IMG/VR virus record: IMGVR_UViG_3300037465_000562
Span: 1 to 37,376 of that record
Direction: 5' to 3' (one strand)
Source of the DNA: a virus
Lineage: Duplodnaviria; Caudoviricetes
DNA: 37,376 nt
Made by a program: the position numbers and the translations under genes. The notes under the pieces are model-generated. The model saw only the letters and a program-made list of their open reading frames with translations. It ran no database searches and had not been told where the DNA came from. Shown here piece by piece: positions 1 through 37,376 of the stretch (the stretch's first letter is position 1; every line of letters begins with the position of its first letter).

Positions 1-48
1 CCCGGCCGCCCGCCCAAGAGCCCGGGCGCGCCCGGGGCTGCCACCTGC

Positions 49-126
<78 letters not shown>

Positions 127-131
127 ATTTG

Positions 132-162
132 TGGCGCTAGGTCAAAGACTTAGCGCCATTTT
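132..162 (+). terminator. Hairpin plus T tract after the tRNA (element-supplied terminator)
   Basis: TGGCGCTAGGTC-AAA-GACTTAGCGCCA-TTTT. Confidence 0.6.
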
Positions 163-209
163 GCTATTGAGAGCCGTGTTGCAAACGAACGCAACGCGAA
201 CCCGCGCGA

Positions 210-222
210 TATCAAAGGTTTA
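210..222 (+). promoter_or_regulatory. Putative IHF site in the element 1 att arm
   Basis: TATCAAAGGTTTA matches WATCAANNNNTTR, between att core and arm repeats. Confidence 0.5.
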
Positions 223-243
223 CGACCGCTCCCGGCTGTTCCG

Positions 244-264
244 TGCGACACGGATGCGACACGG
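244..264 (+). repeat. Integrase arm-type repeats of element 1 (left arm)
   Basis: TGCGACACGG x2, 11-bp period; GCGACACG pair recurs at 17208-17226. Confidence 0.75.
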
Positions 265-445
265 GCGTGGGCGATGTTCCGCAGACGTTCGCGCCGGGTA
301 GTCATGTTGGCTGGGCGACCTGTCCATTGAACAGCAGCGGTTGAGTCACCATTCTTTGCGCACTTGTCCCCGCGCGAATCGCCGTGATGCCAGAGCGGTT
401 CGCGAAGGGGCTCATCAATGCTTTGTCGGTTGCGGGAGAAATGGC

Positions 446-2110
446 GTGCCCTTCAACTTGTCAGTCCCACGCGACAGCGGAGCCGCCCTCGACCTTACGA
501 TCGAGGCCGGCGAAGTCATTCTCTTGCTGGGTGCCAATGGCACGGGCAAATCAAGCCTGATGCATCGCTTCTACAGCACGCATCGCTCCCACGCCCGACG
601 AATCACGGCGCATCGCCAGACCTGGTTCGAGTCCAACGCAATAACGCTGTCCCCGCAGCAACGCCAGCAGACAGAGAACAATATTCAAGCACACGACAGC
701 CAGCCACAGGCGCGGTGGAAAGAGGATTACGCGGCTGCTCGATCGAGCATCGCCATTTATGACTTGGTCGATGCCGAGAATATTCGGGCCCGCGAGATCA
801 CGAGTGCAGTCGATGACGACGACTTCGATCTTGCGAGGGAGTTGCGCAAAAAGGACGCACCAATCAAAATCATTAATGAACTTCTTAGACTGTCAAATAT
901 TCCCGTTGCGATATCTATTCACGAGAATGCGCAGGTCGTTGCCAGCAAGAACGGAAGTGCTTCTTACAGCGTCGCCGAGCTTTCAGACGGGGAGCGAAAC
1001 GCGCTCCTAATTGCGGCAAATGTTCTAACAGCCAAACAAGGTACCCTTCTGCTCATAGACGAGCCCGAGCGGCACCTGCACCGGTCTATCATTTCGCCAC
1101 TGCTCACGTTGTTGTTTGCCAAGCGGCCTGACTGCGCATTTGTCGTCTCAACTCATGACGTGATGTTGCCGTTCGACAATCCGACGGCGCGCACGCTGTT
1201 GATCCGCGGCTGCACGTACGACGGGTCGGCTGTCAGGGCATGGGACGCCGACGTTGTTTCCTCTGGTTCGGGGATTGACGATGATCTCAGGAGGGACATT
1301 CTTGGTGCGCGGCGAAAGATCCTCTTCATCGAAGGCGTAGAAAAGGGCCTCGACAAGCCGCTGTATAGCTTGGTGTTCCCTGACGTCTCAATTATTGCCA
1401 AGGGCAGTTGCCGCGATGTCGAGCGCGCGGTTTTTAGTATCCGCGATGCTGGTGAATTCCATTGGCTCGATGCATTCGGCCTGGTGGATAACGATCGCCG
1501 CTCCCAAGCGGAAGCCGCGCAACTCAGGGAGCGCGGGGTATACGCTTCTGCGGTCTTCTCGGTGGAAAGTGCCTATTATCATCCTGAAATTCAGCGGCGA
1601 GTTGCGGAGCGCCACGCACATGCCACCGGCGATGACTACGAGAAGCGCGTCGTCGATGCGAGGGCGGCTGCAATCGGCGTGATCGCTCCTCATATTCAGC
1701 GCCTCAGCGAACGTGTCGCCGAGAAGCGGGTTCGAGAGGAGTTCTTTGCCCATATTCCAAACAAGGGGCAAATCTCCGCTGCTGCTCCGGTGAATATCTC
1801 AATCGACGTTCCGAAGATTGTCGGAGAAGAACGTTCGCGCCTTCAGGCAGCCCTCGATGCTGGCGATCTCACGACAATTGTTTCGCGCTATCCAGTGCGT
1901 GAAACGCCGGCTCTGGACACGATTGCGCGAGAGCTGGGCTTCCAAAATCGCAATCAGTATGAAGGCGCGGTGCGGAAGCTTCTGATGGACGAGCCTGATG
2001 CGTTGGCGTTCGTAAGGTCGCTTTTCGGCACCCTGGCAGCCGATATTGCCGCCGGCAGCAGCAACGCCGGAGCAAGCGTGACCGACGCGCCGCCTGCGAT
2101 GGTCGCCTGA
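446..2110 (+). CDS. ABC-ATPase (AAA_21-like) fused to a TOPRIM-like (DUF4435-like) nuclease; putative fused PARIS/OLD-type defence protein
   Basis: Walker A GANGTGKS, signature LSDGER, Walker B LLLIDEPERHLH, H-loop STHD, then TOPRIM motifs LFIEG...GLVDND; GTG 446 chosen for GGGAG RBS (track start 341). Confidence 0.8.
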   Translation: MPFNLSVPRDSGAALDLTIEAGEVILLLGANGTGKSSLMHRFYSTHRSHARRITAHRQTWFESNAITLSPQQRQQTENNIQAHDSQPQARWKEDYAAARSSIAIYDLVDAENIRAREITSAVDDDDFDLARELRKKDAPIKIINELLRLSNIPVAISIHENAQVVASKNGSASYSVAELSDGERNALLIAANVLTAKQGTLLLIDEPERHLHRSIISPLLTLLFAKRPDCAFVVSTHDVMLPFDNPTARTLLIRGCTYDGSAVRAWDADVVSSGSGIDDDLRRDILGARRKILFIEGVEKGLDKPLYSLVFPDVSIIAKGSCRDVERAVFSIRDAGEFHWLDAFGLVDNDRRSQAEAAQLRERGVYASAVFSVESAYYHPEIQRRVAERHAHATGDDYEKRVVDARAAAIGVIAPHIQRLSERVAEKRVREEFFAHIPNKGQISAAAPVNISIDVPKIVGEERSRLQAALDAGDLTTIVSRYPVRETPALDTIARELGFQNRNQYEGAVRKLLMDEPDALAFVRSLFGTLAADIAAGSSNAGASVTDAPPAMVA

Positions 2111-2113
2111 CCT

Positions 2114-2461
2114 TTACGCCGCCGCCGCAGTGGCCACGCCGTCGAGCCGCACGCGCACCGTGGTGACGCTATCGCCGGCGGCCTCGGTGGCGATGCCGAC
2201 TGGATAGAGCCCGGTGCCCGGCAGGTCGATCCGCTTCTCGGTGGCGTCCCAGGCGACGCGCGCGCCTTGCGCGATAACGGTGGTGGGGTTCTTCGGCAGG
2301 ACGTAGACGCCGCGCGTGGCGATCTCGACCGCCTCGTCCTCGGCGGCGGTGAAGGCAGCAACACCGAACAGACTGCCGACGATGACGCCGTCGCCCGAGG
2401 CGACGCCGCCGGAGGGCGCCGTCACGGTGATCACGTCGCCGTTCTGGATGAAGGTCTTCAT
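2114..2461 (-). CDS. DUF2190-family capsid cement/decoration protein
   Basis: MKTFIQNGDVITVTAP...GSLFGVA...GVYVLPK...VRVRLDG pattern; last gene of the head operon. Confidence 0.85.
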   Translation of the reverse strand: MKTFIQNGDVITVTAPSGGVASGDGVIVGSLFGVAAFTAAEDEAVEIATRGVYVLPKNPTTVIAQGARVAWDATEKRIDLPGTGLYPVGIATEAAGDSVTTVRVRLDGVATAAAA

Positions 2462-2464
2462 GGC

Positions 2465-2677
2465 TCAGACTCCTTTCGAGGATGCGATGCGGACGACGGC
2501 GACGCGGCTGCCGCTGGTGGCTGCGATCTTGCGGTCGAGGTCGGCCAGCGCCGCCGCCATCTCGGCATCGGTGGCGTAGGTCACGCGCCGGCCGTCATGC
2601 TCGACGGTGCGCACGCTCCGATAGCGGGCAGCCATCAGGGCGTCGCGCCAGGCGGTGAGCTGGGCGAGCTCGCTCAT
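2465..2677 (-). CDS. gpW-like head-tail joining protein
   Basis: 70 aa, VRTVEHDGRRVTY...EMAAALADL motif; start overlaps the capsid stop. Confidence 0.8.
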   Translation of the reverse strand: MSELAQLTAWRDALMAARYRSVRTVEHDGRRVTYATDAEMAAALADLDRKIAATSGSRVAVVRIASSKGV

Positions 2678-4497
2678 CACGCACCGGGGTTCATGAACCA
2701 GCCGCGGTGGTCGACGAAGCCGGCGCCGAAGTCGAGGATGACACGGATCTCGACACCGTCCACGTCCCAGCCCGAGCGGCTCTCGACCTGCGGGCCCTGG
2801 TTGCCCGAGAGGTAGGCGAACTCGAGCCCGTCAATCTCGCCCGGATCGGCGGTGACATACCAGCGCGTAGCGCTCGTGAGACGCGGCTCGACCACCAGCG
2901 ATAGGCTGCCCGAGAACGGGTTCACGTCGGCCGCCTTGGCGGGTGCGACGGTCGCCAGCCACTTCTCCGCGTCCGTCTCCAGGGCGGGTGGTACCAGCAG
3001 GTTCTTCGGCGTGACCCGGATCGTGCGGTCCTCGATGCCCTTCTGGGTGCGCATGGCGAGGCGCGCGGCCGACAGCGTGGCATCGGAGATCGCCGCGCCC
3101 GAGCCCGCCTTGTTGCCGTGATCGGCATGGAACAGCGTCTTGTTGTCGGAGAGCTTCGGCCCGTTGCCGCTGTTGGCTTCGAGCAGGTCCACCAGGATGC
3201 GGGCCTCGGTCTCGGCCGCGCCCTGGCCCATGCGCCGGGCGAGGTCGGAGAAGGCGCCGAGGTCGTCGTTGACCAGCACCTGGCGGGTGATGCCGATCTT
3301 GCGCGCCCAGGTCTCGATCTTGTAGGCCTCGCGGGCCTCGGCCATGGTGCCGGCCCTGATCTCGCCGTGCTCGTTGAGCTTTTCGAGCAGCGGCGCTTCG
3401 CCCAGCATGATCTTGTTGATCGCGCGGAAGTCGCGGGCGGTGGTCTGTCGGCCGAGGCGACGCACACCAGCGGGCGCCGCCTGGTAAGCATCGCGGAGCA
3501 CACGGCCGACGGTATCGCCCAGGATGATCGGGAAGTCGGAGGTGGTGTGGAGCGCCCGGGTGATCAGCGTCGCCGGCGACAGGCCGAGCGTGCTCTCGCC
3601 GCGCAGCATCAGCAGCTCGCGCGCCATGTCCACGGGCGTGGCATAGGCATAGCGCCGTGCGGGCTCCGAGAGCTGGTGCTGCGGATTGATGCGGGCATAG
3701 AGAGCTTCGCCCATCTGCCGGGCGCGCCGCGCTGGCTCGTCCTGGCTCTCGCCCATCTCGACACGCACCTGCTCGGTGCGGATCGAAGGCGAGGAGCGAC
3801 GCGCCAGCGCCTCGAAGGCGGCACGACGCGCGGTGTCAGCGTCTGCCTCGGCGTCGATCTGGCTGTCGATCCACGCCTGGTCGAGCCCGGCGATGCGGGC
3901 AATGCTGCGAATCTCGGCGTTCGTCGCCGCGCGGGTCTGAACCGCGTCGACGGTCTCGGGCGGCGTGTCGGCCGCCGGGCTCGTGGTCTCCGGCATGTCG
4001 GTCTCCATTCGGATCTTGGCGCCTGGGTCGGCAGCGGTCGGCACCAGGGAAATCTCGTGCGGCGTCCAGCGCACGGCTGTGAGCACGCGCGCGCCGTTCT
4101 CCTGACTCTCGGCCCATTCCTCGACCGAGTAGCCGACCGAGACATGGCGCAGGATGCCGGCCAGCACGTCCTGCCAGACCGGCTCCACCTCGGGCCGCGC
4201 CGAGAACTGGATCAGTGCCGTGCCGCGCTTGCCGTCGACGGCTGCCTCGCGGACGCTGCCCAGCACATCGCGCACAGCCGACTGGCGGTGGGCATCGAGC
4301 ACGGAGGCGCCCTCGAGGCGCGACAGGTCCACCGCCTCGGGATCGAGACTCAGCCGCTCGATGTATTCGCCCGCAATGTCGCGGCGACGCACGGGCGCAC
4401 CGGTCGACCAGATCACCTTGACGGTACGGGCTTGCGCGTCGGCGGTGGCGGGCGCGAGATCGGCGCGGCGGGTCAGGAGCGTGACCGTCTCAGGCAT
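2677..4497 (-). CDS. Fused prohead protease / major capsid protein
   Basis: N-terminal protease motifs VLDAH, VSVGY, EISLVP; C-terminal capsid region from ALHTTSDFP to ILDFGAGFVDHRG; start MPETV overlaps portal stop; 606 aa. Confidence 0.9.
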   Translation of the reverse strand: MPETVTLLTRRADLAPATADAQARTVKVIWSTGAPVRRRDIAGEYIERLSLDPEAVDLSRLEGASVLDAHRQSAVRDVLGSVREAAVDGKRGTALIQFSARPEVEPVWQDVLAGILRHVSVGYSVEEWAESQENGARVLTAVRWTPHEISLVPTAADPGAKIRMETDMPETTSPAADTPPETVDAVQTRAATNAEIRSIARIAGLDQAWIDSQIDAEADADTARRAAFEALARRSSPSIRTEQVRVEMGESQDEPARRARQMGEALYARINPQHQLSEPARRYAYATPVDMARELLMLRGESTLGLSPATLITRALHTTSDFPIILGDTVGRVLRDAYQAAPAGVRRLGRQTTARDFRAINKIMLGEAPLLEKLNEHGEIRAGTMAEAREAYKIETWARKIGITRQVLVNDDLGAFSDLARRMGQGAAETEARILVDLLEANSGNGPKLSDNKTLFHADHGNKAGSGAAISDATLSAARLAMRTQKGIEDRTIRVTPKNLLVPPALETDAEKWLATVAPAKAADVNPFSGSLSLVVEPRLTSATRWYVTADPGEIDGLEFAYLSGNQGPQVESRSGWDVDGVEIRVILDFGAGFVDHRGWFMNPGA

Positions 4498-5905
4498 TGG
4501 CCACCTCCGTCGTGATGCGCTTAGTGCGGGAGAAGTCGAGGCCGAGCGAGGTGGCGCGCTCCTGATCGGCGGCGATCTCGGCATCGACCTGTTCGGCGTC
4601 GTAGCCGCGCTCGGAGATCGCCTGCGTTCGGCTCTTGAGGCCCGCCTCGATGGCCAGAATCTCGGCCTCGACGTCCTTCTTGGGATCGACATAGTCGAAC
4701 TTCGGCGGCAACCACTCGCAGCCGAGCCAGGCAGACGGATCGCGGTCGAAGTCGCGCGCCGGCAATTCGCCCGAGAGCACCGCGAGGCGCACGAAGCGCT
4801 CCCACACCGGCCGGCAGAACAGGTGGACGACGACATTGTGCTGGAGCTGCTCGACGCGGCGGCGGAACTCGATCAGCCCGGCGCGGATCGAGGAATAGGT
4901 GACGCCTTCGAGATCGCCCGAGACGAGCTCGTAGGGCAGGCCCAGCCCGGCCGCGATGGCGCGCAGGTGGTTCTTCACGAAAGGCGCATAGGCATCGTGC
5001 TCGGTCGGGTTGGAGAAGCGGATGTCGGCGCCGGGCGGCAGCGGGATGAGGCTGCCGGGTTCCATGCCGACCTGCAGCACGCCGGCATTGCTCGTGCCCG
5101 ACAGTCCGCCCACCGTGCCGTCGGGATCGGTGATGAACCCGGTGAACAGCGCCGCCACCTTGGCCTTCACCAGCGCCGCGTCCTCGAACTGGTCGAGCTC
5201 GTGCAGCCTGAGCAGCACCGGCGCGAGCCAAGTGATGCCGCGCAGCTGCCCGGCGGCGAGCGGCTTGAACAGATGGATGCAATCGGCGGCGGGAACGCGC
5301 ACGGGGTCCATGCGGAGCGGACCGAACGGGTCGCCGGGTCGGGAGGAGCGAACCCAGTAGGCGACGCGACGGCCGGCCGAGTCGAACTCGATGCCGGCGC
5401 GGATGCGCGCCCCGCCGCCGATCTCGCGATGCAGGTCCGATGACACCTGCTCGCGATCCAGAAGCTCGATGGTGAGAGGGACAATGCCGGCCCGCGGGTC
5501 TGGCGAGGTCTTCATGCGAGCGAAGCTCTCGCCGCTCTCGACCATGGCGCGGACGGCCATCGCCTGCAGCCCGTAGAAATCGCCGAGGCCGCCGGCGTCG
5601 GCCGCGTCTGTCCAGCGCAGCCACAACACCTGCAGGTGCTCGCGCACGGAGCGGTCGGGATGTGTCGACTGCGGCTTGATGCCGGCTCCGACGACGTTGC
5701 CGACCAGGCTATCGACCGCCGCCGCCACCCAGGGATTGTTGCGGGCATACCAGCCGGCGCGTCGTGCGGCCGTGGTCGCGCCCGCCAGGATGGCGGCGTT
5801 CAGACCGTCGACTGTCTTGGCGCTTTCCCAGCGACGGCCGCCGCCCGCCGCGTCGAAGGCACGCGCCTGGGCGATCCCGAAAAGGCGTTGGACAAGGCTC
5901 CGCAT
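4490..5905 (-). CDS. Lambda-family portal protein
   Basis: RNNPW, GQLRG, GDLEGVTYSSIRAGL, YVDPKKD motifs; 471 aa. Confidence 0.92.
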   Translation of the reverse strand: MRSLVQRLFGIAQARAFDAAGGGRRWESAKTVDGLNAAILAGATTAARRAGWYARNNPWVAAAVDSLVGNVVGAGIKPQSTHPDRSVREHLQVLWLRWTDAADAGGLGDFYGLQAMAVRAMVESGESFARMKTSPDPRAGIVPLTIELLDREQVSSDLHREIGGGARIRAGIEFDSAGRRVAYWVRSSRPGDPFGPLRMDPVRVPAADCIHLFKPLAAGQLRGITWLAPVLLRLHELDQFEDAALVKAKVAALFTGFITDPDGTVGGLSGTSNAGVLQVGMEPGSLIPLPPGADIRFSNPTEHDAYAPFVKNHLRAIAAGLGLPYELVSGDLEGVTYSSIRAGLIEFRRRVEQLQHNVVVHLFCRPVWERFVRLAVLSGELPARDFDRDPSAWLGCEWLPPKFDYVDPKKDVEAEILAIEAGLKSRTQAISERGYDAEQVDAEIAADQERATSLGLDFSRTKRITTEVANA

Positions 5906-5970
5906 GCCGCCGAGTCTCGCGCGGCGATAAGCCTCAAGCTATTGGGAACGTTTGGGAATTTTCGGTGAAT
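5906..5970 (-). promoter_or_regulatory. Putative activator-dependent promoter of the portal-capsid operon
   Basis: GCTATT 32 bp from the ATG followed by 10-bp-periodic TTGGGAA repeats; same spacing in element 2. Confidence 0.5.
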
Positions 5971-6200
5971 GTCCGTAGAGACGCGGCGTCCGTTCGCGCT
6001 TTTGACGATCCGGGTGTTGGTGACGATGGCATAGTTGGCGATTGCCACTTCCATCGAGGTGTGAAATGTTCTATTGTTGTTCTCTAACGCAAGTGGGGGG
6101 CTGAAGGGGTTCCTCACTTCGATCGTTCAGTATCTAGTGCCCTGTGAGCAAGCGGATACGAGATGTTGCGTCATGTTCCGTGCAGCATTAAACATGCCCC

Positions 6201-6425
6201 ATGGCAAGACCACGTGGACGCACCAAGACAGCCCGCCTCACCGTGAATCTAGAACCACGGGAGTATGAGACGTTGTGCGCCTTGGCACGCGAGCAGGATG
6301 TACCTCTTTCCTGGCTGATCCGCCGCGCGGTCAGCCACTTTCTCGCGAATCGATCTGGCGACAACTCGCTGCACGCGACCCAACCGAAGCGCAGCCGGTC
6401 TCCGTTGTCGGGGGCGCCGCGATGA
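6201..6425 (+). CDS. CopG/ribbon-helix-helix regulator heading the R-M operon
   Basis: RLTVNL...YETLCALAREQDVPLSWLIRRAV; ATGA overlap with next gene. Confidence 0.8.
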   Translation: MARPRGRTKTARLTVNLEPREYETLCALAREQDVPLSWLIRRAVSHFLANRSGDNSLHATQPKRSRSPLSGAPR

Positions 6426-7798
6426 GCCGAAGCACGTCCGATCTACCTTTCGGCAGCGAGTTTTCGCCGCAGCAAATCGACCTTCGTCGGGTGCTTGAGC
6501 TGGCTCACCAGTGCGGCAAGGACTGGAAGGCTTTCGAAGCGGCCGTGCGGAAGGAATATTTCGAGAAGAACAAAACCAGCGGGTACAACAAGAACAAGCT
6601 CGCCAACAACACAAAACTATCGCTGCGCGCCTATGGTCTGATTGAGGAATCCGATGCGCAGCTGACGGAAGTTGGGCGCGCGCTCTACGACGTGAGAACC
6701 GATCCGACGGCGCTGCACGAAGCCTTCGGCCGGCACATCCTCATGCACTGCCAGGGCATGAACTTCGTGCAATGCATTCTCGACATGACCGCCGCTGGCG
6801 AGGAAATCGACCTGACCAAGCTGCGCCGCTGGCTTGAGGATCGCGGCTTAATTGTGCCGCGCGGCTCCAAAGCGATGAGTACAATGCGGCTGTGGCTGGA
6901 AAAGGCGGGTGTGTTCGTTTCCGGCTACCGGGTCGATCAGGTGCGTCTCAATGCGATTCTCGGCCTCGGTGTCGATGAGTTTGAAGCCCTTGCCGTCTTC
7001 AGTCCCGAGCAAAAGGCGTTCCTCAAGACGCTTGCCAACATGGGCGGTGGGGGTCCACATGCCTCCAACGATGTCGAGAAGCTCGCCGCCGCCACCTACG
7101 GCGTGGCATTCAACGAGAAAAACCTTCCCAAGCAGGTTCTCTATCCGCTGGAGAAGGCGGGCTACATCATGCTCAAGCGCGGCACCAAGGCGGCGGGCCG
7201 CGGCGCGAAGCCGTTCCTAGTCACGACAACCGCGAAATTCACCGCAGACCTCATCGCGCCGCTTCTGGAGCAGCTGGAACGGCAGACCCAAGCCGATCTG
7301 CGGCCGTTGCTGCGCAAACCCCTCAAGGAAATCCGCGAGGAACTGGGTTCAGAGGACCGCCACATCCGCGGCCTTGCGCTTGAGGCGCTCGCCTTCAAGC
7401 TAATGCGGCTGATTGATCTCACCTATGTCGCAACCCGCCTGCGCGGTACTGCCACCGGCGGCGCGGAAGTAGACGTGATTTTCGAGGGCGCGCGCCTTGT
7501 CTTCTCGCGCTGGCAGGTTCAGTGCAAGAACACGGCGCGGGTGTCGCTCGACGACGTAGCCAAGGAGGTCGGGCTCACGCATTTCCTCAAGAGCAATGTG
7601 ATCGTCATGGTCTCGACCGGTGAGATCGGCGGCGAGGCACGCCGCTACGCCAACAAGATCATGACGGACTCAAACCTGTGCGTGGTGATGATAGATCGCG
7701 GCGACCTCTCTCTGATTGAAGCGCGCCCTGCGGCGATTGTCGACGTATTTGGCCGCGAAGCGCGGCACGCGATGGACCTGAAAAAGTTAGAGATATGA
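6422..7798 (+). CDS. Restriction endonuclease with C-terminal Mrr-like PD-(D/E)xK domain
   Basis: ALEAL...EVDVIF...WQVQCKN catalytic pattern; N-terminal winged-helix-like segments; ATG 6422 coupled to RHH stop. Confidence 0.8.
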   Translation: MSRSTSDLPFGSEFSPQQIDLRRVLELAHQCGKDWKAFEAAVRKEYFEKNKTSGYNKNKLANNTKLSLRAYGLIEESDAQLTEVGRALYDVRTDPTALHEAFGRHILMHCQGMNFVQCILDMTAAGEEIDLTKLRRWLEDRGLIVPRGSKAMSTMRLWLEKAGVFVSGYRVDQVRLNAILGLGVDEFEALAVFSPEQKAFLKTLANMGGGGPHASNDVEKLAAATYGVAFNEKNLPKQVLYPLEKAGYIMLKRGTKAAGRGAKPFLVTTTAKFTADLIAPLLEQLERQTQADLRPLLRKPLKEIREELGSEDRHIRGLALEALAFKLMRLIDLTYVATRLRGTATGGAEVDVIFEGARLVFSRWQVQCKNTARVSLDDVAKEVGLTHFLKSNVIVMVSTGEIGGEARRYANKIMTDSNLCVVMIDRGDLSLIEARPAAIVDVFGREARHAMDLKKLEI

Positions 7799-8958
7799 AG
7801 GGGGGCGGCATGACGGAAAGAACAAGGCGCAGGCGAACCAACGGACACGGGCGTCCGGCTTTCTATGAAACGGAACTCGGGCGCATCGTCTGCGGCGATA
7901 GCCTGGACGTTCTGGCCGGCTACGGCGACCGCTCGGTGGACCTCATCATGACCAGCCCGCCTTTCGGACTCGTCCGCAAGAAGGACTACGGCAATGTGGA
8001 AGCGAACGAATATGTCGAATGGTTCAAGCCGTTCGCCAAAGCCTTTAAGCGCGTCCTGAAAGACTCCGGCAGCCTTGTTATCGACATCGGCGGCGCGTGG
8101 AACAAGGGTTATCCGACGCGCAACCTGTACCATTTCAAACTTCTCATCATGCTGTGCGACGAGTTCGGCTTTCACCTCGCGCAGGATTTCTATTGGTGGA
8201 ATCCGTCCCGGCTGCCGACCCCGGCGGAGTGGGTGACGGTGCGCCGCGTGCGCGTAAAGGATGCGATAAACACCGTTTGGTGGCTCTCCAAGACGCCATG
8301 GCCGAAAGCCAGCAACCGGCGCGTGCTCCAGCCCTACAGCCCGAGCATGAACGAACTTCTGGCGAAGGGGTACAGAGCCAAGAAGCGGCCGTCAGGACAT
8401 GATATCAGTGAGAAGTTCAGCATCGACAATGGTGCCGCCATCCCGCCGAACCTCATCGCGATCCCAAATACCGAGAGCAACAGCTTCTATCTGCGCTACT
8501 GTGAAGAACGCGGATTGAAGCCGCATCCCGCGCGGTATCCAGCAGAATTACCGGAATATTTCATCCGAATGCTGACCGATCCCGGCGATCTTGTCGTTGA
8601 CCCTTTTGCGGGCAGCTGCGTCACCGGCGAAGTGTGCGAGCGCATCGACCGGCGCTGGGAATGCGTTGAGCTTCTGCCCGAATACTGCGAGGCGGCCCTG
8701 GGTCGCTTTGTGCGCAGCCCAAAGGAGAACGGGAAGCCTGTCGCCGATCCCCAAGACCCATCAAATTTCTACCGCGTGCCACGGCCTGGCATTCTGTGGA
8801 ACGGCCATGACGGAGAGGCGCTTGCGAAAGATGGCGGCCAGAAGCGTCCGTCGTCGGTGGGCAACGGCAAGCACCGCCTGGGCAAAGCAAACGGCCGGGT
8901 CGGCACCGGCCATTCGCGCGCGGCAGCGGTGGCGACATCTGCAGATACGCCGGATTAG
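7795..8958 (+). CDS. Beta-class N4-cytosine DNA methyltransferase, M.PvuII-like
   Basis: TSPPF precedes DPFAGS; long blocks recalled from M.PvuII (TSPPF.L.RKK.YGN, RVKDA.NTVWW.SKT.WPK, RPSGHDI, DNG..IPPNL, HPAR.P..LPE.FIRMLT). Confidence 0.9.
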   Translation: MKGGGMTERTRRRRTNGHGRPAFYETELGRIVCGDSLDVLAGYGDRSVDLIMTSPPFGLVRKKDYGNVEANEYVEWFKPFAKAFKRVLKDSGSLVIDIGGAWNKGYPTRNLYHFKLLIMLCDEFGFHLAQDFYWWNPSRLPTPAEWVTVRRVRVKDAINTVWWLSKTPWPKASNRRVLQPYSPSMNELLAKGYRAKKRPSGHDISEKFSIDNGAAIPPNLIAIPNTESNSFYLRYCEERGLKPHPARYPAELPEYFIRMLTDPGDLVVDPFAGSCVTGEVCERIDRRWECVELLPEYCEAALGRFVRSPKENGKPVADPQDPSNFYRVPRPGILWNGHDGEALAKDGGQKRPSSVGNGKHRLGKANGRVGTGHSRAAAVATSADTPD

Positions 8959-8964
8959 TAGCCC

Positions 8965-9972
8965 ATGCCTGCCGTCAGTCCCTCCGCACTTGTCGGCGCC
9001 ATCATGGACGGGTTTCAGCGCTCGGGCGCCGCCGCGTTCTTCCTTTCCGAAAAGCTTCAGACGCATCCGCGCCGGTTCGCCGTGGAGTATCTTGGCAATT
9101 CCTTCTCCGTCTGGATGTATATCTGGACGCTTACGCCTGGAGGCCGGGACACGCTGCCGGATGAATTCCGGATTCAGATGACATCTGTTGAATCGCCTTT
9201 GGCGTCGAACCCGGCGGGGTACACGGTCCTGATGGGCTACCATCCCGATCTGCACCTGTTCGCCGGCTTCGATCTTGCCAAGCATCGAATTTTTACGCCG
9301 GGGTCGTCGTCCGTACAGATCAATATCAACGCGTTGCACCAGGCCCTGCAAACGGGCTTGTCCTTCCACACCAAGACCAATGATGAAATCGCCGTCGGGG
9401 TGAGGCCTGATCAGCTTGTCAACTACGTCATATCGGCAGCGCTGCTGCACAAATACGGACCCGAAGCCGAGGTCAAGGCGCTTCTAACAAAGGCGACCGA
9501 TCCCGCGCAGCAGATCGATTCATCAATCGACCACTTAAGCGCCGAACGGCAAAGGATCGTCACCGAAGTCAGCCGCTACAGCCGCAACGCCAATTTCCGC
9601 AAGGCCGTTCTCAATGCCTATGACAACAGGTGCGCTGTTACCCGCGCGCAGATGAGGCTGGTGGAAGCCGCGCACATTCTACCCGTGCCGGCAGAAGGCA
9701 GCAGCGATCACGTCAGCAACGGCATCGCGCTCGCCCCAACTCTGCACCGCGCCTACGACAACTGCCTCATCTATCTCGACACCCAGCTCGTAATGCGCTT
9801 GAACCCAGAACGGGCCGAACAGTTGGCAGCTGAAAGCCTCGATGCTGGGCTGGACACCCTATCCACGCTTCTCGATAAGCCTATTCACCTGCCGCACGAT
9901 GCTGGCCAGCGCCCTAAACCCGAGTTCATCGCCCGAGCCAATGTGTACCGCAGAATACCGGGGTACATTTGA
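8965..9972 (+). CDS. HNH endonuclease with an uncharacterised N-terminal domain
   Basis: FRKAVLNAYDNRCAVT...EAAHILP...SNGIALAPTLHRAYD (HNH_2-type). Confidence 0.85.
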   Translation: MPAVSPSALVGAIMDGFQRSGAAAFFLSEKLQTHPRRFAVEYLGNSFSVWMYIWTLTPGGRDTLPDEFRIQMTSVESPLASNPAGYTVLMGYHPDLHLFAGFDLAKHRIFTPGSSSVQININALHQALQTGLSFHTKTNDEIAVGVRPDQLVNYVISAALLHKYGPEAEVKALLTKATDPAQQIDSSIDHLSAERQRIVTEVSRYSRNANFRKAVLNAYDNRCAVTRAQMRLVEAAHILPVPAEGSSDHVSNGIALAPTLHRAYDNCLIYLDTQLVMRLNPERAEQLAAESLDAGLDTLSTLLDKPIHLPHDAGQRPKPEFIARANVYRRIPGYI

Positions 9973-9988
9973 GGGAGATGGGTGCGGA

Positions 9989-11815
9989 TTATTCCATCCA
10001 CGCCGACCGGATGATCGGCGCGCTGGCGGGCTTCGCCACCGGCGCCTCGCCCTTGCGCCCCGCTGCCATGGCGGCGTCGGCTTCCTCGTTCAACCTGAGG
10101 CCCATGCTGATCAGGCCGTGAAGCGCGGCGTGGGCGTAGACGAAGGTGTCGAGCGCCTCATTGCGCTCGCCGTCGCGCTTGGGCTGCCAGGAGCGGATGG
10201 GGCGGCCGCGCTCGAACCGGGTGACGACGCGCTCGGCGGTGAGCTGGCGGAAGTACTCGGCATCGAGCCGGCGCGGGAAGTGGATGGCGCCGGGCCCGGG
10301 CTCGGCGAGATTGAGACGGGCATAGACTGCGTCCTTCACCGCATCGACGCCGACGATGAACAGCGGAATCTTGCCTCGGTTGGCGCGGGTCGGCCGCCGC
10401 GGCCAGACCGGAATGCCGGTGCCGCCGCGGCCCTTGATCGCCCAGACGCGGCGGGCAAGCCGCGTGCGGCAGAACTCGTAGGCCATCTTGGTGTGGTGGC
10501 CGCCGGTGTCGACGCCGACGGCGCGGATCGGCAGATCGGCAACGCCACGCGAATGGGTGAAGGTCGTGCGCAGGAAGTGGTCAAGGTCCGACCACAGGCG
10601 CGGGCCTGATGGATCGCCCCACAGCACGCGGTAGTCGATCACCCAGGCCTCCTCGTCGCGGCCCCAGCCGACAACCTGCACCTCGATGCGGTCGCCCTGC
10701 ACATCGACACCGGCGGTGAGCACGGCGACACCGGCGGGCAGCTCCTCGCCCCAGTCCTCGCGCCGTGCCATCAGCGGATCGGCGGGCACGGTGTCGCCGG
10801 CCTGGTCCTCCCAGGATTCGCCGAGCCTGGTGTTGACCCAGACCTGAAGGCGCGGCGGGTCCTTCATGACCCGGCCGTGCTCGATGGCGATTTCGGCCCA
10901 GGTCTCCCAGGGCGAATAGAGCGCCGAGAGATGGAAGCCGGCGGTGCGGCCATCGCCCTGCGCCGTTGCGCGCCATTCGCCGGCTTCCATGAGGCGCGGC
11001 TTGTCGTGCTCATGGTGGATGCAGCCGCAGGCCTCGCAGACGAGGTGGGCTTGATCGCGCTTGCCATCGGGCCAGCGGATGCGCGCCCAAGTGATCGGCG
11101 CCATGTCGCCGCAGGCGAGGCACGGCACATGGAAATACCGTTGATCGGACTCGGCGAAGGCTGCCTCGATGCGGGAGTAGCCTTTCAGCGTCGGCGTCGA
11201 CACCATGAAGATCTTGCGCCGACCGCGGAAGGTGGCGGTGCGCTGGATGGCGAGATCGACCGGATCGCCCTCGCCATCGGCATCGCCCGGATAGCCATCC
11301 ACCTCGTCGAGGAAGAGGTAGCGTACTGGCGTCGAGCGCAGCCCCACGGGGGAGTTGGCGCCGGTCATGACCAGCTGACCGCCGGGGAAGGATTTGCGGA
11401 ACAGGCTGTTCCCGGCATCGCGCGAGCGCGGCGGCGCGACCAGATCGCGCAGCGCCGGTGTGGCCTCGATCAGCGGGTCGATGCGCACGGTGGTGTTGCG
11501 CCTCACCATGTCGAGGGACGGCTGCACCATCATGACGATGTCGGGCGCGTTCTGGATGATGTAGCCGAGCCAGTTCAGGCCCGCCTCGGTGCCGCCGGTC
11601 TGCGCGCCCTTCATCAGCACGACGCGCTCGAACGGGCTCGATGCCGAGAGCGCGTCCATGACGGCGCGGAGATAGGGCGTGCGCGCGGTGCGCCAGCGGC
11701 CGGGCTCGGCCGAGGTGGTGGGCAGCACGCGGTGCCGGTCGGCCCATTCCGACACGGTGATCGGCGGCTCCGGGCGGATGCCGCGCCGCCAGGCGTCGTC
11801 GGCTTCAACCAGCAT
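9989..11815 (-). CDS. terL: Terminase large subunit, lambda GpA family
   Basis: GRWRTARTPY, Walker A KGAQTGGTE, Walker B YLFLDEVD, STPT, AGVDVQ, RNEALD; ATG 11815 overlaps the terS end. Confidence 0.95.
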   Translation of the reverse strand: MLVEADDAWRRGIRPEPPITVSEWADRHRVLPTTSAEPGRWRTARTPYLRAVMDALSASSPFERVVLMKGAQTGGTEAGLNWLGYIIQNAPDIVMMVQPSLDMVRRNTTVRIDPLIEATPALRDLVAPPRSRDAGNSLFRKSFPGGQLVMTGANSPVGLRSTPVRYLFLDEVDGYPGDADGEGDPVDLAIQRTATFRGRRKIFMVSTPTLKGYSRIEAAFAESDQRYFHVPCLACGDMAPITWARIRWPDGKRDQAHLVCEACGCIHHEHDKPRLMEAGEWRATAQGDGRTAGFHLSALYSPWETWAEIAIEHGRVMKDPPRLQVWVNTRLGESWEDQAGDTVPADPLMARREDWGEELPAGVAVLTAGVDVQGDRIEVQVVGWGRDEEAWVIDYRVLWGDPSGPRLWSDLDHFLRTTFTHSRGVADLPIRAVGVDTGGHHTKMAYEFCRTRLARRVWAIKGRGGTGIPVWPRRPTRANRGKIPLFIVGVDAVKDAVYARLNLAEPGPGAIHFPRRLDAEYFRQLTAERVVTRFERGRPIRSWQPKRDGERNEALDTFVYAHAALHGLISMGLRLNEEADAAMAAGRKGEAPVAKPASAPIIRSAWME

Positions 11816-12314
11816 CGCGCAGGCTCCCGAGCGGCGTGTCGGCGAGATGTTCGAGATGCTCACGCATCAGCCGGTCGAGCACGGCGAAGGCGACGCGCGG
11901 ATCGGCGCCGGTTTCGGCGGCGATGAGCGGTGCGGCCCGCTGCACCCAGGCGAGGTGCGCGTCGCGCTCGGCCCGGGCGCGGGCGAAGATGGTGGCGGTG
12001 GCGTCATCGGCGTCGATCAGCCGCCCACGCTCCTTGTCGTAGGCAAGGCGTGCGCGTTGGACCTGGACCAGGAGCAGCATGCGCCGCACCTCGGCGACGG
12101 ACGGCGTGCCGGCCGCGATGCTGGACGAGCCGCCCTTGTTGCGCCGGGAGGGATCGAGGTTGCGCTCCATCCAGGCGAGCCCGGCTTCGACATCGATCCG
12201 GCCGTCGGGCCGCACGGGCAGACCTTCGGCGACGAGCTGCGAAATGCGGCCCTTGGTGAGGCCGACCCGGGCGGCGAAGGCGGTCTTGGACTCGGCGCGG
12301 TCGAGTTTAGGCAT
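11805..12314 (-). CDS. terS: Putative terminase small subunit (Nu1-like HTH)
   Basis: SKTAFAARVGLTKGRISQLVAEGLP HTH, coiled-coil YDKERGRLI; immediately upstream of terL. Confidence 0.75.
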   Translation of the reverse strand: MPKLDRAESKTAFAARVGLTKGRISQLVAEGLPVRPDGRIDVEAGLAWMERNLDPSRRNKGGSSSIAAGTPSVAEVRRMLLLVQVQRARLAYDKERGRLIDADDATATIFARARAERDAHLAWVQRAAPLIAAETGADPRVAFAVLDRLMREHLEHLADTPLGSLRDAG

Positions 12315-12340
12315 GACGCGCCCTCACGCTGGCGACGCGT

Positions 12341-12384
12341 CGCGCCAGGCTTCCCCGCATACGGATCGGCCCAGGAGGAACCGC
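12341..12384 (-). other. Putative cos site (cosQ-cosN) of element 1
   Basis: Minus strand GCGGTTCCT-CCTGGGCCGATCCGTATGCG-GGGAAGCCTGG-CGCG; conserved with 28708-28751; resembles lambda GGGTCCT...TTACG-GGGCGGCGACCT-CGCG. Confidence 0.7.
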
Positions 12385-12447
12385 CGCGCTGCCGGTCATC
12401 GCCAATCTGTGCGGATCGTTGCCAACGACTCCGACAGTGATGCCGGT

Positions 12448-12542
12448 GCGAAGGGATCGAAGGGAACGGTCCATATGGGGCGTTCGCGCGCGCGCACGCG
12501 CGCGAAACGCTTGATATGGGAGCATGCCTTCGATCCCTTCGC
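12448..12542. repeat. Putative replication origin of element 1 (inverted iterons)
   Basis: Perfect 16-bp inverted repeat GCGAAGGGATCGAAGG (12448-12463 / 12527-12542) around a (CG)n hairpin, just after the helicase stop. Confidence 0.65.
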
Positions 12543-12550
12543 GGCGCGGC

Positions 12551-13978
12551 TCAGGCGGCATTGAAGTCGCTCCAGTCGGTCGCGCCGCGCACAACGAGTC
12601 GGATGCCGGCAAAGCAGGCGCGGCGATTGCTCGGATGCTGGATGCGCTGGAAGCCGCGCGTCTCCAGGTTCTGGCTGAAGCGCTTGGTCGAGCCGGCATA
12701 CTCGCCGGTGGCGTTGCACCAGTCGCGCCAGGAGGCGAACAGCTCCTTGACCTCCTCCATGGCCAGCATGTCGCCTACTTCGCAGCGCTCGTCGAGGAAG
12801 CGGCCAATGGCGTCCTCGTCGGCGAGATAGCCTTCGGTCGCGTCGAGCACCGCGGGCGGCGGGGCGAGCGCGATGCGCTGCCATTCGAGACAGCCTTCGA
12901 TGGCCCAGGCGAGGATGCCCGGCCACTCGGCCTCGAGCTTCTGAGGCAGGTTGGGATCTCGTTCGGCCTTCGGGATGGTGACGGTGAAGGGCACGAGATT
13001 GAAGCGCCGTCGCACCGCCTCGTCGACATTGCGCAACGACGGCTTGTGATTGCCGGCGATCATCAGCTTGAAGGCCGGCTCGAAGGTGAAGAAGTCCTGG
13101 CGCATGAAGCGGGCCGAGATGGCGTCGCCGCCGGTCAGCGCCTTGATGCGCGATTCCGCCCAGCGCTGCCCCTCCTCGGTCTCCTGTGCCATCACGGCGC
13201 GGGCGCCGCGCAGCATAGCGAGGTCGGTCGGGTGGCGTTCGGTCTTGGAGGCGACGAAGGTCTCCATCGAGGCGATGCAGGAATAATCGCCCATGATCTT
13301 GTGCCAGGTGTTGAGGAAGACGCCCTTGCCGTTGCCGCCGGTGCCATAGAGAAAGAACAGCGCGTGGTCGCGGATCGAGCCGGTCAGGCTGTAGCCGAGC
13401 ATGCGTTGCGCGAAGGCGATGAGCTCCTGGTCGGAGCGGAACACGCGGTCAAGGAAGGCGAGCCACAGCGGACACTCGCCGCCGGCCGCCACGGCGGTGA
13501 TCTTGGTGATCAGGTCCTCGCGCGCATGTGGGCGCAGCCTGCCGGTCCTGAGATCGACCGTGCCGCCCGGCGTGTTGAGGAGCCACGGATCGGCGTCCCA
13601 GTCCTCCGTGCGCGTGGCATGGCGGCGATCGGCGCGGGCGAGCCGCTCGATGGCGGCGACGGTCTTGGCGCTGGCAACGCTCGATGCGACCTTGGCCGGA
13701 CCGTTGCGCTCGACGATCTCGGCCGAGGCGGCGCGGGCGATGGCGCGGGCGAGATCGAACGTTTCCAGCGTCTCGTCGGTGCGCCAGCGCCTGCCGTCCC
13801 ATCTGAGCCAGCGGCCCCAGAGGTGGACGTAGCGAAGATCGTGCTCGTGCTGGGCGGTGAAGCGCAGCGCCAGCGATTCGTCGGCATACTCGATGGGCCG
13901 GTCGATGGCCTCCTCTGGCTCGTCCGGCTGCCGGCCGCGCTTCAGCATCGCGTCGAGGAGGTCGTGGACATCACCCAT
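12551..13978 (-). CDS. P4/D5-family SF3 helicase (D5_N + ATPase)
   Basis: WLRWDGRRW, LLNTPGGTVDLRTG, Walker A YGTGGNGKG, KALTGGD, GNHKP, RRR. Confidence 0.92.
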   Translation of the reverse strand: MGDVHDLLDAMLKRGRQPDEPEEAIDRPIEYADESLALRFTAQHEHDLRYVHLWGRWLRWDGRRWRTDETLETFDLARAIARAASAEIVERNGPAKVASSVASAKTVAAIERLARADRRHATRTEDWDADPWLLNTPGGTVDLRTGRLRPHAREDLITKITAVAAGGECPLWLAFLDRVFRSDQELIAFAQRMLGYSLTGSIRDHALFFLYGTGGNGKGVFLNTWHKIMGDYSCIASMETFVASKTERHPTDLAMLRGARAVMAQETEEGQRWAESRIKALTGGDAISARFMRQDFFTFEPAFKLMIAGNHKPSLRNVDEAVRRRFNLVPFTVTIPKAERDPNLPQKLEAEWPGILAWAIEGCLEWQRIALAPPPAVLDATEGYLADEDAIGRFLDERCEVGDMLAMEEVKELFASWRDWCNATGEYAGSTKRFSQNLETRGFQRIQHPSNRRACFAGIRLVVRGATDWSDFNAA

Positions 13979-14840
13979 GCCCGCCTCCCTCGCGCCGCGC
14001 AGCTCGGCTGGCGAGCTCGCGACGGGCGATACTGGCGACGGTCGCCACCACTTCGTCCTCCGGCAGCGGTGGCCGGCAACGCGTGGCGTTGAAGGCGAGC
14101 ATCAGATCGAGGCAGACATGCGGATCGATGCGCCGGCCGAGCAGGAGGCCGGAGAGGCGGGCGATGGTGACGTTGCGCTCGCCATTCATGGCGCCGTCGC
14201 GCGCCAGGGTTCGCCACTGGGCGGCTTTGCGGGCCTTGTCCGCCGTCCTGGTCGCGGTGATGCGTTCGAGCAACCACGTGGGCGCGTCGGCAAGCGGCAC
14301 GTCCTCGGGATGGTGATCGACGGAGATGGCGTAGGGGCGTCCGCAGATATGCAGGGAGGGCGGGGCGACGATGTAACCGCCGTCGCCGCGCACGTCGATG
14401 CCCGGTCCGAGGGCGCCGGCGCTGTTGGCCACGCTGCGTCCTGGATGCCGAAACAGCACGTGCTCGCCACCACCGCCGGTCAGGAAGCGCCAGGTGGCGG
14501 GCAGGTGCCCGTGCTCGCGTTCGAGGTCGGCCAGAGTCTCGTCGCCACCATGGCGCGGATCGATGTCGAGCACTATGATGCCGCTCGGCGCGCCGGTGGC
14601 GACCGCGATGTTGAAGCGGGTCTTGGTGAACCAACCTTCGACCGATGCCGGGTCCTTGCTCGCGTCTTTCAGCCCGTTCCGCACCAGCCGCCCGAAGGGA
14701 TGCTTGGCGGGCTGCCGGCAATCCTTACGGCCGCAGGAGCATTCGAGCCTGCCCTCGCGCTGGAACGGGAAGTGCAGCGGCAGCACGGCGAAACCGAGCC
14801 CGAGATAGAGCCGCGCATGGTCGAGCAGGCCGGCGAGCAT
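13971..14840 (-). CDS. Bifunctional primase-polymerase (Prim-Pol + PriCT-1)
   Basis: GFAVLPL, KHP, NIAVATG, VLDID, TGGGGEH, IDVRGDGGYIVAPPS, GERN...N..RCRPPL; start set at ATG 14840. Confidence 0.9.
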   Translation of the reverse strand: MLAGLLDHARLYLGLGFAVLPLHFPFQREGRLECSCGRKDCRQPAKHPFGRLVRNGLKDASKDPASVEGWFTKTRFNIAVATGAPSGIIVLDIDPRHGGDETLADLEREHGHLPATWRFLTGGGGEHVLFRHPGRSVANSAGALGPGIDVRGDGGYIVAPPSLHICGRPYAISVDHHPEDVPLADAPTWLLERITATRTADKARKAAQWRTLARDGAMNGERNVTIARLSGLLLGRRIDPHVCLDLMLAFNATRCRPPLPEDEVVATVASIARRELASRAARREGGGHG

Positions 14841-14844
14841 GCGA

Positions 14845-15171
14845 TCACCTGTCGAGCGCCCAGGCGGCGAAATCGTCCCGGTCCATCTCGTCGGGATCGT
14901 ACTCGCGCCATACGAGCCACCTATTGCCAGAGTAGACGGACGACAGGAGTTGGCGCGGATCGCGGGTGGCGGCGACCGTGAGATGCAGATGGCAGTCGAG
15001 CCGCGTGCGCAGCCGGTCGAGCACGTCGATGGCCCGGGCGGCATCGCGATGGATGTGCGAGCTCGGCGGTGTGCGCCGCATGAGCAGCATCAGCATCGGC
15101 CGGCAATGCTTGAGGGCATTGCCGATCTCGACATGCTCGTCGGGAATGATGAGCGCAGGAGCGATTCTCAT
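14845..15171 (-). CDS. Hypothetical protein
   Basis: Fills the operon gap; ATGA overlap with upstream gene and GGAGG RBS. Confidence 0.65.
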   Translation of the reverse strand: MRIAPALIIPDEHVEIGNALKHCRPMLMLLMRRTPPSSHIHRDAARAIDVLDRLRTRLDCHLHLTVAATRDPRQLLSSVYSGNRWLVWREYDPDEMDRDDFAAWALDR

Positions 15172-15386
15172 CGGATGCCCTCCTGGCGCTCGATCCACTC
15201 GATCAGCGTCGACTTGCGGGCGCAGATCACCGAGCCGATCCGGAACACCGGCATGCGCAGCTTCGCCTCGGTGGCGAGGTAATAGACCTTGCGTCGGTGC
15301 TTGGCGCTGCCGAACACGAACTCGGCGATGGCATCGGCGCCGCGCAGCAGATCGTCGGCCAGGGTGGTGGGTTCGGCTTGGTGCAT
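15168..15386 (-). CDS. Small AlpA/excisionase-like DNA-binding protein
   Basis: DLLRGADAIAEF...RKVYYL...PVFRIGSVICARKSTLIEWI; homologous to 31483-31713. Confidence 0.8.
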   Translation of the reverse strand: MHQAEPTTLADDLLRGADAIAEFVFGSAKHRRKVYYLATEAKLRMPVFRIGSVICARKSTLIEWIERQEGIR

Positions 15387-15396
15387 CGGAGCCTCC

Positions 15397-15900
15397 TCAC
15401 TGGGACTCCGCAGGCGCGGCCTCGAGCGCCGCCTTCACCCGCTCCTCGACGTGATTGAGGTTGACGACCGCCAGGGAGCGCACATCGCGATTGGCGGCGT
15501 AGGCCGCAAGCTGCGAGAGGCGGATGATCTCGCTCCCGAACGGCGGCCGATCGGGATCATAGAACTTCATGCCGCTGCCACTGCCTGGCAGCACCGAGCC
15601 GCGTTCCGAAGTGGGAATCAGCTCGACCGGACCCTGATAGATCATGAGCAGCGCCGCTTCGTCCCTGAAGCCGTGCAGGTTCCGGCAGTGCTGGGCCGCC
15701 ACATCGTGCGGGATGCCCAGCCGAACCAGCTCGGCGAAGGTGCCGAGCACGACTGCCTCCTTGAAGGAGAAGGATCGCGGCTTGCCGCTCACCGGCTCCT
15801 CCTCCGGCACGAAATAGCCCCGCGCGATCCACTGGTTGAACTGCGTGCGGGTCACCGACGCCGCCTTACACATCTGATGAACATTGAGCCGTTCAGCCAT
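15397..15900 (-). CDS. MerR-like HTH regulator (candidate repressor)
   Basis: N-terminal LNVHQMCKAASVTRTQFNQWIARGYFVP...RSFS; GGAGG RBS; divergent from int. Confidence 0.7.
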   Translation of the reverse strand: MAERLNVHQMCKAASVTRTQFNQWIARGYFVPEEEPVSGKPRSFSFKEAVVLGTFAELVRLGIPHDVAAQHCRNLHGFRDEAALLMIYQGPVELIPTSERGSVLPGSGSGMKFYDPDRPPFGSEIIRLSQLAAYAANRDVRSLAVVNLNHVEERVKAALEAAPAESQ

Positions 15901-15912
15901 GGCTGCCTCCAG

Positions 15913-15966
15913 CGTTGACGCATCGTATACGGTCCTTTATAAGCGAGTTTATACGGTGCGTCAACG
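15913..15966. promoter_or_regulatory. Symmetric bidirectional sigma70-type promoter with 17-bp inverted repeat
   Basis: +: TTGACG(15915)-17 bp-TATAAG(15938); -: TTGACG(15964)-17 bp-TATAAA(15941); IR 15913-15929 / 15950-15966 with 1 mismatch. Confidence 0.75.
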
Positions 15967-16058
15967 GTCTCTATGCGGGCGGCTTGTAGAACTTCACTCC
16001 GCGGGGCACCAATGGCACTGTCGCACCAGTCAAAGCACTGGAATTGCAGGGATTTTCG

Positions 16059-17165
16059 TTGGCAGCCATCCGCAAACGCACGCTTCCCTCGGGCCTCACC
16101 CGCTGGCAGGTCGAGTTCACCGACCAGGCCGGGCGGCGCCGGGCGAAGCTGTTCCCGCGGCGGAAGGACGCCGACGCCTATCTGGTGAAGGTCCGCCCGC
16201 TGGTCGCCAACGGGACGTATCTGGCGGACGCCGAGAGCATTACCGTCTCGGAAGCCGCCAAGGCGTGGCTGGAGCACTGCGAGATTCGCTGCAAGACCGG
16301 CCGCCGCATGGAGCGGGCGACCCTGCGCGACTACAAGGACAAGGTCCGCCTTCACATCGAGGATGCCGAGATCGGCATCGGCGACGTGCGCCTGTCACGG
16401 CTCACGCGCCGGCGCGTCAACGAGTTCCGCGACAAGCTTCTCGACACCGGTCGCTCAGAGCATCTCACCCGGCGCACGCTGTCGGTGCTGAAGCTTCTGC
16501 TCAACCACGCCATCGACAACGGGCAGATGTTCGTCAATCCGGCCCAGGGCGTGCGCATCATCCGCTCGACCCGGATCGAGTACAAGGTGCCGGTGCCGGC
16601 GAAGCAGACCATCCGCGATCTGATCGACCATGCCGACGAGGACTTCAAGCCGATGCTGATCGTCTCGGCCCTCTGCGGCCTGCGCGCATCGGAGCTTCGC
16701 GGCCTGCGCTGGCAGGACGTCGATTTCGAGGAAGGATTCGTGCGCGTCCGCCAGCGGGCCGACGCCTACAACACCATCGGCGAGCCGAAATCGGCCGCCG
16801 GCATGCGCGACGTGCCGGCCGGGCCGATGGTGCTCAACGCCCTGCGCCGCTGGCGCCTGCGCTGCCCGAAGGGCGAACTCGACCTCGTCTTCCCGAACTC
16901 GATCGGCGGCGTGCAGGACCACATGAACATCCTCAAGCGCCGCTTCAAACCGCACTGCGCCGAACTGAAGATCGAGATGCGCTGGCACGACCTGCGCCAT
17001 TTCGCCGTGTCGCTGTGGATCGAGCAGGGCTTCTCGATCAAGGAGGTGATGACCTTCGCCGGGCACTCCTCCGTGCAGATGACCATGGAGCGCTATGGCC
17101 ATCTGTTCCCGACGCCCGACCACCAGCGCGCCATGGCCCAGGTCGAGGCGCGGCTCCTCGGCTGA
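16059..17165 (+). CDS. int: Tyrosine integrase of element 1
   Basis: GLRASELRGL, PKS, HDLRH, GHSS, ERYGH; transcribed toward att; start uncertain (TTG 16044 or 16059). Confidence 0.95.
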   Translation: MAAIRKRTLPSGLTRWQVEFTDQAGRRRAKLFPRRKDADAYLVKVRPLVANGTYLADAESITVSEAAKAWLEHCEIRCKTGRRMERATLRDYKDKVRLHIEDAEIGIGDVRLSRLTRRRVNEFRDKLLDTGRSEHLTRRTLSVLKLLLNHAIDNGQMFVNPAQGVRIIRSTRIEYKVPVPAKQTIRDLIDHADEDFKPMLIVSALCGLRASELRGLRWQDVDFEEGFVRVRQRADAYNTIGEPKSAAGMRDVPAGPMVLNALRRWRLRCPKGELDLVFPNSIGGVQDHMNILKRRFKPHCAELKIEMRWHDLRHFAVSLWIEQGFSIKEVMTFAGHSSVQMTMERYGHLFPTPDHQRAMAQVEARLLG

Positions 17166-17207
17166 CGAGGATTCCCATTCATTCCCAATCACTTGCGGCA
17201 CATCCGC

Positions 17208-17226
17208 GCGACACGTGAGCGACACG
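17208..17226 (+). repeat. Integrase arm-type repeats of element 1 (right arm)
   Basis: GCGACACG x2, 11-bp period, matching 244-264. Confidence 0.75.
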
Positions 17227-17287
17227 CGACGCGTCGATCTAGCCTAACGAATTGAAGTATTTGGGAAAATCGCGCCCGCGGACGACC

Positions 17288-17332
17288 CTCATAACCTGAA
17301 GGTCGTAGGTTCAAATCCTACCCCCGCAACCA
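17288..17332 (+). repeat. att junction between elements 1 and 2 (tRNA-fMet 3' half)
   Basis: 45-bp copy of 81-125 with 2 compensatory T-stem substitutions; begins at the anticodon loop. Confidence 0.97.
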
Positions 17333-17341
17333 AAATAACGG

Positions 17342-17369
17342 CGCCAAATCAATGGCTTGGCGGCTTTTT
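17342..17369 (+). terminator. Hairpin/T tract overlapping a consensus IHF site in the element 2 att arm
   Basis: CGCCAA-N9-TTGGCG-GCTTTTT; AATCAATGGCTTG (17347-17359) matches WATCAANNNNTTR. Confidence 0.5.
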
Positions 17370-17400
17370 GCATTTTTGGGCTCCTCGCCCGAAACGGGCC

Positions 17401-17421
17401 GAGTCAACAACGAGTCAACAA
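17401..17421 (+). repeat. Integrase arm-type repeats of element 2 (left arm)
   Basis: GAGTCAACAA x2, 11-bp period; recurs at 34402-34421. Confidence 0.8.
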
Positions 17422-17467
17422 AATCCATGGCGGCCATTGGCGCCGAGCGGCTCGGAACCGCCAGCCG

Positions 17468-18490
17468 TCACTGGGCCGGCCAGACAACCTCGAATTTGCT
17501 CTTGGCTGGATACGCGATGCCAAAGCCATTCGAAGTCGCAAGGAGTCGATCCTCGTCATTCGGCTTTGTCTCCAGAACGATCAAGAGACATGCGTGCTCC
17601 TTCGCGCGCTGCCGATAGTCGAGGAGCTGCCCGATTGCGGTTCGGATCGCATATCGGGTGTTTGCACGATCGCAAGGCTTGATCTCCGCGAGGACCGCAC
17701 CCTTGCCGCTGTCTCGATAGCGGAGGTCAATGCTTGCCACATTCGGCCGGAGTTCAGTTGCACCGTTGCTCGTAAGGAAGCGCTCAAATTGGGACTGCAG
17801 CGTGCTGTGCCTCGGGGTGATGCGGACTTCATACGCTTCCACGTATCGCAGATAGGGATCACCGGCTGCACCGGGACTGTTCCGCCCCGGTTTGCCGCCG
17901 CTCGGCCTTTTCCCGCTCGGACCCGGCAATCCGTCCAATAGTTCGCGCGTTCGTTTTACGAACCTGCGGACCTCGGGCGGGCTCTCATCGGACGGCGCCC
18001 ACCACGGCGTGTGCCCCATCCAGCCAGGGCCACGACCCAGGACCAAGGTCCTCTCTTCAAGATCAAGGCGGCGCACGTCCTTCGCCAACGCACGAATGCG
18101 GTAGCTTTCGATCTTGTCCCGCGCATGTTGCCGAGAGGGAGGGTCCGCAAACTCCTGCCGCTCACGGAATATGGTCGCGTCTCGATACCAGCCGACAACC
18201 TTTCGACCACCTTCGTCCGGATCGGTTGCCGTCCAAACCACGTCCCTGCCATCGACGCGGTCCCCGCTTCCGCCGACTGCTTCGATGCGGATTTTTCGGT
18301 CCTTTCTTCCGTGAATAGTTTCTACGTGCCCGTAGACGTAGCCATCGCGGCAAGCCAGGAAATTGCAGACTTCGTTGCCGGTCTCGTTCTCGGTCACCCA
18401 TTTCCCGCCGCCCACGATTCTGTCGGGCTTGCCAGCGAGACCCTCATAGCGGCTCATCCAGCCGATATTGCAGAATAGCATTGCCGCCAC
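17468..18490 (-). CDS. Putative modification-dependent nuclease (uncharacterised N-terminal domain + PD-(D/E)xK)
   Basis: N-terminal LFCNIGWM..Y.G...GGG...E.CNF...VVGWYRDAT domain recalled from McrA-like HNH proteins; C-terminal IDL...AEIK...AIRTAIGQLLDY; GGAGG RBS. Confidence 0.65.
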   Translation of the reverse strand: MAAMLFCNIGWMSRYEGLAGKPDRIVGGGKWVTENETGNEVCNFLACRDGYVYGHVETIHGRKDRKIRIEAVGGSGDRVDGRDVVWTATDPDEGGRKVVGWYRDATIFRERQEFADPPSRQHARDKIESYRIRALAKDVRRLDLEERTLVLGRGPGWMGHTPWWAPSDESPPEVRRFVKRTRELLDGLPGPSGKRPSGGKPGRNSPGAAGDPYLRYVEAYEVRITPRHSTLQSQFERFLTSNGATELRPNVASIDLRYRDSGKGAVLAEIKPCDRANTRYAIRTAIGQLLDYRQRAKEHACLLIVLETKPNDEDRLLATSNGFGIAYPAKSKFEVVWPAQ

Positions 18491-18527
18491 TTGGACCTCC
18501 CGAAGAGCCGGTGCGCTCTTGATTATC

Positions 18528-19001
18528 CTACCTTGGCCAAATCTTCCGTCCGATGCTCTTGAACTTGCTCACCGCAAGAGCGCCGCGCTCGTTCCTTGCC
18601 TTGCTTCCAGGTGCCGCTATGGCGGCTGCAATAGCATCGCGCTTGGCTTGCCAAATGCCAGTGGCGCGAAAATCCATATCCAAGATGACGAGCAGGACGG
18701 AATCCCAAGGGTGCGTGAGCTTGATTGAGCCGAGCCGTTGCGATTTGCGTAGCCCGTTCTCGTTGATGCACCGGGCTTTGATCTGATAGCGATGGCCGTC
18801 AGGATTGATGGCGTCGTAGCCTGCCTCCCGCGCCGCAGACAATTTGAGGCCGAGCAAACGCGCGGCTTCGTACTCGCCTATCTCTCCGGTGATCCCCAGC
18901 GGCTTACCAGTCAGCCGATAATATTCGATAGCCGCCGCTCGGGCGCGTTCGAGCACGGAAGCGATTTCCTCCGGGTCCTGAGTTGGTGTCGTCGAATCCA
19001 T
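18528..19001 (-). CDS. Small PD-(D/E)xK-like nuclease (DUF6998-like)
   Basis: GEIGE...GYDA...YQIK motif; start set at ATG 19001. Confidence 0.65.
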   Translation of the reverse strand: MDSTTPTQDPEEIASVLERARAAAIEYYRLTGKPLGITGEIGEYEAARLLGLKLSAAREAGYDAINPDGHRYQIKARCINENGLRKSQRLGSIKLTHPWDSVLLVILDMDFRATGIWQAKRDAIAAAIAAPGSKARNERGALAVSKFKSIGRKIWPR

Positions 19002-19034
19002 GACACCGCATGGTAGCGGCGAAATGACCACAAA

Positions 19035-19378
19035 TCACGCCGCCGAGGTCGCCACCCCGTCGAGCCGCACGCGCACAATGGTCGCGCCGTTGCCGGCCGC
19101 CTCGATGGCGATGCCGATCGGATAGCGGTCGGTGCCCGGCACGTTGATTTGCTTTGCGGCGTCGTCCCAGGAAACCTTGTCGCCGGCAGCGATGACGGCG
19201 CTTGCAAGCTTCGGACGGTCGAAGACGCCGGTGGTCGCGATGGTCACCGTCTCGCCCGCCGCGGCGTCTTGCTGGCGACGCCGAACAGCGCGCCGATCAC
19301 GACTCCATCACCCGAGGTCACGCCGCCGGCCGGCGCGGCAACGGTGATCATGCGGCCTTCCTGAATGTAGTTTTTCAT
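19035..19378 (-). pseudogene. DUF2190 capsid cement gene with a 1-bp deletion
   Basis: MKNYIQEGRMITVAAP...GALFGVASK then frame shifts near 19265 (AAG AC GCC GCG GCG GGC GAG); 344 bp, not a multiple of 3. Confidence 0.85.
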
Positions 19379-19380
19379 CG

Positions 19381-19593
19381 TCACGTTCCTTTCGATGAGC
19401 TGATGCGAACCTGGCTCACGCGCGGCGCGGACGCCGCGGCGATGCGCCGGTCGAGGTCGGCGAGCGCCGCCGCCATTTCGGCGTCGCTCGCATAGGTGAC
19501 GCGGCGGCCGTCGTATTCGACCGTGCGCACGCCGGCGAAGCGCGCCTTCAAGAGCGCTTCGCGCATGGCTTCGAGTTCGGGCACGCTTGCCAT
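19381..19593 (-). CDS. gpW-like head-tail joining protein
   Basis: 70 aa, GVRTVEYDGRRVTYASDAEMAAALADL; homolog of 2465-2677. Confidence 0.8.
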   Translation of the reverse strand: MASVPELEAMREALLKARFAGVRTVEYDGRRVTYASDAEMAAALADLDRRIAAASAPRVSQVRISSSKGT

Positions 19594-21413
19594 CACGCGC
19601 CTGCGTTGGCGTACCAGCCGCGCCAGTCGATGAAGCCGGCGCCGAAATCGAGGATCACGCGGATTTCGACGCCATCGACGTCCCAGCCGGCCTTGGTCTC
19701 CACCTGCGGGCCTTCGTCGCCGGCGAGATAGGCGTATTCGAGCCCGTCGATCTCGGCCGGATCGGCGGAAACGTACCAGCGCGTCGGGCTGGATAGCCGC
19801 GGTTCGACCACCAGCGACAACGAGCCCGAGAACGGGTTCACGTCGGCGGCCTTCGCCGCGGCGATGGTGGCAAGCCACTTCTCGGCCGCCGTCTCCTGCG
19901 CCGGCGGCACGAGCAAATACTTGGGCGTGGCGCTGATCGGCTGGCCGGAAAGCCCGGTCTGGCTGCGCATGGCAAGCCGTGCGGCCGAAAGCGTATCGTC
20001 GGCAATGGCGCCGCCGGAGGCCGCCTTGTTGCCGTGGTCGGCATGGAACAGCGCCTTGCCGTCGCTCATGGTCGGGCCGTTGCCCGAAGGGCCTTCGAGC
20101 AGATCGACGAGGACTCTCGCTTCGGTTTCGGCCGCGGCCTGCCCCATGCGCCGGGCGAGGTCGGCGAAGGCGCCGAGGTCGTCGTTGACGAGTACCTGCC
20201 GCGTCACGCCGATCTTGCGGGCGAAGGTCTCGACCTTGTAGGCCTCCTTCGCCTCGGCCATGGTGCCGGCGCGAATCTCGCCGTGCTCGTCGAGCTTCTC
20301 CAGCATCGGCGCCTCGCCGAGCATGATCTTGTTCACCGTGCGGAAGTCGCGCGCAGTGGTCTGGCGGCTGAGCCGGCGGACGCCGGCGGGTGCCGCCTGA
20401 TAGGCGGCGCGCAAGGTGCGGCCGATGGTGTCGCCGACGATGAGCGGGAAATCGCTCGTCGTATGCAGCGCCCGCGTGATGATGGTTGCCGGCGACAGCC
20501 CGGTGACGGGATGGCCGCGCAAGACAAGAAGTTCGCGCGCCATCTCGGCGCAGGTCGCATAGGCGTAGCGCCGCGCCGGCTCCGACAGCTGGTGCTGCGG
20601 ATTGATGCGGGCATAGAGCGCCTCGCCCATGTGCCGCGCGCGCACGGCCGGATCGTCCTGGCTGTCGCCGACTTCGACGCGCACCTGTTCGGTGCGGATG
20701 GTGCCGCCGCCGCGCGCCGCGAGCGCTGCGAAGGCGGCACGGCGGGCTTCGTCGGCGGTCGCCCCATTGTCGATCAACCCGTCGGCGAACTCGCTGCCGA
20801 GCCCGGCAATGCGGGCGATGGAGCGGATTTCGGCGTTGATCGCCGCGCGCGTCTCGATCGGGTCGAGCGGCGGGGTTGCCGGCTCGTTCGCCGGCGCGTT
20901 GTCGGTCTCGGGCATGGTGCCTCCTTGGCGGATGGTGGCGCCGGGATCGGCCGGCGTCGGGACGAGGGAGATTTCGATGGGCGTCCAGGCGATGGCGGTG
21001 CGGATGCGCTCGCCGGTTGCCGGATCGGTGTCGTCGCGCCAGCGCTCGACCGTGTAGCCGACCGAGACATGGCGCAGGATGCCGGCCAGCACGTCCTGCC
21101 AGATCGGCTCGACCTCGGGCCGGGCCGAGAATTGCAGGACGGCGGTGCCCTGCCGGCCATCGACGCGGGCGTCGCGCACCGTGCCGAGCACGTCACGCAC
21201 GGCCGACTGGCGGTGGGCGTCGAGCACCGATGCGCCGGTCAGGCGCGACAGGTCCACGGCGGAAGGATCAAGCGAGAGGCGTTCGAGATAGGCGCCGGCC
21301 GCATCGCGCCGGCGCACCGCGGCGCCGGTGGTCCACACCGCCTCGACGGTGCGCGCCTCTGCATCGGCGCTCTGCGGCGCGAGGGTGGCGCGGCGGACGA
21401 AAAGCTCAGGCAT
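19593..21413 (-). CDS. Fused prohead protease / major capsid protein
   Basis: Collinear homolog of 2677-4497, also 606 aa; start MPELF overlaps portal stop. Confidence 0.9.
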   Translation of the reverse strand: MPELFVRRATLAPQSADAEARTVEAVWTTGAAVRRRDAAGAYLERLSLDPSAVDLSRLTGASVLDAHRQSAVRDVLGTVRDARVDGRQGTAVLQFSARPEVEPIWQDVLAGILRHVSVGYTVERWRDDTDPATGERIRTAIAWTPIEISLVPTPADPGATIRQGGTMPETDNAPANEPATPPLDPIETRAAINAEIRSIARIAGLGSEFADGLIDNGATADEARRAAFAALAARGGGTIRTEQVRVEVGDSQDDPAVRARHMGEALYARINPQHQLSEPARRYAYATCAEMARELLVLRGHPVTGLSPATIITRALHTTSDFPLIVGDTIGRTLRAAYQAAPAGVRRLSRQTTARDFRTVNKIMLGEAPMLEKLDEHGEIRAGTMAEAKEAYKVETFARKIGVTRQVLVNDDLGAFADLARRMGQAAAETEARVLVDLLEGPSGNGPTMSDGKALFHADHGNKAASGGAIADDTLSAARLAMRSQTGLSGQPISATPKYLLVPPAQETAAEKWLATIAAAKAADVNPFSGSLSLVVEPRLSSPTRWYVSADPAEIDGLEYAYLAGDEGPQVETKAGWDVDGVEIRVILDFGAGFIDWRGWYANAGA

Positions 21414-22821
21414 CGGCCGTCTCCTTCGCCTGCGCAGGAACCACTTGGTCGAAGGAAAGCCCGAGGCGCTGTTCGCGGGCGCGGTCGGCGGCGATCGCCG
21501 CGTCCACTTCCTCGATATCGTAGCCGCGCTCGGCGATCGACTGGCTGCGGCTCTTGAGCCCCGAGCGGATTTGCTCGATCTCGGCGCGCGCATCTTTCAG
21601 CGGATCGACCCAATCCCATTTCGGCGGGAGCCATTCGGCCGCAAGGAAGGCGGCCGGATCGCGATCGAAGCCGCGCGCGTCGATCGCGCCCGAGAGCGCG
21701 GCAAGCCGCACGAAGCGCTCCCACACCGGCCGGCAGAACTGGAAGACGATCACCGAATATTGCAGCTGCTCGATGCGGCGGCGGAACTCGAGGAGGCCGG
21801 CGCGGATCGAGGAATAGGTGACGCCTTCGAGGTCGCCGGACACGAGCTCGTAGGGCACGCCGAGGCCCGCGGCGACGGCGCGGAGATGGTTCTTGACGAA
21901 GGCGCCGTAGTCGCCGGGATCGGCCGGATCGGAGAACTGGATATCGGCGCCGGGCGGCAGCGGAATGAGGCTTCCGGGCTCCATGCCGACGTTGAGCACG
22001 CCGTTGACCGCGCCGCCGGCATTGAGGCCGGCGACCGTCCCGTCCGGGTCGCGGATGAAGCCGGTGAAGAGCGCCGCCACCTTGGCCTTCACCAGTGCGG
22101 CGTCCTCGTATTGGTCGAGTTCGTGCAGGCGAAGCAGGATCGGCGCGAGCAAAGTGAGCCCGCGCAGCTGCCCGGGCGCGAGCGGCTGGAAGAGATGCAG
22201 CATGTCGGCGGCGGGCACGCGCACGGTATCGAGCGCCATCGGCGCGAGCGCATCGCCCGGGCGATGGCCGTAGCAATGATAGGCGGCGCGCCGGCCGGCG
22301 GCGTCGAACTCGATGCCGGCGCGAATACGGGCGCCGGCACCGACTTCCCGATGCAGATCGGTCGGCACCTGCTCGCGGTCGAGGATATCGATCGCGAGCG
22401 GCGGGCCGTCGTCGGCATCCGCGAAGCGCAACCGCGCGAAGCTCTCGCCGCTTTCGACCATCGTCCGCAGCGCGAGCGCTTGGAGCCCGTAGAAATCAGT
22501 GAGGCCCGCCGCGTCGGCGCGGTCCGTCCAACGATTCCAAAGCGCGTGCAGGCGGTCGCGCACGGCGGGATCGGGATGCATCGAGCGCGGCTTGACGCCG
22601 GAACCGATGGCGTTTGCCACAAGGCCCTGGACGGCGGAGGCGACCCAGGGATTGTTGCGGGCGTACCAGGCGGCGCGCCGCGCAGCGGCGGTGGCGCCTG
22701 CGAGGATCGAGGCGTTCAGCGCCTCGATGCCCTTGGCGCCCTCCCAGCGCCGGCCGCCGCCGGCTGCGTCAAACGCGCGGCGGCGGGCAAGCCCGAGGAA
22801 CGAGGCGAGGCGCGACCACAT
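21406..22821 (-). CDS. Lambda-family portal protein
   Basis: 471-aa homolog of 4490-5905 with the same motifs. Confidence 0.92.
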   Translation of the reverse strand: MWSRLASFLGLARRRAFDAAGGGRRWEGAKGIEALNASILAGATAAARRAAWYARNNPWVASAVQGLVANAIGSGVKPRSMHPDPAVRDRLHALWNRWTDRADAAGLTDFYGLQALALRTMVESGESFARLRFADADDGPPLAIDILDREQVPTDLHREVGAGARIRAGIEFDAAGRRAAYHCYGHRPGDALAPMALDTVRVPAADMLHLFQPLAPGQLRGLTLLAPILLRLHELDQYEDAALVKAKVAALFTGFIRDPDGTVAGLNAGGAVNGVLNVGMEPGSLIPLPPGADIQFSDPADPGDYGAFVKNHLRAVAAGLGVPYELVSGDLEGVTYSSIRAGLLEFRRRIEQLQYSVIVFQFCRPVWERFVRLAALSGAIDARGFDRDPAAFLAAEWLPPKWDWVDPLKDARAEIEQIRSGLKSRSQSIAERGYDIEEVDAAIAADRAREQRLGLSFDQVVPAQAKETADA

Positions 22822-22897
22822 GCCCGCAAGGATGGGGCGGGCGCGAGCGAAGGGCTATTCGGGCCAGTTCGGAATGTTTGGGAGCGAAGTGCCAGCA

Positions 22898-25621
22898 TCA
22901 GCGGCTACCGTTGTCGTCATCGACCGGTTCGCCATTTAACTCTGGCAATTCCTCCGTACCGCGTCCATCAATTATATCGCTGAAGCGAAGCAGCTCATCA
23001 TGAAGCAAAGCGGCTGCACGCCTCTGATTCAGCCGCGCCCCTTGAATGCCCGCAATCAGTCGCTTTTGTTCCTCCCGATCCGGCGGAAAGCAGATTTCGA
23101 GGGCTTCAAAGTCTTCTCGCTGCGTGCGCCGGCGATTGCTGTGCCCGGTCGTGATTGCTCGAAATGCTCGCTGATAGTACCTGCTCCGAAGCAGGCACGA
23201 CACGAACTCCGGGTCGAGACGGTTATCGACAACTTCGTAGATCGGAAATTCCTTTGTTACGAGCGCCCCATCAAATTCCGACGGCACTACCGCGATGCAC
23301 CCCTTCCAAAGGTCTATCGAAGAAAAAACCACATCCTGCGCTTTGGCTGCGAACCATTGAGACGGACTATCCTCGAAATACATGCCGAGCCATTCCGGTG
23401 GGTTCCTACCTTTTCCGGCTTCGCGAGGTCGTATCTCGCCGTTCTGCCCGATTGTCATCACGGCGACCGGCTGGTCCGGTGTAGCTGCCGGATCGATCTG
23501 ATCCTCGCGCCTGCGCATGACTTCACTTAACGGCAAACGAACCCAGCCATCCGGGGTAATCGTCCGCTCCTCTCGTTTGAACAGGAAATATTTCGGGTCC
23601 AGTCGGTCACTCGCGTGCGCGTTCCACAACTCATGGAACGGCACCGCCATGCAATCCGGCTGTGTCGAGCCGGAATATGCCTTGGGCTCGGCGTTGAACC
23701 GGCGGTATTCACCAAGAATAGTGTTCGCTTGATCGTCTGATAGCCGGCCGCCGGCTTCGCCACGATAGAGATCGTTTCGGTTGGAGGGCGCGCCGGTGGG
23801 GGCGTATCCGACATGGTTTGCCTCCGCGAGAAACGTGTGGTGATCCATGACCCTCCATGCTGCGGCGATAGCGTCCGATTCCTCTTGCCCTTCGTTTTGC
23901 GCTGCTTCGAATGCGCTCGCAAAACGTCGTGCCTCGGCATCTGTGAATTTTCGGAAGAAGAGGATCGAGGTCTTGTTTTGGGCGCCCGATTTGCGGAACG
24001 CATAGTCCGGCAACGAGACGATCGCCTCAATGAACCCGTTCTCAGCCAAGTACCTGCGGACGCGCGGACAATTGGAAATTTCTCCCTGGTTATTGAAAAG
24101 CCCGTCTGGTAGCACGAGGCCCAAGCGGCCGCCACCATCGAGGAACTTGATCGATCGCTCAAGGATGACGTGCTCCGAATCGACAGCATCACGACCCTTG
24201 GCAACATCGAAACTGGCCAACGTATTCGACCCAAGATGGTCTTCATCGCCTTCGGGAACTTCATCACCAAATGGTGGATTTCCGACCACGCGGTGAAAAC
24301 GCCCCCGTGGCTCCGCTAAGCGTGGCTTGGTGAATGTACTATCGAGGCACGAACGATCGCCCTCGATGTTTGTGTGACCGTCATGATGAAGCAAGAGGTT
24401 TATCTTGCAAATCCGCGCCAGAATTTCGTGAATTTCAATTCCGTAGACCTTAGTCAGAGCAAAGTCGGTCTTAATCCGATCAATGTGGTCCTGGCGCTGT
24501 CCTCGGAAGTCTCGATCCACGGCGTGCCATACTTGCAGAAGCACTTCCAGCAGGAATCCCCCACTACCTGCGGTCGGATCGAGCACGAAATGGTTGTGGT
24601 TGATGTCGAGCATCGCGACCGTGAACCGGGCGAGTTGCCGCATGGTGAAGTATTGGCCGAGCTCGCCGCGAAATACGGACCCAAAGAAGCTTTCAAATGC
24701 GACGCCGATGTGATCGACGTCGGTGCCCGTGAAGCTGATTGACTGAAGCGCCGAAACAACCTCAAAGATCTTCCGATCCGGCAGATTTATGCGGATGCCA
24801 TCGCGGAAGATGGTTGGGTCTTCCTCGCATGCATCGGCAAATAGCTGATGGATTCGGTTTGAGACAGACGCAGTAGTTTCGTTCGAGCCAACTTGAAACC
24901 TGCGAGGCTGGCCGGTGGGCGTCGTGCGCTCGTCGATAACCTTCGCGAAGAGAAGCTTGCTCCATTCATCGAATGCCGTCAGGGGATCGCGCTTGCCGCC
25001 CGACCAAATGATCGAGTGTGCCCGCCGAATGCGACCCTCGATGAAGCTTGGTTTGGCCGGAGCGATATCGCCGTCCTGCCCCGCGATGTGCGGGAACTCC
25101 GGAACATCGCCGTATTGTGCCGGGATTGCGTCTCGGCCGCCCCGGAGGTTCTCAACTCGCTCGCCAGGCGGATAATTCGCAACGTCATAGAACCGGGACT
25201 CGACGTGCTCGTCATAGAGGACAAGGGGAGCGCGCAGAGAATTTGCGTTTCCAAAGGCCTGCTCGATCCATTGCTTGCGGGCCGCAGCGGTTTGACCGAT
25301 AGATTTGTTTTCGACGACCAAATAAGGATCGCGGCACCTGTCATCCCGATAAACGACGATGTCGGCAAAATCGCTGGGCGTACGACGCGGTACTTGGACC
25401 TCGGTCCGTATGCGGTTGATGGGATATCCGCGCGCGACAATAAGAAATGCAACTGTTCTCGCGCGCACCCACTCTTCCGGGTCAGCCCAGTTGTAGGTTT
25501 TCTTTGTACCGAGATTATAGGTGATCCGGTCACCCTTGATTTCTATCAACCCGCGCTTGATGGCCTCGGCAACATGCGAGTCATTGAGAGCGTCGGTCTG
25601 GGTGTCGCTTCTTGGTGGCAT
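22898..25621 (-). CDS. Single-chain restriction-modification enzyme (HsdR_N-like nuclease + N6-adenine MTase + TRD), Type IIG-like
   Basis: PEEWVR...ADIVVY...VVENK nuclease; GQYFT, VLDPTAGSGGFL, VGNPPF gamma-class MTase; C-terminal S-subunit-like region; lower GC. Confidence 0.88.
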   Translation of the reverse strand: MPPRSDTQTDALNDSHVAEAIKRGLIEIKGDRITYNLGTKKTYNWADPEEWVRARTVAFLIVARGYPINRIRTEVQVPRRTPSDFADIVVYRDDRCRDPYLVVENKSIGQTAAARKQWIEQAFGNANSLRAPLVLYDEHVESRFYDVANYPPGERVENLRGGRDAIPAQYGDVPEFPHIAGQDGDIAPAKPSFIEGRIRRAHSIIWSGGKRDPLTAFDEWSKLLFAKVIDERTTPTGQPRRFQVGSNETTASVSNRIHQLFADACEEDPTIFRDGIRINLPDRKIFEVVSALQSISFTGTDVDHIGVAFESFFGSVFRGELGQYFTMRQLARFTVAMLDINHNHFVLDPTAGSGGFLLEVLLQVWHAVDRDFRGQRQDHIDRIKTDFALTKVYGIEIHEILARICKINLLLHHDGHTNIEGDRSCLDSTFTKPRLAEPRGRFHRVVGNPPFGDEVPEGDEDHLGSNTLASFDVAKGRDAVDSEHVILERSIKFLDGGGRLGLVLPDGLFNNQGEISNCPRVRRYLAENGFIEAIVSLPDYAFRKSGAQNKTSILFFRKFTDAEARRFASAFEAAQNEGQEESDAIAAAWRVMDHHTFLAEANHVGYAPTGAPSNRNDLYRGEAGGRLSDDQANTILGEYRRFNAEPKAYSGSTQPDCMAVPFHELWNAHASDRLDPKYFLFKREERTITPDGWVRLPLSEVMRRREDQIDPAATPDQPVAVMTIGQNGEIRPREAGKGRNPPEWLGMYFEDSPSQWFAAKAQDVVFSSIDLWKGCIAVVPSEFDGALVTKEFPIYEVVDNRLDPEFVSCLLRSRYYQRAFRAITTGHSNRRRTQREDFEALEICFPPDREEQKRLIAGIQGARLNQRRAAALLHDELLRFSDIIDGRGTEELPELNGEPVDDDNGSR

Positions 25622-25989
25622 TACTCATTTCCAATTTCGTGCGCCGAGCTGACATGCCTCCTCGGCTCCATGCGATCATGCAGCACGCGCACGATCTCGA
25701 CGAGGCCCGGCCGCACCGCGCGATAGAAGATCACATGCACCGGGTTCCCCACCGGCGCCTCGCGACTCTCGTCGCGGCTGTGGCGGATGTGGAAACTGCG
25801 AATGCCGGGGCGCAGCTCGCTGCGGTCCGAAGTCGAGCGCCCCTGCGGGTCCTCGGCGACGCGGCGCATCGCGGCAAGCAGCAGCGCGGCGTAGCGGATA
25901 CGCGCCTCGCGCCCATGCCGTTCCTCGCTCGTGCGCAAGAGGGAATCGATATCGCGTCTTGCCGACCTAGTGAGCCGGTAGCGCGCCAT
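25621..25989 (-). CDS. parE: ParE/RelE-family toxin
   Basis: YRLTRSARRDI...G...Y...GIRSF...HVIFYR...VEIVRVLHDRM. Confidence 0.9.
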   Translation of the reverse strand: MARYRLTRSARRDIDSLLRTSEERHGREARIRYAALLLAAMRRVAEDPQGRSTSDRSELRPGIRSFHIRHSRDESREAPVGNPVHVIFYRAVRPGLVEIVRVLHDRMEPRRHVSSAHEIGNE

Positions 25990-25995
25990 GGAGGA

Positions 25996-26262
25996 TCAGC
26001 GCGCTTCGACAAGGCGATCGAGCCAGGCTTCAAGGTCGGCGTCATCGACCTCCTCGTAGTCGCCGCGTTCGAGGTCGGCGAGCCCGGCATCGATGCTGCG
26101 GCGCAGGCGTTCGAGCTTGAGCGCGTCGATCGCGCGCCGCTGTTGCAGCGCGCGGATCGCGTCGCGCAGCGCCTCGCTGGCGTTCGCGTATTCGCCCTTC
26201 TTGAGCATGTCGTCGATGAAGGCGTCCTGCTCGGGCGTGAGGTTGATATTGCGGGTCGGCAT
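25996..26262 (-). CDS. parD: ParD-family RHH antitoxin
   Basis: MPTRNINLTPEQDAFIDDMLKKGEYANASEALRDAIRAL; true start 26262 inside longer track ORFs. Confidence 0.9.
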   Translation of the reverse strand: MPTRNINLTPEQDAFIDDMLKKGEYANASEALRDAIRALQQRRAIDALKLERLRRSIDAGLADLERGDYEEVDDADLEAWLDRLVEAR

Positions 26263-26300
26263 CGGTCCAATCTCTCTGATTCCCCTGAAAGATAGCGATT

Positions 26301-26317
26301 TTGGCAACAGTTGCCAA
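26301..26317. promoter_or_regulatory. Palindromic operator upstream of parDE
   Basis: TTGGCAAC-A-GTTGCCAA perfect palindrome about 40 bp upstream of parD. Confidence 0.65.
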
Positions 26318-26327
26318 TGCGCAGATT

Positions 26328-28163
26328 TCACCCCATCCACCGCGACCGGATCACGCGCGGCGGCTCGGCTGGCCGGCCGGGCGCCGGCGCGCCCTTCGTG
26401 GGCGCCGCGCCCATGGCGTCGGCTTCCGCGTTGAGCCGCAACCCCATGCTGATGAGGCCGTGCAGCGCGGCCATGGCATAGACGGTGGTATCGAGCGCCT
26501 CGTTTCGCTCGCCTTCGCGGCGCGGTTGCCAGAGCCGGATCGGTCGGCCGCGCTCGAAACGCGTGACGACGCGCTCGGCGGTGAGCTGGCGGAAAAACTC
26601 GGCATCGCGTTCCATCGGGAAATGCAGCGCGCCGGGTCCGGGTTCGGTGAGGCGAAGCCGCGCGAACAGCGCGTCCTTGGCGGCATCGACGCCGATGACG
26701 AACAGCGGCGCCTTGCCCTTGGTGCGTGAGGGCCGCCGCGGCCAGAGCGGCAGGCCCGGTCCGCCGCGGCCCTTGATCGCCCAGATGCGGCGATGAAGCC
26801 GCGTGCGGCAATATTCGTAAGCGGCCTTGGTGTGCTGCCCGCCGGTATCGACCGCGACCGCGCGGATGACAAGATCGGCGACGGCGCGCGCGTGCGGATA
26901 GGTGGCGGCGAGCGCCGTATCGAGATCGGTCCACACGCGCGGGCCGGACAGATCGCCGAAGATCACGCGATAGTCGATCGACCAGGCTTCCTCGTCGCGG
27001 CCCCAGCCGATCACGTGCAGTTCGAGCCGATCGCCTTGCACGTCCACGCCGGCGGTGAGCACCGCGACGCGCTCGGGCAGCAATCCTCCCCAATCCTCGC
27101 GGCGCGCCATCAAGGGCTCGGCGTCGATCACCTCGCCGGCCTGGTCCTCCCAGGTTTCGGCGAGCTTGGTGTTGGTCCAGACCTGAAGCCGCGCCGGGTC
27201 GCAATGAACCTGGCCGTGCTCGATGGCGATTTCGGCCCAGGTCTCGAACGGCGAATAGAGGCTCGACAGATGGAAGCCGGCGGTCTTGCCGTCGCCGGTG
27301 GCGGTCGCGCGCCAGCGGCCCGAAGCGAGCAGCGCCGGCTTCATGTGCTCCTCGTGCACCGAACCACAGTCCGGGCAGACGCGGTGCGCGCGGTCGCGCC
27401 GGCCTTCCGGCCATTGAATCTGCGCCCAGGTGATCGGCGCGTAGCTGCCGCAATCCGGGCAGCGCACCTCGAAGATGCGCTTGTCCGATTCCTCATAAGC
27501 CGCTTCGATGCGCGAGAAGCCTTTCAAGGTCGGCGTCGAGACGAGCACGATCTTGCGCCGGCCGCGGAAGGTGACCGTGCGCTGGATGGCGAGCGCGACC
27601 GGGTCGCCTTCGCCCGACACGTCGGAGGGATAGGCGTCCACCTCGTCGAGGAAGAGATAGCGCGCCGGCGTTGAGCGCAGGCCCACGCCCGAGGCGGCGC
27701 CGACCATGACGAGTTGCCCGCCGGGGAAGAGCTTGCGGAATTGGCTGTTGCCCGGCTCCTTCTTGCCGGGTTCGGCGACGCGCTCGCGCAGCGCCGGGCA
27801 CGCGGCGATCATCGGATCGACGCGCGTCGAGGTATTGCGCCGCACCGCGTCCATGGTCGGTTGCACCATGAGCATCAGCCCGGGCGCATGGTGGATGACA
27901 TAGCCGAGTCAGTTCAGGCCGGCCTCGGTGCCGCCGAGCTGCGCGCCCTTCATGAACACCACGCGCTCGGTTGGATCGCGCGCCGAAAGGCAATCCATGA
28001 TCTCGCGGAGATAGGGCGTGCGGGCGGTGCGCCAGCGGCCGGGCTCGGCGGACAGATCGGGCAGGATGCGGTGCTCGTCCGCCCATTGCGAGACGGTCAA
28101 CGGCGGCTCGGGCGCCGCGCCCTCGCGCCAAATTTCATCGACCCAGGCGGCGACCTCATCCAT
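26328..28163 (-). pseudogene. terL: GpA-family terminase large subunit with an in-frame TGA
   Basis: GGTEAGLN*LGY: TGA at 27909-27911 where element 1 has TGG (Trp); same frame on both sides. Confidence 0.92.
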
Positions 28164-28680
28164 CGCGCAGCTCCGGTAATGGGATGCGCGCAAGATCGAC
28201 AAGATGCTCGCGCATGAGCCGGTCGAGGGCGGCGAAGGTACGCGCCGGATCGGCGCCGAGCTCGGCGGCAAGCAGCGGCGTCACGCGCGCGACCCACGCC
28301 ATGTGGGCATCGCGCTCGGCCTTGGCGCGGGCGAACACCGCGACCTTCACGGCGGATCGGTTCACGAGATCGCCGCGCTCGCGTTCGAGGGCGAGCTTAG
28401 CGCGCTGGACCTTGACGATTTCGTGCAGGCGGCGCGCTTCCGCGAGCGAGGGCGTGGCGCCGGCGACACCGCCCTTGCCGCGCCGGTCGGGATCGAGGTT
28501 GTCCTCCATCCAGCGCAGGCCGGCCTCGACTTCGATCCGGCCGTCAGGCAAGACCGGAAGCCCTTGCGCGATCAGTTGCGAGATGCGCCCGCGCGTGAGC
28601 CCGACACGTTCGGCGAACGCCGCCTTGGTGACGGCGCCTGTTTGTGAGTCAACCCTGGCGCCTGCCGCTAGTTTAGGCAT
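28156..28680 (-). CDS. terS: Putative terminase small subunit
   Basis: Homolog of 11805-12314 (TKAAFAERVGLTRGRISQLIAQGLP); start MPKL as in element 1. Confidence 0.75.
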   Translation of the reverse strand: MPKLAAGARVDSQTGAVTKAAFAERVGLTRGRISQLIAQGLPVLPDGRIEVEAGLRWMEDNLDPDRRGKGGVAGATPSLAEARRLHEIVKVQRAKLALERERGDLVNRSAVKVAVFARAKAERDAHMAWVARVTPLLAAELGADPARTFAALDRLMREHLVDLARIPLPELRDG

Positions 28681-28707
28681 TTGTGCCTCCGCAGAACGGC
28701 GAAGGGC

Positions 28708-28751
28708 CGCGCCTTCGCCCCCCGCATACGAAATCGCCCAAGAGGAACCGC
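28708..28751 (-). other. Putative cos site of element 2
   Basis: Minus strand GCGGTTCCT-CTTGGGCGATTTCGTATGCG-GGGGGCGAAGG-CGCG; same length and near-identical offset from terS as in element 1. Confidence 0.7.
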
Positions 28752-28811
28752 GCGGTATTGTTACGAATAACGTCGCGTTGCGGCCAATGGCCGTCGATGG
28801 CGGCACCGGGT

Positions 28812-28955
28812 GGTGATGTCGGTGAAGTCGGTGATTCCGTATCTCTATTATCTACGAAATCTTTTCTCGCTCCCTGCTTGCAAATTGCAAAAAGCGCGCG
28901 CGCGTGAGGGGGAAAATAATGGAGATAGAGAATCACCGACTTCACCGACATCACC
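28812..28955. repeat. Putative replication origin of element 2 (inverted iterons)
   Basis: Perfect 26-bp IR GGTGATGTC-GGTGAAGTC-GGTGATTC (28812-28837 / 28930-28955) flanking an AT-rich core with a (GC)n run. Confidence 0.7.
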
Positions 28956-31029
28956 GATGGACGAGGCTGGTTGCGGCGGCGATCCGCTCCCGGATCGCCA
29001 GCTCTTTTCGCGCATAAATCATCTGGCGCCTGCCGCCGATCTTCCATTGACCGTCCCGGACATCGGCGGGATTGCGCACGGCGACGTAGCCAGCGGCTTC
29101 GAGCCGATGCGGGATTTGCCGCGCGTTGCGGCGGTCGGTCAGGAAGTCGCGGAAGGAGACGCTGCTGGCGGCATTGGCGAGCTGGCTTATCGTGAGCGCG
29201 GGCGGATTGCCGAGTACCTCGATGGCGTCGGCCATCTCGGCGTCTTCCGGCGCCCGGTTCGCCGCCACGATGTCGTGCCAGGCCGCGGTCTTGGGCGGCG
29301 GCGCCTTCGCGTCGAAGGCGGAAAGATCGACATTGCGCAGCCACGCGGCGACGTTGGCGATGCCGCCGGCGGCATACCAGGCGTAAAGATCGCGCCAATA
29401 GCCGTCCGGAAAGTCATCGCGCGTGAGGTCCGACCACGCCACGAAATGGCGGCGATCGTCGGCGGGCAGATAGATGCCGTCCGTCTTGTGGTTCGTGGTC
29501 ATGATGACCCCGCAGACATTGGGGACGCAGTGCTCGCGGATGTTCTTCTCATCGACGCGCAGCACGTCGGGCGGCGCCGCGACATAGACCTTGCTGTGCT
29601 CGTAGAACGAATACCGGTCGATCTCGCCGAGGTCGCGGGTTTCGCTGATCCGCAAGATCACGCTTTTGACGAAGCCGTTGAAGCGCCCGAGCAGGTGCGA
29701 CGGCGAGATGTCCATGAAGTTCCACGGACAGATCGCCGCCTTGACCGGCTCGAGGATGGTATCTTTGCCGATGCCCTGGGCGCCGCCGAGCACGAGCGCG
29801 TGGTTGATTTTTTCGCCTGGCCGCTGGACGCGATGAGCTAGCCAAAGAGCCACGTGCTCGGCGTCGTCGCCGAACAGCCGGTGCAGGTGATCGAGCCACG
29901 GCGCGATGTCTGAGGCGTCGCCCTCCGGCAGGCACGGCGGCCGGTAGAGATTGAACACCGTCGCTCCGCGGTGATCGATCCAGCCGCCTTGGGAGATCAG
30001 GCGGTGGCGAATGATTTTCGGCTCGCCCGGCGCCCACGTCATTTGTTCGACGGGACGGTGCCGATCGAGCCACTTGCTGGCGGCGAGCTCCTCGCCGTCC
30101 GCGCATACCGTGCCGAGCCGGGCGTTCACGCTCGCGGCCGGCCAAAGTTCGCCCGCGGGCTCGAAAATATACTGATGCATGGGCATGTAGGCCCAGAACG
30201 ACTCCAAGGTGACCGGCTCGCCCTGCCGATCGCTTCCGGCGCGCCGGTCGGTTTCCCCCTCAACCGTTGCCGCAAGGCGCGCGAGTTCCTCGGCGGTGCC
30301 GCCGCGCGCGAGCCAGTCCGAGACGTCTTCCTTCGGGCCGAGGCCGGGAAGGCGCACGATGCGCACCCGTGCGGCGACGGCCTGAAGACTCGCCGCGACA
30401 TCTTTCGCGTGCGCTTCGCCGGCGGCATCGTTGTCGGGCAGAATCACCACGTCGGCGCCGCGAAAGTACGCGGCAAATTCCTGGCGCCATTTGCCCGCCC
30501 CGCCCGGGTTGCAGGTGGCAACGAGGCCGAACCGTTCGAGGGCGAGCACGTCCTTCTCGCCCTCGACCACATGCACCGTCCGTCCGTTTGCGGCGAGAAG
30601 CTGCGGAAGGCGGAACGGCACGCGGCGGACGTGGCCGAGGCTCCAAATCCAGCCGCCGCGGCCATCGGGTCGCCGCTGGCGAAAGTCCTTGGGCTCGAAG
30701 CGCACCACCTCGAAGACCACGGCTCCGCGCTCGTCGGTGTACGGATAAACCGCGACGGGCTGGCGCGCGTTAACCGGAAGCTCGATCCCGAGTTCGGACT
30801 TGAGCCAGGCAACGGCCTCGCCATTGGCGCGCTCGGCGTGGCGCTCGATTAGCACCAGCACGCCGCCGCCGGTCTGGTGTTCGTGATCGAACCAGACGCC
30901 TTTCGCAAGATCGATCGCAAGCGAGCCGCGCGAGCCGTAACGCCATTCGGTTTGCGTGCTGAGCGCCCGATTCGGCTCGCCGAGGAGCCGCCGCGCGACT
31001 GCGCCCATGCAACGACCCCAATCGGTCAT
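28951..31029 (-). CDS. TOPRIM primase fused to an SF3/DUF5906-like helicase
   Basis: VVEGEKDV, ILPDND, KEDVSDW primase motifs; Walker A GGAQGIGKDT, TTNH, DDRRH; ATG 31029 by ATGA overlap. Confidence 0.88.
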   Translation of the reverse strand: MTDWGRCMGAVARRLLGEPNRALSTQTEWRYGSRGSLAIDLAKGVWFDHEHQTGGGVLVLIERHAERANGEAVAWLKSELGIELPVNARQPVAVYPYTDERGAVVFEVVRFEPKDFRQRRPDGRGGWIWSLGHVRRVPFRLPQLLAANGRTVHVVEGEKDVLALERFGLVATCNPGGAGKWRQEFAAYFRGADVVILPDNDAAGEAHAKDVAASLQAVAARVRIVRLPGLGPKEDVSDWLARGGTAEELARLAATVEGETDRRAGSDRQGEPVTLESFWAYMPMHQYIFEPAGELWPAASVNARLGTVCADGEELAASKWLDRHRPVEQMTWAPGEPKIIRHRLISQGGWIDHRGATVFNLYRPPCLPEGDASDIAPWLDHLHRLFGDDAEHVALWLAHRVQRPGEKINHALVLGGAQGIGKDTILEPVKAAICPWNFMDISPSHLLGRFNGFVKSVILRISETRDLGEIDRYSFYEHSKVYVAAPPDVLRVDEKNIREHCVPNVCGVIMTTNHKTDGIYLPADDRRHFVAWSDLTRDDFPDGYWRDLYAWYAAGGIANVAAWLRNVDLSAFDAKAPPPKTAAWHDIVAANRAPEDAEMADAIEVLGNPPALTISQLANAASSVSFRDFLTDRRNARQIPHRLEAAGYVAVRNPADVRDGQWKIGGRRQMIYARKELAIRERIAAATSLVHR

Positions 31030-31493
31030 GCGCGGCCCGCCTCGACGGTCACCAGCAGGATCGGCAGGTTCGGGTTCGCCGCCTGGATGAACTCGACCCA
31101 CGCGATTTCCTGTTCGGGCCGCGTTTCGACAATCACCACGAAGCGGCGACCGAGCGCCGCCAGGGTGCTCATCGCGGCATAGACGTGCTCGGGCGGCGCG
31201 CTCGAAATGACCGCGGTTTCGGTCGCGAGCTGGAACAGACGGCGCATGGACGGCTTGTGAAAACCGTCCGGCCCGAGCGCGCGGTCGGTATCGTCGCCGA
31301 TGATGACGATCGAAGCGTCCCGCGCTTCGTCGAGCGCTTCGTCCAGGCTGTCCCGGCATTGCGGCGCAATCAACGCGCTGACGCCGAAATCGCGGACCGC
31401 CTCGAACACCGGGTTGAGGTGTGGCGCCCGCATGTTCTTGCCGATGATCTCGGAAATCCGCTCGCGGGTGACGGTGAAGTGCTCAGCGGCCAT
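31026..31493 (-). CDS. Hypothetical protein
   Basis: Coupled within the early operon, AGGAG RBS, normal composition. Confidence 0.75.
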   Translation of the reverse strand: MAAEHFTVTRERISEIIGKNMRAPHLNPVFEAVRDFGVSALIAPQCRDSLDEALDEARDASIVIIGDDTDRALGPDGFHKPSMRRLFQLATETAVISSAPPEHVYAAMSTLAALGRRFVVIVETRPEQEIAWVEFIQAANPNLPILLVTVEAGRA

Positions 31494-31713
31494 GGTGGCG
31501 CTCCTGTTCTTCGATCCAGGCGAGGATGGTGCTGCGGCGGGCGGCGATCTGGTTGCCGAGCCGGAAATGCGGGAACGGGCGCTTGCAGCCGGCGGTGGTC
31601 AGGTAATAGACGCGCCGTTGGAAGCGCTCGGCGTCCGAGCCGTAGATGAAGCGGGCAATCGCCGCGGCGCCGACGATCAGGTCGGACGCGATGGAAGGAG
31701 GGCGCGCGGTCAT
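31483..31713 (-). CDS. Small AlpA/excisionase-like DNA-binding protein
   Basis: DLIVGAAAIARF...RRVYYL...PHFRLGNQIAARRSTILAWI; homolog of 15168-15386. Confidence 0.8.
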   Translation of the reverse strand: MTARPPSIASDLIVGAAAIARFIYGSDAERFQRRVYYLTTAGCKRPFPHFRLGNQIAARRSTILAWIEEQERHHGR

Positions 31714-31976
31714 CGGCCCCTCCGCGCGCGCGGCGCCGCCGGCGAGCGATCGGCCTCCCGCTCGTTCCTGACGAGCCATTCGCGCACCGCTTCGACGCGA
31801 TAGTAGATGCGCCGGCCGAACTGGACGTAAGGCGGCGCCTGGCGCAGCTGGCGGTCGCGCTGGCAGGTGCGAAGGCTCACGCCGCGCCGGCGGGCGTACT
31901 CCTCTTCCGACACATAGCCTGCGAGAAAATCCGGCTCGCCGGCGGTCGCGCCGTTCGGCGAAATCGTCTGGTCCAT
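31710..31976 (-). CDS. Excisionase-like winged-HTH protein
   Basis: SEEEYARRRGVSLRT...PPYVQFGRRIYYRVEAVREWL; GAGGAG RBS. Confidence 0.8.
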   Translation of the reverse strand: MDQTISPNGATAGEPDFLAGYVSEEEYARRRGVSLRTCQRDRQLRQAPPYVQFGRRIYYRVEAVREWLVRNEREADRSPAAPRARRGR

Positions 31977-32178
31977 CGTGCTCCTCTCATTGCTGCGCGG
32001 CGCAACCGTGCGCCGGGTCGCGACGAAAAGAGCCGTTCGGCCGAACCGGATAAACGACGATAAATTGCCCCGGAAAATTTCCTTTTCCGGTTCTCGAAGA
32101 ACCCTGATTTCTCAGAAACTTACCTGTTGCTCGCGGCGCCCGACGCGGCCTGACTAGGGCACTCGAAAGGAGTGCTCC

Positions 32179-32418
32179 ATGACCCGACGCCGCAAACCGC
32201 ACCCCGCCGACCTTGCCGCCGCTGAAATCCTCGCGCGGGCTGTCCGCTTCGATGTGGCGCTCTTCCTCGGGACCGGCCGCTACGCGACAGCTTCGGCGCT
32301 GACACTTGAAGATGCCAAGACGGAAGCGGCGCGCCTTGCGGCCGAGAACCCGGGTTCGCGACGCCCGATGATCTATGGGATCACCGCCGAGGGGCGGTCG
32401 GCTCTGGTGACGACTTAG
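32179..32418 (+). CDS. Hypothetical small protein, divergent from the early operon
   Basis: AAAGGAG RBS, 79 aa, plausible composition. Confidence 0.6.
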   Translation: MTRRRKPHPADLAAAEILARAVRFDVALFLGTGRYATASALTLEDAKTEAARLAAENPGSRRPMIYGITAEGRSALVTT

Positions 32419-33124
32419 CATCCGTGTTCGAGCGCCGCTTCGCCTTGGAGCTTTTGCCCTTCGCCGCGTTGAACTCTCGGCGAATCGTCTCTTCGACGCT
32501 CTTCGCCTTCATGGGCGTCTCGTCTGGATGTGTCCGCCTTAGCCACGCCGCAAGAATCGCTGCCTCGACGCGGAGAACGTCACCGACTTCGCCCTTGGCA
32601 AGTCGGCGCCGAAGCTCCTCCAATATGAGCGGTGCCGGACTCGGTCGGCCCCGCTTGCCAGGTTTGACGGGCTCAGGCAGCGCAACGTGCCGCGGTCCGA
32701 TCCGAACGTCGTAAAGGACTTCGCCTCCGGGCGAGTTCACCGTGCTGACATCCAGATCGCCGAGCGACAGCGTGCGCCAAGCCGCCGCCGGAATCTCGGT
32801 CCAAGGCGCAAGCGGCGACTTCAAGCGAGCCCACGCCGTGATCTGACCTTCGATCAATTTGTCGATGAAGCTTTGCTGAAGGCGCTTCCCGGCAATGAGC
32901 TTTTGCTTCAGCAGTTCGTGGCCGTGGGCATCGAACGGGCTGAGCTCGTAACCCTCGACCTTTCGCGGCGTCCCAATGTAGTGCCATTTGCCTTCTGCAC
33001 GCAGCCGCCGGTCCAATTCGATCCATTCGTTGAAGACCGCTGGATCGAGATAACGTTTGTAGGCCTCCCGCAGAGGAACAGCATTCGCGGCTTCGGCGGG
33101 CAGCCCTTCGGGATGTGAGTTCAC
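32381..33124 (-). CDS. Hypothetical protein co-transcribed with int (candidate regulator)
   Basis: GTGA overlap with integrase stop; KRGRP AT-hook-like motif and helical C-terminus. Confidence 0.65.
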   Translation of the reverse strand: MNSHPEGLPAEAANAVPLREAYKRYLDPAVFNEWIELDRRLRAEGKWHYIGTPRKVEGYELSPFDAHGHELLKQKLIAGKRLQQSFIDKLIEGQITAWARLKSPLAPWTEIPAAAWRTLSLGDLDVSTVNSPGGEVLYDVRIGPRHVALPEPVKPGKRGRPSPAPLILEELRRRLAKGEVGDVLRVEAAILAAWLRRTHPDETPMKAKSVEETIRREFNAAKGKSSKAKRRSNTDAKSSPEPTAPRR

Positions 33125-34392
33125 GCGGCCTCCTTCGGTGTCACGTCTTTCATCTGCGGTTCGGGCAGCATGAACGCGCCGACCATCTCCGCTGCTTTCC
33201 GCATCGGATCGTCATAGAGGTGTGCGTAGCGCTGTGTCGTTTGCACCTGCGTATGACCGAGCATTTGGCCGATCAGCGGGAGCGAGGCGCCACCCGAAAC
33301 CAGGATCGAGGCGAAGGAGTGCCGAAGGTCGTGCAGCCGCACATTCGGCACCTCGATCATGACCGGGTTGCCGTTGCGGTCGCGGACGACCTTGCCCTTT
33401 CGCGATCTTTTCTCGACCTTCTCGACGAGCCCTGCCTTCCTGCACACCGAAACCCACGTCCGCTTGATGTCGGTCAGCGGCTTGCCGTCGGCGCCGGGGA
33501 AGACATACGGGCCGGTGGCGGTCTCCTTTATTTCCTTGAGCAATCGAATCGCATGGCCGCTCAACGGCACCCGATGCAGCTTGCGCTGCTTGGTGTGGGC
33601 GCTCGGCTTGGTCCAGATGCCGTTCTCAAGATCGAACATCGACCATGTTGCGCCGAGCACCTCGCCGCGGCGCGCGCCGGTCAGCATGAGGAGCTTGATC
33701 GCATTCGCCGATACCGGCTCGGAATGCTCCTGAAGCGCCCGGGCGAGCGCCGCGATCTCGACCTTGTTGAGATAGCGGTTCCGCCGCTCCTCCGGGTTGC
33801 GCCGCACGCCCGAGGCCGGATTGTCCGTGCGCCACTTCCAGCGGATCGCAAGGTTGAAGGCCTTGCGCAGCACCTCGACCGTTCGGTTGGCGCGGATCGG
33901 CGTGCCACGGATGGTGGTAATGTCGCGATGGAGCGCGTCGATGTCCTCGTGCGAAACCGCCGCCACCTTCATCTTGCCGAAGCGCGGAAGCACGATCTGC
34001 TCCCACATCATCGTCTCGTCCTTCTGCGATCGCGCCGCCTTGGTCGGAAGATGCTCGGCGCGATAGCGCTCCCAAAGATCGGCAACGGTGGTCGCGGTGC
34101 GCTCCTCATGGCGTTCGGCCATGGGATCGCGGCCGAGATCGACTTCACGCTTGATCGCCTTCGCGGCTTCGCGCGCGGCGGCGACGGACCAATCGGGATA
34201 GGAACCGATCGTGATCCGCCGTTGCCGCCCGCCGGCGCGGTAATCGAGCATGAAGCTCTTGCCGCCGCCGGGCGATACGCGCAGGCAGAAACCTTTCACT
34301 TCGGAGTCCCAAAGAAGCGCCGATCCGCGTGCGGCGGGGAGCGCCTTTCGGACCATGGCGTCGGTCAGGCGTTGCGAATTGGAAGCGGACAT
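33121..34392 (-). CDS. int: Tyrosine integrase of element 2 (P4-like, arm-binding DUF4102-like N-terminus)
   Basis: LWDSEVKGFCLRV..GG.KSF...RRITIGSYP; TGARRGE, HTKQ, LHDLRH, LGHTQ, TQRYAH; transcribed away from att. Confidence 0.96.
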   Translation of the reverse strand: MSASNSQRLTDAMVRKALPAARGSALLWDSEVKGFCLRVSPGGGKSFMLDYRAGGRQRRITIGSYPDWSVAAAREAAKAIKREVDLGRDPMAERHEERTATTVADLWERYRAEHLPTKAARSQKDETMMWEQIVLPRFGKMKVAAVSHEDIDALHRDITTIRGTPIRANRTVEVLRKAFNLAIRWKWRTDNPASGVRRNPEERRNRYLNKVEIAALARALQEHSEPVSANAIKLLMLTGARRGEVLGATWSMFDLENGIWTKPSAHTKQRKLHRVPLSGHAIRLLKEIKETATGPYVFPGADGKPLTDIKRTWVSVCRKAGLVEKVEKRSRKGKVVRDRNGNPVMIEVPNVRLHDLRHSFASILVSGGASLPLIGQMLGHTQVQTTQRYAHLYDDPMRKAAEMVGAFMLPEPQMKDVTPKEAA

Positions 34393-34401
34393 GCGGCCCC
34401 C

Positions 34402-34421
34402 GAGTCAACAATGAGTCAACA
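34402..34421 (+). repeat. Integrase arm-type repeats of element 2 (right arm)
   Basis: GAGTCAACA x2, 11-bp period, matching 17401-17421. Confidence 0.8.
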
Positions 34422-34561
34422 CGCCTAGTGGCTAAATCTGGTATTCCGGTTGCGTCGGATGTCGTCCGGTTTCGTCTGATTTCTGCATCACGTCAAAGGC
34501 TTAATGCAATTGTGCCGAAAACGGCCCGGAAAATCAACACACAAGATGTAGTGCTACAACC

Positions 34562-34608
34562 GGCTCATAACCTGAAGGTCGTAGGTTCAAATCCTACCCC
34601 CGCAACCA
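34562..34608 (+). repeat. Distal att site (tRNA-fMet 3' half)
   Basis: 47-bp copy of 79-125 with the same 2 substitutions as 17288-17332. Confidence 0.97.
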
Positions 34609-34793
34609 CCTTTGCCGAACGGTAGCGTCCAGCATCTTTCGCACTTTCGCTCACGCGACGACGGCTCCGTAGGCTTCGGTATTGGCCGCGTGCAGCGGGT
34701 CCATGTTCATGTACTTGCGGGTTGACCACTGGGTCGCCGCGATGTGTCGGAGGCGCGCCGCGGCGAGGTTCAGGCAGCGCTGGCCGTCCGGGA

Positions 34794-34835
34794 GTGAGGC
34801 CCGCCCCGCCACCGGTTCAAGGGGCCGGGCCGAAC
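34794..34835 (+). repeat. 41-42 bp hairpin insertion element, copy 1
   Basis: GTGAG-GCCCGCCC-CGCCACCGGTTCAAG-GGGCCGGGC-CGAAC interrupting VVG[AF]PDG. Confidence 0.8.
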
Positions 34836-35377
34836 GCCGACCACGCGGGTGCGTCGTCGGATCTCGCGCATGATCCGCTCCAGCGGGTTGTTGGTCCGGA
34901 GCTTGATCCAGTGGCAGTCGGGGAAGGCGTAGAAGGTCAGGGTCTCGCCGACATGGGCCTCGACGAGCTCCGCCGCGCGCACGAGACGCTGGCGGCGGAG
35001 CTCGTCGACCACCGCCTGCGCCTTGCTCTCCGCGGTCGGGCGGCTCTCCTGGGCGTGGATCGCCTTGAGCATGTGGCTGACCTCGCGGACCTTGGTCGAT
35101 GGCACGTGGCTGAAGACGTTGCGGTAAAAATGCACGACACAGCGTTGCCAGCGGGCATCCGGCAGGTACTCGGCGGCGCTCTCGACCAAGCCCCGGCAGG
35201 CATCCGAGACGATCAGCTCGACCCCCTTCAGCCCGCGGTCGACCAGGTGGCGCAGGAAGGCCGACCAGCCCGACTTGTCCTCCTTGGCGCCCTCGCAGAT
35301 GCCGAGGATCTCCCGGTAGCCCTCCGAGGTCACGCCGATCGCCACCAAGAGCGAGACGTTCCGGACCTCGCCCGCCC

Positions 35378-35418
35378 GTTCGCCATCGGGCTCGGACCGA
35401 TGGCGCCCGATGGCTCAC
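35378..35418 (-). repeat. 41-42 bp hairpin insertion element, copy 2
   Basis: GTGAG-CCATCGGG-CGCCATCGGTCCGAG-CCCGATGG-CGAAC interrupting MKR[SW]AGEV. Confidence 0.85.
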
Positions 35419-35543
35419 CGCTTCATCACGATGCCGTCGAGAAAGACGTAAGGGTGCGCGCCCTCGATCGGCCGGTTCCGCCACGCCTCGATCTTGGCAT
35501 AGATCTTCTTGTTGAGGTTCGAGACCGTGCTCGGGCTGACCCG

Positions 35544-35585
35544 GTCGCCATTGTCGCTCGGACCAATGGCGCTCTCAATGGCGAC
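35544..35585 (-). repeat. 41-42 bp hairpin insertion element, copy 3
   Basis: GTCGCCATTG-AGAG-CGCCATTGGTCCGAG-CGA-CAATGGCGAC interrupting ALW[GT]RVSPS. Confidence 0.8.
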
Positions 35586-36052
35586 CCCACAGCGCCTCGG
35601 TGATGTCCTCGACCCGGCGCACCGACACGCCGGCGAGGTACATCTCGATCAGCGCCTCCTCGGCCGAGCTCTCCCGGCGCCGGTAGCGCTCGATGATCGC
35701 CGTCTCGAAGGTCTGACGTCGCAGCTTCGGAACCTTCAGGCTGACCTTGCCGGCCTTGGTCTCGAGGTTGCGCTCATAGCTCCCGGCCCGGGTGTCCTTG
35801 CGCGCCTCGCTGCGCTCATAGCGGCCCGCGCCGCAGAGCCGGTCCGCCTCGGCGTCGAGCATCGCGTTCAGCGCCTCTTCCACCGTCCCGCGCACCATCT
35901 CGCCCAGGTAATCCCGGATCCGCCCCTCGTCGATCTGGATCACCTGACCCATCGGCTTGCTCTCCGTCCTCTCGTGCATGCTCAGCTCCTCTCAGCTACC
36001 CTGAAAGGAGCCGCCGCGCTCGGCAAATGTGCGAAAGATCCTGTACGTTATC

Positions 36053-36881
36053 TGCGCGTTGCCCAGTCCGTGATCGCGACCAGATACAGGAAGCCACGGC
36101 GCACTGGAATGAAGGTGATGTCGGCGCACCAGACCTGGCCGGGCCGGGTGATTTCCATCTTCCCCAGCCGGTAGGGGTAGACCGGGTGCTGCGGGTGCGG
36201 CTGGCTGGTCTTCGGGCGCCGGTAGACCGCTTCCAGGCCGATCCTGCGCATCAGCCGCTGGACTCGGTGTCGTCCGACCCGGATGCCCTCCCAAGCCAGA
36301 TACTGCACGATCTGCCGGCTGCCGAAGAACCGGTAGGCGGTGAACACCCGGTCGATCTCGCGCATCAGCGCCAAGGTCTCGGGGCTCTCGCCCACGGGCG
36401 CACAGGAGATCGACGAGCGACTGATCGAGAGGAGCTGGCACTGCCGTGTCAGGCTCAGCTTCGCGTGGTTCCGCTGGATGGCGGCGCGACGGTCGGCAGG
36501 GCTCATCGTCCGAGCGCTCGCGACAAGAAATCGTTCGCGACCACCGTTCGCCCGCTCGCTCGCACCGGTGGCGCTCGCGGCCTCACCCCGATCTTCGCGT
36601 GCAGCTCGGCCTTCTCCGCCTCGTGGTCGGCCTCCCGGCTGAGCCTGTCCGCGAACACGGCGTTCAGACCGTCCATGGCCTGCCGCTTCCACTGGCTCAC
36701 TTGGTTCGGGTGCAACTGATGCTTCGCGGCGATCTCCTGGATCGTCCGGTCACTGCGCAGTGCCTCCAGCGCCACCTTGGCCTTGATTCGCCGTGAACTT
36801 CCGTCTCTTCGCCATCGCGTATCCCTTCCTCGCTTCCGGGATACCCCTTTGCCTACCGTCCGAATTTCCGGGACCACCTCA
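36053..36881 (-). mobile_element. IS3-family element, 3'-truncated by IS256; orfA frameshifted
   Basis: Left IR TGAGGTGGTCCCGGAAATTCGGAC at 36881; orfA 36815-36503 (KAKVALEAL...HPNQVSQWK); orfB from 36506 (QVWCADITFI...YLVAITDW) cut at 36053. Confidence 0.88.
36546..36586 (-). repeat. 41-42 bp hairpin insertion element, copy 4 (in frame in IS3 orfA)
   Basis: GTGAG-GCCGCGAG-CGCCACCGGTGCGAG-CGAGCGGG-CGAAC; puts VRPRAPPVRASGRT between AKIG and VVANDF. Confidence 0.8.
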
Positions 36882-37089
36882 GGGGCGGCTGGTCCGGCCA
36901 TTCGGGCCGATGCTCGCGGTTCCCTATGCCTACTGGATCGTCTGCCCACGCGCCAAAACCGACCTGCCGCATGTGGCAACCTTCCGCGAGTGGCTGCTCG
37001 AGCAGGCTGGAGCCGATGCCGCCGAGCTGTCTGTGATCTTCGGGCGCCCGCTCAGCCAAGTCCGGAGGCGCCGCAAGGCGACGCTCTGA
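36882..37089 (+). pseudogene. 3' remnant of a LysR (GcvA-like) regulator
   Basis: GRLVRPF...AYWIVCP...VATFREWLLEQA C-terminal pattern beginning at the IS3 end. Confidence 0.75.
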
Positions 37090-37239
37090 GGGGCCAACGG
37101 ATCGGCGGCCCCGGGGACGTCTCGATCCCGCCGATTTCCCGCCAGCCCGTCTCACCGGCGCCACGGCCTCCGCGCTGGCAGGCAATTCCCGCCTCACCCG
37201 CCGCATGCGCCGAGGGCGCGGCGGCGGTAGCAGCCGCGT

Positions 37240-37376
37240 CTACGATCGCTCCTCCGGCGGCTTCACATGCCGGAACTGGAGGAGCAGCAGCAGGTCGTAG
37301 GCGATCTTGAGCGCGCCGCAGATCAGCAGCGGCCACGCCTGGTAGGAGGCTGCGAACAGGGCACCGGCGAGCGCCG
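37240..37376 (-). CDS. MFS transporter, C-terminal fragment (runs off the window)
   Basis: Own translation: ALAGALFAASYQAWPLLICGALKIAYDLLLLLQFRHVKPPEERS*. Confidence 0.7.
   Translation of the reverse strand, partial: ALAGALFAASYQAWPLLICGALKIAYDLLLLLQFRHVKPPEERS

Follow-up and report, generated by a model that had tools for sequence, protein, structure and literature searches.

In a single contig of 37,376 bases filed as a virus record, here called the window and analysed at its full length, four short segments interrupt the transposase genes of two neighboring insertion sequences (ISs), which raises the question of what these segments are, how they enter genes, and why they lie where they do. 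Two satellite-like units, each encoding an integrase, a primase, a gpA terminase, a portal, and a capsid protein, are integrated in tandem at tRNA-Met in the window, and both ISs lie beyond the last att copy, outside the satellite array (Table 1). The satellites also carry defence-like cargo (an AAA-DUF4435 protein, an Mrr-type nuclease with a methylase and an HNH protein, an N6 methylase-HsdR fusion, and a ParE/ParD pair), and the second unit has a gpA terminase split across two frames. The IS256 transposase, which starts at 35979, is broken only by the first three segments: each of the four stretches between the inserts translates without a stop, and the gene is otherwise whole. The IS3 element has a further frame break near the start of orfA, and its orfB is truncated by the IS256. 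An Rfam search of the window gave only tRNA at the gathering score, and between 34500 and 36700 no relevant match appeared even at E values up to 10.

Table 1. Positions of features in the window, and of sister elements in other loci (given as locus:position)
Feature	Position	Strand	Remarks
Tandem satellite-like units at tRNA-Met (with 17287-17332 and 34563-34608)	49-125		
tRNA-Met 3' half copies bounding satellite units	78-125, 17287-17332, 34563-34608		
tRNA-Met 3' half copy (att site)	34563..34608	+	closes satellite array
Defence-like satellite cargo	341-2110, 6275-9972, 22898-26270		
gpA terminase of second unit, split	27909-28271 and 26328-27875 (region 26328-28271)		two frames
IS256-family element with terminal inverted repeats	34627..36046	-	Pfam PF00872, ends, segment translations, relatives
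Hairpin copy 1, 42 nt	34794..34835	+	antisense to IS256 transposase; 4 nt replaced, net +38, frameshift
Hairpin copy 2, 41 nt	35378..35418	-	sense; 5 nt replaced, net +36, in-frame TGA
Hairpin copy 3, 42 nt, GTCG/CGAC ends	35544..35585	-	5 nt replaced, net +37, frameshift
IS3-family element, 5' part	36047..36881	-	Pfam HTH_Tnp_1, HTH_21, rve
Hairpin copy 4, 41 nt, in IS3 orfA	36546..36586	-	5 nt replaced, net +36, 12 codons added in frame
Sister elements	L222:308, L224:1334, L225:727, L106:751, L138:2049, L253:3361		
Sister elements	L121:3321, L139:2256, L007:1102, L057:209, L140:2821-2870, L140:2909-2949		

A preliminary description of this locus, made from the sequence alone, had proposed four copies of a hairpin element that replace a few target bases without duplicating them, and the positions, strands, and lengths of all four are confirmed. 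Alignment to insert-free IS256 and IS3 relatives (loci L096, L098, L099, and L097; 68-75% identical) shows 4, 5, 5, and 5 bases lost, with no duplication, and bears out the predicted coding effects of every copy. The worry that they are assembly artefacts is answered by the presence of the family in hundreds of independent assemblies, including single-contig chromosomes. The 15-nt core described as conserved matches exactly only at the four copies within the window, and the full pattern with up to five mismatches adds one poor match, at 14622. The reported absence of copies from the satellite DNA also holds: the 2,256 bp of IS DNA hold all four copies and the remaining 34.6 kb hold none, a distribution that length alone would give with a probability of about 1e-5, and sites resembling the target (RNR-N4/5-G) are equally dense in the two parts (624 in 2,256 bp of IS DNA versus 9,429 in the remaining 34,626 bp). 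The predicted fold beats shuffled sequences for copies 2 (z -3.9) and 3 (z -3.1) but not for copy 1 (z -1.3); copy 4 does no better than its shuffles (z +0.9). In a distant IS256 (L113), the site equivalent to that of copy 1 holds a similar element variant, and the GTCG/CGAC ends of copy 3 recur at 13 viral loci, 11 of them convincing.

The four copies belong to a real and widespread family of gene-less hairpins, 39-44 nt long, that is neither catalogued nor described in the literature we searched. A strict pattern finds 95 loci in the viral set, 122 in 8 of the 64 parts of the GTDB set (an overall estimate of about 1000 stretches), and 120 in 7 of the 64 parts of the metagenome set (for which the overall estimate is about 1200). 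With a relaxed pattern, 91 of 301 Rhodobacterales genomes match, with up to 28 copies each, against a single match for the reversed control. Most of the named hosts belong to the Rhodobacterales, and the rest comprise other Alphaproteobacteria and a small number of metagenome-assembled genomes under other labels; plasmids of Ruegeria pomeroyi DSS-3 and Paracoccus denitrificans contain copies, and a search of GenBank phages with one 41-nt variant returned no match.

Members of the family share the layout NN-GA-G, arm, C-GCC-AYY-GGT-NCRA-G, arm, C-GA-NN, which folds into a 2-bp end helix, a tandem G.A, a stem of about 10 bp, a GCC-AYY-GGT cap, and a 4-nt bulge. Of the consensus ends first proposed, GTGAG and CGAAC, the constant part is GA-G...C-GA, which forms the tandem G.A pair; the terminal two base pairs are instead variable and covary (GT/AC, GC/GC, AT/AT, TC/GG, and CT/AG are seen). 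Across the family, arm sequence is unconserved and the fold covaries strongly. Across 45 distinct copies (hand-chosen copies with 8/8 arms plus window copy 1, among which related rows inflate the cell counts), 91% of cells are paired, versus 66% in shuffled alignments and 24-38% with slid partners, and 10 of the 15 pairs have changed on both sides; for the outer arm pairs of 216 copies, 88% are Watson-Crick versus 41% when shuffled. The cap helix is invariant and therefore uninformative on pairing by itself. Unpaired cells cluster at the inner arm, and among the 91 copies whose arms are 8/8, GA stands opposite GA in 25; in DNA, such tandem G.A pairs have particular stability. The left arm starts with CCA, like the cap, in 132 of 335 unique copies, and in 56 of these 132 the next two bases are also those of the cap, permitting an alternative hairpin with a T-loop-like 7-nt loop.

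Insertion follows a simple junction rule. An element-free relative was available for 99 of 173 site groups: 61 replace 5 nt, 37 replace 4 nt, and one replaces 0 nt, so that at 98 of the 99 sites 4-5 nt are lost with no duplication. The closest comparison comes from one genome (G077), where, apart from the insert that takes the place of CAGC, no more than 2 mismatches over about 1,020 bp separate 10 clean copies of an IS481-like element from 4 carriers. Public DNA contigs likewise supply empty alleles of locus L140, with 4 bases where a 40-nt copy sits and 5 bases where a 50-nt sister element sits. The 4-nt replacement goes with element ends starting in T/C. The replaced bases have no fixed sequence (AGCT was considered as the replaced site and rejected), and the flanks of the 173 site groups are biased, with a purine at -3 in 157, a purine at -1 in 170, and G at +1 in 145, which amounts to a weak target motif, R-N-R | N4-5 | G, of about 2.7 bits. 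Insertions are found in either orientation. Hairpin or open structure at the empty target showed no clear difference between 95 sites and 380 motif-matched controls (p 0.04 to 0.86 over four measures), pairing between the two flanks of the target was not found, and guide-like base pairing between element and target did not rise above noise in 1,440 and 858 comparisons. Together, the covariation and the junctions bear out the original reading, in which the element is tiny and non-autonomous, has a conserved structure, and inserts by replacement.

The family is concentrated in the genes of mobile DNA. Among 124 distinct sites in the GTDB sample, 107 lie in IS sequence (Pfam placed 87, tblastx against the Pfam-placed loci another 19, and a later scan with Pfam 1 more), 8 in phage genes, 1 in an oxidoreductase, and 1 in a ribonucleotide reductase, with 7 lacking an assignment; 7 sites at most could thus be intergenic, the other 117 being in ISs or in genes. 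The 122 metagenome sites divide similarly, into 100 in ISs (86 by tblastx, 14 by Pfam), 8 in phage genes, 1 in an integrase, 1 in an oxidoreductase, and 12 without assignment, and in G077 all 28 of 28 matches are in ISs, which generally make up a few percent of such genomes. With about 85% of sites in IS genes, accumulation in neutral DNA, one of two options first offered for the window copies, is a poor fit. The targets span the IS3, IS5, IS21, IS66, IS110, IS256, IS481, IS630, IS1380, IS1595, IS30, and IS91 families, and 68 of the 92 Pfam-assigned sites are in the sense and 24 in the antisense orientation. The only GTDB sites in apparently non-mobile genes are a 42-nt copy in a FAD oxidoreductase (L103:2501) and a 41-nt copy in the ribonucleotide reductase (L186:301).

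All 18 of the non-IS viral site groups hold 41-nt copies, versus 39 of 124 sites in the GTDB sample; these 18 groups comprise tail, portal, baseplate region, and small genes, five of them assigned by context only, and exclude two doubtful loci (L416 and L418). Because a 41-nt copy in exchange for 5 bases leaves the reading frame intact, removal of the element before translation is improbable: genes whose product is needed appear to have been cleared of frame-breaking copies, and this speaks against splicing or bypass. The family explains many of the frameshifted transposases in Rhodobacterales annotations. All five full copies of an IS3 in genome G295 are frameshifted by a +38 insert, at different places, with no clean copy found, and the 60 nt after the insert show 14 synonymous versus 2 non-synonymous changes in the very frame that the insert breaks. 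An IS256 in genome G005 contains six element copies and one sister element with no other indel over 660 aligned nt, again with no clean copy found. We infer that these two are mosaics and trans-mobilised copies. Some carriers are decayed, and an internally deleted IS481-like element occurs as two identical copies at different places. In two chimeric elements (L248:2657 and L227:47) the left half comes from one site and the right half from another, and the middle of the IS appears to have been lost through recombination between two copies; one IS shortened in this way occurs twice.

What the preliminary description had overlooked is that insertion recurs at the same sites in unrelated IS lineages, and that element variants are linked to the site. 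In an IS3 family, 6 of 36 members carry an element at one site and do not form one clade (p-AU 4.6e-39), and the same is true of 5 of 38 members of an IS5 family (p-AU 2.7e-7); both families were picked for trees since known carriers shared a site, and unbiased searches contributed 2 of the 6 carriers in the first and 1 of the 5 in the second. Until a few bases from the junction, the flanks of each carrier follow those of its own clade. Pairs of elements at the same site whose flanks are 55-85% alike (n = 33, including a few phage genes or single-genome pairs) differ by 4.7 edits, versus 9.7 between sites (p 1e-10), and 8 of the 33 pairs are identical versus 0.26% of 11,476 random pairs, with identity occurring even where the flanks are just 55-60% alike. 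In G077, older isoforms about 85% identical to the young IS family have the same element at the same site, and the young carriers show no flanking change of the donor type, the nearest differences lying about 20 nt to either side. Precise copying between homologous sites fits the same-site likeness and the G077 case best, and the same-site hits together with the likeness of the elements point to homing-like copying between isoforms. Identity between carriers of one site climbs toward the junction, from about 0.65-0.69 to 0.77-0.78, and 132 of 176 site groups are singletons.

The search for a mobilising enzyme compared 27 copy-rich genomes with 23 controls, of which 22 have zero copies and one (G305) is uncounted. 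Y1/RAYT transposases (PF01797, a profile that may miss divergent HUH proteins) do not track the copies, with 3 of 27 versus 2 of 23; nor do reverse transcriptases (5 of 27 versus 9 of 23), and Argonaute/Piwi is found in none of the 50 genomes. No candidate gene is flanked by a copy in any annotated locus; the 8 PF01797 loci inspected are IS200-like, and one element copy lies near such a gene, on one side only. The structure-specific mobiliser proposed earlier remains hypothetical. IS91 Y2 transposases are enriched (11 of 27 versus 2 of 23, uncorrected for IS load) but absent from 16 carriers, and we rejected IS91 as the mobiliser: it is itself a target, and its ends bear no likeness to the element. 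An end hairpin upstream of tnpA in IS200-like elements (L548 and L551) resembles the element cap, with one base different in L548; such IS200-like elements occur in just 3 of the 27 carriers.

We lean, by a narrow measure, towards reading the family as a parasite of ISs that is inserted as folded single-stranded DNA by a strand-swapping enzyme and copied between matching IS sites. Single-stranded DNA is suggested as the acting molecule because both gene orientations are used and because tandem G.A pairs replace Watson-Crick pairs in the fold. A new site would be created when one target strand undergoes two strand exchanges at a distance of 4-5 nt; a copy in one IS isoform would then be passed to the homologous site of others, for which some 20 nt of similar flank, or less, would suffice, and broken carriers would be moved in trans by intact transposases, spreading the family across species. 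A more specific form of this proposal is tentative, and we rate it well below the general one: a novel recombinase might recognise the tandem-G.A base of the hairpin and swap 4-5 target bases, choosing targets by likeness to the donor flank or by a property of transposing DNA, in which case the element would be a homing micro-parasite that spreads through IS families and kills them, serving as a natural check on transposons, and several sister families would share its enzyme. Several observations weigh against the parasite reading. Profiling found no enzyme and no copy flanks a candidate gene; no element-target pairing was found that would explain site choice at 55-60% flank identity; ISs are mosaic, and ordinary recombination could partly scatter carriers on a whole-element tree. 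The lack of a clean G295 IS3 or G005 IS256 would mean that the helper transposase was lost or missed, and the synonymous bias in G295 lies in the frame that the insert breaks. A somewhat unlikely alternative does without intrinsic targeting, invoking a rare enzyme with a weak motif and attributing the IS bias to survival, amplification with the ISs, and RecA gene conversion. The low information of the motif suits it, as do the perfect match of about 20 nt per side in the G077 transfer, which ordinary conversion could use, the rise in carrier identity toward the junction, and the existence of element-by-element recombination products. However, most site groups are singletons and yet so few GTDB sites could be intergenic; the window IS256 took three inserts without any other lesion while the satellite DNA took none; passive conversion would not maintain a covarying fold; and identical elements occur despite flanks only 55-60% alike.

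The bias could also come from the host, through an anti-transposon system in which a chromosomal enzyme marks mobile DNA, for example, free transposition intermediates, with inactivating hairpins. More than 10 unrelated IS families and temperate phages are hit while chromosomal genes almost never are, and single ISs hold up to six copies plus sister elements, both as such a system would predict; but no source locus or linked gene was found, the many different variants per genome fit self-propagating copies better than one template, intact ISs are abundant beside carriers (as the 10 clean copies in G077 show), and neither reverse transcriptase nor Argonaute tracks the copies, so that we regard a host system as improbable. 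Still less probable, and in our view quite unlikely, is a transparent element, removed as a micro-intron or skipped as a ribosome-hop signal, with transposase still made by its carriers. IS families consisting of carriers only, the synonymous bias after the insert in G295, and compensatory stem changes at a shared site would all agree with it, but the exclusive use of 41-nt copies in non-IS phage genes, the antisense position of about a quarter of assigned sites (24 of 92), and the decay of some carriers do not, and with replacements of both 4 and 5 nt by elements of 40-43 nt no single cut rule restores the frame. Finally, the two 8-9 nt arms could be guides in guide-RNA units of the TIGR or C/D-box-like kind, in which, as these are generally described, two short variable segments likewise lie between GA- and CCA-bearing boxes. 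This reading is largely refuted already and hardly credible: the arms pair with each other and have no likeness to the target, the copies are dispersed inside genes rather than arrayed, and there is no Rfam match at the gathering score.

The closest known systems are the small dispersed repeats (SDRs) of cyanobacteria, as these are generally described, and loosely the REPs, and the family lacks the defining features of REPs, MITEs, RPEs, and TIGR units. Cyanobacterial SDRs are gene-less mobile repeats of about 21-27 nt whose enzyme is unknown and for which recombination-based spread has been proposed; Elhai and colleagues reportedly described SDR1-8 in Nostoc and relatives in 2008. On that general description, the hairpin family resembles SDRs in being tiny, in showing compensatory changes in its fold, and in being embedded in other mobile or repeated DNA. 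It differs in length (39-44 nt versus about 21-27 nt), in hosts (mostly Alphaproteobacteria versus cyanobacteria), and in its tandem G.A base, its 4-5 nt replacement at 98 sites, and its near-exclusive location in transposase coding sequence. TIGR or C/D-box guide units, again as generally described, differ in their tandem arrays and spacer-target pairing, neither of which is seen in the family.

REPs and REPINs are imperfect palindromes of 20-60 nt without terminal repeats, associated with Y1 RAYT (TnpA-REP) transposases; they are mostly extragenic, have a fixed 5' tag of the GTAG type, and flank the RAYT gene (PMC3733652, PMC3116915, PMC6006769), and one Pseudomonas fluorescens group starts with GTGAG (PMC3116915, Table 1). 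The hairpin family is likewise an imperfect palindrome within this size range, but its first two bases are variable and form pairs with the final two, leaving no fixed tag outside the stem, and its copies are intragenic singlets in genomes of which 24 of 27 copy-rich ones lack Y1 genes. RPEs are alphaproteobacterial palindromes of about 150 bp that lie in frame in the coding sequences of metabolic genes (PMC10969869); the hairpins share the location inside coding sequences and the tolerance of in-frame copies, seen here in phage genes, but are a quarter of the size, mostly frame-breaking, and in mobile genes. MITEs, including MITEPye1 of Paracoccus yeei, are non-autonomous elements with stem-loops, IS-derived terminal inverted repeats, and target duplications, and are mostly intergenic (PMC11578231). 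Non-autonomy, stem-loop folding, and, for MITEPye1, the host order are shared, whereas the hairpins lose 4-5 nt without target duplication (98 of 99 sites) and have just two variable base pairs at their ends; inspection of those ends against the ends of IS256, IS3, and IS91 found no likeness.

The hairpin family also has relatives of its own. Sister families of 40-80 nt, have a base similar to that of the family (most of them begin with GTGAG and end with GAAC), form hairpins capped by CC-NNN-GG and occupy the same ISs and phage regions, and it is likely that they and the hairpin family form one superfamily. A separate insert of about 20 nt, with two mini-hairpins and a 2-base AA duplication, is found in L262-L267 near 1875, at L106:925, and in L282; it sits at the orfA/orfB frameshift site of two IS3 families that are 66% alike.

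The means by which repeats as small as SDRs and RPEs move has long been an open question, and this family makes direct testing possible, with clean and carrier alleles in one genome (10 and 4), a measured junction rule, and copies in R. pomeroyi DSS-3 and P. denitrificans. What sets it apart is its confinement to IS genes, the 4-5 nt replacement, and the homing-like spread. If the IS bias is intrinsic, the enzyme responsible would perform scarless short replacement, which would be of interest as a tool, and the family would represent an unrecognised route of transposon death.
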